DNA from: an uncultured bacterium
Lineage (GTDB): Bacteria; Muiribacteriota; Ozemobacteria; Ozemobacterales; Ozemobacteraceae
Assembly: GCA_964472075.1 (NCBI GenBank)
Contig: CAYYIY010000001.1
Coordinates: forward strand, 295-64,294
Direction: 5' to 3'
DNA length: 64,000 bases
Shown here: positions 1-64,000 of the stretch, piece after piece
How positions within the stretch are numbered: position 1 is the stretch's first letter
Layout of the letters: each line of letters opens with the position of its first letter
Made by a program: the position numbers and the translations under genes
The notes under the pieces: model-generated
Seen by the model: only the letters and a program-made list of their open reading frames with translations
What the model was told of the DNA's origin: nothing
Database searches by the model: none

Positions 1-1042
1 CCTCGCCGCCCATTCCCATCGGCTCATGGTGTACCAAGCCCGGCTCGAGCAGATCCGCCAGCACCTTCTCGAAAAAGCCGGTGAGAGACGCATCATTTCG
101 GGTCGAGGGATACCCGCGCTGAATCTGCAGGCGATAATCGCCGCCCAGCGATCGACTGACGGAGAGAGCGGCGCGCACTTCGTCGATCAGAGCCTCTCGC
201 ACTGTCGGGTTGAAGCTGCGCAGCGTGCCCTCCAGATGAACCTCGGCAGGCAGAATGTTGTTCGCGGTACCGCCATGGATCTGCCCAAGACTGACGACGG
301 CCGGTTCGAGGGGATTGATGCGCCGACTCACAATAGCGTACAAGGCACTGAGAACCGGAACAAGCATCCACAGAGGGTCGCGACCATCGTGAGGATACGC
401 GCCGTGACCGCCCTGAGCGGTGATCGTCGCCCGAAACGTATCGACGGCGGCACTGTATGGACCCGGCTGCACGCGCACATAGCCGAGAGGCCGAGTGGCG
501 TCGACGTGCAGTCCGAAGATGGCGGATACTTCAGCGAGAGCGCCGTCGGCGATCATGCGGGGAGCGCCGCTCAAGCCTTCGGCATCCTGATGTTCCTCGG
601 CCGGTTGAAAAAGCACGCGAACCCTGCCGGGCAGCGCCTGCTCACGGTGTCGATCGGCGAGCAGACGCGCGGCGCCGAGAGCCATCGCGATGTGCGCATC
701 ATGTCCGCACGCGTGCATGACATTCGGCACCGTCGACGCATACGAACGGCTGCGTTCCTCCTGAATCGGCAGAGCATCCATATCGGCGCGGAGAGCCACG
801 AGGCGCCCACTGGAGGGGCCGATATCCACACAGACGCCGGTTTTTCCCACACCGGATCTGACGGCATTGATGCCCCAACCCTTGAGGGTCTTCACGATGA
901 GCGCGGCGGTCTGCACCTCCTGAAAGGCGATTTCCGGGTAGGCGTGGAAGCTGCGTCTCAAGGCAATCAATTCTTCCGCAAGCGCTTCGGCACGAACCAG
1001 AGGCTGGGGCAGGGCGGTGGTGTTCGCAGGTTTCGGGGTCAT
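1..1042 (-). CDS. M20 family amidohydrolase/peptidase (hippurate hydrolase/YxeP-like); 3' end lies beyond window start
   Basis: Manual translation of the minus frame from the ATG at 1040-1042 gives MTPKPANTTALPQPLVRAEALAEELIALRRSFHAYPEIAFQE...VPNVMHACGHDAHIAMALGAARLL...PGRVRVLFQPAEE.... No stop occurs before position 1, which is why it is absent from the ORF track. The start overlaps the stop of the upstream gene by 4 nt. Confidence 0.8.
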   Translation of the reverse strand, partial: MTPKPANTTALPQPLVRAEALAEELIALRRSFHAYPEIAFQEVQTAALIVKTLKGWGINAVRSGVGKTGVCVDIGPSSGRLVALRADMDALPIQEERSRSYASTVPNVMHACGHDAHIAMALGAARLLADRHREQALPGRVRVLFQPAEEHQDAEGLSGAPRMIADGALAEVSAIFGLHVDATRPLGYVRVQPGPYSAAVDTFRATITAQGGHGAYPHDGRDPLWMLVPVLSALYAIVSRRINPLEPAVVSLGQIHGGTANNILPAEVHLEGTLRSFNPTVREALIDEVRAALSVSRSLGGDYRLQIQRGYPSTRNDASLTGFFEKVLADLLEPGLVHHEPMGMGGE

Positions 1043-2127
1043 GATCGCTCCTCTCGTTTTCGCAGGGCCGGCAGACGATGAATCTGCAGGTATACGCCGT
1101 CATACTGCCTCAGCTCGGGGTATCGGCGCAAGGTTTCAGCCTTCAGCCGCTCATAGACCGCCGGGTTCCAGATGCGGCGACCGGTGCGAAAGAGCGACCG
1201 GCGACCCCCTACTCCCGACTTGAAGCGCAGCAGGGAATTATCGGCGGACGAATCGCTGCCGCCCCCCAGATGCAGATATCTGATCCCGGGTGTCCGGCAC
1301 GCCGTCTGTATCAATTCGCTGAACAGCAGATTGTTCGGGCGCAGGTTTAGCAGATCGGCGTCTGAAGCTCCGAGGTGATAATGGAGAAAGGGCGGCGACT
1401 CAAAACAGAGGGCGGCTGCGGCAATGCGATCGCCTGAACGAACCACAAACAACCGCGGCTTCAGCGACGGTGATGTTAATGCGTCCCAGTATGCCTCCTT
1501 GAAATAGTATATGGGATCTGCATGTAATCGATCCATGGTTGTGAGGTAGAGTTGTCTGAACTCCTGCCGATAGTCGGCATACGACCGTTCGGAAAACGTC
1601 AGCCCCGCCTGTCGCGCCACCCTGATACCGCGGCGAAAGGCCGAGGACATCGGTTCGTCGGCCGAAGGCCCGCTTTCGTCCGAGTTGGTGACGCAGGAAA
1701 CCCAGACGGTCTGACGATCAACGTTGATGCGATACTGCGCGTCGGTCACGAAGCGGGCATTGTCGAGCAGCGGGTGAAAGCGAATGAATTCACTGACCAC
1801 TCCACTTTTTTCGGCCCAGGCGGCAAAAGCCCGCCAGGCGGCGTCGAGAAACTCTCGATCTTCGGTATTGGCAAGCGGCCCGCCGTATCCATACGGCGTT
1901 TCAAGGTCGACTCCGTCGCTGCCATCGATGGCGTGTACCAGAAAGCTGTGCAGAAATACCTTGTCTGATGAGCGATACACGAACACGGTCGGGCGGCCCT
2001 GAGTCTCGGCCTGCCACGATCGAAACCAGGCATATTCCCAATACACATCCCAGGGGAGCGGAGGTGTTGCCGCGGGAGGCCCGTCGGCCCACGACTCACA
2101 GATCAGCGGGTTGCCGTGATGATCCAA
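1039..2127 (-). CDS. FemAB/CelD-like GNAT-fold acyltransferase (BioF2-like N-acyltransferase family)
   Basis: A 362-aa ORF with a C-terminal LHLGGGSDSSADNSLLRFKSGVGG motif typical of the FemAB/Acetyltransf_6 family. It overlaps the downstream M20 gene by 4 nt and the upstream methyltransferase by 25 nt. Confidence 0.6.
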   Translation of the reverse strand: MDHHGNPLICESWADGPPAATPPLPWDVYWEYAWFRSWQAETQGRPTVFVYRSSDKVFLHSFLVHAIDGSDGVDLETPYGYGGPLANTEDREFLDAAWRAFAAWAEKSGVVSEFIRFHPLLDNARFVTDAQYRINVDRQTVWVSCVTNSDESGPSADEPMSSAFRRGIRVARQAGLTFSERSYADYRQEFRQLYLTTMDRLHADPIYYFKEAYWDALTSPSLKPRLFVVRSGDRIAAAALCFESPPFLHYHLGASDADLLNLRPNNLLFSELIQTACRTPGIRYLHLGGGSDSSADNSLLRFKSGVGGRRSLFRTGRRIWNPAVYERLKAETLRRYPELRQYDGVYLQIHRLPALRKREERS

Positions 2128-2774
2128 TGTCGAACCTCGTGAGTACGATTTTCGTATGTCCGAGTGCTCATCTCGAGAGAGTAGCTTTCGAAGGGCGTCA
2201 GCAATTCTCGTATTTCATCTTCGATGGCAAAATGCGTGATTCCCTCACCCGCATACGGGCCGGCGGAAATGTCGGTGTATGTCCGGGGTTCGATCTGACG
2301 CCCGAGCCCATCACCCCATGAGCCGTGTGCCAGCATCATCGAGAAGAATCTCCCGCCTGGTCTAAGAACTCGATGAATCTCGTAAAAGATGGCTCGCATC
2401 GAAGCCATGCGGTTTTGCTGAATAGCCGCGATATCGATCACGCCGTCAAACGATGCGGTTTTCAACGGCAGATGAAGGAGATCGGTCTGCGCCCAGGTTC
2501 CAGACAGCCGTTCGGCGGTTAACCGTTCGTGCGCCAGCTGCAGTGCTGTGGGCGAACCGTCGATGCCGGTGACGGAAAAGCCTTCACGAGCAAGATACCA
2601 GCAGCAGGAACCCGGCCCGCAGCCGGCATCGAGCAGTCTTACCGCTTTGCGATCGGGAGCGCGATAGAAAGAGCGGGCAACAAAGCGAATCAGTTCTTCC
2701 GGTGGATACTTTCCCCATGCACGAGTCCGAAAGATTTCTTCCCAGACCGGGTCCCAGCTGGTGTGAGCCATCAT
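2103..2774 (-). CDS. class I SAM-dependent methyltransferase
   Basis: A 223-aa ORF with the SAM-binding motif LLDAGCGPGSCCWYLAREGFSVTGIDGS and a post-I acidic residue. Its ATG overlaps the intI stop (ATGA). Confidence 0.8.
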   Translation of the reverse strand: MMAHTSWDPVWEEIFRTRAWGKYPPEELIRFVARSFYRAPDRKAVRLLDAGCGPGSCCWYLAREGFSVTGIDGSPTALQLAHERLTAERLSGTWAQTDLLHLPLKTASFDGVIDIAAIQQNRMASMRAIFYEIHRVLRPGGRFFSMMLAHGSWGDGLGRQIEPRTYTDISAGPYAGEGITHFAIEDEIRELLTPFESYSLEMSTRTYENRTHEVRHWIITATR

Positions 2775-4222
2775 CGGTCACCAGCCTTCGGCGACTTGCC
2801 GACTCGAGCGGGCCGAACGGGCAACGAGCGAGAGGCAGCCCGACTGCCGAGCACAGGCCTGGTCTGAAGCGGCGGGATTCCGGGCAGATCGAGCGGACTG
2901 ATGACCGTGACTCCGGGGCGTTTGAGCACATGGGTGTAGATCATGGTCGTGCTGACATCTGAGTGACCAAGGAGTTCCTGAACAGTGCGGATATCGTGCC
3001 CATGTTCGAGCAGATGGGTGGCAAACGAGTGACGCAGCGTGTGAACACTGGTCGTCGCCGGCAGACCGGCTGCATGAACCGCCGCTTTCACGGCTTTCTG
3101 AAGCGAGTTTTCATGAACATGGTGACGACGGATTTTACGCGATCGCGGGTCAGGTGAAAGTTTCGACGAGGGGAACACATACTGCCACTGGATATCGCGT
3201 GATGCGGACCTGTACTTTCTGTCAAGCGTATCGGGCAGAGCGACCTCGCCGTAGCCGAGTTTCAGATCCTGCTCATGAAGAGAACGCACGCGTTCGATCT
3301 GTTCGGCCAGTGCACGTTCGAGCGTGCGCGGCAAGGGCACCACTCGGTCTTTTCCGCCTCTTCCCTCTCGGACGATGATCTGATGTTGCTGGAAATCAAC
3401 ATCCTTGATACGCAGACGCAGACATTCCATGAGTCGCATGCCGGTTCCGTAGATCAGTTCAGCCATGAGGCGCGGAGTGCCGTCGAGGTGGTCGAGCAGA
3501 TCTCGCACCTGTTCCCGGGTCAGAACCGCCGGAATTCGCTGGGGCACCTTGGCGCGGACAATTCCGTCAAGTGAGCCCGGAGGAAGCTGCAGTACATGTT
3601 GATAAAGAAAAAGCAGCGCATGCATTGCCTGATTCTGCGTGCTTGAACTCACTTTTGCCTTGAGCGCGAGATGCGTGAGAAACGCCTGAATGTCGCCCTC
3701 GCTCAGATCGAGCGGCAAACGCGGGTGATGGAAGGCAAAGAATCTCGCCGCCCAACTGAGGTAAGCCTTTTCGGTTCGAATGGAGTAGTGTCGCACGCGC
3801 ACTTCGTTGCACAATCGGCTCATGGCCGCCTTCACATCGACAGGACAAGCCGTGGCAGTCAAAGCACCCGTTGTTTTTCCTGCAAGGTCGGTGCGCGCTT
3901 CATCGACAGACGGTCTCTGCGGCCAGTGTTTCGCCCAATCAGCCCGCAATACCTCCTGGAACAACACTCGCAAGGTCATGTCAGCCTGTTCGATCTGCCA
4001 TGGTTGAATGCGATGATTGCCGATCAATCGATCGAGAAACGTGAGAATGTGTCGACTCTTCACCTGCGGTAACGGAATTCCGTGCAGAAACCGGCCGAAC
4101 TGCACCGCCCAGTTGAGGCAAAAATCAATCTGCTTTTCCGGCACTTTCCGATGCCGCAACGTCTCGCCGAGTGCCTGCAACACTCGCTCATCAAACACCG
4201 AGCCGTTTTCCATGTTGCTCAA
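2771..4222 (-). CDS. intI: integron integrase (IntI family tyrosine recombinase) with duplicated N-terminal core-binding domain
   Basis: A 483-aa ORF. The C-terminal 340 aa align by eye to IntI1, including the IntI-specific insert (LPDTLDRKY...IQWQYVFPSSKLSPDPRSRKIRRHHVHE) and catalytic boxes (LRHSFATHLL, GHDIRTVQELLGHSDVSTTMIYTHVL). The extra N-terminal 140 aa repeat the SAM-like core-binding fold. Confidence 0.9.
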   Translation of the reverse strand: MSNMENGSVFDERVLQALGETLRHRKVPEKQIDFCLNWAVQFGRFLHGIPLPQVKSRHILTFLDRLIGNHRIQPWQIEQADMTLRVLFQEVLRADWAKHWPQRPSVDEARTDLAGKTTGALTATACPVDVKAAMSRLCNEVRVRHYSIRTEKAYLSWAARFFAFHHPRLPLDLSEGDIQAFLTHLALKAKVSSSTQNQAMHALLFLYQHVLQLPPGSLDGIVRAKVPQRIPAVLTREQVRDLLDHLDGTPRLMAELIYGTGMRLMECLRLRIKDVDFQQHQIIVREGRGGKDRVVPLPRTLERALAEQIERVRSLHEQDLKLGYGEVALPDTLDRKYRSASRDIQWQYVFPSSKLSPDPRSRKIRRHHVHENSLQKAVKAAVHAAGLPATTSVHTLRHSFATHLLEHGHDIRTVQELLGHSDVSTTMIYTHVLKRPGVTVISPLDLPGIPPLQTRPVLGSRAASRSLPVRPARVGKSPKAGDR

Positions 4223-4610
4223 TTCTCACTCATGGATTAACGTGTCTCTACACAGGGAGGGCCGGAAAGTCGCCATGCGGAGCACCTCAAACAACCCAAC
4301 GTTCTATGCATAACAGATTATGCAGAAACGCGTCAACCCCTTCCCTGCATTTCCCAATAAGCAACAATATGCATAACAGCTCATTATGGCAGAAAACCAA
4401 AGGGCAAATTGAGGGCAGAAATTTAGGTCCAAATACCAAATGAAAGCCAAATTTGCGAACAACAGAGCTATAACAAAGCCTTTCAGCGGAACGCGGGGCC
4501 TGGGCACATGCCTTGCGGACGCAACGCGTGCGCCCAAAACGGCCCCGTTCCCTCGCTTCGCTCGGCGTCCGCAGATGGCATTACACCGAGCAGAGAAAGC
4601 CTGAACCAAA
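4223..4610. promoter_or_regulatory. candidate attI/Pc region of the integron (low-GC, repeat-containing spacer between intI and the first gene)
   Basis: Location is immediately 5' of intI. The segment is AT-richer than its flanks. It contains direct repeats of tatgcataacag (4305-4316 and 4368-4379) and a GC-rich block at 4491-4572 with interleaved inverted repeats. No canonical GTTRRRY core could be identified by eye. Confidence 0.3.
4304..4392. repeat. pair of 22-26 bp direct repeats (ctatgcataacagattatgcag / atatgcataacagctcattatggcag), 63 bp apart
   Basis: Read directly from the sequence. Coordinates were anchored on the codons of the overlapping frame-shadow ORF 4171..4443. Confidence 0.6.
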
Positions 4611-5405
4611 ATGAATCTGAAGCTCCCTCCGACTCTTTCAAAGATTGCAACAAATTTCCGCGTTGTGCGTGACAGAATGGGAATGTCCCCTGCCAAGGTC
4701 TACAGACTAACCAATGGCCATGACACATTGTTTTTAAAGATTTCCGATTCTCGCTACGATGGGACGACATACGATGTTCAGCGAGAAATGAATACCATGC
4801 TTTGGCTCAAAGGGAAATTGCCGGTTCCTGAGGTCATTCATTTTGAAGAGCATGAAGGCCGTAAATATCTGCTCATGTCAGCAGCGCATGGGATCCTGTT
4901 ATCTCAAGAAAACGAAATCTTTAAAAATCCAAACCGTGCAATTCAATACTTTGCGCAAGGGATACACTTGTTACAATCAATCGATGTTTCAAAGTGCCCT
5001 TACGACAACTGCGTAAAGAACAGGCTGGCCGAATTACACTTCCTCATGTCCCATGACCTGGCCGATGTAGACGTCACCCACTGGGAAAGTGACACACCAT
5101 TTCAGGATCCAGATGCTCTGTTTCGCTTTCTTAACGAGAATGTTCCCCCTGAAGAATTTGTTCTTTCTCATGGAGATTTTGGAGATAGTAACCTTTTCGT
5201 CGAGAATGGCCGGGTTTCAGGAATAATTGATCTTGGCAGGACCGGCAAAGCCGACAAGTGGTGTGATATTGCATTTTGTGTTCGGGCGCTACGGACCGAT
5301 TTTGGTGCGGATGAAAAACTCATAAACGTTTTCTTCCAGGAGATCGACATTCCCCCAAACTGGGATCGAATGAAATACTACATCCTGCTGGATGAGCTGT
5401 TCTAA
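4611..5405 (+). CDS. aph(3'): aminoglycoside 3'-phosphotransferase, APH(3')-III-like (kanamycin/neomycin resistance family)
   Basis: A 264-aa ORF that is end-to-end collinear with APH(3')-IIIa: GMSPAKVYRL, DSRYDGTTYDVQREMNTMLWLKGKLPVPEV, DVSKCPYDN, HGDFGDSNLFVENGRVSGIIDLGRTGKADKWCDIAFCVRALRTDFG and the C-terminal KYYILLDELF. GC content is about 40% against about 60% in flanking genes. Confidence 0.9.
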   Translation: MNLKLPPTLSKIATNFRVVRDRMGMSPAKVYRLTNGHDTLFLKISDSRYDGTTYDVQREMNTMLWLKGKLPVPEVIHFEEHEGRKYLLMSAAHGILLSQENEIFKNPNRAIQYFAQGIHLLQSIDVSKCPYDNCVKNRLAELHFLMSHDLADVDVTHWESDTPFQDPDALFRFLNENVPPEEFVLSHGDFGDSNLFVENGRVSGIIDLGRTGKADKWCDIAFCVRALRTDFGADEKLINVFFQEIDIPPNWDRMKYYILLDELF

Positions 5406-5474
5406 CTTTCATTCCCGGAGTCGTGACAAAACACTTGATTTCGACCTCTCGTTCTGCTAAACTGATCAAACAAT

Positions 5475-5561
5475 GCCCGGGTGGTGAAATTGGCAAACAC
5501 GTAAGATTCAGGATCTTATGCCTACTACTGGCTTGCGGGTTCAAGTCCCGCCCTGGGCACC
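5475..5561 (+). tRNA. tRNA-Leu (anticodon CAG), class II with long variable arm
   Basis: Folded by hand. The acceptor stem GCCCGGG pairs with CCTGGGC (one G-T wobble). The D-arm GTG/CAC carries AATTGGCAAA. The anticodon stem TAAGA/TCTTA has loop TTCAGGA, giving anticodon CAG. There is a 16-nt variable arm, a T-arm GCGGG-TTCAAGT-CCCGC and discriminator A at 5559. It closely parallels E. coli tRNA-Leu(CAG). Confidence 0.85.
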
Positions 5562-5564
5562 CAG

Positions 5565-5593
5565 ACGACCCTTTCGAGGGTCGTTTTCGTTTT
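5565..5593 (+). terminator. rho-independent terminator after tRNA-Leu
   Basis: A 7-bp stem ACGACCC/GGGTCGT with loop TTTCGA is followed by TTTTCGTTTT. Confidence 0.55.
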
Positions 5594-5677
5594 AGACGGT
5601 TTTTCACGCGACGACAAACTTTCGTCGATTTATCTGGTAGAATAGAGAAGTAAACTCTGCGGTATGGAGGATAGAGT

Positions 5678-6706
5678 ATGAAGCTCCCCGTCGCGAAAGT
5701 CATCGTGCTTCTGCTGTCGTTCACGGCTCTGGCTTCGATGGCGCCCATGTTCGCTCAGGGTACAAACCCCTACGGCGATTCAAACCTCGGAACGATCACG
5801 ACCGGCACGCAAGGGACAACCGGAACTGCGGCCACATCAGGCGCAGCGACAGGGCTGACACAGGTCACCCGCACCGTGACCGCCTGGGTACGGAACGATC
5901 TGGCGAAGGTCGACGGCAAGGTGGTGGTCATCGCACGCGACAGCGTGAATCTGCGCAGCGGGCCGGGCACCAACTTCGAAATCATTCAGGCGGCGAATGC
6001 CGGGGCCAGGTTCACCCTCCAGGGCGAGCAGAACGGTTGGTACAAGATCGCCATCGTCACCACCGAGCCGGCGCCTGTTTCAGAGCCGAAGTCCGTCGAC
6101 GAAGCGCAGGCCAACTTTCTGCAGGCATACAAGAAATACACCGAATCGACGCTCGCGAACGGGCGCAGTCATCCGACGAGTCAGGCGGCCCTGAAGGGCT
6201 TTCGGTCGACGTATGCCACATACAAGCAGTTTACCCGCGAATCGAAGGCACTCGCCGACATTCGGGCCAAACGCCGTCAGGTCGACAAGGTCGTCGTCAG
6301 CAAAGCCTCTTTCACCGCCACGGTGTATTCGAACGGCGAAGTCGTGCGGGTCTTTCCGATCGCCTACGGCTCGAACCCTGACGGACTCAACAAACAGAAG
6401 CAAGGCGACTGCCGCACGCCCGAAGGCTCGTTCCAGATCGTCGGCAAGGCGGTGAATCCCCCTTATCGCGGCATCCCGGGGCAGGTCATTCCCGGCGGCG
6501 CTCCGAATAATCCGTTCGGCACCCGCTTCATGGCGCTGAACACCTGGGGCGGAAGCATCGGCATGCACGGTACTTCCAACCCCAACTCGATCGGCAGTCG
6601 TGCATCACACGGCTGTATGCGCATGTTCACCGAAGACGCTGAAGAGCTGTACGATCTGGTCAAAGTCGGCACGCCGGTGATCATCAAGCCGGTCAAGGAA
6701 GGCTGA
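5678..6706 (+). CDS. L,D-transpeptidase (YkuD domain) with SH3b domain, secreted
   Basis: A signal peptide is followed by a Thr/Gly-rich linker. The SH3b-like segment reads VNLRSGPGTNFEIIQAANAGARFTLQGEQNGWYKI. The catalytic motif reads SHGCMRM. An RBS GGAGG lies upstream. Confidence 0.85.
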   Translation: MKLPVAKVIVLLLSFTALASMAPMFAQGTNPYGDSNLGTITTGTQGTTGTAATSGAATGLTQVTRTVTAWVRNDLAKVDGKVVVIARDSVNLRSGPGTNFEIIQAANAGARFTLQGEQNGWYKIAIVTTEPAPVSEPKSVDEAQANFLQAYKKYTESTLANGRSHPTSQAALKGFRSTYATYKQFTRESKALADIRAKRRQVDKVVVSKASFTATVYSNGEVVRVFPIAYGSNPDGLNKQKQGDCRTPEGSFQIVGKAVNPPYRGIPGQVIPGGAPNNPFGTRFMALNTWGGSIGMHGTSNPNSIGSRASHGCMRMFTEDAEELYDLVKVGTPVIIKPVKEG

Positions 6707-6737
6707 CAGCGAATCTCGCGATCTCAAGGAACATCTC

Positions 6738-7568
6738 ATGAAAGCCCGCTCTCTTCTGTTGCTCGCGTGTGGTTTCTGGTTCGGTTCGACGGCGCTTCTG
6801 ACAGCCCAGGAAACAGCCCTGATCGAACTTCCGAAAAGTTCGGTCGCGCTTCAAAGCACCTCATACGATATCGCCAACGAGGGCGCGAAGCTGGCGGCAG
6901 CCGGCAAGACACGCCTGGCCGAAGAACTGCTCGGAAAAGCGGTCATCCGGCATCCGCAGTCACCCGAGGTCTTGTACAACTTCGGTCTGGTCCTGGCCCT
7001 CAACGGCAATCTGCAACAGGCGGCCCAGGCTCAGGGAAAAGCCATCGAGCTGCGTCCTGGTTTCGCCGAAGCCCATCTGGCCATCGGCACCGTTTTTCTC
7101 GGGCTGCAACAGAACGAAGAAGCCGTCAAGGCTTTCGAAAATGCGAGCAAACTGGCATCTGCTTCAGAGACCGGGATTTCGGCACGGTACAACCTGGCAA
7201 TTGCTCTCGGACGCGTCGGGCGCGATGGAGAGGGCGAGCAGATTTTAAGCGAACTGCTGGCCGAAAACCCCGACGACGCCCTTCCCGCTCTGCAGATCGG
7301 CCGGCTCAAACTGCGCCGCCGACTCTGGAACGACGCGATCGCCTGGCTCGATGCCGCCCGGCACCAGTATCCGCTCGAAGCAGGCGTTTTGCGCGGACAG
7401 GCGCTGGCGAAGCTCGGAAGATGGTCCGAGGCCCTTGAAACGGTGCGGCAGACCCGGCGCCGATTGCAGACCGACGGAGTTGATTCCGAGCTGCGCACCC
7501 GCCTCGAGAAACACTTGCAGGCGATAGAGTCAGAAGTGGCCGCCGGCCGTCGACGCGGCGAAGGGTAG
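6738..7568 (+). CDS. TPR-repeat protein with signal peptide
   Basis: A 276-aa ORF with an N-terminal signal peptide and TPR-like helical repeats (LYNFGLVLALNGNLQQAAQAQGKAIEL...). Confidence 0.7.
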   Translation: MKARSLLLLACGFWFGSTALLTAQETALIELPKSSVALQSTSYDIANEGAKLAAAGKTRLAEELLGKAVIRHPQSPEVLYNFGLVLALNGNLQQAAQAQGKAIELRPGFAEAHLAIGTVFLGLQQNEEAVKAFENASKLASASETGISARYNLAIALGRVGRDGEGEQILSELLAENPDDALPALQIGRLKLRRRLWNDAIAWLDAARHQYPLEAGVLRGQALAKLGRWSEALETVRQTRRRLQTDGVDSELRTRLEKHLQAIESEVAAGRRRGEG

Positions 7569-7593
7569 TGAGGTATACTCCCCTTGTTCGCAC

Positions 7594-8328
7594 TTGGAAT
7601 GGAGGAATGGGGGGAGCAGCATGAGCAGACTCTTTTTTGCGGGGTTGATCGGAAGCCTGCTTTCAGGCCTGATCGCGGGATGGTTGCGATACTGGCTCGG
7701 ATTCATGGTGATTTTTCACGGTCTGGCGTTCGCTCTACTGACCACCTGGATCTTCAACCGCCTGCGCCCCGCTCCGGCACCTGGATATCTCTGGACCAAC
7801 GCCGCCGCCTGGTCATCGGCGCCCGTGTTTCTGGCAGCCTTCTGGGGGGCGCAGATCGCCGGTCTCGGCCTGGCTCAGCCCGTCTTTGATCCGCTGCAGT
7901 TCTTTCTGCAGATCGCCGGCGGCAGCGAGGGCGAAAGCTTTATGGCCATGACCCGGCACCGCACCTACAGCGGAGGTCTGACCGGGCTATTCTGGATCTT
8001 CACCAACCTGCTCGATTCCGGTCTCATGCTGGTCTTCTTTGCCACCATGATGCGTGACGATGAAGAGACTGAAACATCGACGGCAAAGGCCGACAGCGAT
8101 GTTGTCGAGAACGATGAAGACGATGAAGACGCAGAGGAGGCCGAAGAAGACGCCGACGTAAGCACGGCATCTGATCAAAATGTTTCCGGGAACAGGGGGT
8201 CGACAGGTTCGGGCAATCGGCAGGCGTCCGAGTCAGACACAGCCGTATCGGTCTCAAAAAGCTGTGATGCGGTAGACGAAAACACTCAGAATTCCGGAAC
8301 AAAACAGGCAAAGGAACCCCGGCCATGA
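7594..8328 (+). CDS. membrane protein (4 predicted TM helices) with poly-acidic C-terminal tail
   Basis: Hydrophobic segments are followed by DDEETETSTAKADSDVVENDEDDEDAEEAEEDAD. The true start may be the internal Met at 7621. The next gene overlaps it by 4 nt. Confidence 0.55.
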   Translation: MEWRNGGSSMSRLFFAGLIGSLLSGLIAGWLRYWLGFMVIFHGLAFALLTTWIFNRLRPAPAPGYLWTNAAAWSSAPVFLAAFWGAQIAGLGLAQPVFDPLQFFLQIAGGSEGESFMAMTRHRTYSGGLTGLFWIFTNLLDSGLMLVFFATMMRDDEETETSTAKADSDVVENDEDDEDAEEAEEDADVSTASDQNVSGNRGSTGSGNRQASESDTAVSVSKSCDAVDENTQNSGTKQAKEPRP

Positions 8329-9122
8329 TCAGACTATTTCTGATGACAGCATTGGTTTCGACGCTTTTGACACTCTCCGGATGTTACAGCGAGGGGGAGA
8401 AAGACCTTGATTCAGCTCGTGCCGCCTTGAAGCATCGACAGCCGAACCAGGCCATCAGGCTCACGACCCGCGCCATGCGTTACGGCGACCTGAACAAGGA
8501 ACGTCTGAGTTCCGCCCTGCAGATTCGCATTCGTGCCTTCACCGAACGTGCGGCTGAGGACAGCCGATATGCGGATGCGGCCAAAAACGACCTCGACGCC
8601 TGGGTGACCCTCGAGCCGGAAAACGCGCAAGCCTGGTTTCAGCGCGCCTATCTCTCGCTCTCCCGCAATGAACACGAGTCCGCCCTCCAGGATTTAAATA
8701 CCGGGCTTCTCAAAGCCGATCCCGATCAGCTATCCACTCATTCGCGACTTGCACAACCCTATGTTCGGCGAGCTTTGATTTTCATCGATCGCAAGCAGTA
8801 TGAGTCCGCCGAAAACGACCTGCAACGCGCCCGCGAACTTGACGACAAGGATCCCGATCTGCAGTATGCCTGCAGTTTTATCGCCGAACGTTCGGGAAAC
8901 AAAAAGGAAGCTCTTCATCTGATGGAACTGGCCGATTTTCTATATGCCCAGCGACAGGGAACGGCCTACCTGCTCGAAGCTCCCGTGGTCAACAATGCGT
9001 ATTTTCGCCGTTTGTACAAATTACGCGAAGCCTGTGGGCACGATCCCATGAAACGCTCAGAACGATTTGCCGAGGCGGCATCCCCGCCGTCGACAAAAGG
9101 GACGGAAAGCGCCGATGAGTAG
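8325..9122 (+). CDS. TPR-repeat lipoprotein
   Basis: Lipobox LLTLSGC near the N-terminus. TPR-like repeats follow. Confidence 0.7.
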   Translation: MIRLFLMTALVSTLLTLSGCYSEGEKDLDSARAALKHRQPNQAIRLTTRAMRYGDLNKERLSSALQIRIRAFTERAAEDSRYADAAKNDLDAWVTLEPENAQAWFQRAYLSLSRNEHESALQDLNTGLLKADPDQLSTHSRLAQPYVRRALIFIDRKQYESAENDLQRARELDDKDPDLQYACSFIAERSGNKKEALHLMELADFLYAQRQGTAYLLEAPVVNNAYFRRLYKLREACGHDPMKRSERFAEAASPPSTKGTESADE

Positions 9123-12100
9123 GCATCGGCGAGGCGGAAGCCGAGCATTCGCCCGGGCGGAGTGCGAACCCGGAATCGATTCACGCGGTTCGCTCTCGAA
9201 ACGCCCATCTTTCGCACCTGCATTCACATGTCTGCTCACGATCATTCTGTGCGTCTTTTCTCTTTTTTCGACAAGGACTTTTGCCGCCACAGCAACAGCC
9301 ACCGCATCGCCTTCCGTACCGCTTCTGGCGGGCTGCGAAATTGACTATCCGCCCTTCTGCATGGTCAAGCCCGATGGTCAGGCAACGGGGTTCGCAGTCG
9401 AGGTAATGCAGGCCGCAGTTCATGCCGTCGGTCGCGAGGTTGTCTTCGAAACGGGACCGTGGAGCGAGGTCAAGAGCCGGCTCGAAGCAGGTTCCCTTGA
9501 GGCCCTGCCTCTGGTCGGTCGAACCCCCGAAAGAGAAGCCGCGTTTGACTTCACCTTTCCGTACCTGACGCTTCACGGAGCAATTGCGATCAGAAGAGGA
9601 ACACAGGGGATACAAACCCTGGCTGATCTAAAAGGACGTTCGGTAGCCGTCATGAAGGGCGACAATGCCGAAGAGTTCCTGCGGCGGAATGATCCGGGGT
9701 GTCACATTCGCGAGACCGCCACCTTCGTCGAAGCGCTGCGAGAGCTTGAAGAAGGGAAACATGACGCCGTGGTGCTCCAACGACTGCTGGCTCTGCGCCT
9801 GATACAGGAGCACCGGTTTCAGCAGGTCGAGTTGGTTGCCGCCCCCATCACCGGGTTCAGACAGGATTTCTGCTTTGCCGTGAAAGAGGGCAATCGAGAA
9901 CTGCTGGCCCTTTTGAATGAGGGACTCGCGTTGATCATGGCCGACGGCACCTTTCGACGCCTGCATGCGCGCTGGATGGGTGCTCTCGACACCCTGTCGC
10001 ATCGACGCATCATCGTGGGCGGCGATCAACACTACCCCCCTTGGGAATTTCTCACTGAGAGCGGCGAGCCGACCGGGTTCAATGTGGATCTGATTCGTGC
10101 CATCGCTCGAGAAATGGGGGTTGAGGTCGAAATCAAACTCGGCCCCTGGCCCGACATAATGCGAGCCCTCGAACAGGGCGAGATTGACATGATTCAGGGC
10201 ATGTTCTACAGCCCTCAACGAGACGAGAGATTCGATTTTTCGAACGCTCATACCGTGAACAGCTACATCGCCGTCGTCCGACGTGATTTCGGGGTTCCTC
10301 CGTCAGAGGCACGCGAGTTTGGTAAACATCGCATCGCGCTCGAACGCGGTGATTTCATCGATGCCTGGGCGGTCGAACACGGCCTGAACGAGAATATCAT
10401 CAGGGTCGACAACCAGGAGTCCGCAATCAGAGCGGTTCTCAACGGCAACGCCGACTGTGCGCTCGTCGGGCGCCTTACCGCGCAGTATCTCATCAAGAAG
10501 TACGGGTGGACCAATCTGGTCTGTGGTCAGAAACCCCTAATCTCGCCGGAATACTGCTTCGCTTTTCGCAACGGACAGATCGCCCTTACCGGCCTGTTCA
10601 ACGAGGGCCTCAGCATGGTCGAAAAGACCGGCGAGTATCGAAAGATCAATGAAAAATGGTTCGGCGTACAAGAACAGAAACATGATTCTCTGTCCGCATT
10701 CGGACGTTTGCTGGCCATGGCGGCCGTGCCGCTTCTGGTCGTTTTCCTGATCTCCGCGGCCTGGACCAGGACCTTGAAGCGACAGGTCGCAGTTCGCACG
10801 GCGGAACTGCGCGACAGTGAAGCGCGTCACCGGCGATTGTTTGAAACCATGGCACAGGGGGTCGTGTACCAGGCGGCCGATGGGCGGATTATTTCAGCCA
10901 ATCCGTCGGCCGAACGTATTCTCGGCCTCACGCTTGATCAGATGATGGGTCGCACCTCCATGGATCCTTGTTGGCGCTCGATTCGAGAAGATGGCTCTGA
11001 TCTGCCCGGCTCAGAGCACCCAGCCATGATCGCCCTGCGAACCGGGCAGCCCGTCGGCCCGCACATCATGGGTGTCGCCCGCCCCGACGAGCCGAACCAC
11101 CGCTGGCTGCGAGTGAGTGCGCGGCCACTGTTTCGCCCCGGTGAAGAGAAGCCGTATCAGGTCTATGCGACACTCGAGGACATCACCGAGATTCGGCAGG
11201 CGCGCGAAGAGTATCAGCAGCTCTTCCGCCTGATGATGAACGGATTTTTGCGCGGAGAGATTGTCCGCAACCCCGACGGTCAAGCCGTGGATTTTCGCTT
11301 TCTGGCAGTGAACCCGGCTTTCGAGCGATTAACCGGCCTGAAGGCTGAGACGACGATCGGTCGTGCCGCGCGCGAGGTCATTCCTGATCTCGAGCACTCG
11401 TGGCTCGATATCTACGAGCGCGTGGTGACCACCGGAGAACCTGTACAATTCGAAAACGCTTCGCGAGCGCTGAACAAGACTTTTGACGTCAGTGCATTTC
11501 GTACCGGCCCGAACCAGTTTGCCGCGATGTTTTTCGACATCACTGAACGACGACGGGCGGAAGAAGAGCGCGCTCAGTTGCACGAACAGCTTCTTCAGGC
11601 ACAGAAGATGGAATCGGTCGGTCGGCTCGCCGGAGGCATCGCTCACGACTTCAATAACATTCTCGGGGTCATTCTTGGTCGGCTCGAACTTGTGATGGAA
11701 GATTTGGGCGAGAATCATCCGCAACGCCACAGCCTGCTCGAGATCGAGCGAGCGGCGCAGCGGTCAGCGGAATTGACCAGGCAGTTGCTGGCTTTTGCCC
11801 GCAAACAGACAGCGATGCCGCAGGTGATACAACTGGGCAACATTGTCGATGGCATGTTATCGATGCTGGCACGACTGCTGGGCGAAAATATTCGCATCGA
11901 ATGGAAACCCGCTCAGGATCTCTGGCACATTCGCATTGATCCGGTACAAATGGATCAGATTCTCGTGAATCTCAGTGTCAACGCGAGAGATGCCATCAAG
12001 GGAACAGGGGTGATCGTCATCACGGCGGAAAACGTGACGGTGAAGCAGGATACCACCGATCGTCTACTGGGCACGGCTCCCGGGGACTATGTTCGGCTCG

Positions 12101-12750
12101 GTTTTCGCGACGACGGATGCGGGATGCCGCCGCATGTCAAAGACAAGCTGTTCGAACCATTCTTCACCACCAAAGACGTCGGCAAGGGCACCGGGCTGGG
12201 TCTGGCGACCGTCTACGGCATTATGAAACAAAACGGCGGTTACATCGAGGTGCAAAGTGAAATCGGGAAAGGTACTACCTTCCGGCTTTATTTTCCACGT
12301 CATGATGCGGGACCTGACGCTGCAGTTTCAAACGACGCCGCGCTGTCATTTTCGAAGCGTCCTTCTGGTGCGACAAATTCGTCGGGACAGACGATCCTGT
12401 TGTGCGAAGACCGGGCCGACATTCGCGATCTCACCAGCCTGATGCTCGAACGGTGCGGATATCGCGTGCTTTCCGCTTCCTCGCCGGGAGAAGCGCTGGC
12501 GTTTGTACAAGATCGAGCGAGCGAAATCAGCCTGCTGATTACCGACATCATCATGCCGGATATGGATGGTCGAGAACTGGCCCGGAAGGTGACTGCCGTG
12601 AATCCACGCATCCGCTGTTTGTTCATGTCCGGGTATACGGCTGACGTCATCTCATCGCAGGAAGATCTCGATGAAGGGATGACATTCATTCAGAAGCCGT
12701 TCACTTCCGTCCACCTGGTCGGCAAGGTCCGCGAACTTCTCGAAGGGTGA
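9115..12750 (+). CDS. hybrid sensor histidine kinase: 2x periplasmic SBP_bac_3 solute-binding domains, TM, 2x PAS, HisKA, HATPase_c, REC
   Basis: The ORF track start at 9067 is a TTG; the ATG at 9115 precedes a signal-like segment. Motifs seen: [10 protein letters not shown] (H-box), [33 protein letters not shown], and a C-terminal receiver ([10 protein letters not shown]...DIIMPDMDG). Confidence 0.8.
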
Positions 12751-12762
12751 TGGAATAAGGCA

Positions 12763-15696
12763 ATGATCGAGTTTATCGGTCAGCATCGTGAGTCCGCGAT
12801 ACTGTTGTTGCTTTTTGTTCTGGCCGTGAGCGGCCTGTCGCTCGGCCTGCTCATCGCGAATCGGCGGCTGGCGGCGATGCGTCGGGAAGCGTGCCGGGAG
12901 ATTGAAACCCGCATCGAAATCGAACAACGGCTGAAAAGACAGGAAATCGTGTTTCGCAGCCTGTTCGAGCGGCTTCTCTACCCGGTAGCCATGTATCGGT
13001 ACGACGAATCAGACGGCGGGTACCGGTTCGTCGATGCAAACCCCGCTCTCGAAGCCCTTGAGCGCGTAAAGAAATCAGAGATCATCGGCAAACGAGTCGA
13101 TCAGGTGTTTCCGGGAGTCGTGAAATTCGGTCTTCTCGACGTGCTTGACCGGGTGAGAAAAAGTGGAGTCGCGGAAGAACACGCCATGACCTTTTATGAG
13201 GATACGCGCATTGCCGGCTGGCGTCACAACATGGTGTATCGCATCGAGACCGGTGAACTGGTCGCCATGTATCAGGACGTCACCGACCAGAAACTGTTCG
13301 AACAGGCATTGATGGAAAGCCAGCAGCGCCTGCAGGCGATTCTCGATGCCGTGCAGACCGGCGTCATCATGGTCGATGCCGCATCTCGCAAGATCATCGA
13401 CGTCAACCCGACTGCCGTGAAGATGATCGGTCGACCTCGCGAAGCGATTATCGGCCATATCTGTCACGATTTCATCTGTCCGAATCAGGTCGACAACTGT
13501 CCGATTCTAGATCGAGGCGAAACCGTCGACAATGCAGAACGCATTCTGTTAAATGCCTCTGGAGAGAAGGTTCCGATCATCAAGAACGTTGTACAGATCC
13601 AGACCGAAGGCAGGAATGTCCTTCTCGAGAGCTTTGTCGACATTTCCGTGCAGAAGAGAGTAGAGAACGAACTGCGTGAGGCGAATGAGCATCTGGAACA
13701 GGCTACCCTGTTCGCACGCGAAATGTCCTCTCAAGCAGAGCTGGCAAATCAGGCGAAAAGCGCGTTTCTCGCCAACATGAGTCATGAGATTCGTACGCCG
13801 ATGAACGGCATCATCGGCATGATCGGTCTGCTGGCTGAAACACCGCTGACAAACGATCAAAGCGAGTTCGTGCGCACGATTCAGTCCTGCTCTGAGAGTC
13901 TGCTTTCCCTGGTCAACGACATTCTCGATTTTTCAAAGATCGAGGCCGGCAAGCTTGATCTCGAGATGATCGATTTCGATCTGCGCCAGTGTCTCGACGA
14001 TGTCGGCGATCTGCTGGCAGTGCGGGCCTCAGAGAAGAAACTCGAGTTGATCCTGTGCGTGCATCCTGATGTTCCGCAACGCGTTCGCGGTGACCCCGGG
14101 CGCCTGCGACAGATCCTTCTCAATCTGATGGGTAATGCCGTCAAGTTTACCGAGCACGGCGAAGTCGAACTTCATGTACGTAAACTCGAAGAGCGTGACC
14201 AGCGCTTCAGATTGGATTTCGAGATTCGTGATACCGGCATCGGGATCCCGCCGGATCGCGTTGTGCTGCTGTTCAAACCTTTTACCCAGGCCGATGCCTC
14301 GCTGTCACGACGATACGGCGGGACCGGACTGGGACTCTCGATCAGCAAACGTCTTTGCGAAATGATGGGCGGCTCGATCCACGTCGTATCGGAACCGGGC
14401 AAGGGATCGACATTTCGTTTTGACATATGGGTTGATCCCGCAACGAAACAACTCCGCGAAACCGACTTGCCCTGTCAAACCATCGACTGGAAGAGTAAAC
14501 GAGTTCTGGTGGTTGACGACACCCCGACGAACTGTTTGTGGCTGTCCTATTTGCTTGAAGGACTCGGATGTCGTTTTACGATCGTCGAACGCAGCATGAA
14601 CGCCCTGCAGGTTCTCCAGGACGCAGCGACAGCCGGGGAACCGTTTCACGTCGCGATTATCGATTATTTCATGCCCGAGCTTGATGGATACGAACTCGGC
14701 AAACGCATCAGAGCGGACAAACGATGGAGTGATCTGAAACTGGTGATGCTCACGTCGGTCGGTCGTCGGGGCGATGCCGCCCTTTTGAAGAACGCCGGTT
14801 TTGATGCGTATCTCGTGAAACCCATCAAGCACACGCTGCTGCTTCAGTGCCTGAACAGAGTGCTCAGCGATACGCTTCGTGCAACTGCCGCAGAAGACGT
14901 CTTGATCACCAAACCGTTACTGGCAGAGCAGGCGCGAAAACATCGCATTCTGGTCGCCGACGACAACGTCACCAATCAGAAGGTGACCATGCACATTCTG
15001 AAGCGTCTCGGATACCACGTCGACGCCGTTTCCGATGGGCGCGAAGCATTGACTGCCCTGCGAGACATCGATTATCACCTGGTACTCATGGACTGCCGCA
15101 TGCCGGTCATGGATGGTCTCGAAGCTACTCGGATGGTACGACAGAGAAAAGCTCGGGTGAAAAATCCGGATATCCCCATTATTGCCCTGACCGCCGGCGT
15201 ACTCCCTGAAGAGCGCGCCGAGTGCCTGAATGCAGGCATGACCGATTTTCTCGCCAAGCCCTTCAAACCGGAAGAACTGCAGGCGCTCCTGCACCGACTG
15301 CTTCCCAACGTTTCCGTTTCATCGAACCCGGCAGCGACTTCGCCGGCGTCTGAAAAAGCCGTTTTCGACTGGAATCATTTTGTCCACCTGCTCGGCGACG
15401 ACGAGTCAGCCGCACGCGAGGTCGGCGCAACCTTCATCGAATCGTTTTCGAGACAGATGACCGCACTTCGGCAAGCGGCCGAGAGAGGCGCTTCTTCAGA
15501 GATTCTACAATTGGCTCACTCGATAAAAGGCTCTTGCAGCAGTATTCTGGCTGAGACAGCTCGGACGATCTGCGAATCGATCGAACGTCTGGCCCGCGAA
15601 GGAAAAACCGAGCATCTGCACGAAATCATTCGCTCTCTCGATCAGGAGTTTGCCGTTCTCCGCGAGCTGATCACCCCGCATCTGAAATCATCGTGA
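12763..15696 (+). CDS. hybrid sensor histidine kinase/response regulator: TM, 2x PAS, HisKA, HATPase_c, 2x REC, Hpt
   Basis: Motifs seen: SHEIRTPMNGIIG (H-box), GTGLGLSISKRL, two receiver domains (VLVVDDTPTN...; ILVADDNVTN...DCRMPVMDG) and a C-terminal Hpt-like helix bundle (LAHSIKGSCSSI). Confidence 0.85.
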   Translation: MIEFIGQHRESAILLLLFVLAVSGLSLGLLIANRRLAAMRREACREIETRIEIEQRLKRQEIVFRSLFERLLYPVAMYRYDESDGGYRFVDANPALEALERVKKSEIIGKRVDQVFPGVVKFGLLDVLDRVRKSGVAEEHAMTFYEDTRIAGWRHNMVYRIETGELVAMYQDVTDQKLFEQALMESQQRLQAILDAVQTGVIMVDAASRKIIDVNPTAVKMIGRPREAIIGHICHDFICPNQVDNCPILDRGETVDNAERILLNASGEKVPIIKNVVQIQTEGRNVLLESFVDISVQKRVENELREANEHLEQATLFAREMSSQAELANQAKSAFLANMSHEIRTPMNGIIGMIGLLAETPLTNDQSEFVRTIQSCSESLLSLVNDILDFSKIEAGKLDLEMIDFDLRQCLDDVGDLLAVRASEKKLELILCVHPDVPQRVRGDPGRLRQILLNLMGNAVKFTEHGEVELHVRKLEERDQRFRLDFEIRDTGIGIPPDRVVLLFKPFTQADASLSRRYGGTGLGLSISKRLCEMMGGSIHVVSEPGKGSTFRFDIWVDPATKQLRETDLPCQTIDWKSKRVLVVDDTPTNCLWLSYLLEGLGCRFTIVERSMNALQVLQDAATAGEPFHVAIIDYFMPELDGYELGKRIRADKRWSDLKLVMLTSVGRRGDAALLKNAGFDAYLVKPIKHTLLLQCLNRVLSDTLRATAAEDVLITKPLLAEQARKHRILVADDNVTNQKVTMHILKRLGYHVDAVSDGREALTALRDIDYHLVLMDCRMPVMDGLEATRMVRQRKARVKNPDIPIIALTAGVLPEERAECLNAGMTDFLAKPFKPEELQALLHRLLPNVSVSSNPAATSPASEKAVFDWNHFVHLLGDDESAAREVGATFIESFSRQMTALRQAAERGASSEILQLAHSIKGSCSSILAETARTICESIERLAREGKTEHLHEIIRSLDQEFAVLRELITPHLKSS

Positions 15697-15750
15697 ACCG
15701 TAACTGACCCACGGGTAAGAAACAGAGCAGCGTTTTCCGGATTGCAGGAT

Positions 15751-16902
15751 TCACTTTCCCATTCGCTTTTTCCAGATGCGAATCGGAATGACGACTCGAT
15801 CGAGACGATTGTATTGCACGATGCGTTGCAGGAACAACTCGGTCAATTCAATGCCTTCGCGCAGAAGTATCACGCCGTTTACGGTCACGACGTTGTCTGC
15901 CATCACCATTCCGGGTTCGAGTTCCTCGACGCAGACTTTCACCAAATCAAATCCGTCATGCGACAACTCGATTTCAGCTTTGAGAGCTTCAAGCACCTTC
16001 GGGTCATAGGTACCATAACGCGCCAACAGAGACTGAAATGCCTGGACCTCGCTCATCCCTCTTGCTTTCAGATCATCGAAGTCGAGAATCGCCCTCAGAA
16101 TTCTCGCAGCAAGCGGAATCTGGTCACCGGAAGCACCATCGGCAGGTTGTCCACCACCATCAAACTTTTTCCGCAGATATCCGACAACCTCGGCCACTTC
16201 CTCGAGCCGCGGAATCTGCAGCAGCATTCGCCTGACAGCCTGGGGTTGCTGATCAATCACTGTCTGGGTCTCGATGTCAGCCGAAGAAACGCCATTCTGC
16301 AGATCGGTGACAATCTGCGGAGGAAGAATCAGGTAGCTCAAGCGAGAGAACATAAGCGCCAGTTCCGTGACATTCTGACTGCCGCACATTCGCTCCGTGA
16401 CTTTACGAACCAACGGCGTCAGAGCGGTTGTGCGCATGAACAGTTCAGGGCGGGCCAGCGCCAGCAAGTCGACCAGTATCTTGATCGAACCCTTCAATGT
16501 TTTCTCAAGAAGCTCTTTCTCGGCCGTTACCAGCTGGTACTGACGAAACGCATCATCGAGTGATCTCGTCAAAACATCATACGGGCATGGCTTGGTCAGG
16601 AAACGAAAAATGTGACCTTCGTTTACGGCCTGCATGGCAACGTTCAGATCGGTTTGTCCGGTCAGCATCATGCGGGTCGTCTCAGGCGAAGATTTCTGAA
16701 CGCGTTTCAAGAACTCGATCCCATCGACTTCGGGCATCTGGTAATCGGCCACGACCGCGGCAAACGGGCCTTGATGTACGAGCGCCTGCAGTCCGGTCAC
16801 CGCACCGGATGCGGTAACCACTTCGGCATGCTTGCGCAAAATGCGGGTATAGCCGAGAAGTACGTTCTGCTCGTCGTCCACCAGCAGCACACGACGGTTC
16901 AT
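15751..16902 (-). CDS. response regulator: REC + HD-related (HD-GYP/HDOD-like) output domain
   Basis: N-terminal receiver (RVLLVDDEQNVL...DYQMPEVDG). The C-terminal HD-like region is judged by eye. It overlaps the upstream response regulator by 4 nt. Confidence 0.75.
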   Translation of the reverse strand: MNRRVLLVDDEQNVLLGYTRILRKHAEVVTASGAVTGLQALVHQGPFAAVVADYQMPEVDGIEFLKRVQKSSPETTRMMLTGQTDLNVAMQAVNEGHIFRFLTKPCPYDVLTRSLDDAFRQYQLVTAEKELLEKTLKGSIKILVDLLALARPELFMRTTALTPLVRKVTERMCGSQNVTELALMFSRLSYLILPPQIVTDLQNGVSSADIETQTVIDQQPQAVRRMLLQIPRLEEVAEVVGYLRKKFDGGGQPADGASGDQIPLAARILRAILDFDDLKARGMSEVQAFQSLLARYGTYDPKVLEALKAEIELSHDGFDLVKVCVEELEPGMVMADNVVTVNGVILLREGIELTELFLQRIVQYNRLDRVVIPIRIWKKRMGK

Positions 16903-18131
16903 ACTGCCGCCCCCGTGTTGCCGAAAAAGTCTCGTGCCGCGGCTCTCAGATACTCAGTACGCGCTGTGAGATTCACGGAACTGAGCAAGGTCTCGTCAAG
17001 GCCGCTATAAGGTAGCGAGTTCTCGGGCGAAGACATCTCATGAACAAAGGTGTTAGCCAGATGAACCGCCACCAACGGGCGAAGACGGTTGCCGACCGCC
17101 TGATCGGGATGATGGTGAAAAAGAACGGCTTCGACAACAGAATCGGGAAGTCCCCACAAACCGAGAATGTATCCGCCGATCGATCCGTGGTGACATTCGA
17201 TCAACTGCATCTCATGAGCATAAAGGGGGATACCCTGTCTTCGAGCCTCGATGGGCAGTTCGGGAAAATACGGAGGATATTGCAGGAGAAGCAATTTTCC
17301 GAGGTCATGCAATAACCCGGCGATAAAACACTCTTCAGCCAGACGCCCTGAGCCGTCAAGCTGAATGCACAGGTGTCTGGCCAGGCCGGCCACCTGCAGG
17401 CTGTGTTCCTGCACGGCCTGCACGAAGCGCCCAATCGAAGAGCCGGGGGAATGACTTTCGAACAGTGAAGCGGTCATGACAACGGCTCTCACGACCTGAA
17501 TTCCAAGAAAAATGACAGCCTCAGGCACGTTTGCGATTATCTGCGGTAAACCGAAAAACGCCGAGTTGGCCAGGTGAAGAATCTGCGAGGAGATGGTCGG
17601 ATCCTGCGCGATCAGTTCGCCGATCTGCTCGAGCGAAGCCATCGGCCGCTGCAATGCTTCGCAGATGCTTTGATAAAGCGGACCTGGCGTAGGAAGAGTT
17701 CGGACGTTGGCAAGGACTTTCACGATGGCGGCAGACTTCAGCGAACGCCGAAGAACAAAAGCGCGTTTTATCGCCTGTTTCAGAACATCCACTTCGCAGG
17801 GTTTCGAAAGAAACTGATGCGTTGAGCCGATGACGTGAAGCAGAAGATCCTGGTCTGAGTGTCCCGAGAGAATGAAACGTATCGTTGAAGGAAATCGCCT
17901 GCTGACCTGCTGCAACAGTTCCGCTCCGTTCATTTCCGGCATGCGCATGTCGCTCACGATCAGGTCAATGGGTTGATCTGCCGCAGCCGCCCGCTGCATC
18001 AAGTCGAGAGCTTCGCTGCCGCTCCCGGCAAAATGCAGCTGCCACTCGCGAGAGGTTGAATGCAGCGCGCGACGCAGGCTTTGAATGATATGTGGTTCAT
18101 CATCGACGAACAGAATACGTGGCATATTCAT
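16899..18131 (-). CDS. response regulator: REC + HDOD domain
   Basis: Receiver domain (ILFVDDEPHI...DMRMPEMNG). The HDOD-like region contains LLHDLGKLLLL and HH motifs. It overlaps the upstream kinase by 4 nt. Confidence 0.8.
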   Translation of the reverse strand: MNMPRILFVDDEPHIIQSLRRALHSTSREWQLHFAGSGSEALDLMQRAAAADQPIDLIVSDMRMPEMNGAELLQQVSRRFPSTIRFILSGHSDQDLLLHVIGSTHQFLSKPCEVDVLKQAIKRAFVLRRSLKSAAIVKVLANVRTLPTPGPLYQSICEALQRPMASLEQIGELIAQDPTISSQILHLANSAFFGLPQIIANVPEAVIFLGIQVVRAVVMTASLFESHSPGSSIGRFVQAVQEHSLQVAGLARHLCIQLDGSGRLAEECFIAGLLHDLGKLLLLQYPPYFPELPIEARRQGIPLYAHEMQLIECHHGSIGGYILGLWGLPDSVVEAVLFHHHPDQAVGNRLRPLVAVHLANTFVHEMSSPENSLPYSGLDETLLSSVNLTARTEYLRAAARDFFGNTGAAV

Positions 18132-19876
18132 GTGGCTTCTCCCGAAGGATTTGGCTCCGGTACCGAAGGATCTGGAATCTTCAGAGGCAGGAACAGACGA
18201 AACGTTGTTCCGTTGCCCGGTTCACTTTCGACCTCGATACGCCCGCCATGTCGCTGGACGATGATGTCGTGGGCAATGGCAAGACCCTGCCCCGTGCCTT
18301 TGCCGACCGGCTTGGTGGTGAAAAAGGGATCGAAGACGCGCGGAAGAATCTCGGCCGGCATGCCGGCTCCGTCATCGCGAATCGTGATCATGGCATGTTG
18401 ATCTCGAATGCCGGTAGAGATGATGATCTTCCCCTTTTTGTACCGACCGGCTTTTATCGAATCTTCAATAGCATGAGTGGAATTGATGATCATGTTCAAC
18501 ACGACCTGATTGATCTGGTCAAGATAGCAAGGCACCGTTGGAAGACTGGGTGAAAGAACGGTCACGAGATCAGCGGCATACTTCCATTCGTTGCGTGAGA
18601 TAGTGACCGTGTCTTCAATTCCTCGATTCAGGTCGGCCGAGCTGCGCGAACCCTTGCTGGGGTGAGAAAAACTCTTGATGGCCGAGATGATCGTGCTGAC
18701 GCGCTTGATACCGTCTTCCATCTGGGACAAAGCTTGCGGAACCTCGTCGATCAGGAAGGAGATGTCGCTGCTGCGCTCGAGCTCGAGAACGCGTTCGCGA
18801 GCTGATTCTGCCGGCATCTGCCCTTCAGCCGGGTTCATGGCCGAACGATAGGCCTGCAAAAGGGTGACCAGTTCCTGAAAGGCGTCGGCAAGAAAGCGCC
18901 GATTGTCTCCGATGAACTGCATCGGCGTATTTATTTCATGCGCGATTCCGGCAGCCAGTCGACCGATCGATTCCATCTTCTGCGACAGGGCGAGTTGCGC
19001 GTCGATACGCAGTTGTTCGGTACAGTCGCGAAACATCAGAACACAGCCGCGCAGCCTGGGCTCCGGGTTCTGAAGACGCGTGACGGTCAGCGCCAGAACT
19101 TTGCGGGTGCGCCCAGGGGTGAGAATGCAGAACTGGGGCAGGACGAGCACGGGTGTGCTCGGATCGCTCTTCCATGCCAGAAACTCCTGAAGACGGGCCT
19201 GGCTTTCAGAATCGGTTGGTTGCAGCAGTTCGCTGAGCGGTCGATGCAGCGCCTGTTTCGGATCATGCTCGAGAATCTGCCCCGCGGCTTCGTTCATCAG
19301 GGTGATTCGCCCCGAAGGTGAAACGGAAACAACAGCATCAGCCAGACTCAGCAGCGTGGTTTCGAGCGTGCGTTTCTCTGCCTCAATCGTTTGCTGATCG
19401 CGGTCACGCTCGAATGCCGCCCAGAAGAGATCACCAACGGATTGAAGACAGTTGGGTTGAAGTGCACAGGAGCTTGTGGTGTGAGTAAGCGGGGTAACAC
19501 CAATGAAAGCAACCAGAGAATGGGCCTGCATAATACTTACTGAGAGCGCGTGCGGAATCTGCGACTGCCGGCTCAGATAGATCTTCAAATCGCGTGAATC
19601 AAGGGTTTGTGATAAAAACGCCGAGTCACAACCCCACTCGTACAAATGTCCACAGACTTCGCGACTGCCCGGCCAGATCATGAACCACGCTTTGTGGGCC
19701 TGCGCCTTCCGTGCCAGTGACTCGAGGCCTTTGGCGTAGATCTCTTGAAGGGAACGCGATGAAGAACGAAACAGAATGCGAAACAACTCTGAAACCAGCT
19801 CAAAGGCAGACGTGGTATCGTTGTTGAGCGCGGGAGGATAAATGGCAGCCGGGGGCATCGTGCCGCTGTTCGTCAT
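18128..19876 (-). CDS. sensor histidine kinase (PAS, HisKA, HATPase_c)
   Basis: Motifs seen: AAGIAHEINTPMQFI (H-box), RDDGAGMPAEILPRVFDPFFTTK, GTGQGLAIAHDII. It is the first gene of a three-gene minus-strand operon. Confidence 0.8.
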   Translation of the reverse strand: MTNSGTMPPAAIYPPALNNDTTSAFELVSELFRILFRSSSRSLQEIYAKGLESLARKAQAHKAWFMIWPGSREVCGHLYEWGCDSAFLSQTLDSRDLKIYLSRQSQIPHALSVSIMQAHSLVAFIGVTPLTHTTSSCALQPNCLQSVGDLFWAAFERDRDQQTIEAEKRTLETTLLSLADAVVSVSPSGRITLMNEAAGQILEHDPKQALHRPLSELLQPTDSESQARLQEFLAWKSDPSTPVLVLPQFCILTPGRTRKVLALTVTRLQNPEPRLRGCVLMFRDCTEQLRIDAQLALSQKMESIGRLAAGIAHEINTPMQFIGDNRRFLADAFQELVTLLQAYRSAMNPAEGQMPAESARERVLELERSSDISFLIDEVPQALSQMEDGIKRVSTIISAIKSFSHPSKGSRSSADLNRGIEDTVTISRNEWKYAADLVTVLSPSLPTVPCYLDQINQVVLNMIINSTHAIEDSIKAGRYKKGKIIISTGIRDQHAMITIRDDGAGMPAEILPRVFDPFFTTKPVGKGTGQGLAIAHDIIVQRHGGRIEVESEPGNGTTFRLFLPLKIPDPSVPEPNPSGEAT

Positions 19877-20002
19877 ATCCCCCTCAACCGCTGATCTGAA
19901 ACGAAATTATCTTGCTATCACGCACCTGAGAAGGATACAATTTTCTGAGAGAAGTGGCAAACAAACGATCGCATTCGTGGGTGAGGCGGGGAGGCCCGAG
20001 TC

Positions 20003-23000
20003 GTGAAGACGGCGTTGAGAACAATTGGCGCACGCAGCCACACTGGCGTGGTACGACAGATTCGACGAATAGAGGATCTACTCCCCGGTGATCACCTGTG
20101 TTGCATCTATTCAGATGATGAAGAGCGTCGTCGTCTTCTTGCCAGATTTCTGCACGACGGGCTTGAACGCGGTGAAAAGGTCGTCTATGTCGCCGACGAG
20201 ACGACCGTCGATGAAGTGTTTTCGTTTATCGATTCTGCCAGGTTTTCGATCACGACGCTGCGTGAACGTGGGCAACTGGTTATCCTCCATTCACAGGAAG
20301 CCTACGTGCGAGCCGGGGCCTTCGACCCCGCCGAGATGATCAGCCTGCTGCGCGTGCTGTGTGAGGCGGCGAGAAAAGAGGGCTATACGGCCCTGCGTGT
20401 GACCGGCGAAGCATCATGGGTCTTTCGTGGCCTGCCCGGTTCTCACCGGCTGATGGAATACGAAGCGCTGGTGAACGACTTTTTTCCCGGCTCAAACTGC
20501 ATTGCGTTATGCCAGTATGACCGCCGTCGCTTTCCGCCTGAACTGTTGCAGCAGGTACTGGCAACGCATCCGTTCATCGTGTTCGGTGGTGAAGTGCGTC
20601 AGAATCAATTCTCTCTGTCGCCGAACGATTTTTTGACCGGAAACATCGCCGAGAGGCAGCTCGAACGGCAGCTCGAGAGTATTCAGGTTTCCTCAGAGAT
20701 CGAGAGAGACCTGCATCGCTTCTTCGCCGCTTCTCCGAACCTGGTGTGCATTGCCGGCGTGGATGGCTACTTTCGGATGGTGAACCCGGCGTGGACGAAG
20801 ATGCTGGGGTATTCTGAATCAGAGTTGCTGACGAAGCCGTTTCTCGACTTCATTCACCCGGACGATCACCGTCGCAATGATCTCGAGGTGAACGCGCTGA
20901 TGCAAGGAAGGATCACGACCAATTTCGAGAATCGCTACCTCGCGAAAGATGGTACCGTTCACCACATCCTCTGGACGGCAACTCCATACGTCGAGGAACA
21001 GATCATGTTCTGCATCGGCAATGACATCACCAGACTCAGAGAGCAGGAATCGCTGATGAGAACGACACTGGAACACGATCGACGCTTGCGAGAGGCGCTT
21101 GACAGTGTTCCGGCCTGTGTGTTCATGAAAGACGCCCAGTTCCGTTACTCGTATGCGAATCAGACGGTTCAACATGTTCTCGGTCGTCGTTACGAAGAAA
21201 TCATCGGGAAAGAAGATGCGGAGTTGTTTCCTGATGACGTGGCGAAAAGATTGCGAGCAACGGACCAGCGCGTACTCGAGGGGGCGCAAGCCCTCGATGA
21301 GGTCATGGTTCAAACAGGTTCGGGGGCGCGGGTGTTCAAGGTGTTTAAAGCACCTTTGCGGGCGAACGATACCCAATCAAAGTGCGTGGGAATTCTGGGA
21401 ATCTCGACGGACATCACCGATGCCCGACATCAGGAGGTGTGCCTGAAGAATTCGCTGGCTCAGGCGCAGCAGCGCGAACAGGAAATGGAACTGCTGCTGC
21501 ATGCGGCCAGGCAGATTCTGAATACGGAGGAGTTTAAGGACATCGTCACTCAGACGTACCCGTTGATGAAAAGCCTGCTCGGCTTTCAGTGCGGTTTCGT
21601 GAACATTCGTCTGGTACCAGATACCGCTGAGACCGCCATTCTGACAGATGTGGGAACGAACGCGGTCTGTTCGCTGCCAATCCCTGAGACCTTTGCTCTC
21701 AGCGAGTTTCGACGGTATCTCTATTCTCGAGCTGCGCCGCTGCGGATCACGGATTTCTCAAAAACACCCGTGCCGTGTCACTTCCCTGAAGGTCATGTGC
21801 CGCTCTACAACGGGTTGTGCATCCCTCTCATTCTGGATGAGCAGGTTCAGGGGTTGATGGTGTTCGGCAACAAGCCGGGAGGTTTTACCGAGAGAGATGA
21901 GCAGTTCGGACTGGCGTTTGGGAATCTGCTGACGATCGGATTGCACAACGAACGGCAGAGGAGAGCGCTGCACAGATTGTCGACCGCCGTCGAGCAGTCG
22001 ACAGACGCGGTGCTGATTACCGATGTCTCAGGCGTGATTCAATATCTCAATCCTTCGTATCTTGCGCTGTCCGGTTACTCGAGCGACGAATGTCTGGGCA
22101 GAAATCCTCGCATGTTCAAAAGCGGAGTACAAGAAACAAACTTTTATCAAGAGCTCTGGAAAACCATAAGCGATGGACGAGTGTTTCGTGGAACGTTTGT
22201 AAACCGCCGAAAAGACGGCGGCACCTGGGTCATGGAGACCACGGTCAATCCGGTGCGTGACTCAAACGGCAAGACCACCCACTTTATCGCCATCGGGCGC
22301 GACGTCACCCGCGAGCGCCAACTTGAGCGACAGTACCAGCAGGCCCAGAAGCTCGAAGCGATCGGTCGGCTGGCCGGCGGTATCGCCCATGATTTCAATA
22401 ACATTCTGCAGGTAATGTCGTGTTACATCTTTTCGATTCAGGAAGGGTTGCCGGAAGGACGATTTCCGCGTGACGAGGTTGACGAAATAGGACAGGCGGT
22501 TGACAAGGCTGCACACCTGGTAAAGCAGTTATTGACCTTCAGCAAACAAGAACCCCCCCGGTTCGGCAGTGTGAACGTCGATGAGGTCATCACGAACTTG
22601 CTGAAGCTGGTGCGTCGGGTTCTGGGCGAGGACATCGAACTGCGGTTTTCACCTTCAGGTGATCTGCCGCCTATTCGTGCCGATAGAACCCATCTCGAAC
22701 AGATACTCATGAATCTCGTGGTCAACGCACGCGATGCCATGCCGGAGGGGGGAAAGATTGCCATCGAGACGAGACGCGTTCGCTTCGATACTGCTCTGCA
22801 TGACGGTAGCCGGCATTTGTCCGCCGGTAATGGTGTCCAGATTCTGGTGCGTGACAGCGGCTGTGGGATATCGGATGCAAATCTCGAGCACATCTTTGAG
22901 CCGTTCTTCACCACGAAGGAAGTCGGCAAAGGAACAGGGCTGGGGCTGGCGACCGTCTTCGGCATAGTTAAACAGCATCAGGGGCTGATTGACGTGAAGT

Positions 23001-23485
23001 CCTCGCTCGGAGTCGGCACCGAGTTTACTCTCACGTTTCCCGCTCTCGCCCCTGAGTCGACGAACGAGCAGCATCATGAACCTGAAAGCGTTGTGGTTGG
23101 CGGCCATGAAACCATCCTGCTCGCAGAAGACGATCAGATGGTACGGAACATCGCGGCACAGATTCTGCGCACTGCCGGGTATCAACTGATTCTTGCGTGC
23201 GATGGTGAGCAGGCCCTTCAATTGGCGCACGACAACGAAGGACGCATCGATGTGTTTGTGCTCGACGTCATCATGCCGAAGAAGCGAGGCCGCGAGATCT
23301 TTCTCGATCTTCGCCGTCTGTGTCCGAGATCGAGTTTTCTGTTTGTCAGTGGTTATGGGCCTGAGTTACCCGATCTGCAGCAGGTTGATGGAAGTTTTGA
23401 ATTTCTCGCCAAGCCGTTTTCCCCCGGAGTGCTGCTACGAAAGATTCGTGAACTGCTCAAGCGGAAAGAGGTAGGGAAGCCATGA
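20003..23485 (+). CDS. hybrid sensor histidine kinase with N-terminal MEDS domain, multiple PAS, GAF, HisKA, HATPase_c, REC
   Basis: GTG start with GGGAGG RBS. The N-terminal 190 aa match the MEDS pattern ([33 protein letters not shown]...NCIALCQYD). Then come a PAS array, the H-box [10 protein letters not shown] and a C-terminal receiver. Confidence 0.8.
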
Positions 23486-26352
23486 ACGAAAAGCGCGCAC
23501 TGGAATTCCTGGCCCAGACCAGCAGTCTGGCCCATGTCGGCGGCTGGGAACTGGATCTGCGGACAAACCGTCTCGAATGGACGGAAGAGGTCTATCGCAT
23601 TCACGAAGTCGATCTCGATTTTCAACCGACGGTCGAAAAGGGAGTGGCCTTTTATGCTCCAGAATCCATACCCATCATCTCAGAGGCCGTGCGGAGAGCT
23701 TCGACCGAGGGTGAGCCGTTCGATCTTGAACTGCAGCTGATCACGGCAAAGGGAAACCGCCTGTGGGTGCGCTCGATTGGGCAGGCTTATCGTGAGAACG
23801 GCGAAATTGTGAGAATCGGCGGCGTCTTTCAGGACATTACGGCCCAGCGAGCCATTGAAGATGAGTTGCGACAAAGCCGCGAACGACTTGAACAAACGGT
23901 GCAGGCAAGAACGAAGCAGCTGGAAGAAGCGTTGCACGGTCTTGAACAATCGAAACGGCGAATCGAAGAAGCGAAAAAAGCCTGGGAGGAAACCTTTGAC
24001 GCGATTGGCGACGGCATTGCTCAGGTCATCAACTTTCGCTTCGTTCGCTGCAACCGCGCGTTTGCCTCCATTTTCGATGTCACTCTGAGTGATGTCATCG
24101 GCAGGGAATGCCGAGAAGTTTTCGGAGAGCGTGCGTGTCTTGTTCTGAGATCGTATGCCGAAACGGTTTTGCACCACGGTGTGCGTGAACAAACCGAAGT
24201 GTTTGTGCAAGATCACTGGTATGAAGTCGCCATCGAACGCATGGAAAGCGCGGAAGCGGCCGGGATACTGTTGTTCATCTTTCGTGATGTCACGCAGCGA
24301 AAACGTGATCAACGACAACTTGAACTGAATGAGGCCAGGTTCGAGAGTCTCTATCGTATCTCACAGTTTCAAGGTACGAGACAGCAGATGCTGGATTTCG
24401 CTCTCGGAGAGGCAATTAGGCTCACGAACAGCGCGATCGGTTATATCTACTACTACGATGAGAAGACCGAGTTGTTTACGTTGAACACTTGGTCGAGTGA
24501 CGTCATGAAAGAGTGCCGGGTGGTCAAGCCGCAGACGGTGTACGAATTGAGCAAGACGGGGATCTGGGGCGAAGCGGTGAGACAGCGCCGGCCAATCATG
24601 GTAAATGAGTATCACCTGCCCAACCCATTGAAAAAAGGCTACCCGGAAGGACATGTCGCTCTGCATCGATTCCTGACCATTCCGGTAGTGATCGACGAAC
24701 GCATCGTCGCCGTCGTCGGCGTGGCCAACAAGGCTGATCCGTATGAAGAGACAGATCAGCGTCAGCTGACCCTGCTGATGGATGCGGTCTGGCGCATCGT
24801 CGAACGTCGACGCCTCGACGAGGAATTGCAGCAAATGTCACTCGAGTGGGAGGAGATTTTCCACAGTATCACCGATCTGATCACCGTGCAGGATCTCGAC
24901 TTCAATGTGACCAAGGCGAACCGTACTGCGACCGATTTTTTCGGACCTTCATTACTGAACAATCTTGGTAAGATCAAGTGTTATCAACTGTTTCACGGGA
25001 CTGATCATCCGCGACCGAACTGCCCGGTGTGTCTCTGTCGACAAACCCTGAAACCGGAATCGTTTGATTTCTATGAACCTCTGCTGAAGAAGCACATCGA
25101 AGTCCGAAGCATTCCACGATACGACAAACAGCAGCAGTTGATCGGCTTTCTGCACGTTGCTCGCGATGTAACCCAGCATCGCAAGGCCGAACAACAGCTG
25201 CGGCAGGCACAGAAGATGGAAGCGGTCGGCCAGCTTTCGGGCGGCGTCGCCCATGATTTCAACAACATTCTGCAGGTGATCACCTGTCACACCTATACCA
25301 TTCTGAGTGAGTTATCACCCGGTCGGTTTCCGTTCGACGAGGTCAAAGAAATCGAGATCACCGTGGAAAAGGCTGCCTATCTGGTCAAACAGCTCCTGAC
25401 TTTCAGTCGACAGCAGCCAGTACAAATGACCCGCATTGATCTGAATGCGGTGGTCACGGGTTTCAGCAAACTGCTGCGCCGTGTGCTGGGCGAGGATGTC
25501 GAACTGGCTCTTCGCCTTGAGAACGGGATTCTTGCCCTGCAAGCCGACAAGGGACAGATCGAACAGGTGCTGATGAATCTCTGTGTGAACGCTCGCGATG
25601 CCATGCCACGCGGTGGTCGCATCACCATCGAAACCCTCAGGGCTTCAGGAGAGGGAAGAAAATCTATTGGTGGTGCCGACATGCCGCCCGTCGTGATTGA
25701 AATGCGGGTGTCCGACACCGGAACCGGCATTCCAACCGAGAATCTCGACCGGATCTTCGAACCATTCTTTACCACGAAAGAAGTGGGGCGCGGCACGGGG
25801 CTGGGCCTGGCAACGGTCTTTGGCATTGTACAGCAGCATCACGGTCGCATTGATGTCACCTCGACAGTTGGCCAGGGAACAACATTTGCCGTTGTTTTTC
25901 CGGCGATCGACACCGTACCCATCGAGGGGCGCGAGACAGAATCGAGTCTGCAGGCCCTGGGCGGCAACGAAGTTCTTTTGCTGGCCGAAGATGACGACAC
26001 GTTGAGACAGTTGATGACCGACTTTCTGACTCGAGCCGGGTATCGCGTGCATGTCGCCGCCGATGGTGCCGCGGCGACCTCTCTTGCCGAGAAGCTGTTC
26101 TCGGAAATCGACTTGTACATATTCGACGTCGTCATGCCGAAGCAGCGCGGCGATGTCATCATGGAGCAGATCAGAGAAAAACGCGCCGATGCGCGATTTC
26201 TCTTTGTCAGCGGTTACGGAGCCGGTTTCATGGAGAAGGTTGCCAATGATGCCCGCTGTCTGTTTCTCTCGAAGCCAATTTCCCCAAGACTGTTACTACA
26301 GAAAGTGCGTGCCATGCTCGATGCTGTGCATCAACCCCAATCCTTGACGTGA
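23482..26352 (+). CDS. hybrid sensor histidine kinase (PAS, coiled coil, GAF, Cys-containing PAS, HisKA, HATPase_c, REC)
   Basis: Overlaps the previous gene by 4 nt. Motifs seen: [12 protein letters not shown], a CPVCLC motif in a PAS-like module, and the receiver LLAEDDDTL...DVVMPKQRG. Confidence 0.85.
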
Positions 26353-26588
26353 TTCAAAAAAGCCGGTTCGCTGTGTATTCGGGCGAGATTTGCTGTGTAC
26401 ATCCCCTTTTCTGGTTGCCGTGAGGCGAGTGACTCGTATGGGATGGAAAGACATCCTGTGACGATTTCAACACCGCTTGCGGAATCATCGGCGTTTCTTC
26501 GTGACATCGTTTCTGTTACCCTATGTGAGGGAGAGCGCTTCTGATCGAGCGATCATGAGGCGTCAGATACTATGGAGCCGGCGCGAGC

Positions 26589-27050
26589 ATGGGAGCAACG
26601 GTACGGATCGCCTTGACCAGCGCGGCCGATATCATCGGCCTGCGACATCGGATTCTGCGTGCCGGGTTACCACTGGAAACCGCGATTCTTCCTGGAGACA
26701 ACGACGAGTCGACCAGACATCTGGGGCTCTGGGAAGACGAAACCCTGCTCGGTTGTGTCTCCCTGATGGCGGCTCCGTATGAAGGCCAACCGGCCATGCA
26801 ACTGCGCGGCATGGCCGTTGCCACTGAGGCGCAGGGACGCCAGTACGGCAGGTTGCTGCTGCAGGAAGCCGAGAGGACGGTTTCACGCGACGGATATTCC
26901 CTGATCTGGTGCAATGCTCGCGAAACCGCGCGAGGGTTCTATGCCAGGCACGGCTGGCAGGTGACGTCAGAGTCATACTTCATCGAACACGCGGGAATGC
27001 ATGTGCGCATGCTCAAACGTCTCTTTTCGACAGCATCTGACGGGGCATGA
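26589..27050 (+). CDS. GNAT family N-acetyltransferase
   Basis: A 153-aa ORF with the acetyl-CoA binding motif LRGMAVATEAQGRQYGRLLLQEAE. The next gene overlaps it by 4 nt. Confidence 0.75.
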   Translation: MGATVRIALTSAADIIGLRHRILRAGLPLETAILPGDNDESTRHLGLWEDETLLGCVSLMAAPYEGQPAMQLRGMAVATEAQGRQYGRLLLQEAERTVSRDGYSLIWCNARETARGFYARHGWQVTSESYFIEHAGMHVRMLKRLFSTASDGA

Positions 27051-29860
27051 ACACACGCCGATCGATTCCTGATCTTCCCTTTCTGGCGCTCTGCGGCTGT
27101 CTGCTGGTAACGGTTCTCGTCGGGCAGTCCTGGTTGTCCGATCAGGCCGAACGGATTCGCGCCGAATGGCTCGATGAAGAGAAGGCCGGCCTGCGTCGCA
27201 TTCTGCAAAACACACTGCGTCTCAGTTCGTCTCAGACCTGTTTTCCTGAACTCATGCGTCGGACAATCGCCGATCTGAAGTCGGGGATGCCGGTCGCCGA
27301 AAGCTTTCGTCGGTTCATCCCCTGGTCGCACACGCCATTCGAGCTGCTCGTCTTCGGCCCAGAGGGACGCCGCCTGCAGATCCCTGGTTTTCGTCATGAG
27401 CGTGGGGCGATTTCGGAAAAAGTGCTGCGCTCGCTGCGCGATCCGTCTCCGACATCGACGACGGCAATTCGCAAGCTCTCGGCGAGCTTTCTCGGCATGC
27501 GGACCGCACTGGAAAAAATGGCCCAAAGCCCAGGTGCCATGGTTGAGCTGGGGGGTTCCATCCGCTTCGCCTACGCGGGGTGGTGGTCGCTCAGGGATGA
27601 ACTGAACCGAACGGCCGCATCCACCAGACCAGGGGCGAATGCCGAGGGGAAGGTCACCGATGTACTGCTTCTGGTGCCGCGCCAGGGGTTCGAGCAAAAT
27701 CGTCTTCTCCGTTTCAGCATCAAACGGACGAGACGGCTGCTGCGAGGGAACGCCCGACTCGATCTCGTGCGACGAACCGAACAGTCGGATCGGGTTACCA
27801 GCGCCCCCTTTCACGATCGCACGGTTCACCTTGATGTTCGCCTTGCCTGCAATGAGCTTCTCGATCTGCGCATTCGTCGAAAAGTATTTGTACCGGCCGC
27901 CACCGCACGGCTCATGAACGTCATCGTCTCGGCGCGCCTGACGCTTCTTCTCGGCGGCCTGCTGCTGCTCGCGTTCGGATTTCGACTGTATCGACCTGCC
28001 GCCGCCGAGAAGCTCTCGCTCGGTCGATTGATCAGGCTGGGCATTCTCGGCTGCGTCATTCCCGCTCTTGCCCTATTTCTGACCTGGACGTTCGACTTTC
28101 TCACCACCTCGAGCCGAACCATGAGTCGGCAGATGCATCGGTATCTCGAACAGGAGCTGGAGCGCATCGATCGAGAGAGTAACCGCGATCGACAGAAGCT
28201 CGACGTCCGACTGAACCAGTTGGGTGAACGACTGCATGGAACGCCCATCGACCGTGCCGTCCAAACGGCACAAGAGGAGCTGGCCGACTGCCCGCAGATC
28301 GAGTCTGCCTATTTGATCGACCCCTACGGCGTGATTCTGGCGGTTCTGCGACGGCACCAGAATGCGCACGAGGTTCAGCGCGTGTTCGCGCTATCGATTG
28401 CGGTGAACATGACGGCATTACTGGAGAATCGCGAGCCGAAATCCATTTGCCGTGAAAGCTATGATCTCACCTACATGAAGGGCTTCACACGCCATCTTCT
28501 GGAGAACCTCGGTCGTACCGACGAACTTGCCGGGCTGGGCATGCGACGCAGCGTCTTTGTGAAGATGATTCGCGGTGAGACGGCAACGGCTCGCTCGCGT
28601 TTTCTCGTCGTGCTGATGAACCTTGATGACTTGAAAAAGCAGTATGTACACACCTGTCTGGCAGATCGTTCTCGCACTTTTCAACTGGGACTGGCTGAGA
28701 CCGGTCTGGCCGGACCCAGCCGCGGGTATCCGGATCGTCTGCTCTGGAACCCCGACCTGATCAGCCTCATCGAAGAGGCGTATCGTCTGCGTCACACCGT
28801 CAACATGCGCCTGACCTTGCCGGGACGCGGAACGTTTCTCGCTTCCGCCGTTCCCGGCAAGCAATTGACCGGATATGTACTGCTCGGGGCCGTTCCGTTC
28901 AAACCGATTGAACGTCAGATCAGGTCCTGGCTGGGGACCGCCGTTTTCACGCTTTTCGGCGTCGTTCTGTTCGGTGCCGGCGCGGCATATGCTCTCGCCT
29001 CTTACATGCGTTCCGGGCTTTCTCGTCTCGAAGACGGCTTGTACCGTCTACAGAACCGACAGTTTCAACTGACCCCCATCGATGCTGATGATCAGTTAAC
29101 CAGCATTTTCAACGGCATGGTCACCGCGGGTCGTACCTTCGACGAGCTCTATGCTGCCGCGCCGGTGCAGAAAACCCTGATCTTCGAAAGATCGATGCGA
29201 AAAGCCGGATGGCAGATCGAATGTGATTTTCAACCCGGCCCGTTTCTCGGCGGCGATTACGCCGATGTTCTCGAGTTGCCTGACGGTCGAGTGCTGTTCT
29301 GCATCGGAGATGCGGGCAGCAGCTCTCTGGCCGCGGTTCTTCTGGCTGCCCGGGTGAAGATGGCGATTTCTCTGCTGGCCGAAGATGCCGTTTCACCGGA
29401 ACACATTCTGCAACAACTCAACGAGTTGCTGCTCACCATGCGGGTCAAACGCCGTCACATGAGTCTGCTGATCGGCGTCGCCTCTGCCGACGGGCAAATC
29501 GTTCTGGTCAACGCGGGGCATTGCTGGCCTCTCATCGGCAGTTTCCGCGACCTGCAATGGATCGAAGAGCGCGGTCTGCCGCTGGGAACACGCCTGCGTC
29601 GGCCGGTTCAGGCACTGAAGGTTCGATTATCAGATGAAGAACGGCTGATCTGCTGCACGAACGGCTGGGTCAGGCGTTTTGATCCGGAGTTGCTCGGACT
29701 GGGATTCGAACGATGGCGCCAGGAAGTGAAAAACGGACTTTCTCTCAATCAGGCACCGTTGGTACGACACCTGGACGGCGTCTCGTCACTCCTGCCGCCT
29801 CCACCTGAAGGGGTTCAAGGGCGCGTGTTGCTGACGGTGCAGCGGGAGAAAACCGCATGA
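27047..29860 (+). CDS. membrane-anchored sensor protein with C-terminal PP2C/SpoIIE-type phosphatase domain (RsbU-like), variant metal-site motif
   Basis: A 937-aa ORF with a signal/TM segment, large extracytoplasmic and cytoplasmic sensor regions and two further TM helices. The C-terminal PP2C-like region reads CIGDAGSSSLAAVLL where GDVSGHG is expected. Confidence 0.75.
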   Translation: MNTRRSIPDLPFLALCGCLLVTVLVGQSWLSDQAERIRAEWLDEEKAGLRRILQNTLRLSSSQTCFPELMRRTIADLKSGMPVAESFRRFIPWSHTPFELLVFGPEGRRLQIPGFRHERGAISEKVLRSLRDPSPTSTTAIRKLSASFLGMRTALEKMAQSPGAMVELGGSIRFAYAGWWSLRDELNRTAASTRPGANAEGKVTDVLLLVPRQGFEQNRLLRFSIKRTRRLLRGNARLDLVRRTEQSDRVTSAPFHDRTVHLDVRLACNELLDLRIRRKVFVPAATARLMNVIVSARLTLLLGGLLLLAFGFRLYRPAAAEKLSLGRLIRLGILGCVIPALALFLTWTFDFLTTSSRTMSRQMHRYLEQELERIDRESNRDRQKLDVRLNQLGERLHGTPIDRAVQTAQEELADCPQIESAYLIDPYGVILAVLRRHQNAHEVQRVFALSIAVNMTALLENREPKSICRESYDLTYMKGFTRHLLENLGRTDELAGLGMRRSVFVKMIRGETATARSRFLVVLMNLDDLKKQYVHTCLADRSRTFQLGLAETGLAGPSRGYPDRLLWNPDLISLIEEAYRLRHTVNMRLTLPGRGTFLASAVPGKQLTGYVLLGAVPFKPIERQIRSWLGTAVFTLFGVVLFGAGAAYALASYMRSGLSRLEDGLYRLQNRQFQLTPIDADDQLTSIFNGMVTAGRTFDELYAAAPVQKTLIFERSMRKAGWQIECDFQPGPFLGGDYADVLELPDGRVLFCIGDAGSSSLAAVLLAARVKMAISLLAEDAVSPEHILQQLNELLLTMRVKRRHMSLLIGVASADGQIVLVNAGHCWPLIGSFRDLQWIEERGLPLGTRLRRPVQALKVRLSDEERLICCTNGWVRRFDPELLGLGFERWRQEVKNGLSLNQAPLVRHLDGVSSLLPPPPEGVQGRVLLTVQREKTA

Positions 29861-32800
29861 ACCAGCGTGATTTCGGCAAATGGCTTCTGATCACCATCGT
29901 GTTCTGGGTTCCCTTGTCGCTGGTGCTCCTGATCGGCATCGATCGTGCCGAAAGCTATCGACGCTCCTGTCATGCCGATCTGCTGCAGGAGTCGATGCGC
30001 TTCGATCTCGAACTGATTCAGCGAGCGTACCAGCCATCCATGCTGCTTTCGTTGCCCTGGGACGAGATTCGAGCCGTTCAATCTCACGCGCATGAATCAG
30101 AGACCTGGCGGCAGGCGGTCGCGGCCGATCTGACGCGGGCAGGGTTGCGACCGCACCTTCTGCTGGTCTGGTCCCCGAAAAACGATCGCCTCGTTCCCGG
30201 CGGCGCGATCAGCGACGCTTTTCGCCCCTTCCTGCAGATTCTCCGCAACCGGCAGAATCAGATGCTGGAGAAGAGTCGAACCGTCATTTCCTTTGAAGGC
30301 GGTGAACTGCCGATACATTTGGCTCTGCGCATGACCAGACGCCATCGCTTCTACCCCATGCAGGCCCTGGGAAAAAAGTGGTGGCTGGCTCACGGCCCCG
30401 TCAACTCCGCAGACCGCGGTCAGGCGTACTATCTGCTGCTGATCGACCAGGCAAACATTGTCACGGAACAATTGCAACCCTTATGGCACAAACGATTACA
30501 GAGATTCCTGAGACATCGTCTTTCCGACACGGCAGCGTCGCACCCCGACCGTCAGGCTCGAGATCACCAATCCTTCGATGGTCTTGAATCCGTCGGCGAA
30601 CGTTTCTTCTCGGCCGATCGTGAGCAGGTTCTGGCAGGCATTCGGTTTCCCCGCGCGGAGTTCTCGGTTGTGCAGGAGTTCCCGTGGTCGTTGCGACTTT
30701 GGGGGTCGCTCGCCCGGTTCGCCTGGATCGCTTTCAGTTTCGCGTTTCTGGTGGGAAGTTACCGCTTCTGGGTTTGCGGCATCGGAAATGAGTATCTCAC
30801 CGTGGGAAATCGCATTCGACTGCATCTCGCCGCAGCCGTCGGCCTGCCCCTGGTCGGCATCATTCTGATGGGCGAGTTTCAGATGAACGCCGGCCTGAGC
30901 AGCCTTCTGGCGACCGGCCAGGAGAAGATCGCGCAGGATCTCGAGCGCATGGAAGACCAACTCGAGCGCAGCGTGTATCGTCTCGAGACCCGCATGCGCC
31001 GCGTGGCGGAGCAGATGCCGCCCATCTTCAGCCGCGAGCAGGCGGAGCACTGGTGTTTCAACATCCTTGAAGGACAATATCCGATTTCGAACGCCCACCT
31101 TCTCTCGTCGGAAGGCGTGTATCTCCTGCCGCAACACTGCCAGAACAAACCCGGCTTTCTGTATATGACCCTGATGTCGAAGCCGCGGCGCAACTGGTTT
31201 CTTCACCGGTTTTTCGAACGCGGCGGATATCTGGAACCCTACTATGAGGAACTGCTGCGCACGTATGCTCCGGATGGACAACCAATGTCAGGCTCGGCGC
31301 TCAAGAACCTGATACGAACCAAGAATCGGCAGCGACCGGTGAATGCGGTGACCGACAGTGTGTGGGAAAAAGCCATGGGAGGACTTGCCAGGGATACGTG
31401 CCGTCGGTACAACCAGCGTGCCGGTCTCATTCAGATGCAGAGTGGAGAAGATGGCAAGGGAGATGCCATCGGCATGATGGCGGCCGTCGCCGGCATCGAG
31501 CACGAAGATCTGGTCAACGAATCCATGCAGCATCTCGGACACATCAGACGCTTTAATACCGGCAAGGAAACCGTCTTCGATCTTGCCTTCCTTCTTCGTG
31601 ATCGTGACGGCAGAGCGCACAATCTCCTGCTGCTCCACTGGCGCAACGAAGCTCTGACGTTTCCATTCGCGCATGCCATAACTCGTCATGCCAAAAGGCA
31701 TCCACAGTTCGGCGGCCGGTACATTTTTTGTGACGATCATGATGCGCTCGACTTCGCCTCGACTCCTGTGCCCAAAGGCATGCGCTTCACGGCGTCCGCA
31801 TTGCGGCTTCCCGGCGAGAGTCAGCATTTCATCGGCTGCATGCCCGGTGGTGAGTGGCGCCTATTCCAGTTCAGGCGCTGCCGCGAACTCGACCATCTGA
31901 TCATCGGATGTTCGATGCCGTTGTCCCAGTTGTTCAACGGCATCACGCCGATGAGATATCGATTTGTTGCCGGCACATCCGGAGTCGTCGCTCTCGTCGC
32001 TCTGCTTCTGTTCATGCTTTCCCGCTTGCTGGTGAAACCCCTTGAACGCATCGAGCAGTCTGTCGCCCAACTGTCGAAACCCGGCGACGTTCTGATCGAG
32101 GTTCCCAACCAGGTGGGGGAAATTCTCTCGCTGGTGCGCCTGTTTACCGACGTGAAAGAAGGGTTGAAGCAACTCGACGTGGCGCGGCTGGTGCAGGAAG
32201 ACCTGCTGCCGCACGGAATACTTGAACACCACGGTCTGCGCGTGACCGGATCATCGATCATGATGGAGCAGGTTGGCGGCGATTTCTTCGATTTCGTTGT
32301 CGACCCGCGAGATCAGCGGTTTCTGTATGTCGGCATCGGCGACGTCACCGGGCACGGGTTGCCCGCTGCCATTGTGGTCGCCATGATCAGCAGCGCCGTT
32401 CGACTGCTTGCCCGGACCGGACGAGTCGCCCCGGAAGAGCTGTTGTCTGCCATGAACCCGCATCTTGTGCGTATTCTCAAGCGATTGCGCATGACCAGTT
32501 TTCAGTTGGTGCGCATCAATGGGGATACCGGTGAATTCCAGTTCTCGAGCGGCGGTCACCCGCCCATGCTGCAGTTAAAACCCGGGCAACCGCCTATTTC
32601 CTGGGAGATGGCTGCATTCCCGCTCGGATCGAACAAGAAAACCCGCTATCAAGGCCGCACAGGAACCATGGAATCGGGTGACTGCCTGGTATTCTGCACG
32701 GACGGCAGCATCGAAGCCGTCACTCCCTCGGGTCGTGAAGTCGGGTATCAGGGTTTCGCCCGTCTGGCTGCCCATGAGTGTCAGGCAGGCTTTTCAGGAG

Positions 32801-32940
32801 TGATGGACCGGTTGTTTGAGCGATTTCGCACCACCACCGGGTCGAACGCCTGGAATGATGATGTCACGATGGTCGTTCTTGCCTTCGAGAAACCACCCGT
32901 CGTTGTTCACGAAACGAAAAACACGGAGAGCATCAGCTAG
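29857..32940 (+). CDS. membrane-anchored sensor protein with HAMP-like linker and C-terminal PP2C/SpoIIE phosphatase domain (RsbU-like)
   Basis: A 1027-aa ORF that overlaps the previous gene by 4 nt. It has a canonical SpoIIE motif (GIGDVTGHGLPAAIVVAM) and ends DDVTMVVLAF. Confidence 0.8.
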   Translation: MNQRDFGKWLLITIVFWVPLSLVLLIGIDRAESYRRSCHADLLQESMRFDLELIQRAYQPSMLLSLPWDEIRAVQSHAHESETWRQAVAADLTRAGLRPHLLLVWSPKNDRLVPGGAISDAFRPFLQILRNRQNQMLEKSRTVISFEGGELPIHLALRMTRRHRFYPMQALGKKWWLAHGPVNSADRGQAYYLLLIDQANIVTEQLQPLWHKRLQRFLRHRLSDTAASHPDRQARDHQSFDGLESVGERFFSADREQVLAGIRFPRAEFSVVQEFPWSLRLWGSLARFAWIAFSFAFLVGSYRFWVCGIGNEYLTVGNRIRLHLAAAVGLPLVGIILMGEFQMNAGLSSLLATGQEKIAQDLERMEDQLERSVYRLETRMRRVAEQMPPIFSREQAEHWCFNILEGQYPISNAHLLSSEGVYLLPQHCQNKPGFLYMTLMSKPRRNWFLHRFFERGGYLEPYYEELLRTYAPDGQPMSGSALKNLIRTKNRQRPVNAVTDSVWEKAMGGLARDTCRRYNQRAGLIQMQSGEDGKGDAIGMMAAVAGIEHEDLVNESMQHLGHIRRFNTGKETVFDLAFLLRDRDGRAHNLLLLHWRNEALTFPFAHAITRHAKRHPQFGGRYIFCDDHDALDFASTPVPKGMRFTASALRLPGESQHFIGCMPGGEWRLFQFRRCRELDHLIIGCSMPLSQLFNGITPMRYRFVAGTSGVVALVALLLFMLSRLLVKPLERIEQSVAQLSKPGDVLIEVPNQVGEILSLVRLFTDVKEGLKQLDVARLVQEDLLPHGILEHHGLRVTGSSIMMEQVGGDFFDFVVDPRDQRFLYVGIGDVTGHGLPAAIVVAMISSAVRLLARTGRVAPEELLSAMNPHLVRILKRLRMTSFQLVRINGDTGEFQFSSGGHPPMLQLKPGQPPISWEMAAFPLGSNKKTRYQGRTGTMESGDCLVFCTDGSIEAVTPSGREVGYQGFARLAAHECQAGFSGVMDRLFERFRTTTGSNAWNDDVTMVVLAFEKPPVVVHETKNTESIS

Positions 32941-33212
32941 GACGCTCTCCGTACGATTCGTTTCCTGTTTTCAGCAATATTGAGCGCGGATATCGGCACT
33001 GTATGAGAGATCGTCGGAGAGCAGCGCATCCCTTGCCGTAGCTGGTGCAGCACATCGAGTCGCACCGTTCCCTGTTGTGAGTTGCGATACCAGGCATAGG
33101 CACTCAACACGACGACCAGAAACAGTGAAAACACGATCAGATACACGACAGTTTCGATGAACGTCATGCCGCGCCGTGAACGCACACGCATCTTGCTCTG
33201 TGCGGGAATCAT
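32937..33212 (-). CDS. prepilin-type N-terminal cleavage/methylation domain protein (pseudopilin-like)
   Basis: Leader and mature N-terminus read RVRSRRG/MTFIETVVYLIVFSLFLVVVLS. The start is placed at the internal Met (33212, alternative 33191) rather than the ORF-track 33341, which would overlap the upstream gene by 110 nt. Confidence 0.5.
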   Translation of the reverse strand: MIPAQSKMRVRSRRGMTFIETVVYLIVFSLFLVVVLSAYAWYRNSQQGTVRLDVLHQLRQGMRCSPTISHTVPISALNIAENRKRIVRRAS

Positions 33213-33231
33213 CGTCGCAGCGCCGCTGTCA

Positions 33232-33711
33232 TCAGAGAGTAGGAATGCTGTAATTGCGGCCCCAGACACAACGGAATCTGAGCTGAAAGTACCGGCCATC
33301 GGGCGACCCGATATCGGAGCCGAGCGTCTTTCCGAGATCATGAATAGTCAACAGGGCCTTGAAGTTCACGGTCAGCTCGGTCGCTTCCTTCCCGGCACCA
33401 CCGGTGAACGCCTTCGCAAACACCGGGTCTCTGCCGGCGGTTTCGATCACCGATTCGGTCACATCGAGTTCTTCCTTGCCTGGTGTCTCAGGCGGCGGCT
33501 CACCCCTCATGATATCTTCGATCAGGCCGTTGATATACCGCTCTGAAAGCCCCATCACCATGGCATAATCGCAAATCATGCCCTGCTGCGGAACCGTCAC
33601 TTCAGTGAAAAGACGTACCAGCGAAGCGATGATGACCGGAAAGAGACCCATGCCGATGAGCACCTCGAGCAGAGAAAACGCGCGCTGCGCCCGACGGAAC
33701 CGCTTGATCAT
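33232..33711 (-). CDS. prepilin-type pseudopilin (GspH/type IV pilin-like)
   Basis: N-terminus reads MIKRFRRAQRAFSLLEVLIGMGLFPVIIASL. It overlaps the upstream STAS gene by 4 nt. Confidence 0.65.
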   Translation of the reverse strand: MIKRFRRAQRAFSLLEVLIGMGLFPVIIASLVRLFTEVTVPQQGMICDYAMVMGLSERYINGLIEDIMRGEPPPETPGKEELDVTESVIETAGRDPVFAKAFTGGAGKEATELTVNFKALLTIHDLGKTLGSDIGSPDGRYFQLRFRCVWGRNYSIPTL

Positions 33712-34064
33712 CGCTTGGCCGGTTTGAGAGAGGCCAGTGCCTCGTCAACATCGGCGAACTCTGCCGCACAGTGAAAGATTCCGACAATGCGGAAACTGCT
33801 CCGGCAGGTCGGCGAGAGTCCGCTGACCAGAAAACGCAGCTCAGGATCTTCGAGTGCTCGCGAAACCAATTCGATCAGCTCACCCAGAGCCGCGGAGTTG
33901 ACTACGGGAGTCTGTGAAAAGTCCAGGATGAAAACTTTCTTTCCCTGCTGCTGAAGCTTCTGTATCTGAGCGCGAATTTGACGCGCCGCTTCGATATCGA
34001 CATAGCCGCAACATCTCAACACGGTTGCTGAGATCTGCGCCTCGACTGCATAAGAAAAAGCCAC
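33708..34064 (-). CDS. STAS-domain anti-sigma-factor antagonist (SpoIIAA/RsbV-like)
   Basis: The start is taken as the GTG at 34064, which is preceded by the strong RBS GAGGAG that also contains the stop of the upstream HEAT gene. The product is 118 aa (VAFSYAVEAQISATVLRCCGYVDIEAARQ...) and includes the conserved phosphorylatable Ser region. Confidence 0.7.
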   Translation of the reverse strand: MAFSYAVEAQISATVLRCCGYVDIEAARQIRAQIQKLQQQGKKVFILDFSQTPVVNSAALGELIELVSRALEDPELRFLVSGLSPTCRSSFRIVGIFHCAAEFADVDEALASLKPAKR

Positions 34065-34074
34065 CGGCTGCTCC

Positions 34075-36351
34075 TCAGTGCGACAGGATCTGGAACTGTC
34101 GAACCATATACAGATTATACCCCAGCGGAGTCGTTTCAAGAAAGCTGAGTTCCGCGGAAACACGTTGCCCGGCTGCCAACCCCGCAACTCCGGGTGAAAA
34201 GCGCAGCTTATGCACTCCCCCATCGGAGGTTCGAAACTTCCAGGTTCGGTTCAGCGGATCGTAGGAATCAAGAATGCCCATGACCGGTTTCAGCGCCGAT
34301 AGACGCTGTTGTTCGACGGCCCGCTGAATGCGCCCCGGTTCGACGATCTGCCTGACACTCTGCGAAACGCCGAGAAACGGCGCATCAGCGGTGTACCATG
34401 TCAACAGAATCGCTGCGAGGCCGACTGCGACAGCGACCACGCGCAGACGTCGGCCCGGGTCTTCGGGAATCGAGTCCCCGGCGCACAGATGCACTTCGCG
34501 CAGACGTTCGAGCAGATCATTCAAGCGACTCTCGACCTGATCGGCCCACACTTCGCGCAATCGCGCCACGGCTGCCGATTCACCGCCCGCTCCATACATG
34601 CGTCGAAACTCACTGAGGCACTCATCGGCCAGCTTCTGCAGAAACTCGCGACGACTGGTGGTTGTTGAAGCGGCGGCCAGACCGCGCAGTTCGGCAATCA
34701 GGCGGTGATCCGGATTCACCCGGATCAGACGCGCAATACCATCCAGCAGATCCTGTCTCGAACCGGACCGCAGGTGTTGCATGACCAGCGGACGCACGCG
34801 ATTGAAGTCCATCTGCAACAGTCCGGCCAATCCGGCTCGCAGCGCCCGCGGATCAGGGTCCTTCAGCCAGGTATCGAGACGACGGAGAAAAGCGGCGCCT
34901 TCCTGGCGGCGGAGAATGCGAACCGCCTGTGAGGCGACAAAGGCGGACTCATGGAAGGCAAGAATCGGCAGATGTGAGGTCAGGCGGCGTACCGCATGGC
35001 ACTCGAGGTACCGCATGACCACTAAAAGCAGTGACTGTGGCGCATGAGCGAGAAGGCTTTCGCCCCAGTCGATACATCGAGGATCAGCAAACCCGTGCCG
35101 CTGAAAGGCGATGAAGGCTTCCTGAGCGATCTCGGGATTACGGTCCCTGCGCTCAGCCAGAGGCAGATAGCGGGCGGCGATTTCCTGTGACGTAAGCGTT
35201 TCTCCGCCGCTGCCGGCATTCGGTTGCTGATGTCCGACCCCTGTGACCGGTACAGAACCGTGTTCACGGTCGCTGGTCGGTCGAGTCGCGTCGGGTGTTG
35301 CCGAAACGGCTTTTGCCACAGCGATGGGAGACAGTGCCGAGAGTGCTTCCTGTTCGGCACTTTCGCGTAATCGCCGGCAAAGCGCGGGGAGAGATCCCTT
35401 CTCCATTCCGCTCAGAATCAAGGCATGAGCGGCCGCCTCGACCAGTGAGTCCAGATCACCGGCATCTGGATGACTGATCGCCAGAAATGCCAGTTTACGC
35501 GCGAATCCGGTGTTGGGATTGCTGCGAATCAGCACAAGCAGCATTTCATGCGAGTGCGGTGGCACCCGACCGCTTTCGATAAGTCTCAGCAAGGCTCCAG
35601 CCGTTTCCTCGAACGGAAATTGAAACAGGAGGCCGATACCAATGCCGCGTTGAGCCGCGTCGGGGTGATCGAGAAGCTCTTCAAGCAGTCTCAGTGCCTG
35701 TTCGGGAACATAGCGATAGAGAAGCCGCAACGCGAGGGCGCGCACCAGAAGCGACGGCTTCTGCAACAACTCCGGCACAAACGTCAGCGTTCTTTCCGGT
35801 GCCAGTTTCGCGGCAAAGTACACGGATCGCGCACGGACACCCGTAGCGGTGTGAAACAGCATTACCCGCAAAACCTGTTCGTTAACCTCGCGAAACGGAA
35901 AATCCTGTCCCAGTTTGATCAATGCCTCAGCCGCTTGCGACGCATAATGAGAGGCAAACAGTTTTTCTATCAACTGCCGACGCTCTTCCGGGAGGAGTTT
36001 CCGCAGCGGTTCCACGAGCTCTCCGTATCGATCGGGCGTGACGCTCAGCACATCGACCGGAAGAGATGTCGCGGACCGTTGGTCAGGCGCGACCGCCCCG
36101 GGCGGCTCCTGCTTTGCCAGAGTCTGCTCGAGAAAGAAAGCCACTTCGGGATCCGACTCGCCGGCCTGATGTTCAAGCAGCGCTGTGCGCACCTCTTCAC
36201 GGCTGATCTGCGTGCCAAGCTGAAAAATCGCGGCGAGCCGGACGTTCCGTTCGCTCGAGGACAGATCGAAGATCAGTTCCTCAATCTGATGACTTGAAGG
36301 TGAGGGTGCCATGGTCATTTTCATTGTAACGCCGGCGACAGCCTTTTGCAT
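34075..36351 (-). CDS. HEAT/PBS-lyase-like repeat protein with C-terminal TM segment
   Basis: Long helical-repeat sequence with one hydrophobic helix near the C-terminus (VVAVAVGLAAILLTWY). The start is moved to the ATG at 36351 because the ORF-track start at 36414 would run through the conserved upstream element and promoter of the divergent hemerythrin gene. Confidence 0.6.
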   Translation of the reverse strand: MQKAVAGVTMKMTMAPSPSSHQIEELIFDLSSSERNVRLAAIFQLGTQISREEVRTALLEHQAGESDPEVAFFLEQTLAKQEPPGAVAPDQRSATSLPVDVLSVTPDRYGELVEPLRKLLPEERRQLIEKLFASHYASQAAEALIKLGQDFPFREVNEQVLRVMLFHTATGVRARSVYFAAKLAPERTLTFVPELLQKPSLLVRALALRLLYRYVPEQALRLLEELLDHPDAAQRGIGIGLLFQFPFEETAGALLRLIESGRVPPHSHEMLLVLIRSNPNTGFARKLAFLAISHPDAGDLDSLVEAAAHALILSGMEKGSLPALCRRLRESAEQEALSALSPIAVAKAVSATPDATRPTSDREHGSVPVTGVGHQQPNAGSGGETLTSQEIAARYLPLAERRDRNPEIAQEAFIAFQRHGFADPRCIDWGESLLAHAPQSLLLVVMRYLECHAVRRLTSHLPILAFHESAFVASQAVRILRRQEGAAFLRRLDTWLKDPDPRALRAGLAGLLQMDFNRVRPLVMQHLRSGSRQDLLDGIARLIRVNPDHRLIAELRGLAAASTTTSRREFLQKLADECLSEFRRMYGAGGESAAVARLREVWADQVESRLNDLLERLREVHLCAGDSIPEDPGRRLRVVAVAVGLAAILLTWYTADAPFLGVSQSVRQIVEPGRIQRAVEQQRLSALKPVMGILDSYDPLNRTWKFRTSDGGVHKLRFSPGVAGLAAGQRVSAELSFLETTPLGYNLYMVRQFQILSH

Positions 36352-36360
36352 GTCAGCGAG

Positions 36361-36424
36361 TGTTTCGGCTACACCTCGGTAGGGAGCAACGTTCGGCCTG
36401 TTCAGGCACCTCACCGAGAATTTC
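36361..36424 (+). promoter_or_regulatory. conserved 64-bp upstream element, copy A (second copy at 60894..60957); precedes sigma70-like -35 TTGCGG (36444..36449) and -10 CACAAT (36467..36472)
   Basis: About 84% identity by eye (54 of 64 positions) to copy B. The distance from the element to the -35 box is 19 nt in both copies. Confidence 0.5.
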
Positions 36425-36517
36425 TGTTTGCCTGCTCGAATACTTGCGGTTTCGATTCAATTCGCGCACAATAGAGGGCAATCACGCGATTGTCGTCCTG
36501 TGGAACGGGAGGGGGGC

Positions 36518-37003
36518 ATGCCGGCAGGCTCAGAGATTAACAATTCGATTCTCAAGCTCTCTCAAGAACACCGGGTGTTTCTTGAAGTGCTCGAGAAGCT
36601 CGAGCAGTTGTTACTGGAACCCGACCCGCAGAAAATGCTGAGCAATCTGCAACCCTGTGTAGAAGACCTGTATGAAAAGCTGCAAACGCACTTTCTCTTC
36701 GAAGAGAACGTGATCTTCAAAGCTCTTCTGGTCGGGATTCCAACCGATCGCACGATCGACAAGGTCTTCGCTCTGGTGAAACAGCACGGCATATTCCTGA
36801 ATCATCTGCAGTATTGGCAGAGACTTTCCGTGGTCTACGACGCGGAGAATGCCTCGCACCGTCGTTCTCAACATCAGAATCTGGTACAGTTCATCGATCT
36901 TCTGAAAGTTCATGTAAAGGCGGAAGTCGAGGGCATTTACCCGATGGTTGCGCAGAACCCGCGCTGTCTGCAGATCATTGGCACTCTTTCCGGAGATGCT
37001 TGA
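36518..37003 (+). CDS. hemerythrin-like (HHE cation-binding) domain protein
   Basis: ATG at 36518 with a G-rich RBS. H/E-rich helical motifs are present (HRVFLEVLEKLE...HFLFEENVIFKAL...HGIFLNHLQYW). Confidence 0.7.
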   Translation: MPAGSEINNSILKLSQEHRVFLEVLEKLEQLLLEPDPQKMLSNLQPCVEDLYEKLQTHFLFEENVIFKALLVGIPTDRTIDKVFALVKQHGIFLNHLQYWQRLSVVYDAENASHRRSQHQNLVQFIDLLKVHVKAEVEGIYPMVAQNPRCLQIIGTLSGDA

Positions 37004-37064
37004 ATTCTTGCTTTTCGACCGTTCTGGTCGCCGCGGCTCACGTGTACAGGCGCGCCTCGCACCG

Positions 37065-39743
37065 ATGCATCACACCCTGTTCCGCCTGTTTCTCCTTTTC
37101 TGTATCGTCCCTTCTTTATTCGCTTCTGCTGCCGACAATAAAACATATCAGGTAGTACGACTGGCCCTGAAGTGGCGACATCAGTATCAATTTGCCGGAT
37201 ACTATGCCGCTGTCACAAAAGGTTTTTATCGCGATGAAGGGCTGGACGTTCGACTGGTCGAAGGGGGAACGGACGGGATCACGGCCGAAGATCGACTGAT
37301 GCGCGGTGATGCTGATTTCGCCGTGGTCGGGCCGGAAATCTTTCGCCATGGGAACCAGCGCAACAAGCCGGTGATCCTGGCCTCCATCTTTCAGCACGCC
37401 CCTGATGTCTTCATATCTCTGGCTGAGCACGACTATGACCATGCGGAAAAACTGGTTGGTCGCCGAGTCATGGTCGAACAAGGCTACGGTGACGCTTTGC
37501 TTCTTCAACTCATGCGCAACGAGGGAATTGCCACGCCGGCCGTCCAGTTCGTCAAGCACACCTTTTCCCTCGATGACCTGATCAGCGGCCGGGTGGATGC
37601 CGTTCATGGATATTCGACGGTGGAACCCGGACTTCTGCAACGCCGCGGCATCGAGATTCGAACTATTTCCCCCGTCGATTACGGGCTGGTGTTTTACGGC
37701 GACCTGCTCGCCACCAGACAGGATTACGTCACCGCACATGCCGATATCATCGAAGGCGTGCGACGGGCTTCACTGAAAGGGTGGGAATGGGCGCTGCAGC
37801 ACTTCGATGAAACGGCTTCCTATATCCTGTCGCTGCCGGGAGTCTCTGAAAGAGGCGTTGACCGGTCTTTCCTTCAGTTTGAGGCGAAGAGCATGCAGGA
37901 ACTCATTCGCGCCGACATCATTCCACTCGGCCACATCAACCCTGCCCGCTGGGATCGTATGGCCAACCTTCTCGTACAAATGGGGGTCGCCGACGAACCA
38001 CCCTATTTCGAAACCTGGGTATATCAACCGGAACAGACAACGTATCGCTGGTGGTCTCAGACCGTGCTGATCAGCTGGGCGGTGCTGCTGTCACTGATTG
38101 GATTGCTTGCATACTCACAACGGCAGTTTCGCGAAATCATTCGCAAGCGAACGGAGTCGCTCGAGAATGAAGTAAAACAGCGACTGAAAACAGAGGAAGT
38201 GTTACGCACCTCTGAAAAGCAGTTTGCCAGCCTCTTCTGGGAAAGCCCGGAATGTCTGGCCGTGACGCGACGTTTTGACGGTCGCATGCTGCTCGTGAAT
38301 CACGGATTCGAAGCCCTGTTCGAGGCACCGCGGCATGAGATTGAAGGGCGCACTTCGATCGAACTGGGCATCTGGAAGAGTCGCGAGGCTCGCGATCGGG
38401 TGATTGCCGCACTCGATCAACACGGCAAACTTCGTTCGCATGAAACCGAGTTGGTCACCTTGAAGGGGCGAGCTTTCCCGGCTCTGGTCTCGGTCGTGCC
38501 GTATGAGTACCAATCGGAGAATTGTCTGCTCTGGATCGTCATGGACGTCAGCGCGCAGAAACAGCAGGAGCAGGAGCGGCGGCGTTACGAACAACAGCTG
38601 CAGCACGTACAGCGCCTGGAAAGCCTGGGCATCATGGCCGGCGGCATTGCCCATGACTTCAACAACATTTTGACCGGCATTCTCGGAAACGTGGAGCTGA
38701 TGTTCGACGAGCTGCCCAAAGACGCTGCTTGCAGCGAATCTCTGCAGGATATCCGGACCGCCGCGCTACGCGCTTCAGAGCTCACCAAACAACTTCTCGC
38801 TTATTCGGGCAAAGGGAGAAGTGAAAATCGCGTTCTGGAACTCAATGCGCTCATTCAGGAATCGGTACAGCTGCTCAAGCTGTCGGTTTCCAAAAAGGCC
38901 GAAGTGAATCTACGTCTGGCCTCATCATCACTCATCATGCGGGGTGATGCCGCGCAGCTGAGGCAGATCATGATGAATCTGGTCATGAACGCCTCGGACG
39001 CCCTCGAGCATCGTTCTGGTGAAATCAGCATTGCCAGCGGCTCTGAAGAGATCCCCACGGCATTCTCATCTGAATTTCAGCCAGGGGTCCTGCACCCGCC
39101 GGGGCGATATGTCTTCGTTGAAGTGCGCAACACCGGTTGCGGGATCGATGAATCTTTACGGCAAAAGATCTTCGAGCCCTTTTTCACCACGAAGTTTACC
39201 GGTCGCGGGCTGGGGTTGGCAGCCGTACTCGGTATCGTACGCAGTCATCGCGGGGTCATGCGCATCGACAGCGTGGTCGGAAAAGGGACAACCATTCGGG
39301 TGCTGTTTCCCGCATCGAATGATAAGATCGAAAATGTCGAGTCGGGCAGGAAAAATCAGGAGGAACGCGGTATGGAAAAGCAAGTGATTCTGGTCGCTGA
39401 CGATGAAGAACTGGTGCGCAAACTTGCCCGGGCCATGCTGGAGAAAGTCGGCTATGAGGTCATCGTCGTCGAGGATGGCCTGTTTGCCCTGGAAGAGATG
39501 CGGCGACGCAACGGCAAGGTGGATCTGGTCATACTCGACATGACTATGCCCCGACTCAGCGGCGACGAAACGTTTCGCGCCATTCAAAAAGAGTTTCCCG
39601 GCACCAGGGTTCTTCTTGCCAGCGGCTACACGGAAGGGGAACTGATGGATTCGTTTACCGAGACGAAGCCGGTCGGCTTTATCAGTAAGCCCTTCGAGCG
39701 AGACGATCTATTGAACAAGATCTCAGAAGCACTCTCTTCCTGA
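37065..39743 (+). CDS. hybrid sensor histidine kinase with periplasmic NMT1/SsuA-like substrate-binding domain, TM, PAS, HisKA, HATPase_c, REC
   Basis: The start is the ATG at 37065, which begins the signal peptide MHHTLFRLFLLFCIVPSLFASAA. The ORF-track TTG at 36948 overlaps the hemerythrin gene. Motifs seen: the H-box [10 protein letters not shown] and the receiver ILVADDEELVR...DMTMPRLSG. Confidence 0.8.
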   Translation: MHHTLFRLFLLFCIVPSLFASAADNKTYQVVRLALKWRHQYQFAGYYAAVTKGFYRDEGLDVRLVEGGTDGITAEDRLMRGDADFAVVGPEIFRHGNQRNKPVILASIFQHAPDVFISLAEHDYDHAEKLVGRRVMVEQGYGDALLLQLMRNEGIATPAVQFVKHTFSLDDLISGRVDAVHGYSTVEPGLLQRRGIEIRTISPVDYGLVFYGDLLATRQDYVTAHADIIEGVRRASLKGWEWALQHFDETASYILSLPGVSERGVDRSFLQFEAKSMQELIRADIIPLGHINPARWDRMANLLVQMGVADEPPYFETWVYQPEQTTYRWWSQTVLISWAVLLSLIGLLAYSQRQFREIIRKRTESLENEVKQRLKTEEVLRTSEKQFASLFWESPECLAVTRRFDGRMLLVNHGFEALFEAPRHEIEGRTSIELGIWKSREARDRVIAALDQHGKLRSHETELVTLKGRAFPALVSVVPYEYQSENCLLWIVMDVSAQKQQEQERRRYEQQLQHVQRLESLGIMAGGIAHDFNNILTGILGNVELMFDELPKDAACSESLQDIRTAALRASELTKQLLAYSGKGRSENRVLELNALIQESVQLLKLSVSKKAEVNLRLASSSLIMRGDAAQLRQIMMNLVMNASDALEHRSGEISIASGSEEIPTAFSSEFQPGVLHPPGRYVFVEVRNTGCGIDESLRQKIFEPFFTTKFTGRGLGLAAVLGIVRSHRGVMRIDSVVGKGTTIRVLFPASNDKIENVESGRKNQEERGMEKQVILVADDEELVRKLARAMLEKVGYEVIVVEDGLFALEEMRRRNGKVDLVILDMTMPRLSGDETFRAIQKEFPGTRVLLASGYTEGELMDSFTETKPVGFISKPFERDDLLNKISEALSS

Positions 39744-39794
39744 TCGACGGGCATCTCCGCAACCCTCGAAACCTGGTCGCCAACGCGCAGGTTC

Positions 39795-42167
39795 TCAAGA
39801 CGACGAAGAATCTGCTTCGGACTTTTTGCTTCGAATCGCTTCGGCAACGGCTTCGCCGAGTTCCTTCAGCTTGAACGGCTTGGACAGAAACCCCGCGGCT
39901 CCCTGAGAAAGCGCTTCCTGAACCCTGGACCCAGGTTCATACCCTGAGATCAGCAGTACCGGCGTGCTCGGATCAATGCGCTGCAGTTCCTTGAATAATT
40001 CCAATCCGTCCATTTCGGGCATGACCATATCCGTCATCACAAGCGAGATATCAGCATGTCGAAGTTTGAAATGCTCGATGGCATCGCGCGGATTTCCGAA
40101 CGCCTGACATTCATATCCAAGCTTCAGCAGCAATGCCGACGAAAGATGCCGAATCATGGCTTCGTCGTCCACCAGCAGAACTTTGCCTGAGCCTTTGGGG
40201 ATCAGGGCAATACTCGATTTTCCGGCGTCGGAGGCTTCGCGATCACACAACGGCAGATACACGGAAAAAGTGGTGCCCTTGCCCGGTTCGCTGGTCACAT
40301 GCACTGCGCCGCCATGCCCCTTGGCAATCGAATAGACAAGGGCCAACCCCATCCCGGTTCCCTTTCCCGCTTCTTTTGTCGTGAAAAAAGGCTCGAAAAT
40401 CCGATCCATGACTTCGGGAGGAATTCCGACCCCGGTATCGGTAACCTGCAATACAACGTAGTTTCCAGGAAGAAGCCCTGGGACGTTTCTCGTCTTGCTG
40501 TCGTTCATATTCCGGGTTCGGGTGGCAAACAAAAGCGTACCACCTTCAGGCATGGCATCTTTCGCGTTCACGGCCAGATTCAGCACAATCTGCTGCAACT
40601 GATTCGGATCGCCGGTGACCGTTGCCGGTTGTGCTTCAAGTTTCTGCATCAGCGTAATGTTCTTTTCAAAAGTACGACCGAGCAGTTTGGTGATCTCTTT
40701 GATCAGCCCGTGCAGATTCACCGGAACAGAGAGCGAATTGCCACGGCGGGCAAAGTTCAGCAACTGTTTCGTCAGCTCTCCGGCCCGTTTCGCGGCCCCC
40801 TCAATCGTTTCAGCGGCATCGCGAGCCGGACTGCCTTCGGCGGTCTCATGCTTGAGGAGATTGGCGTATCCGAGAATTCCGGTCAGCAGATTGTTAAAAT
40901 CATGCGCGATACCGCCCGCCAGGCGGCCGATGGCATCCATCTTCTGGGACTCACGCAACTGATCTTCAAGCTTGATGCGTTCCTGAACATCGCGCGCCGC
41001 CATCAGCAGGCGGAGCATTCCCTCAGGCGTGTGAAACGCCCCGAAGCTGGCTTCCACCCATCGCCACTCGCCCTCGCGCGACTTCACCCGAAAGGTCAGT
41101 TCCGGTCGACTGTCCGGCAGACCACGAACCGTGTGCAGAGCCCCATTCAAACCCGGCAGGTCTTCCGGATGGCACAGCTCGCTCAAAGCATGTTCAGAGA
41201 GTCGTTCGGTATTGATCGCCCATGTGAAGTTCGCATTCACATACAGAAAGCGACCATCAGAAGTCATTTCGGCGACAATGATGTTCGTACTATTGCAGAG
41301 CAGATGAAAACGATTGGCGGTTTCCTGCGCTTCAAGACCGGCCTGCAGAAGATGCGCGGTCTGCCGAGTCACGGTGCGACGCAACGTGATGACCCACAGG
41401 ACGGAAATCGCCAGCAGAGCGAAGGCGATGGCGAGCGTCAGACGAACCGGACGACGAGTCGCTTCGTGTTCGGCATCCAGAAGAGACCCCAGCCACTTCT
41501 GCTGAAGCGCATCGTAGATCCCATTGTTGCGAATAATATTGAGTCCGACATTCAGATGAAAGCGCAGCTGCTCGTTTCCGTTGAGCACGGCGAAGCAGAC
41601 CGGCGAAGGGGCGAAACCGGCAGATAATCGGCGAAAGCGTTTTGCTTTGTCCTGCTGCAGAACCGAAAATGCCGTGGCCCGAGGCAACAGGACACCGGTT
41701 CCCGGGACGATTCGCGCGCGCTCGAGCGCCTGCGAAAGATCAGACTCGCGTAGCAGCGACCACGACGCCACGCGCGACTGAATCTCACCAGGTACCGGCA
41801 AGCCATCGACAAGAATCAGACTGGCAGCATTTCCCGGCCCTATCGAATCGATGGACGATTCGTGAGCGACTACGATGTCATAAGAAATCAAGGTATGCGG
41901 ATCAGAGAAGTCGAAGGCCTTGTCGTCTTCTGAAGAGTAGGGAAAACCTGCGATGACATCGATGTCTCCGTCACAGAGTTTCTCGAGCAGGACGGCCTGA
42001 GATGCAGCCTCAAAAACGACATCCATGCCGACCGCACGCGCGGATGCCTGCAGCAGGTCAACATGCAAGCCCGATACGGTGTCGTTCTGCCACGTTGAAT
42101 ACGGAGGCAGATCAACTTGACAGCCTGCCTTGATCGTACGAGACAGCGTGGCCGCATCGGCGGCCAT
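39795..42167 (-). CDS. hybrid sensor histidine kinase with periplasmic SBP_bac_3 domain, TM, 2x PAS, HisKA, HATPase_c, REC
   Basis: Motifs seen: [38 protein letters not shown] and the receiver VLLVDDEAMIRH...DMVMPEMDG. Confidence 0.8.
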   Translation of the reverse strand: MAADAATLSRTIKAGCQVDLPPYSTWQNDTVSGLHVDLLQASARAVGMDVVFEAASQAVLLEKLCDGDIDVIAGFPYSSEDDKAFDFSDPHTLISYDIVVAHESSIDSIGPGNAASLILVDGLPVPGEIQSRVASWSLLRESDLSQALERARIVPGTGVLLPRATAFSVLQQDKAKRFRRLSAGFAPSPVCFAVLNGNEQLRFHLNVGLNIIRNNGIYDALQQKWLGSLLDAEHEATRRPVRLTLAIAFALLAISVLWVITLRRTVTRQTAHLLQAGLEAQETANRFHLLCNSTNIIVAEMTSDGRFLYVNANFTWAINTERLSEHALSELCHPEDLPGLNGALHTVRGLPDSRPELTFRVKSREGEWRWVEASFGAFHTPEGMLRLLMAARDVQERIKLEDQLRESQKMDAIGRLAGGIAHDFNNLLTGILGYANLLKHETAEGSPARDAAETIEGAAKRAGELTKQLLNFARRGNSLSVPVNLHGLIKEITKLLGRTFEKNITLMQKLEAQPATVTGDPNQLQQIVLNLAVNAKDAMPEGGTLLFATRTRNMNDSKTRNVPGLLPGNYVVLQVTDTGVGIPPEVMDRIFEPFFTTKEAGKGTGMGLALVYSIAKGHGGAVHVTSEPGKGTTFSVYLPLCDREASDAGKSSIALIPKGSGKVLLVDDEAMIRHLSSALLLKLGYECQAFGNPRDAIEHFKLRHADISLVMTDMVMPEMDGLELFKELQRIDPSTPVLLISGYEPGSRVQEALSQGAAGFLSKPFKLKELGEAVAEAIRSKKSEADSSSS

Positions 42168-42238
42168 TGCACCGCTCCAGGAGAAGAGCAGGCCGACGAG
42201 AACGACAACAACCAGCCGATGCCGCGCCGGCAGGGAAA

Positions 42239-43363
42239 TCAGGAAATGAAGGATTTCAATTCCTCCCGGAAAAGATGGGTCTCGAAGAGACAGGACAAGT
42301 GCCCGTTGCGACTGTCGTAATAGGCACAGCGAGCCTTTGGCAGATACAGGCGAGCCAGTTCGGCCTGTTCGCGGGTGAACAACAGGTCTGATTCATCGAT
42401 GATCATCAGAGTCTGCGCCCTGATGCCGCGCATCGCCTGCTCAAAGCTCTCTCCGTCGTTGCGCAGATCGTACAAGGCATTGGCCTTGGCAATATAGAGA
42501 TAGGAATTGGCATCGAAATACTGCATGCGTCCCAGGACGATTTTCTCGATCTCCGTTTCCACCAGGTATTTTCCGTTCATGGAACGTCGCGGCTCAGGGA
42601 TGTCACGCCCGGTCGGATCGGCGAGCTGACGACTGAAGTTGCGATCCGCCCACGAATCGGTGCGCGTCGAAACCAGGAGAATCTTGAAGGCCAGCAGCAG
42701 GCCATCATGGGGGGGAGGCCCGTCATAGTAGTTGCCGTTCTGCCACTTCGGGTCAAGGCGAATGGCATCAATGCCCAGCTGATTGGGAACCATCAACGTC
42801 CAGGGACGAACCATGGGCGTCGAAACGACAGCCACGATTTTATCCATCAGATCCGGGTACAGTTTTCCCCACATGAAGGCCTGCAACCCACCCATGGAAG
42901 GCCCGATGATCAGACGCAGGCGCTCAATGCCGAGATGTTCGAGCAGCATCTTCTGAGACCGCACCATGTCTTTCAAGGTCGTGATCGGAAAACGCATGCC
43001 GTAGGGCTTGCCGGTCTTCGGATCAATGGTCGCAGGTCCGGTCGTGATGACATTCGGATTGTTGGCATTGATGTTGCAAAATGTGTCGCAACAGATGACG
43101 AAATACCGATCGGTATCGATGACTTTTCCAGACCCGATCAACTCGTCCCACCAGCCGGGTATGGCATCATCCGGCTTGTACTTTCCGGCCGCATGACTTT
43201 GGCCGGTGAAATAATGGCAGACCAGAACGGCATTGTCACGGGTCGCGTTCAGAGTGCCGTACGTCTCATACCCGAAGGCGACCGGAATCGTTTCACCGTT
43301 GCATTCAAACGTGAATTGTGGAATCTCGAATCGTTTCTTCTCGACAATCATTTCCGGCCTCAC
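42239..43363 (-). CDS. metX: homoserine O-acetyltransferase (MetX family alpha/beta hydrolase)
   Basis: Motifs seen: HYFTGQSHAAG, WWDELIG, DTDRYFVICCD, GPSMGGLQAF, DANSYLY, GHLSCLFE. Its ATG overlaps the phaC stop by 4 nt. Confidence 0.8.
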   Translation of the reverse strand: MRPEMIVEKKRFEIPQFTFECNGETIPVAFGYETYGTLNATRDNAVLVCHYFTGQSHAAGKYKPDDAIPGWWDELIGSGKVIDTDRYFVICCDTFCNINANNPNVITTGPATIDPKTGKPYGMRFPITTLKDMVRSQKMLLEHLGIERLRLIIGPSMGGLQAFMWGKLYPDLMDKIVAVVSTPMVRPWTLMVPNQLGIDAIRLDPKWQNGNYYDGPPPHDGLLLAFKILLVSTRTDSWADRNFSRQLADPTGRDIPEPRRSMNGKYLVETEIEKIVLGRMQYFDANSYLYIAKANALYDLRNDGESFEQAMRGIRAQTLMIIDESDLLFTREQAELARLYLPKARCAYYDSRNGHLSCLFETHLFREELKSFIS

Positions 43364-44451
43364 TTCTTGAGAAAGTTCGTCATCAACTCGTACGTTTTCA
43401 ACCGCTCGGGGAAGAGTACGACCAGTGTGACGTGACCGGTCTGCATCAGGTGGTAATCGACCGGCCCGCTTACCAGTTCACCCAGTCGTTTGGCCGATCT
43501 CTCGGGGAAGACATGATCGAAGGCAGCAGCGATATTGAGAACCGGGCACGTGATGTTCTTCAGGTCGACAAATCGACCATTCACTCCGAAGGTTTTGTTC
43601 ACCAGACCGTTTTCCTGGTAAAGCCCCTTGATGAATTTACCGAACACCTTCGCGGCGAAAGGCACCTTGTCCGAACCCCAGAGATCGAGTGCCTGATAAT
43701 AGTACAAGAAGTTATTGTCGAGAACGTTGTTGTAGAGCTTCTTATAGCGTTCAACCGTCGCCTTGACGTCGAGAAACTGGAAGCAGGCGTGAATGAAGTC
43801 TGCGGGAACCGTGTTGCCGTAATACTCGACAATCTTGTCGACATTGAAGCGGGTCTTGTCCGTCCAGATCGCCAGCAGGCCGGCGTTTTCAAAATCCACC
43901 GGTGTCGTGAGCGCAATGAAGCGTCTGATCTGGTCCTGATGCAGGGAGGTGTAAGCGGCGGCGATCGTGCCGCCGAGACATTGCCCCATCAGATCGATCT
44001 GTCTTGCGCCGGTGCGACGCATCACCTTGCGAATCGCCCGCCCGAGAAAGGTATCGATGTAATAATCGAAGGTCAGCTGACCGTGTTCATCACCCGGAAC
44101 GCCCCAGTCGATGAGATAGGTATCGATACCGCTCTTGACGAAATGTTCGATCAGACTGTGTCCGGTCAACAGATCAAGAATGTACCAGCGAAGAATCAGC
44201 GAGGGAACGATGAAAAGCGGAACAGGATGCAGGTCCTGTCGTACGGGCGTGAAACGCCAGACCTTGACCGAACACTCCTGGTGAATGACCTCGCGAGGCG
44301 TCGGGCACACCTTGAGGGTTTTCTTCAAAGCCTCGATTTCTTCCGGCTTGCGTTTGTATGATTCGATCAGAATCTTCGCATATTGCGCATTCTGATCAAG
44401 CAGTTTCTTGGCTTCCTCGGGAATCTGCGCAGGATTAAGAATCGGCTCCAT
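43360..44451 (-). CDS. phaC: poly(R)-hydroxyalkanoate synthase, class III/IV PhaC subunit
   Basis: A 363-aa ORF with the lipase-box-like GQCLGG and an alpha/beta hydrolase fold. Its size is typical of class III/IV PhaC. Confidence 0.85.
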   Translation of the reverse strand: MEPILNPAQIPEEAKKLLDQNAQYAKILIESYKRKPEEIEALKKTLKVCPTPREVIHQECSVKVWRFTPVRQDLHPVPLFIVPSLILRWYILDLLTGHSLIEHFVKSGIDTYLIDWGVPGDEHGQLTFDYYIDTFLGRAIRKVMRRTGARQIDLMGQCLGGTIAAAYTSLHQDQIRRFIALTTPVDFENAGLLAIWTDKTRFNVDKIVEYYGNTVPADFIHACFQFLDVKATVERYKKLYNNVLDNNFLYYYQALDLWGSDKVPFAAKVFGKFIKGLYQENGLVNKTFGVNGRFVDLKNITCPVLNIAAAFDHVFPERSAKRLGELVSGPVDYHLMQTGHVTLVVLFPERLKTYELMTNFLKK

Positions 44452-44453
44452 GA

Positions 44454-44894
44454 TTACTTCCGTCCTTTCGCAGTATTCTTTTTCGTCACAGGTTTTTTCA
44501 CCGTCTTTCCGGGCCTGGCCACCGACACAGACCTGGAGACGGCAGGTGCTTGCGAGGCCGGGGCCTGTTTCACCTCTGCCAGCCGATCGATCAGCACATC
44601 GATCTTTTCATCCAGATCCAGAATCCGGGCTTCCACCTGCTGAAGATACTGCATGATGCGTCCGGTCTCCTGTCGGGTCGGCACGTTCAATTTCTGCAGA
44701 AACTCGGCGATCGTTTCATTGGCTTTCTGCTTTGAATCAAACGACGTTTCGATACTCTTGCTGACGGCACTCAGTAACGCCGGGTTACGGATCATCTCGT
44801 TGATCTTCTCGACGAAGATCTTTTCCATCTGTTCCTGCCACTGGCGGGTTTGATCCTGCCACTGCTTGGTAAAATCCTCGGGTTTGAAAAACAT
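44454..44894 (-). CDS. phaR: PHA synthase small subunit, PhaR/PhaE-like (PHA_synth_III_E family)
   Basis: A 146-aa coiled-coil protein. LNVPTRQETGRIMQYLQQVEARILDLDEKI resembles Bacillus PhaR (VNVPTKEDIARV...LEAKVDDMEE). It has a basic C-terminal tail and ends 2 nt before phaC. Confidence 0.6.
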   Translation of the reverse strand: MFFKPEDFTKQWQDQTRQWQEQMEKIFVEKINEMIRNPALLSAVSKSIETSFDSKQKANETIAEFLQKLNVPTRQETGRIMQYLQQVEARILDLDEKIDVLIDRLAEVKQAPASQAPAVSRSVSVARPGKTVKKPVTKKNTAKGRK

Positions 44895-44929
44895 CGGTTT
44901 CCTCCCGTGTATTAGGCTGTCTTGCGTGT

Positions 44930-45952
44930 CTATTCTAGCGGAAAACGAGCCGCAGGGGAACTTTTTCGGCGCGCCAGCAGCAAGCGATGGAAAATGGCGG
45001 CAAGCGGTTGTTGAAAGAAGATGCCCAGCAGCACCGGAAGTGCAGTTAACGGGGGAAAGCTGCGCATGCAGATGACGATGCCGGCACTGAGATTTCTGAT
45101 GCCACCCGCGTAAGCGAACGTGATGACGGTTGATCTCGATGCACGGACGGCTTTCGCGGCATACCTGCTGACGACGAACCCCAGAGTGACCAGCAGGAAG
45201 ACGCCGGCCAGGATGCCCCAGAGTGGTACGGTCAACGCCTGTACCGCATGTTTCGAGTTCGCCAGGTTGATGGCGAGAACCAGTCCGAGAGCCAGTTTGG
45301 CCGCCGGCCCCGCGACCGGGCGAATGCGCCCGTGCAATCTGCCGCCGCTCACTTCGTAGAGGAAAATTCCGCCGAGGGCGGGGAGAACCACCATCAACAC
45401 GAGATCGATGATGAGACGGCGCGCATCAAATGAAATCGAGGAACCGGCGAACAGAAACAGAGTGGCAGGAAGGATCAGTGGACTCAGAAGGTTGTCGATG
45501 GTCAGCACCGAGAGCGCCAGCGCGATGTTTCCTCCGGCAATTCCACTCCACATGACGGAAGTGACCCCAACCGGAATGGCCGCGGTCAGAACCAACCCCG
45601 CGACCAGTTCCCCGTGTGTTGCAAAAGCCAGACTGCCCAGCAATCGTGCCGGGATCGGCAGGATGACATGCAGCACCAGCAGCAGAAACAGGATCGTGCG
45701 CGGACGCCGAAAAACGCGCGTCAGATCCGAGAGACTCGAGTTGAGCGAGGTGATGAGCATGATACCGCCGAGCAACCACGGTACGAGATCCTTGCGAGGA
45801 GCAAGAGATTCCGCCGCCCACCAGCCGAACACCATGAATCCGGTCAGAATGAAGAACATCCGTTTCTCCATCCAATCGTTCACCAGTGTTGCCCGGCCTT
45901 GAGCGCCCTCAGACCCATTCCCGGATCGTACGTTCTCCGCTTCTGAAATCAT
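44930..45952 (-). CDS. bile acid:sodium symporter (BASS/ACR3-like) family transporter
   Basis: A polytopic membrane protein with characteristic duplicated repeats (GLVLTAAIPVGVTSVMWS...; LGLVLAINL...). Confidence 0.7.
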   Translation of the reverse strand: MISEAENVRSGNGSEGAQGRATLVNDWMEKRMFFILTGFMVFGWWAAESLAPRKDLVPWLLGGIMLITSLNSSLSDLTRVFRRPRTILFLLLVLHVILPIPARLLGSLAFATHGELVAGLVLTAAIPVGVTSVMWSGIAGGNIALALSVLTIDNLLSPLILPATLFLFAGSSISFDARRLIIDLVLMVVLPALGGIFLYEVSGGRLHGRIRPVAGPAAKLALGLVLAINLANSKHAVQALTVPLWGILAGVFLLVTLGFVVSRYAAKAVRASRSTVITFAYAGGIRNLSAGIVICMRSFPPLTALPVLLGIFFQQPLAAIFHRLLLARRKSSPAARFPLE

Positions 45953-46049
45953 CGATGCGACAACTGCATGTAATCTCTTAAAGCATCACGTCAAAAACAA
46001 ACGGGGAAAGCCTATCAATAAGGCCTTCCCCGTCAAGTAACTCGTACTA

Positions 46050-47897
46050 TCAGCCGACCGTCGGCGGCAGATCGTACAGGATGTCATCCCACGGATGGCG
46101 ATACAGCGGCGCCTTCAGGCGCACCTGATCCATGTAATGACCGATGAAGCCGATGGTGCGTCCGAGAACGAACAGCCCGTTCAAGCCGCCGCTGTCGACC
46201 ACTTCCTTGATTCTCTTTTCGTCCCAGCCGACACCGTACATCATGTCGACCGAGAGCACACCGATGCAGCCGTCGACGTTGAGAATCAAGGTGTCTTTCT
46301 TCGCGGTGGTCAGCTTTTCGACCTCGAGAGCGTAGTCGAGAAGCGGGGTCTTCGGGAAATACTTCGACGCGAATTCCTTGAGCAGTACCACGCGCATGTC
46401 GGGGTTCTTCAGACTCTTCACGCGATGACCGATACCGGGAATCTTCTGATTGGATTTCTTCATGGCCGACATGAACTCGCTCGGACTGAGCCCCTTGTCG
46501 CGAGCCGCCTTGAACTGCAGCGCGGCATCAGCAACGGCACCACCGAAGCGAGGGCCGATGGTCAGAATTCCCGAGGCGACGGCACTCATCAGATCTTTAC
46601 CGGCTCGGGCACAGACGATGGCGTTATGCGCGCCTGAGACGCAGGGGCCGTGATCAGCGCAGAGCTTGAGGACGATCTCCATGAACTTCGTCGCCCAGCC
46701 GGGCAGCTTTTCCTTGAACCAGAGCAGTGAAATCACGTCGCCAACCCCGTATTCTTCCTTGATGACCTTGCTGATCTTGTGACCGGCATAGACCAGTTCG
46801 TCACCTGAATCATCGGAAATTGTACAAGTGAAGTTCGACTCACGGCGCACCAGATTGCGTGCCACCGCCTCCTTGAAGTTCATTGGAATCGGGGGGGCCT
46901 CGACATCGGCGATGGGCTTATGCTTGCCCTTCTTGACCAGACCGTCGAAGGTTTCCTTGATCGCCTTGTCGAACTCATCGAACGAGTTCGGCACCACGAC
47001 CCCCACTTCGCGCAGTGCCTTGTTCTTGGCCTCGGCGGTTTCGCGGCCGGCATCAGCCTTCGCGCCGGCATGACCGAACTGAATGCCCTTCGGCATGTAT
47101 TTGATCGAAGTACCCGTAACCCACATCACCAGAGGTTTCTTGATCTTTCCGCTCTTGACGGCGTCGTGAATCCGCCATTCTTCTTCGCCGCCGACTTCGC
47201 CGAGACACACCAGCATCTTGATGGCCGGGTTGGCTTCATACCGCAGCAGATGCTCGAGCAGGTTCGAGCCTGCATAGGCGTCACCGCCGATGGCGATGCC
47301 TTCGTAGACGCCGTCGGTATTGCGGGCGATGATGTTGTAAGCTTCGTTCGACATGCCGCCCGACTTGCTGACGAACCCGACGGAACCCGGTCGATGCAAC
47401 TTGGAGCTGATGATGTTGTCGATCGTACCGCCGGTATTTCCAACCTTGAACTGGCCGGCCACGATGCCGCCGACCGTCGCCGGGCCGATGATCCACTTGC
47501 CCTTCTTCAAAGCCACCGCACGCATATGCCGGGAGAAGCGTTCCGGAATACCCTCCGCAATGACGACCACGGTCTTCAACTGCGGCTGTTCAAGCGCCTG
47601 CAGCGTCGTTTCATACGCGCTGCGGAACGACGCGAAGTTGATCATGGCGTCGATATCGGGGTTTTCTTCGCAAGCAGAGGCAATGTCAGGGTAAATCGGA
47701 ATGAACACTTCTTTTTTGCCGTAGAAGCATTTGTGCATTTCGCGGCGACCCGGGTCGACGATAGCGGCGACCGAAGGCTTGTCACGCTTGCAGCAGTAAT
47801 CGAAATCGAGCATGCGCTGCACCGCATTGGTCTGCATGCCGAAAATGATGGCGCGGGTGTTGCGGTCCAACAGCACGTATTCTGGTCGTTTGGTCAT
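46050..47897 (-). CDS. aclA: ATP-citrate lyase alpha (large) subunit: CoA-binding/phosphohistidine + citrate synthase-like domain
   Basis: A 615-aa ORF with GQFKVGNTGGTIDNI, SKSGGMSNE and GHAGA (phosphohistidine loop) motifs, and a C-terminal citrate-synthase-like region with HGPCVSGAHN. Confidence 0.9.
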   Translation of the reverse strand: MTKRPEYVLLDRNTRAIIFGMQTNAVQRMLDFDYCCKRDKPSVAAIVDPGRREMHKCFYGKKEVFIPIYPDIASACEENPDIDAMINFASFRSAYETTLQALEQPQLKTVVVIAEGIPERFSRHMRAVALKKGKWIIGPATVGGIVAGQFKVGNTGGTIDNIISSKLHRPGSVGFVSKSGGMSNEAYNIIARNTDGVYEGIAIGGDAYAGSNLLEHLLRYEANPAIKMLVCLGEVGGEEEWRIHDAVKSGKIKKPLVMWVTGTSIKYMPKGIQFGHAGAKADAGRETAEAKNKALREVGVVVPNSFDEFDKAIKETFDGLVKKGKHKPIADVEAPPIPMNFKEAVARNLVRRESNFTCTISDDSGDELVYAGHKISKVIKEEYGVGDVISLLWFKEKLPGWATKFMEIVLKLCADHGPCVSGAHNAIVCARAGKDLMSAVASGILTIGPRFGGAVADAALQFKAARDKGLSPSEFMSAMKKSNQKIPGIGHRVKSLKNPDMRVVLLKEFASKYFPKTPLLDYALEVEKLTTAKKDTLILNVDGCIGVLSVDMMYGVGWDEKRIKEVVDSGGLNGLFVLGRTIGFIGHYMDQVRLKAPLYRHPWDDILYDLPPTVG

Positions 47898-47915
47898 GGC
47901 TGTTTTCCCCTTTCC

Positions 47916-49193
47916 TTACTGTTCCAGCGCATCGCGGACGATGCGAGTCATGTGATACTCAGGCCCGTGAACCTGAATCGGCAGTCCCAGTTCCTCGGCC
48001 GCGGCCTTGATCTTGGCCAGGCCCTGATGATAGTTCGGGCCGCCACGGCGCACGAAGATGTGGGTATTCACCTTCTTCAGCCTGGCGGCATATTCCTTCA
48101 GGGCCATGATGATGCCCGTAAAGGTGTTGGCCACGTCGGTGAAGTTGGCAATGCCGCCGCCGATCAGCAGGTTTTTGGGGCGTCCCTGCGGATCGGGTTT
48201 GCGGGTCATCAGATCGAAGACGACCTTGGCATATTCGTACGTCAGCTGCGTCGACGGGTCGCCGGAGTATTCGCCATAGAACGCCAGTTCTTTGGCGGCG
48301 CCGAGATCGCAGACCGTGTCCGCAAAAATGACCGAAGCCCCGCCGCCTGCCACCATGTTCCAGATGCGGCCTTCAGGGTTAAGCAGCGTCAATTTCAGTG
48401 AAGCGCCTGACAGTGAATCCAGCTCTCGCACCCGCTCTTCTTCAGGGCTGAGCGTGCGACCGAACGCCGCCGGAAACTCCATGTCGTCACCCCAGAATTC
48501 CTTACAGCAGAATTCCGCGGTGTCATCAAGCTTCGCGACCATATCGAGTGGTACGATGTCTTTTCCGGCGATCGCGAACGGATTGATTTCCAGATAGGCA
48601 AAATGCATCGCCGCGAAGTATTTGTACAAGCCGGTCAGGAAGTCAGCGACGAGCGACTTGTTCTCGCCCAGCTGCTTCGGCAGCTGTTTTTCAAGGTTAA
48701 CAGCCTCGATGCCTTCGAGAATCGGAACCTGGATCTGAACGACTTTGTCCCAGTTCTCTTCGACGTTGATGCCCCCCTCGAGCGAGAAGTACATGACATC
48801 ACCCTCAGCCTGAGTCTTGATGGCGATGTAGTATTCCGCCTCGTGTTTCACGAACGGTTCGATCAGAAAATGCGTGAGCGTGCCGGTGATCTCGCCGACC
48901 TTGGTGCTCTTGCCCATGCGCTCGTCGATCCAGGCGCGGGTCTCTTCGAGGTTCTTGTTGGCGTAAATCAACCCGTGTTTGCCGCGCTTGCCGAAGAGCT
49001 GATCAGGCTTGGCGACGAGCTGTTCTTTCTTCAGCCAGGGGTTGTCCTTGACCAGGGTTTTCCAGTCAGTGTCTGCATCCACCAGCACGATTTTGCCGTC
49101 ATATCCGATGGACTTCCCGAGATAGGTGGGAAGGTGACGGGCCATCATGCGCTTCGCGTGATACTCACGAATGCCGCGTTGTGCCATGTTCAA
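47916..49193 (-). CDS. aclB: ATP-citrate lyase beta (small) subunit: ATP-grasp/citrate-binding
   Basis: A 425-aa ORF with a succinyl-CoA-synthetase-beta-like ATP-grasp N-terminus. It sits 18 nt upstream of aclA. Confidence 0.9.
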   Translation of the reverse strand: MNMAQRGIREYHAKRMMARHLPTYLGKSIGYDGKIVLVDADTDWKTLVKDNPWLKKEQLVAKPDQLFGKRGKHGLIYANKNLEETRAWIDERMGKSTKVGEITGTLTHFLIEPFVKHEAEYYIAIKTQAEGDVMYFSLEGGINVEENWDKVVQIQVPILEGIEAVNLEKQLPKQLGENKSLVADFLTGLYKYFAAMHFAYLEINPFAIAGKDIVPLDMVAKLDDTAEFCCKEFWGDDMEFPAAFGRTLSPEEERVRELDSLSGASLKLTLLNPEGRIWNMVAGGGASVIFADTVCDLGAAKELAFYGEYSGDPSTQLTYEYAKVVFDLMTRKPDPQGRPKNLLIGGGIANFTDVANTFTGIIMALKEYAARLKKVNTHIFVRRGGPNYHQGLAKIKAAAEELGLPIQVHGPEYHMTRIVRDALEQ

Positions 49194-49297
49194 TCACTCC
49201 GTGTCTTGACAGGGTTTGGGGGTTCTCGACCCCCGCGGTTGCTCAGTTTGTATACCTTTTGCCGCCGCTGCTGTCAAGCTGAAGAGACCGTTTTCAG

Positions 49298-49338
49298 CCA
49301 AAGGAAAACGGCGCTCGATCACGAGATCGAGCGCCGTC
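49298..49338 (-). terminator. rho-independent terminator downstream of the glycine-zipper gene
   Basis: Perfect 13-bp stem ACGGCGCTCGATC/GATCGAGCGCCGT with loop ACGA at 49307-49338. On the minus strand it is followed by a T-rich run (plus-strand AAAGGAAAA at 49298-49306). Confidence 0.5.
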
Positions 49339-49356
49339 TGAACCCGTATTCGACGC

Positions 49357-50910
49357 TTAGCGGCCTTTCAGTTGATTGTACTGATCAGAATACTTCTGCA
49401 GATCAGTGTAGACCTTCCTGGCGTCATCGTATTTGCCCTGTTCCACCAGCTTGTTGTATTTCATGTAGGTCTCGTAGTATGCCTTTTCCGCGGCCTGCAG
49501 CTCAGGTGAACCGGCGGTCGGGGCCTTCGCCTGGCCCATGTCGGCGGCAGGGCGATACATGTCGCCGCCCGGCACGCTCATGACACCCACGTTGCCGCTG
49601 TTCCCGATGGTGATGCTGCCGCCGACGGGATAGCCGGTATTGATGTTCCGGCCACGGTTGAACAGCTTGCTGACACTGTTCTGACCCTTGAACAACCCGA
49701 CAACCCACTTGGCAACCTTGCTGCCGAGGAAACCACCCGCGATACCGCCGATGATCGGCCCAATGATGGGAATCGGTGCACCCAGCATCATACCGATCGT
49801 CGAACCGATCGATGACCCGACCAGATCGACCGGGTCAATCGCCTTGATCGCCTTGGCAATCGAGAACTGACCATGGCGCAGATCGCCCGCCAGACTGCCG
49901 CCGATCGTGCCACCAGCACTGGCCAGCATGACCGGAATCAGCGATCCCGCAATGGCACCGATCGGGCCAGGCAGAAACGCCTTGACCAGCGATGCGGTGA
50001 ACTGACCACCCGCGGCACCCAGAGCCGAACCGACCACGCCACCCGCGAATTCGGCGCTGGCAACCATTTTCGCCGCCTTCTTGAATGAGGGTTTTTCGCC
50101 ATGGATCATCTGAATGGCCATGTTCGTGCCGACCGCAACGGTGGTCGTCACTGCCAGGTTGGTCAGAGAGAAGCTGTTCTTCAGCGAAGCCTTGGCATTC
50201 TGTGTGCCCTCAGCGATCCCTTTCGACAATTTGCCCGAGAATGTATCGGCATACTGAACCTGCTCGGGGCCGAGAACGCCGGTCGATTCTTTGGCAGGGC
50301 CCTTTTTGGCTTCATCTGTCTTCTTCGCCAGACCCAGTTTCTGGGCAACCGCGAGAATCTTCGAGCGAATCAGTGTGATCAGACTCTGCAGTCGCTCTTT
50401 GATCGCGGTCACAATGACCTTCAACTTATCGACGATGACATTGCCCTTGCCGCCGAGAGGCATTTCGCCGGCCTTTATGCCCAGCTGGTTCAAACCGACA
50501 CCGAGTTCCTGCTCAAAAGTCGTGTCAGGACCGATGCCGTGCGCCTGGTTCCATTCGGCAACCTGGCCGCGATATTGGGTCATTCCTTCTGATACAACCG
50601 ACTTCGTGTTGCCCAGAATGGCTCGAATGCGTTCCCCAATGCTCATGGCTTCCATGTTACTTGGGGCGATTTTGTTATAGAGCGGAGTTCCGATCGTTTC
50701 GATCTGCTGCAGCGAATTCTCGATCGTTTTCAGGTTGCTGTTCAAAACGCCGACTTCAGGGGAAGCCCCCAGCAGGGCTGCCCAGTTGAACGGAGGTTGT
50801 GCCTGGGGCCCGGTGATGACTTCCTGAGCGTAGGCACCGAAGGTCGACAGGGTGAAGACCAGAGCCGTGAACAATGAGAACACTCGAATGCGAAATCGGT
50901 TGCGAAACAT
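49357..50910 (-). CDS. secreted protein with multiple glycine-zipper (GxxxG) amphipathic segments; function unknown
   Basis: Signal peptide MFRNRFRIRVFSLFTALVFTLSTFGAYAQ. The central 200 aa are rich in small-residue repeats (GSALGAAGGQF, GPIGAIAGSLIPVMLASAGGTIGGSLAG, PIIGPIIGGIAGGFLGS). The C-terminal domain is Tyr/Lys-rich. Confidence 0.7.
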   Translation of the reverse strand: MFRNRFRIRVFSLFTALVFTLSTFGAYAQEVITGPQAQPPFNWAALLGASPEVGVLNSNLKTIENSLQQIETIGTPLYNKIAPSNMEAMSIGERIRAILGNTKSVVSEGMTQYRGQVAEWNQAHGIGPDTTFEQELGVGLNQLGIKAGEMPLGGKGNVIVDKLKVIVTAIKERLQSLITLIRSKILAVAQKLGLAKKTDEAKKGPAKESTGVLGPEQVQYADTFSGKLSKGIAEGTQNAKASLKNSFSLTNLAVTTTVAVGTNMAIQMIHGEKPSFKKAAKMVASAEFAGGVVGSALGAAGGQFTASLVKAFLPGPIGAIAGSLIPVMLASAGGTIGGSLAGDLRHGQFSIAKAIKAIDPVDLVGSSIGSTIGMMLGAPIPIIGPIIGGIAGGFLGSKVAKWVVGLFKGQNSVSKLFNRGRNINTGYPVGGSITIGNSGNVGVMSVPGGDMYRPAADMGQAKAPTAGSPELQAAEKAYYETYMKYNKLVEQGKYDDARKVYTDLQKYSDQYNQLKGR

Positions 50911-51029
50911 CTTCTTTACCTCCGTTTGCGTTTGAAACCCGTCAGTACGCCCAAAACGCAGAGATTTTACTCAATTATATGAATGCCCATCGAGAGCGTC
51001 AATGCCTCGACGCACGAATGATGGGCGGT

Positions 51030-52112
51030 TCAGCCGTGCAGGGCTTGTACCGTTTTCGCATCGAGATGCCGGATGACGTCGACCACCAGAGAGACGGTGT
51101 TCTCGAAATCCTGCAGGTGCATCAGCCCCAGATGACTGTGAGCATACCGCACCGGAACCCCGATGACCATCGAGGGAACCCCGCGCGAAAACACGTGAAT
51201 GACTGACGCATCGGTTCCACCGCTGTCGCGTACGGCCATCTGGAACGGCAGTTTCAAGGCCGCGGCCCGGTCACGGAAGAGTTCGACCAGACGGGGATTG
51301 GTAACCATGGTCGGATCATAGGCCCTGATCTGCGGCCCTTTTCCCATGGCGCATTGCACGAAGTCAGCCGCTCCGGGCAGATCGTCGGCCGGCGGACCTT
51401 CGAGAATAATGGCCACATCAGGGTCAGCGAGAGTCACCGCGGTTTTGGCGCCGCGAATGCCGACTTCCTCCTGCGCGGTTCCGGCCCCGATCACGATGTT
51501 CGGGTGGTTTTTGCCGAGGCGATGCATGACCTCAATCATAAGCGCACAGCCGACGCGATCGTCAAACGCTTTCGACGAGATGACATGCGGGTTGGCCATT
51601 TCCTGAAAGGTGACCGCGGGAACGATCGCCTGTCCGAGTTCGACGCCCATCTCACGCGCTTCTTTCGCACTGCAGGCACCGATATCGATGACCATGTTCT
51701 TGATCGCCATGACTTTCTCGCGATCCGCCGGACTCAGGTGATGCGGCGGCGCAGCCCCGATCACGCCCGGCACTTCGCCCTTCGGCGTCAGAATCAGCAC
51801 GCGCTGCGAGGGCAGCACATGGGGCCACCAGCCACCGAGCGGTACGAACTTGATCAGACCCGATTCGGAAATCGCCTTCACCATGAACGCGACTTCGTCC
51901 ATGTGGGCGGCCAGCATGACGCGCGGGCCTCCGGCTTTGCCGGTTTTCTCGACCAGAATACTGCCCAGGCGGTCTCGACTCACCTGACCAAGGCCCTTAA
52001 GCTCCTTTTCGATCACTTTGGCGACGGGGGCTTCAAACCCCGGAGCGCCGTGTGCGAGGGTCAGGGTTTTCAGCAGGTCGCGAGCACGCATGTTTGTCGT
52101 TTTGGTTGCCAT
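51030..52112 (-). CDS. M42 family metallopeptidase (glutamyl aminopeptidase/FrvX-like)
   Basis: A 360-aa ORF with a typical M42 layout (N-terminal GAPGFE, HMDEV, and the DDR..C..GAGTAQEEVG region). Confidence 0.8.
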   Translation of the reverse strand: MATKTTNMRARDLLKTLTLAHGAPGFEAPVAKVIEKELKGLGQVSRDRLGSILVEKTGKAGGPRVMLAAHMDEVAFMVKAISESGLIKFVPLGGWWPHVLPSQRVLILTPKGEVPGVIGAAPPHHLSPADREKVMAIKNMVIDIGACSAKEAREMGVELGQAIVPAVTFQEMANPHVISSKAFDDRVGCALMIEVMHRLGKNHPNIVIGAGTAQEEVGIRGAKTAVTLADPDVAIILEGPPADDLPGAADFVQCAMGKGPQIRAYDPTMVTNPRLVELFRDRAAALKLPFQMAVRDSGGTDASVIHVFSRGVPSMVIGVPVRYAHSHLGLMHLQDFENTVSLVVDVIRHLDAKTVQALHG

Positions 52113-52160
52113 AATCTCTTTCTTTCCCTTTCGTGGAGTATCGTTCCGTGTTGCGATGGT

Positions 52161-53717
52161 TCAGAGTCGGCGCACCGGGCGGCCGGTGCGGGTCGCGAGC
52201 AATTTTCGCGATTCGAACTCGAGGGTTTCATTGACCTCGCCGTCGAGTTCGTATACCCGCTTGGCGGCCAGCAGACCGGCGACCGTCTCTTTTTGACACG
52301 CTTCCCGACGCAGCGAGGTCCGCTGCAACTGCCGGCGTCTGATCCCGAGCGTGGGAAGTTCGCGATAGAGCAGGTTTTCGATGGCTTCGGCATCGGCAGG
52401 GCGGCACATGACGGCAAATCCGGTTCCGGGTCGCCCCTTCTTCATGAAGATCGGCGTCATGGCAACATCGAGAGCCCCGGCGCTCATGACGAGATCAGCA
52501 ACGTGTCCCAGCAGCTCGCCGGTTGCATTGTCCAGGTTGGTTTCGAGCAAGGTCACCATGTCAAGCTGTTTTCCCGAACTCACAGAGTCACCGAGAAAAG
52601 CTCTCAGCACATTCGGGTGCGCAAACTCCTTCTTCCCATGCCCGAAACCGACTCGATGATAGATAAATCCAGGCGGCAAGCCGATCTGCGCGTGCAATCC
52701 CCGCAGAATGGCCGCCCCCGTCGGGGTCGTCAGTTCGCCGACCACCCCCGGTTCGACAAATACGGGGAAACCTTCGAGCAGAATCGAGGTTGCCGGCGCA
52801 GGAACAGGCAGACGGCCATGCTGACAGGTGATAAAACCCGAGCCCAGCTGCACGGGGCCGGTAAACACCGAAGTAATGCCCAGATCATGCAGACAGATCG
52901 CGACTCCGACGAGATCGGCGATGCTGTCGCGAGCTCCGACCTCGTGAAAATGCACCTGGTCGGCCGGTTTTCCGTGAACTCTGCCCTCGGCTTCCGCCAG
53001 CGCCGCAAAACAGGCAAGAGCGGTGTCTCGCACGGCCGGGCTGAGGTCGGCCGTGCCGAGCAGATCGCGAATTTCGTTCAAACCGCGATGAACATGAGCA
53101 TGATCATGTTCATGCTCGTGCTTGCCACGTGATTCGAAGCGTTGAGCGCAGGTTTGACGGGCATGGTGATGATGGCCGTCGTGATGATGAGCATGTCGTT
53201 GATGATGTGACTCGCCATGCTTTTCCCTCTTTGCCTGCTTGTCTTTCTTCTTTTTTTCAGATTTGGCGGCTTTTCTCAGGCAATAGGCCTTTTCACGCTG
53301 ACACATCTTCAAATCCGCAACACCCCGCCGCTCTTCGTCCGACTCGTGATCATCGACTTTCAGCTTCAGATGCCCATCATGATCCTGATGGTCATGAGTA
53401 TCGTCACAGGAATGATCGTGGTGATGACCATGTTCGTGTTCATGCTCGTGTTCATGGTGATGATCGTGTGAATGCCCATGATCGTGGTCGTGATCGCCGT
53501 CTTCGCCGGAAGGGTCGTCGTCCGTCGTGTTGAAATAGGTGCCATCAAACCCCTTCCTGACCTGGCGCTCGACGATCAACTCCAGCCGCCCTTCGGCAAA
53601 AGGAATCGAGGCAAGCTGCCGGGAAAGCCGCTCAGGGTCGGCACCAAGATCGAGAAGTGAGCCGACCGCCATGTTTCCGGAAATCCCGGAAAACGGGTCC
53701 CAGTATAAGGTACTCAT
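52161..53717 (-). CDS. larC: nickel-pincer cofactor biosynthesis protein LarC (nickel insertase, DUF111/TIGR00299) with expanded His/Lys-rich insertion
   Basis: DUF111-like N-terminus MSTLYWDPFSGISGNMAVGSLLDLGAD. A roughly 150-aa low-complexity insert follows (HDHDHGHSHDHHHEHEHEHEHGHHHDH..KKKKDKQAKREKHGESHHQRHAHHHDGHHHH). The conserved C-terminal domain contains GRPG. It overlaps larB by 4 nt. Confidence 0.8.
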   Translation of the reverse strand: MSTLYWDPFSGISGNMAVGSLLDLGADPERLSRQLASIPFAEGRLELIVERQVRKGFDGTYFNTTDDDPSGEDGDHDHDHGHSHDHHHEHEHEHEHGHHHDHSCDDTHDHQDHDGHLKLKVDDHESDEERRGVADLKMCQREKAYCLRKAAKSEKKKKDKQAKREKHGESHHQRHAHHHDGHHHHARQTCAQRFESRGKHEHEHDHAHVHRGLNEIRDLLGTADLSPAVRDTALACFAALAEAEGRVHGKPADQVHFHEVGARDSIADLVGVAICLHDLGITSVFTGPVQLGSGFITCQHGRLPVPAPATSILLEGFPVFVEPGVVGELTTPTGAAILRGLHAQIGLPPGFIYHRVGFGHGKKEFAHPNVLRAFLGDSVSSGKQLDMVTLLETNLDNATGELLGHVADLVMSAGALDVAMTPIFMKKGRPGTGFAVMCRPADAEAIENLLYRELPTLGIRRRQLQRTSLRREACQKETVAGLLAAKRVYELDGEVNETLEFESRKLLATRTGRPVRRL

Positions 53718-54472
53718 GGTTTTCGTCCTTTCAGAATTCGTATCACGGCAACCGCGGCTCCGAATCCGTTGTCGATGTTCACGACGGCCAGCCCCGGAGC
53801 ACAGGAATTCAGCATGGTCAGCAGGGCGCTCAATCCCTGCAACCCCGCTCCGTATCCGACGCTTGTCGGTACCGCAATCAACGGAATGCTCGTCAACCCG
53901 CCCAGAACACTCGGCAACGCCCCTTCCATACCCGCCACCACGATGGCGGCATCCGCCTGCTGAAAGACAGGCAGTCGGTCGAGCAAGCGGTGAATGCCGG
54001 CCACACCGACGTCATAGACCCGCTCGACGCCGATACCGGCGAACTCAAGGGTCAGTCCCGCCTCTTCCGCCACCCGCAGGTCAGAGGTGCCGGCCGCGGC
54101 AATGGCGACCAGACCACGCGGCTTGTCCCGCTTTTCCTTGTACCAGGCCATTCCGGACAGCTCATGTATCTGAACTTTTCGGTTCTCTTTTTTCAGAGCT
54201 GCCAGCGCTTCAGGCGAGCAACGCGTCGCGAGAGCCTTCCCCTGGTGCTCGATCAGGCCGAAAAAAGCCTTGACGATCTGTTCGACCGACTTGCCGGCGC
54301 CGAACACCGCTTCGGGAAACCCGGTTCGATGCTCGCGCCCGGTGTCTAGACAGACATCGCTGTCGATGTGTTTTTTGGCGATGGGAGCCTGGAGAAGGCG
54401 CTCGGCCTCGAGCGCACTCAGACGACCCGACGCAACTTTGAGCAGAATGCTTTTGATGGTTTGTTGCCTCAT
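53714..54472 (-). CDS. larB: nickel-pincer cofactor biosynthesis protein LarB (PurE-like nicotinic acid adenine dinucleotide carboxylase/hydrolase)
   Basis: A 252-aa ORF with a PurE/AIR-carboxylase-like C-terminal fold (VAIAAAGTSDL...IVVAGMEGALPSVLGGL). It overlaps larE and larC by 4 nt each. Confidence 0.8.
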   Translation of the reverse strand: MRQQTIKSILLKVASGRLSALEAERLLQAPIAKKHIDSDVCLDTGREHRTGFPEAVFGAGKSVEQIVKAFFGLIEHQGKALATRCSPEALAALKKENRKVQIHELSGMAWYKEKRDKPRGLVAIAAAGTSDLRVAEEAGLTLEFAGIGVERVYDVGVAGIHRLLDRLPVFQQADAAIVVAGMEGALPSVLGGLTSIPLIAVPTSVGYGAGLQGLSALLTMLNSCAPGLAVVNIDNGFGAAVAVIRILKGRKP

Positions 54473-55359
54473 GTGGTGTGATTCCGATTGGTTGATCCGC
54501 GGCGATAGCCGGCTAAATCGAGCGTGATGTGCGCAAACCCCAGAGCTTTCAAGTTTTCAAGAATCTCGACGCGATGATCGAGAACCAGCGGGAATTGATC
54601 CGGTGCGCATTCGAGACGAGCCAGCCCGTCGTGATCGCGCAATCTCAGCTGCTGCAACCCGAAACCGGCAAGAAACGCTTCGGCACGATCGATGCGCTTC
54701 AACCGTTCAGAGCTTAACGGCTGACCGGCTGGAACTCGGGTCGCCAGACACGACTGCGACGGTCGCACGAACTCACCGGCGTTCATGGCGCAGAGACATT
54801 CGCGGATCAATTCCTTTGAAAACCCGGCAGATTCAAGCGGACTCAGCACCCCGGCCTCGCGAAGCGCCGCCTTGCCCGGCCGGTAGTCGCCGGCATCGTC
54901 GGTCACCGATCCCTCGACCAGCTGCCAGCCGGCGGGAACCTCTTCACGAATGCGAGCCACAACCAGTTTTTTACAGATGTAACAGCGATTGTCAGGGTTG
55001 TCGCGAAGAGCGGGGTCGGCAAGCACGTCAGCTGTGATCACCGTCAGCGGCAGGTCGAATCGGTCCGCGAGAGTGCGAACCCTTGCCGCGTCGGCTTCCG
55101 CAATGAAGTCGGTCTGCAGAAACACCGCCTTCATGCGATCGCCCAGCAGCCTGCGGGCCATGAGGGCGAGAAATCCACTGTCCATGCCACCCGAGAAGGC
55201 AACGACAACCCCGGAACAGACGGTCAGCCGAGCTTCAAGTTTTTCGAGGGCGGCTTTCGCAGCATTCGACAGACCCGCTCTTCCGGATACGGCGTCAGAA
55301 GCCTGAATGGGTGGCATTGTAGGTGTCTTCTGCTTCGTGACAGACATGGGCCGCATCAT
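54469..55359 (-). CDS. larE: ATP-dependent sacrificial sulfur transferase LarE (PP-loop ATP pyrophosphatase)
   Basis: PP-loop VAFSGGMDSGF and the Cys-containing motif DNRCYICK. The start is uncertain (ATG candidates at 55359, 55356, 55347 and 55317); the ORF-track start at 55650 gives an implausibly long N-terminus. Confidence 0.7.
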   Translation of the reverse strand: MMRPMSVTKQKTPTMPPIQASDAVSGRAGLSNAAKAALEKLEARLTVCSGVVVAFSGGMDSGFLALMARRLLGDRMKAVFLQTDFIAEADAARVRTLADRFDLPLTVITADVLADPALRDNPDNRCYICKKLVVARIREEVPAGWQLVEGSVTDDAGDYRPGKAALREAGVLSPLESAGFSKELIRECLCAMNAGEFVRPSQSCLATRVPAGQPLSSERLKRIDRAEAFLAGFGLQQLRLRDHDGLARLECAPDQFPLVLDHRVEILENLKALGFAHITLDLAGYRRGSTNRNHTT

Positions 55360-55717
55360 ACCATACCGGCGTTCGACGTGCCCCACCCGCAGGGTCATTT
55401 CGTTCTCCTTCGGTTTTCCGCCGGCAAGAGCGAAACTTGTGAGCCATTCGGCAAGAGGCGAACGGAGTCCGAGAGCAGGCTGCCGGATCGCAGGAGGCGA
55501 TTCGGCCTTGTCGTCTTCGCATGGATGCGAAGTCGACAAGGTTTCAGCCTCGATCTCGAGACGAGAGAGCACTCCCCGCCGCAATGGCGAATCGTTGAGC
55601 GATGCCGGCGGAAAAACAGAGTTTCGAAAGAACGAAATGACCCTGCCCACCCGAAAAAGGCTGGATATTCGCCCTCCGGGGAGGTAGAGTATCGACAGTG
55701 AAAGGACACAGTTGCGG

Positions 55718-56440
55718 ATGATCGATTTTCGAGGTCTGACAAAACGCTACGGCACCCGAACCGCGGTCGATGGGCTGACGTTCACCGTTCCAGACGGGGC
55801 GGTTTTCGGTTTTCTCGGCCCGAACGGTGCCGGCAAAACCACGACGATTCGCATGCTGATGGGGTTACTGCACCCGACCGCGGGACGAGCCGTGATCGAC
55901 GGCATCGACGTGACCGCCGATTCACTCGAAGTCAGGCGGCGGGTGGGGCATCTTCCTGACGAAATTTTTCTGTATGACTATCTGACCGGGCGGCAGTTTC
56001 TCGAATTCATCGGCGACGTGCACGGCCTCGAGCGATCACTTCGCGACCGGCGCATCAGCGAGTATCTCGAGTTTTTTCAGCTGTCGCATGCCGCCGACGA
56101 ATTTACCACCAATTACAGCTTCGGCATGAAGAAGAAACTGGCTCTGGCAAGCATCGTGCTGCATGATCCGAAGGTCCTGCTGCTCGACGAGCCGTTCAAC
56201 GGCCTTGACCCACAGGCGGTCAAAGACCTGCGCGAACTGCTCGAGAAAATGCGACGGTCGGGGGCGACGATCCTGTTTTCCAGCCATGTTCTCGAGGTCG
56301 TCGAAAAACTGGTCACCCACGTCGGCATCATTTCCGGCGGGCGTCTCAAGGGCGCCGGAACCCTTGAAGAGGTAACTTCATCCTTTGGCGGGTCGCTGGA
56401 AAAGGCGTACTTTGCCAATACCGGTCAGGAAGCAAGCTGA
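55718..56440 (+). CDS. ABC transporter ATP-binding protein
   Basis: Walker A GPNGAGKTT, signature SFGMKKKLALA, Walker B LLLDEPFNGLD. The ATG at 55718 is preferred over the ORF-track TTG at 55712. Confidence 0.8.
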   Translation: MIDFRGLTKRYGTRTAVDGLTFTVPDGAVFGFLGPNGAGKTTTIRMLMGLLHPTAGRAVIDGIDVTADSLEVRRRVGHLPDEIFLYDYLTGRQFLEFIGDVHGLERSLRDRRISEYLEFFQLSHAADEFTTNYSFGMKKKLALASIVLHDPKVLLLDEPFNGLDPQAVKDLRELLEKMRRSGATILFSSHVLEVVEKLVTHVGIISGGRLKGAGTLEEVTSSFGGSLEKAYFANTGQEAS

Positions 56441-56661
56441 AAAAGTCTCTCGGGCGACATCCTGCAGGAGAAACCAGGCACACTCGTCACAGAAAACAAT
56501 CATTTTGTCGAGACCCCAAGAGTCCTGACCATATGGCTTCTCACGCAATCTGGCTTCAGATAACTATGCAGTACACACAACGGTTTCACGGAACAAGCAA
56601 AACGGCGACCGCTCACTGAAGAACGACCGCCGTTCGAAAAGCTGGGTGTAAACGGACTACA

Positions 56662-57135
56662 TCAGTCTTTTCCGCAGAAAAGCCACTGAACGATCCACCA
56701 TTTATTGTCTTCCTTTTCCAGCACCACTTTCCCCTTGTTGTATTTCGTGTTGGGGCGGTAGGAATAGTTGACAGTCTTGTCAGTGGCGCTGACCACCTGA
56801 GAGTAGCGCATGCGGGTTCCCTGGGTTTTCAGACTCGCTTTGCTGATGGTCTTCAGCTTGGCACCAACTTCATCGCGCAGTTCAGGCTGATACAGCTTGA
56901 GGATCATGACCACGTTGCCAGCCAGACAGTATCTTTGGAGTTTCTTCAACACAGCCTGCGCTGCAGACGGAGGTGCATGCTCCTTGGTGGTCTGAGCAAA
57001 CAGTGTATCTCCGTTATCTCTGAGCAGGACGGAATCTTCAGATTCGGCGGGTGTCTCGGCCCAGACCGGCGCAGCGATGATGCCGACAAACAAACCGAGA
57101 ACGAGGGGCAGACTCAAAAATAATCGTTTCAGCAT
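56662..57135 (-). CDS. small secreted protein of unknown function
   Basis: Signal peptide MLKRLFLSLPLVLGLFVGIIAAPVWA. No recognisable domain. Confidence 0.55.
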   Translation of the reverse strand: MLKRLFLSLPLVLGLFVGIIAAPVWAETPAESEDSVLLRDNGDTLFAQTTKEHAPPSAAQAVLKKLQRYCLAGNVVMILKLYQPELRDEVGAKLKTISKASLKTQGTRMRYSQVVSATDKTVNYSYRPNTKYNKGKVVLEKEDNKWWIVQWLFCGKD

Positions 57136-57212
57136 AAGTTCCTCCTGATGCCGGAAAAGTGTACCAATGTTATCGTCACTTCTATTCTAAGAATTGCCGG
57201 CGAAGTGTCAAG

Positions 57213-57896
57213 CTATTGATCACGACTTTCTTTTCGAGCGCGATTCGCTTCGAGGTGCGCCAGTCTCGTGGGTTCCGGCAGGCGATATCCGCGGCAAAGG
57301 CTCCAGATGATGATTCGAGCTGATTCCACGCTGATTTTATGCCCTGGTGAGACAAAGATCGGATTGGCACCCCGTCGGGTACGGAGTACCGCGCCGATGG
57401 TCTGCGAGGCGCTCTCCAAGGGAGCGTAATCTCCAGGGTTCGGCCCAGGGTCGACAAAGTCGCCGAAAAAATGAGATTTTGCGCACCCAATACTCGGCAC
57501 ATCAAACCACACTCCCATGTGAGCCGCCAACCCCAACCCGCGCGGATGGGCAATTCCCTGGCCGTCGAAGACCAAAAGGTCAGGGGGGATTCGCAGGCGA
57601 GAAAACGCCTCAATCACCAAGGGTCCCTCACGAAACGTCAAAAATCCGGGAATGTACGGAAACGATGTTTCGCCGAAAGCATGGGCGCAATCAACGATGC
57701 GAAACGTGAAGCGGTCGATCACAACGATGGTGGCCCACAGATGACGGCTCCAGAACGCGGCTGAGCAGTCGACACCGGCGATGTACCGATATTCCCGAGA
57801 CCCGTCCTGCAACCTCACCAGAGCGCGCAGGCGGTCCTGAACACATCGAGCTTCTTCGACGTTCGTCGGCCACTGATGCAAAGGATGCAATCTCAA
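57213..57896 (-). CDS. nfi: endonuclease V (deoxyinosine 3' endonuclease)
   Basis: Collinear with E. coli Nfi: YIAGVDCSA, FPYIPGFLTFREGP, LLVFDGQGIAHPRGLGLAAHMGVWFDVPSIGCAKS, GYRLPEPTRLAH. Confidence 0.85.
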   Translation of the reverse strand: MRLHPLHQWPTNVEEARCVQDRLRALVRLQDGSREYRYIAGVDCSAAFWSRHLWATIVVIDRFTFRIVDCAHAFGETSFPYIPGFLTFREGPLVIEAFSRLRIPPDLLVFDGQGIAHPRGLGLAAHMGVWFDVPSIGCAKSHFFGDFVDPGPNPGDYAPLESASQTIGAVLRTRRGANPIFVSPGHKISVESARIIIWSLCRGYRLPEPTRLAHLEANRARKESRDQ

Positions 57897-58254
57897 GGCA
57901 AGACTGTCCTGTCGTTCTGATCAAACATTCTGTTCATTCTCCTCACATACATTTTCCATATCACCAGATGAGGTGTTCGCTTCGTTTTCCTCATACCTCA
58001 ATGATCTTCACTGAGATTGTAATGACTCATGACTCTCAAGCACACACCTTCTTCCGGTCCTTCAAGAGTGATGAGTAACATACTTCAGGGGCAGTCAAAT
58101 GAAGATCAGGCGCTATGTAGGGAAACTCGAGGCTTCAATAGGGCTTTTCCTGCAAACGCAACGATTTCATGTTATTGTACCATGATCGCAGCAACCAAGG
58201 TGAGGAGAGGTCTCAGTGATCAAGACCAGAAATCTTCGTTCAGGAGACGATGAC

Positions 58255-64000: not shown

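Follow-up and report, generated by a model that had tools for sequence, protein, structure and literature searches.

An intact APH(3')-III-like kinase gene without a detected attC between an integron integrase gene and a tRNA-Leu promoter in a Riflebacteria-like chromosome

APH(3')-IIIa, encoded by aphA-3, is the kanamycin/neomycin/amikacin kinase of Enterococcus, Staphylococcus and Campylobacter and is represented by the structures 1J7I and 1L8T. Other genes of the APH(3') family adjoin integron integrases: aphA15, which encodes APH(3')-XV, and aphA16 are attC-bearing cassettes in mobile class 1 integrons and confer kanamycin resistance (PMC11721406). An integron integrase gene may also stand without a recognisable attC, a configuration termed In0 (Cury et al. 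2016, IntegronFinder) to which 51 of the 215 intI loci of complete genomes belonged (PMC4889954).

Here we describe a locus in a 64-kb stretch of DNA (the window) from an uncultured, Riflebacteria-like bacterium, in which an aph gene and an integron integrase gene, intI, diverge from each other across a gap of 388 bp (Table 1). As with aphA15 and aphA16, an APH(3')-family gene adjoins an integron integrase, but in contrast to those cassettes no attC was detected, the neighbouring integrase is a distant, long-form chromosomal one, and the scores of the aph product lie far under the allele cut-offs of 580 and 550. The locus belongs with In0, in that IntI passes the integron-integrase profile and attC was not recognised; it differs from In0 as defined in having a 480-aa long-form IntI with an extra N-terminal SAM-like domain, an Arg in place of the catalytic Lys, and a foreign, resistance-type gene in the place of the first cassette. 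The reading that we favour, with a probability of roughly 60%, is that of an imported, intact, attC-less APH(3') kinase gene lying between an In0-type, probably weakened integrase and the native promoter of a tRNA-Leu gene.

Table 1. Features of the intI–aph–tRNA-Leu locus, in positions of the window.
Feature	Position	Strand	Basis
intI, long form	2771–4222	−	TIGR02249, 447.8 bits (cut-off 265)
Possible promoter/operator/attI motif region adjoining intI	4223–4395		Repeat family D5, shared 15-mer
Imperfect GC-rich (66%) hairpin in the aph leader	4485–4557		GGAAC...GTTCC at base; folding
aph, APH(3')-family aminoglycoside 3'-O-phosphotransferase (264 aa)	4611–5405	+	Profile, structure and alignment matches
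Stem-loop at the aph stop codon	5368–5414		8-bp inverted repeat GAATGAAA / TTTCATTC
Native tRNA-Leu promoter region	5426–5473	+	Homology to metagenome contig L100
tRNA-Leu(CAG)	5474–5563	+	ARAGORN; Rfam RF00005, 56.2 bits; identical in L100
Terminator-like hairpin and T-run, the first such site downstream of aph	5563–5586	+	Position after the tRNA

The aph product passes the NCBIfam family model NF033068 (239.7 bits, cut-off 205), has the AphA16 model as its second-best NCBIfam match (240.2 bits) and contains the Pfam APH domain PF01636 (93.7 bits vs 23.2). It matches the APH(3')-IIIa structure 1j7i over its full length (E = 1e-100), and the two proteins, both of 264 residues, are collinear throughout with a single one-residue gap. 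The kinase was therefore rightly called APH(3')-III-like in the initial annotation, whereas the identity of 60–65% given there was too high: BLASTP yields 146 of 263 residues (56%), with a similarity of 76%. The product fails the NCBIfam allele model for IIIa (NF033064; 341.7 bits, cut-off 530), no relative nearer than 56% identity was found among 5.8 billion protein clusters, and in a tree its branch falls outside the clade formed by proteins of 65–86% identity to APH(3')-IIIa. The nucleotide-binding loop (GMSPAKVY), the Lys of LFLK, HGDFGDSN (HGDxGDSN), IDLGR and the C-terminal LLDELF, with its DELF motif, are all kept. Of the 75 alignment columns with a conservation of 90% or more, the product agrees with 68, and each of the seven mismatches is conservative. 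Lys44, Glu60, Asp190, Asn195, Asp208 and the C-terminal Phe (APH(3')-IIIa numbering) are identical in the BLASTP alignment; from the 1J7I/1L8T literature, we take these residues, the Phe through its carboxylate, to be the catalytic and nucleotide-binding ones of APH(3')-IIIa. Thr is present at the positions of E157 and E230, which are presumably acidic residues of APH(3')-IIIa that contact the substrate. The aph gene is intact, and its product branches deeply among the relatives of APH(3')-IIIa. Judged from its sequence, the enzyme most likely attaches phosphate to the 3'-OH of aminoglycosides of the kanamycin and neomycin classes and would thereby protect the cell; family and intactness are direct observations, whereas substrate range and expression are what we infer.

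The intI database entry starts at 4213 and encodes 480 aa. Pfam finds two Phage_int_SAM_4 stretches in IntI, which has an additional N-terminal SAM-like domain. IntI aligns with VchIntIA (2a3v; E = 3e-85), and the alignment contains the IntI-specific insert DPRSRKIRRHH, placing the protein among those with the IntI-specific domain; of the 122 columns with a conservation of 90% or more, it agrees with 117. The catalytic residues R, H, R, H and Y are present, and the set is incomplete because the β2–β3 Lys is replaced by Arg (codon AGA, 3359–3361). This residue corresponds to K160 of VchIntIA and is Lys in 113 of 113 homologues. Cre with the same Lys-to-Arg change has only weak activity in vivo and none measurable in vitro (PMC2943603), and 3.8% of tyrosine recombinases naturally have Arg where the catalytic Lys is expected. 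By analogy, IntI is probably catalytically weakened. A scan of species-representative genomes with IntI returned a best identity of 57% and nothing nearer.

As first described, aph has the geometry of a first cassette, lying 5' of intI on the other strand and pointing away from it as a gene cassette would; an attC of its own was not found. No canonical attC had been recognised by eye, and our searches of 4223–5700 agree. Pairs of RYYYAAC and GTTRRRY spaced 45–160 nt apart occur four times in the window under strict rules, all within coding regions, and relaxed pairs in 4150–5750 lie inside intI, across the aph start codon or across the tRNA, at chance level. Since this crude pattern scan also fires in non-integron control loci (about two hits per 20 kb), we built a covariance model, R1, from 19 attC sites, mostly proteobacterial. 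Across 26 other integron loci R1 recovered 66 attC sites that had been held out, almost all of them correctly oriented, and it found none in the control loci; it missed the Balneolaceae-type attC sites of two loci (L025 and L033). With filters off, R1 gave nothing in 4223–5700 at E ≤ 10, and its top match in the 64 kb (E = 0.16) is in a coding region at 27771. R1, which misses some divergent attC types, thus detected no attC within 4 kb on either side of intI or anywhere in the window, where a complete integron would have at least one near intI. The spacer between aph and the tRNA (5396–5480) folds no better than shuffled sequences (z = +0.9 and +1.2).

The right-hand junction of aph is defined by homology to a metagenome contig, L100, which carries an identical tRNA-Leu(CAG). 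The tRNA gene begins 68 bp past the aph stop codon, and homology to L100 resumes only 20 bp after that stop; it is limited to 5426–5561 (89% over 136 bp) and covers the tRNA together with its predicted promoter, in which the hexamers TTGATT (−35, 5435–5440) and TAAACT (−10, 5458–5463), separated by 17 nt, are conserved. The gene upstream of the tRNA in L100 is unrelated to aph. The suggestion of a single-cassette chromosomal integron fares badly against these data, as consensus scan, R1 and folding reveal no attC, only 20 bp separate the aph stop from DNA homologous to a tRNA promoter, and IntI carries the Arg substitution; the fallback offered with it, a non-cassette insertion, fits better. 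The idea that the tRNA gene served as an insertion hotspot does not hold up either. The aph gene lies 5' of the tRNA, on its promoter side, no second copy of the 26-mer at the tRNA 3' end is present in the 64 kb (up to three mismatches allowed), and the sole integrase nearby is an integron integrase, so that a tRNA-targeted island was rejected. The best label for aph today is a lone attC-less gene beside an In0-type integrase.

Whether aph was once a cassette can be asked at both of its ends. On the intI side, the motif region contains direct repeats of the form TATGCATAACAG(A/C)T(T/C)AT at 4305–4321 and 4368–4384 and the 15-mer CTGCATTTCCCAATA at 4345–4359, of which an identical copy lies 47–61 bp upstream of the gene for the closest IntI relative (L094). 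The region as a whole aligns loosely with the corresponding DNA of L094 and two further relatives, L096 and L097. The sequences of attI vary between integron classes and show no conservation. We consider the motif region a candidate attI, unproven because no GTT core equivalent to the CTG|TTA crossover of these three relatives was found in it. Further along, a 120-bp stretch of the leader (4481–4600) is 66% GC, and the hairpin within it folds with z = −2.1 (top strand) and z = −3.0 (bottom strand), against −3.0 for the complete leader (4395–4625). The hairpin sequence has no other copy in the window or in any fetched locus, and Rfam (E ≤ 10, 3900–6000) matched the tRNA alone, assigning the hairpin to no RNA family. 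Taken as an attC, this hairpin was rejected: it has no unpaired central spacer, fits the boxes poorly and gives no R1 match even at E ≤ 10.

At the other end, 5340–5430 folds with z = −2.3 and −2.9, and an R''-like heptamer, TTCTAAC (5400–5406), overlaps the aph stop within the stem-loop there. This stem-loop is too short for a canonical attC and has no AAC/GTT boxes; with its heptamer it may be an attC remnant or a product of chance. These features would suit an aph that entered at attI by IntI-mediated attI × attC recombination, after which a deletion or rearrangement joining it to the tRNA promoter truncated its attC and IntI decayed by the Lys-to-Arg change. First-cassette position and orientation, a compact stretch of foreign-looking DNA that is essentially the aph ORF alone, and the motifs common to the intI-proximal regions of the closest relatives point the same way. 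We nevertheless regard this course of events as unlikely: no attC half is confidently recognisable, a six-of-seven heptamer at a TAA stop arises easily by chance, the attI-like region lacks an identifiable GTT crossover core, the leader of 225–388 bp before aph is long for a cassette, and no homologue context that we examined is an integron. The more specific proposal, that a chromosomal integron of the little-studied long-form IntI clade captured aph at attI and then fixed it through attC loss and the Lys-to-Arg change, giving a new APH(3') subclass, appears distinctly unlikely.

Our preferred reading, an imported gene, draws on composition and on relatives. The aph ORF has a GC content of 45.0% in a window of 56.5% (z = −5.1; ORF mean 57.4%), nearly the same as that of the APH(3')-IIIa gene (44.9%), which resides on Firmicutes plasmids and transposons and not, as here, in a Riflebacteria-like chromosome. 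The anomaly is confined to this 0.8-kb ORF. Both flanks are host-like (57–61% GC), and the intergenic DNA on either side of aph (51% and 48%) lies within the range of the other intergenic regions of the window (44–58%). The low-GC island of the initial annotation is therefore borne out as a compositional outlier, though not at the values given there (about 40% in a 60% chromosome): 4223–5677 is 47.1% GC, and 34–39% is reached only in single 80-bp stretches. GC3 likewise sets the gene apart: its value of 0.479 against 0.664 (z = −3.85) is below that of every other ORF among the 34. The codon-usage likelihood deviates only mildly (z = −1.9). The named relatives come from Chloroflexota, Acidobacteriota, Bacillota and Bacteroidota, and none of those named among the 120 matches listed is from Riflebacteria, the host lineage; a look-up of the aph protein itself among relatives gave no return. 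The nearest APH homologues lie in an HAD/EamA neighbourhood, a serine-recombinase/TnpV element, and ABC-F/CPT and GntR/ThuA contexts; none of the contexts examined is an integron. Inverted or direct repeats of the IS or MITE type flanking aph were limited to 74–79% matches of 14–23 nt, which we judged to be chance. A compositional outlier with named relatives in other phyla and none in its own lineage is best read as horizontally acquired, and we consider acquisition likely; its direction and age we infer. That it was recent, as had also been proposed, is only weakly supported: the best relative, at 56% identity, reveals no donor, and amino-acid composition accounts for part of the GC deficit.

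The same data bear on a native, vertically inherited kinase, whose low GC would come from protein composition, whose place beside intI would be coincidental, and which may naturally act on something other than a clinical aminoglycoside. Codon positions 1 and 2 carry about half of the GC shortfall of aph, so part of it is due to amino-acid composition, and APH(3')-III-like genes of other hosts likewise have less GC than the DNA around them. The codon-usage deviation is mild, the branch is deep and isolated with no identifiable donor, and the two acidic residues that presumably bind substrate have changed. We find this origin improbable, given that a homologue from another 56%-GC host has a GC3 of 0.615 where aph has the lowest value of its window, that the named matches listed include none from Riflebacteria, and that L100 shares the tRNA and its promoter but carries another upstream gene.

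The loci of the closest IntI relatives have features of their own. Small genes face away from intI in both L094 and L096; about 110 bp are repeated after GTTA in L094, and a 27-mer follows both genes in L096. The L097 contig stops exactly at CTGTTA, and the contigs of L097–L099 end at attI. The att sites of the long-form IntI clade are apparently atypical. R1 found nothing near L094 and L096, despite their cassette-like small genes and local repeats, so an atypical att site of this clade could escape detection. On these grounds, and on that of the contig end at CTGTTA, aph could be a true single cassette whose attC, AT-rich, weakly structured or otherwise atypical, was missed by our searches. 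The right-hand side of aph makes this quite improbable, with just 20 bp from its stop to L100-type promoter DNA and a spacer without secondary structure; nothing in the intergenic regions of the window matches the 27-mer of L096 or the junction sequence of L094, and the catalytic Lys of IntI is replaced.

To the right of the tRNA, the synteny of ldt and a TPR gene agrees with the host lineage, which was assigned from this synteny and from ldt homologues. Relatives occur in the runs SRR7903765 and SRR12976788 and in the sample Ga0116177. An empty site, sought in relatives, was not found: two ldt relatives (L082 and L084) have neither tRNA-Leu nor intI upstream, and the contig of the nearest one (L081, 85% identity) begins 45 bp upstream of ldt; a Logan contig with the identical methyltransferase spans only 1,052 bp. 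An artefact of assembly or binning, with the aph stretch attached to the metagenome-assembled contig through the conserved tRNA or through the integron, might be suspected from the single NCBI contig (241,639 bp) that carries these proteins, the uncultured lineage and the relatives' contigs that break at such places (L081, L097–L099), yet it is hardly credible, since a chimeric join would normally shift composition on one side only, whereas both flanks are equally host-like, only the ORF differs, and the ldt–TPR synteny fits the lineage.

In the reading that we favour, the Riflebacteria-like (Ozemobacteraceae-related) chromosome would have gained aph horizontally, the gene now standing between an In0-type chromosomal intI and the native promoter of tRNA-Leu(CAG). 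The integrase may have had a part in its arrival. Transcription of aph would begin within the 388-bp spacer and would run through the tRNA to the terminator-like hairpin. A sigma-70 scan of the + strand upstream of aph found no promoter, a negative that is uninformative for this phylum.

Because aph lies beside intI yet lacks a cassette recombination site, it is best seen as an ordinary environmental relative of a resistance gene. At 56% identity it is far too distant to identify the origin of aphA-3 (aph(3')-IIIa), and with no attC, no transposase and a weakened IntI active site there is no sign that it can be mobilised now, so that the immediate risk and the conceptual novelty of the locus are low. 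Specialists on integrons may value the long-form IntI, the atypical att sites and the natural variant of the catalytic Lys more than aph itself. Were aph a captured and fixed cassette after all, the locus would show how an integron cassette can turn into a permanent chromosomal gene in nature, and its enzyme would found a new APH(3') subclass, the sister of the APH(3')-III lineage with its clinical importance. If functional, the enzyme would be a further deep-branching member of the APH(3')-III group and would extend genes of this type to a candidate phylum remote from the hosts, Firmicutes and Campylobacter, in which aph(3')-IIIa is a clinical problem; resistome catalogues and the rooting of the APH(3')-III tree would benefit from it.

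The open reading frame aph, which lies divergently from the integron integrase gene (intI), is assigned from its sequence to the APH(3') family. Its product contains an APH domain (Pfam) and passes the NCBIfam family model NF033068 (239.7 bits vs. a cut-off of 205); against the APH(3')-IIIa allele model it scores 341.7 bits, under the cut-off of 530. The best solved-structure match is APH(3')-IIIa (1j7i, E = 1e-100, residues 3–264). BLASTP aligns the two enzymes with 146/263 identical residues (56%), 76% similarity and one single-residue gap, so the 60–65% identity estimated by eye in the initial annotation was too high. The alignment retains the GMSPAKVY glycine-rich loop, the Lys of LFLK, the Glu of QRE, HGDFGDSN, IDLGR, and the C-terminal LLDELF, which we take to correspond to the residues that serve nucleotide binding and catalysis in APH(3')-IIIa (K44, E60, D190, N195, D208, and F264). 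Compared with 91 homologues, the protein keeps 68 of the 75 columns conserved at 90% or more, and its seven deviations are all conservative (Y/F, F/L, I/L, L/I, D/N, K/R, and I/M). By its sequence, aph appears undamaged and subject to purifying selection. The positions of E157 and E230, presumably the acidic residues through which APH(3')-IIIa contacts the aminoglycoside, are both Thr, so the substrate range may differ from that of APH(3')-IIIa.

Features of the aph locus and of the rest of the window
Feature	Coordinates	Strand
SAM-dependent methyltransferase and GNAT/FemAB-like region	1039–2774	-
GNAT/FemAB-like ORF	1039–2127	
Integron integrase gene (intI)	2771–4222	-
15-mer shared with L094	4345–4359	
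Imperfect hairpin in aph leader	4485–4557	
9-codon mini-ORF	4575–4604	+
aph, 264 codons	4611–5405	+
8-bp inverted repeat at aph end	5368–5414	
tRNA-Leu(CAG)	5474–5563	+
Terminator-like site, first downstream of aph	5563–5586	
L,D-transpeptidase gene (ldt)	5678–6706	
Hybrid histidine kinase and response regulator region	9067–42167	
ATP-citrate-lyase-like genes	46050–49193	-

A search of 5.8 billion protein clusters gave one exact match, on a 241,639-bp NCBI contig, and a runner-up at 56% identity. A neighbour-joining tree built from 92 full-length APH homologues puts the protein outside the APH(3')-IIIa clade, loosely with a few relatives of 43–49% identity. The tree neighbours of APH(3')-IIIa are 65–86% identical to that enzyme, and none of them exceeds 56% identity to the aph product; customary nomenclature would class the product as a new APH(3') type. 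The named relatives listed come from Anaerolineales and other Chloroflexota, Chloracidobacterium, Clostridium, Marinilabiliaceae, and clinical Staphylococcus and Campylobacter alleles, with no host-lineage homologue among them. At the DNA level, the sole plasmid-borne matches are aph(3')-IIIa copies, which align to part of the gene at 68–69% identity. The contexts of the nearest APH homologues are ordinary chromosomal regions or Firmicutes-type mobile elements, none of them an integron.

The initial annotation placed aph in an island of about 40% GC spanning 4223–5474 of a roughly 60% GC chromosome. The window has 56.5% GC and its other 33 ORFs average 57.4% (sd 2.4). The aph ORF is GC-poor (45.0%, z = -5.1), but the intergenic flanks (51% at 4223–4610 and 48% at 5406–5677) lie inside the 44–58% range of the window's other intergenic regions, so the island is essentially the 0.8-kb ORF, at 45% rather than 40% GC; the stretch 4481–4600 reaches 66%. 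The low GC is also partly intrinsic to the protein family. APH(3')-III-like genes of unrelated hosts (L086, L087, L088, L091, and L092) have 43.5–47.7% GC, below their flanks in four of five loci (43.5% vs. 49.7% in L086 and 47.7% vs. 56.3% in L091), and aph(3')-IIIa has 44.9%. GC1 and GC2 of aph are low as well (z about -2), because the protein is rich in Lys, Asp, Glu, Ile, and Phe. GC3 is the cleaner signal of foreign origin: that of aph is 0.479 vs. 0.664 (sd 0.048; z = -3.85), and the L091 homologue, whose host has a similar GC content, reaches 0.615, a contrast consistent with a less ameliorated, foreign gene. With the lowest GC3 of all 34 ORFs and listed named matches that are all from outside the host lineage, horizontal acquisition of this APH(3')-III-like gene, as first proposed, is likely.

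The geometry is right for an integron cassette, since aph points away from intI and their starts lie 388 bp apart, and the gene had been suggested to form a single-cassette integron. The idea is reasonable in principle because APH(3') cassettes exist; aphA15 and aphA16, both giving kanamycin resistance (PMC11721406), are true cassettes, whereas aph is an APH(3') gene beside intI with no attC detected. A consensus-plus-pairing scan found zero R''/R' pairs in the intI–aph–tRNA region. Candidates from a relaxed scan fell inside intI, across the aph start codon or across the tRNA, and were rejected. We built an attC covariance model, R1, from 19 sites in cassette arrays beside other integron integrases. 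Tested on loci outside the training set, it identified 66 attC sites from 26 integron loci, almost all on the strand predicted from intI orientation, and none in two non-integron controls. Run with filters off across the window, including the segment singled out initially, R1 left 4223–5700 empty even at E ≤ 10, and its top match (E = 0.16, at 27771) is within a coding region. On neither strand is the folding of 5396–5480 more stable than that of shuffled sequence (z = +0.9 and +1.2).

The right-hand junction could be placed with the JGI metagenome contig L100, the only metagenome contig with this tRNA-Leu plus promoter. Its tRNA is identical to that of the window, and the 48 bp upstream are ~75% identical, including TTGATT and TAAACT spaced by 17 nt, which we read as a putative tRNA promoter. 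Homology is confined to 5426–5561. Native DNA therefore resumes 20 bp past the aph stop, leaving no room for a normal attC, which is at least 55 bp long. Together with the scan, R1 and folding results, this leaves present-day cassette status unsupported. The upstream neighbour of the tRNA in L100 (1058–1549) encodes a 163-aa protein, cNMP-binding by eye, that is unrelated to aph and has no counterpart in the window, so upstream of the tRNA the group shows no conserved gene order. No terminator was found between aph and tRNA-Leu, and aph transcripts would thus read into the tRNA. The locus, with intI present and recognisable attC absent, qualifies as an In0 as defined by Cury et al. 2016, a class comprising 51/215 intI loci in complete genomes.

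It is possible, though unlikely, that aph is a former cassette, fixed since. An 8-bp perfect inverted repeat (GAATGAAA / TTTCATTC) flanks its last 10 codons and stop, folding of 5340–5430 around the stop gives z = -2.3 and -2.9, and the heptamer TTCTAAC overlaps the stop codon; stem-loop and heptamer could be leftovers of a truncated attC, or chance. That aph is a domesticated ex-cassette of a candidate-phylum integron is a little more doubtful.

At 480 aa, the integrase is of a long form: an N-terminal extension of ~130 residues carries a second Phage_int_SAM_4-like domain. More than 100 homologues of 437–484 aa (P0159–P0277), several named as Nitrospirota, share this form. IntI aligns with VchIntIA (2a3v, E = 3e-85), integron-specific insert included, and retains 117/122 strongly conserved columns. 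One of the five deviations changes the first Lys of GKGGK to Arg (GRGGK). This position, K160 of VchIntIA, is Lys in 113/113 closest homologues and is the beta2–beta3 general-acid lysine of tyrosine recombinases. Cre K201R has weak activity in vivo only and unmeasurable activity in vitro, cleavage is expected to fall about 100-fold, and Arg occurs naturally at the catalytic-Lys position in 3.8% of family members (PMC2943603). By analogy, IntI is probably attenuated, which fits a static locus. The Arg codon (AGA, 3359–3361, minus strand) is one transition away from AAA and may be a MAG consensus error.

Quite improbable is that aph is a true cassette with an unrecognised attC. R1 is biased to proteobacteria and missed Balneolaceae-type sites in L025 and L033 that a crude scan had seen. 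The two closest IntI relatives (L094 and L096, 53–54% identity) have small genes directed away from intI and local junction repeats. In L094, ~110 bp after GTTA occur beside intI and again ~3.2 kb off (1–107 and about 3250–3357); in L096, the 27-mer ATTGAAGAGCGTTAAnAAGTGCGTCG follows both cassette-like genes (625–760 and 1–80), and a sister contig terminates exactly at CTGTTA (L097:1). R1, a standard-type model, has zero matches in L094 and L096, and the spacer of L096 shows no folding. Atypical att sites may be in use in this IntI clade. The intI-proximal regions of the window and L094 share the 15-mer CTGCATTTCCCAATA and likewise the motif TATGCAGAA, and two direct repeats of 17 nt, at 4305 and 4368, lie in the window. 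Its intI-proximal region contains no counterpart of the relatives' CTG|TTA core. A tRNA-targeted island, suggested by the view of the tRNA as an insertion hotspot, is not supported: islands integrate on the 3' side of tRNAs and aph is on the 5' (promoter) side, the tRNA 3' end occurs just once in the 64 kb, and the sole recombinase nearby is of integron type.

Several further features surround the gene. The intI stop codon overlaps the methyltransferase start (2771–2774), and the methyltransferase gene in turn overlaps the GNAT/FemAB-like ORF, in what looks like an operon intI–MT–acyltransferase; in L094 a 122-aa ORF likewise overlaps the intI end. The aph gene has no obvious Shine-Dalgarno sequence, and a mini-ORF (MALHRAEKA) ends 6 nt upstream of its ATG. 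It is reminiscent of the attI1 short ORFs that aid translation of cassettes, and could easily be chance. The leader hairpin (66% GC, base GGAAC...GTTCC, folding z = -2.1 and -3.0) has no second copy in the window or any fetched locus, no Rfam family and no attC-model match.

Beyond the tRNA, the best named homologues of ldt (48–58% identical) are from Candidatus Ozemobacteraceae and Riflebacteria MAGs, and an 85% identical relative lies on a short Logan contig; three of these loci share a syntenic ldt–TPR gene pair. From this one gene family and its local synteny, a Riflebacteria-like organism is the most likely source of the window. Hybrid histidine kinases of large size, with PAS domains, and response regulators crowd the segment 9067–42167 to an unusual degree, with seven or more ORFs of 580–1227 aa. 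The ATP-citrate-lyase-like genes encode a 615-aa fusion of succinyl-CoA-ligase-alpha-like and citryl-CoA-lyase-like parts, then a 425-aa partner. In a Riflebacteria-like genome they hint at a reductive TCA cycle and are insufficient alone to establish the environmental autotroph of the initial annotation. Divergent homologues of resistance genes are common in environmental genomes, and aph, probably acquired horizontally, extends a well-known enzyme family by a new, deep-branching member from an uncultured lineage.

Follow-up and report, generated by a model that had tools for sequence, protein, structure and literature searches.

Genes and features at the two loci

Two direct copies of a 73-nt element, identical at 60/73 positions, lie in the 64,000-nucleotide stretch of DNA analysed here (the window): copy A at 36354-36426 and copy B at 60887-60959. 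The gene downstream of copy A encodes a hemerythrin-domain protein and that downstream of copy B an alpha-amylase; both assignments, already made in the original prediction, were borne out by domain hits. The copies and the promoters next to them are compiled in the following lines.

36354..36426, + strand: copy A of the probable MITE, with CAG...CTG termini (repeat family D8), with the hemerythrin promoter on one side and the divergent HEAT-repeat gene on the other
36444..36472, + strand: resident hemerythrin promoter TTGCGG-N17-CACAAT, conserved in L007 and recognisable in L009 (context, outside the element)
60887..60959, + strand: copy B of the probable MITE, between the terminator of an MVP-like gene and the amylase promoter; the leftmost 3-4 nt are uncertain
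60977..61006, + strand: resident alpha-amylase promoter TTGACG-N18-TACAAT, found by promoter scan and conserved in L001/L003 and L004 (context, outside the element)

The similarity of the two copies, put at about 84% by eye in the original prediction, indeed amounts to 84% in the alignment of 36357-36426 with 60890-60959. Beyond both copies the identity drops to background within a few bases (10-40% per 10-nt bin), the flanks being unrelated. The pattern of invariant positions gave 2 matches in the window as compared to 0 in 100 shuffles. In an nhmmer profile search, in which copy A scored E=1.4e-23, nothing else was found at E<0.1, that is, there is no third copy in the 64-kb window.

Copies A and B have the same orientation, and in both of them exactly 17 nt separate the right terminus of the element (CTG at 36426 and 60959) from the -35 hexamer. 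The distance of 19 nt given earlier is correct when counted from 36424 and 60957 to TTGCGG (36444) and TTGACG (60977), and becomes 17 nt from the true terminus. The two 17-nt spacers themselves are unrelated (5/17 identical, counted by eye). Early on it was suggested from the non-coding conservation that the element is a shared cis-regulatory module, such as an array of activator-binding sites, in which an internal direct repeat could provide the half-sites. Spelled out, this would be an array of activator or repressor sites kept at constant spacing from two promoters of one regulon. The common orientation and the exact spacing favour such an array, and so do the direct repeats of T(T/C)CGG inside the element and the position of the right terminal repeat, which would span about -69 to -53. 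This is a classical upstream-activator position. The supposed half-sites GTTTCGGC...CGTTCGGC are repeats of T(T/C)CGG, a motif resembling the core of a transposon terminal repeat (TIR), and the internal GAGCAACGTTCGG at 36384 likewise resembles the terminus.

Several features of the surrounding genes deserve a brief description. The hemerythrin gene is followed by a kinase gene at 36948, a pairing conserved in L006. Four large paralogous genes for hybrid histidine-kinase/response-regulator proteins (9067-12750, 20003-23485, 23482-26352 and 36948-39743) give rise to the repeat families D1-D7; the short tandem-like repeat family D4 (53094-53492) has its source in the gene at 52161-53717 (- strand), whose product combines a LarC-like N-terminus with a long His/Asp/Glu-rich tract and has His at 38 of its first 230 positions. 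The alpha-amylase (61042-62334, + strand) carries an Alpha-amyl_C2 C-terminal beta-sheet domain, and its homologues, otherwise from Riflebacteria/Wallbacteria, include plant alpha-amylases that are 37-49% identical. The gene just upstream of copy B (58216-60741, + strand) encodes a bacterial homologue of the major vault protein of eukaryotes; the Pfam domains MVP_shoulder (E=4.6e-25) and Vault_3 were recognised in its 841-aa product. The left end of copy B adjoins, with a 2-base overlap, an imperfect hairpin at 60865-60888, CGGATGA-N10-TCATCCG, to which a terminator-like score was given for the minus strand.

Orthologous promoters in related genomes

Both promoters had been described as sigma70-like. 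TTGACG-N18-TACAAT was picked up by the promoter scan, while TTGCGG-N17-CACAAT remained under its threshold, yet has been kept at the orthologous locus of relatives. By its protein homologues, the window belongs to Candidatus Ozemobacteraceae (Riflebacteria). In the nearest relatives compared, the amylase is 87% and 82% identical, and the HEAT-repeat protein 59% and 50%. At the hemerythrin locus the synteny is intact (kinase, hemerythrin, then the divergent HEAT gene, STAS, and further genes), and the promoter of L007 reads CTTGCGG-N17-CACAAT, with no element in front of it. The intergenic region comprises 99 bp in the relatives versus 193 bp in the window, and the missing part is exactly the element, which is absent from the orthologous site in L006, L007, and L008, as well as in the more distant L009. 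The contrast of filled and empty site is seen here within conserved synteny (L006-L008), and the empty site in L007 consists of a single TTTGCATGC, one step from each of the 9-mers that flank copy A.

The amylase promoter, too, is kept in relatives, as TTGACG-N18-TACAAT in L001/L003 and as TTGACG-N18-TACTAT in L004, together with the ribosome-binding region. The element is absent upstream of nine amylase orthologues (L001-L004 and L031-L035), where the upstream synteny differs, with another upstream gene in L001-L004, and copy B sits at a synteny break relative to the relatives; the more distant Riflebacteria amylase neighbourhoods among them (L031-L035, about 61 kb) contain neither the element nor a related transposase. 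An inversion or an ancestral adjacency was considered and found no support: the HEAT_2 protein upstream of the L001 amylase is not homologous to the HEAT protein of the window.

Judged by this comparison of loci, the element was inserted specifically in this lineage, and the inserted DNA has the same boundaries as the repeat. The original prediction had itself proposed to ask whether the element is conserved in orthologous loci. It is missing from the related Ozemobacteraceae promoters, although the promoters themselves are kept, so that the reading as a conserved regulatory module is refuted by the measure set at the outset. The insertion may nevertheless exert a secondary regulatory effect on its neighbours. 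The element appears to have taken the place of all the sequence upstream from about -53 at the two loci, and at copy A it would come between two promoters that stand back to back. On the minus strand the conserved ATTGTAACG (36325-36333) gives TACAAT, 10 nt ahead of the HEAT-gene ATG at 36312, and a putative -35 (ATGCAA) of this gene falls within the 9-mer duplicated on the left side of copy A.

With regard to the HEAT-repeat gene itself, the minus-strand CGTTACAAT with its TACAAT -10 in front of the ATG is conserved in the window (36310-36353) and in L006/L007, an arrangement which suggests that the HEAT-repeat mRNA is nearly leaderless. The annotated start of the gene varies between genomes, being 36324 in the window and an MQKA start further upstream in L007. 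A 779-aa ORF extends into the element.

The right end of the element

Read on the minus strand, the element starts with CAG(A/C)AATTCTCGGTGAGGTGCC. The longest block invariant between copies A and B, the 18-mer GGCACCTCACCGAGAATT, gave nine hits in an exact scan of metagenome contigs, eight of them by chance. The ninth, L017 (PVBE010611356.1), matches copy B over 22 nt exactly. The match lies in the 19-nt TIR, ACCAGCAATTCTCGGT[G/A]AG, of an insertion sequence (IS) of 1.7 kb, which codes for a 428-aa DDE_Tnp_1 transposase, and reaches the subterminal sequence of this IS. It is the sole IS found to share the same 30-nt end with the element. The reverse complement of the element aligns to it with 2 mismatches, over 29 nt for copy B and over 27 nt for copy A, where a gapped GGC extends the match, and the terminus of the IS falls exactly where the similarity of copies A and B stops. 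The terminal repeats at the right end are located as follows.

36410..36426, - strand: right TIR of copy A, CAGAAATTCTCGGTGAG, 16/17 identical to the TIR of L017
60943..60959, - strand: right TIR of copy B, CAGCAATTCTCGGTGAG, 17/17 identical to the TIR of L017

Homologues of the L017 transposase in the plasmid collection are annotated as 'ISNCY family transposase'. Recovered independently, via transposase homology in plasmids, eight further full-length IS copies from cyanobacteria and one gammaproteobacterium all end in CAGCAATT...AATTGCTG, and the terminus CAGCAATT is common to nine full-length copies. The right end of the element is the TIR of a DDE IS group annotated 'ISNCY family'. This result, together with the absence from orthologous promoters, speaks against a shared cis-regulatory module kept for both genes, as had been proposed.

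No cognate full-length IS or transposase was found in the window (tblastn, related transposase) or in the loci of the relatives. An 18-mer scan of the GTDB genomes returned seven hits, all due to chance, with only 18-21-mers matched; scans of viral contigs gave chance hits or nothing, and blastn of the element against plasmids one chance hit. Exact and degenerate scans of the genome and metagenome collections disclosed no other copy.

Left end and target duplication of copy A

The left end is less clear-cut, and in this respect the two copies differ. The features assigned at copy A are the following.

36345..36353, strand not applicable: left copy of the target duplication (TSD) of copy A, TTTGCATGT, 7/9 identical to the right copy
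36354..36368, + strand: degenerate left terminal repeat of copy A, CAGCGAGTGTTTCGG; anchored alignment to CAGCAATTCTCGG scores 6.0 at the boundary
36427..36435, strand not applicable: right copy of the target duplication of copy A, TTTGCCTGC, with 9 bp the TSD length of the IS group

For copy A the alignment to the terminal repeat is best exactly at the boundary, with a null fraction of 0.0033, or 0.03 when corrected for 9 offsets, which is suggestive of a degenerate terminal repeat in CAGCGAGTGTTTCGG. The left end of copy B showed no significant similarity to the terminal repeat, and neither the whole-element and internal inverted-repeat tests nor a structure with two TIRs or an internal hairpin reached significance. 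The 9-mers TTTGCATGT and TTTGCCTGC flanking copy A agree at 7/9 positions, and the chance of at least 7/9 is 0.0013. A target duplication was also found in 6/8 of the plasmid IS copies, with 9 bp in L026, L036, L039, L040, and L042, and 9 or 10 bp in L027. The flanks of copy B display no recognisable target duplication; the left terminus and the duplication of this copy may be obscured by the hairpin at 60865-60888.

The signatures of MITEs have been described as small size, lack of a transposase, a terminal repeat resembling the one in an intact IS, direct repeats on either flank, and sites that are filled in some genomes and empty in related ones (PMC3184786, PMC10969869), and their size ranges from about 50 to 500 bp (PMC10969869). 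The element has 73 nt and no transposase gene. One may ask at this point whether the two copies are rather what internal deletions have left of two independent full-length IS insertions, never having been mobilised as a miniature unit. Such relics would agree with the presence of a clear TIR at one end only, with the lack of a parent IS in the window, and with the missing target duplication of copy B. On the other hand, copies A and B agree in internal organisation throughout the 73 nt and in their left boundary, which two independent deletions would not reproduce, and copy A retains both termini (CAG...CTG) as well as both duplicated 9-mers. Two independent decays are unlikely on account of this common 73-nt structure and boundary, and we assign the relic explanation a low probability. 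Mobilisation as a miniature unit is the more economical reading.

Leader RNA and peptide

A leader RNA had been mentioned as a further possibility, and a riboswitch or a small RNA belongs to the same class of structured transcripts. The position upstream of genes is compatible with this idea, and copy A can form a hairpin. However, both copies are located upstream of the -35 boxes and thus outside the mRNA leader, and 3/6 pairs of the copy A hairpin are broken in copy B, with no compensation. Searches of Rfam, both at the gathering score and at E<=1, gave no match at either copy, and the fold z-scores for both strands of both copies range from +0.29 to -0.96. With no Rfam family, stable fold, or covariation, the leader RNA did not stand up to scrutiny, and a structured RNA of any of these types is highly improbable.

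A small protein or a leader peptide encoded by the element is given the same low rank. In both copies the + frame stays open and would encode a common peptide, (E/D)CFGYTSxGxNVRxVxAPHRE(F/L)L; furthermore, 7/11 substitutions fall on codon position 3, and the NG86 dN/dS is 0.46 in the + frame versus 1.1-2.7 or stops in the other frames. Neither value is significant: the position-3 excess has p=0.039 before correction for frames, and the dN/dS ratio is based on 11 differences. Moreover, the starts are unlike each other (TTG 5 codons upstream versus ATG 20 codons upstream), and the N- and C-terminal parts are not conserved. The peptide has no Pfam hit and no homologue among 5.8 billion proteins, and codon-degenerate scans of the GTDB genomes and JGI metagenomes, collections that do not include the source genome, gave 0 hits. 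There is hardly any likelihood of a coding function.

Distance to the -35 box and a possible target preference

The strongest point in favour of regulatory sites is the identical position of both copies relative to the -35 box. In this context full-length IS insertions in other organisms were inspected for the hexamer at offset 18-23 past the transposase-distal terminus. The insertions were picked without knowledge of their flanks, with L026 having prompted the test. Among the first 9 insertions the hexamer matches TTGACA at 27/54 positions, the top value of 108 combinations of offset and side, the next best being 22. For 12 independent insertions the match is 33/72 (p=2e-4; p=0.006 without L026), and at least 4/6 positions agree in 4/12 insertions versus 0.5 expected, a heterogeneous signal from a small sample. 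The hexamers at offset 18 include TTGACA (L026), TTGGCA (L040), AAGACA (L037), and TGGTCA (L042). In L026 the hexamer is accompanied by a -10-like TAAATT and a downstream gene. The IS in L040 has fragments annotated as conjugative-transfer protein on both flanks, the gene being apparently interrupted, and since this insertion apparently lies inside a gene, such a hexamer does not have to belong to a working promoter. As an alternative target motif, the IS's own terminus TTGCTG was tried and discarded; it matched at about 15/54 positions by hand count, near chance and worse than TTGACA.

It can be rationalized from these data that the fixed distance of 17 nt most likely reflects an orientation-specific target preference, which the -35 boxes happen to satisfy. 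We know of no description of a promoter-proximal target preference for this IS group. As the 17-nt offset recurs in full-length IS copies elsewhere, the fixed position does not discriminate an operator from an insertion. Against the array of activator or repressor sites speaks the recurrence of this spacing to a TTGACA-like hexamer for full-length IS in unrelated bacteria, one of them apparently intragenic, in addition to the transposon TIR at the end of the element, the target duplication around copy A, and the lack of the element at the hemerythrin (L006-L009) and amylase (L001-L004, L031-L035) promoters, whose core has been kept. We consider it an improbable explanation.

A separate observation concerns a second CAATTGCTG, the same sequence as the IS terminus, some 30 bp past the IS end, in the right flank of L036 (offset 28-36) and in L042 (26-34). 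Its occurrence in two unrelated plasmids suggests either that the IS inserted beside older relics of its own group or that its target is palindromic and CAGCAATTGCTG-like.

Origin of the element and relation to known systems

The element is very probably a 73-nt MITE derived from an IS end, which was acquired by this lineage beside existing promoters and is not maintained as a regulatory site; miniature IS-end derivative would be a looser name. Its source would be the transposase-distal end of a DDE_Tnp_1 IS from the group annotated 'ISNCY family', with CAGCAATT TIRs and 9-bp TSDs. The cognate transposase would bind the CAG(C/A)AATTCTCGG termini and insert with a 9-bp staggered cut, and the MITE may have been mobilised in trans. 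Both copies would have been gained in this lineage, immediately upstream of pre-existing promoters, with their shared orientation and exact spacing most likely dictated by the target preference of the transposase. The preferred target would comprise a TTGACA-like hexamer 8 bp past the duplicated 9-mer on the transposase-distal side, a pattern that the -35 boxes fit. A dispersed repeat family, which the original prediction had named as its fallback, was essentially right in kind, in view of the IS TIR, the 9-bp TSD, and the filled-versus-empty site, with two copies in 64 kb.

Correia elements have been described as sitting immediately upstream of genes (PMC3184786, PMC10969869). The element resembles both these Neisseria elements and Nezha of cyanobacteria, which is linked to ISNpu3, in its small size, the lack of a transposase, the IS-like terminal repeat, and the flanking direct repeats, as well as in the occurrence of filled and empty sites between related genomes and the intergenic, promoter-adjacent location. 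It differs from them in several respects: with 73 nt it stands at the small end of the range, its second terminal repeat is degenerate, it lacks a thermodynamically stable fold, no outward promoter was detected inside it, and two copies are seen in 64 kb.

With the 'ISNCY family' DDE_Tnp_1 IS, exemplified by those of Nostoc punctiforme pNPUN02, Acaryochloris marina S15, Saccharobesus litoralis plasmids, and PVBE010611356.1, the element has in common the terminus CAG(C/A)AATTCTC, the 9-bp TSD, and the orientation-specific offset to a TTGACA-like hexamer, and with PVBE010611356.1 in addition about 30 nt of subterminal sequence. In contrast to these IS, it has no transposase gene, measures 73 nt instead of about 1.4-1.9 kb, and resides in Candidatus Ozemobacteraceae (Riflebacteria). 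In E. coli, copies of IS5 inserted upstream of promoters activate these by means of sequence within the IS. There, as here, a transposon end is placed just upstream of a resident promoter and the native upstream DNA is replaced; unlike in the IS5 case, the position of the element has apparently been set by target choice and not by selection after insertion.

A more far-reaching proposal, to which we attach a small but appreciable probability, holds that the IS/MITE group homes to sigma-70 promoters, with its distal terminus 17 bp upstream of the -35 box, and that the miniature copies act as portable upstream modules. In that event the transposase-binding terminal repeat would be placed at about -69 to -53, and such modules could rewire, insulate, or co-regulate the promoters of the hemerythrin/sensor-kinase operon and of the amylase. 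If the target offset holds, IS of this group would systematically land where they can perturb promoters, and the group might serve as a promoter marker in poorly studied genomes.

As a MITE, or IS-end derivative, the element is of a kind already known and in this sense fairly ordinary. Its recognition removes a false lead, in that the non-coding conservation between two unlinked promoters reflects transposition and not a regulon. At the same time, it adds a previously undescribed miniature element from an uncultured candidate phylum, and points to an IS lineage that is active, or was so until recently, within the Riflebacteria/Ozemobacteraceae.
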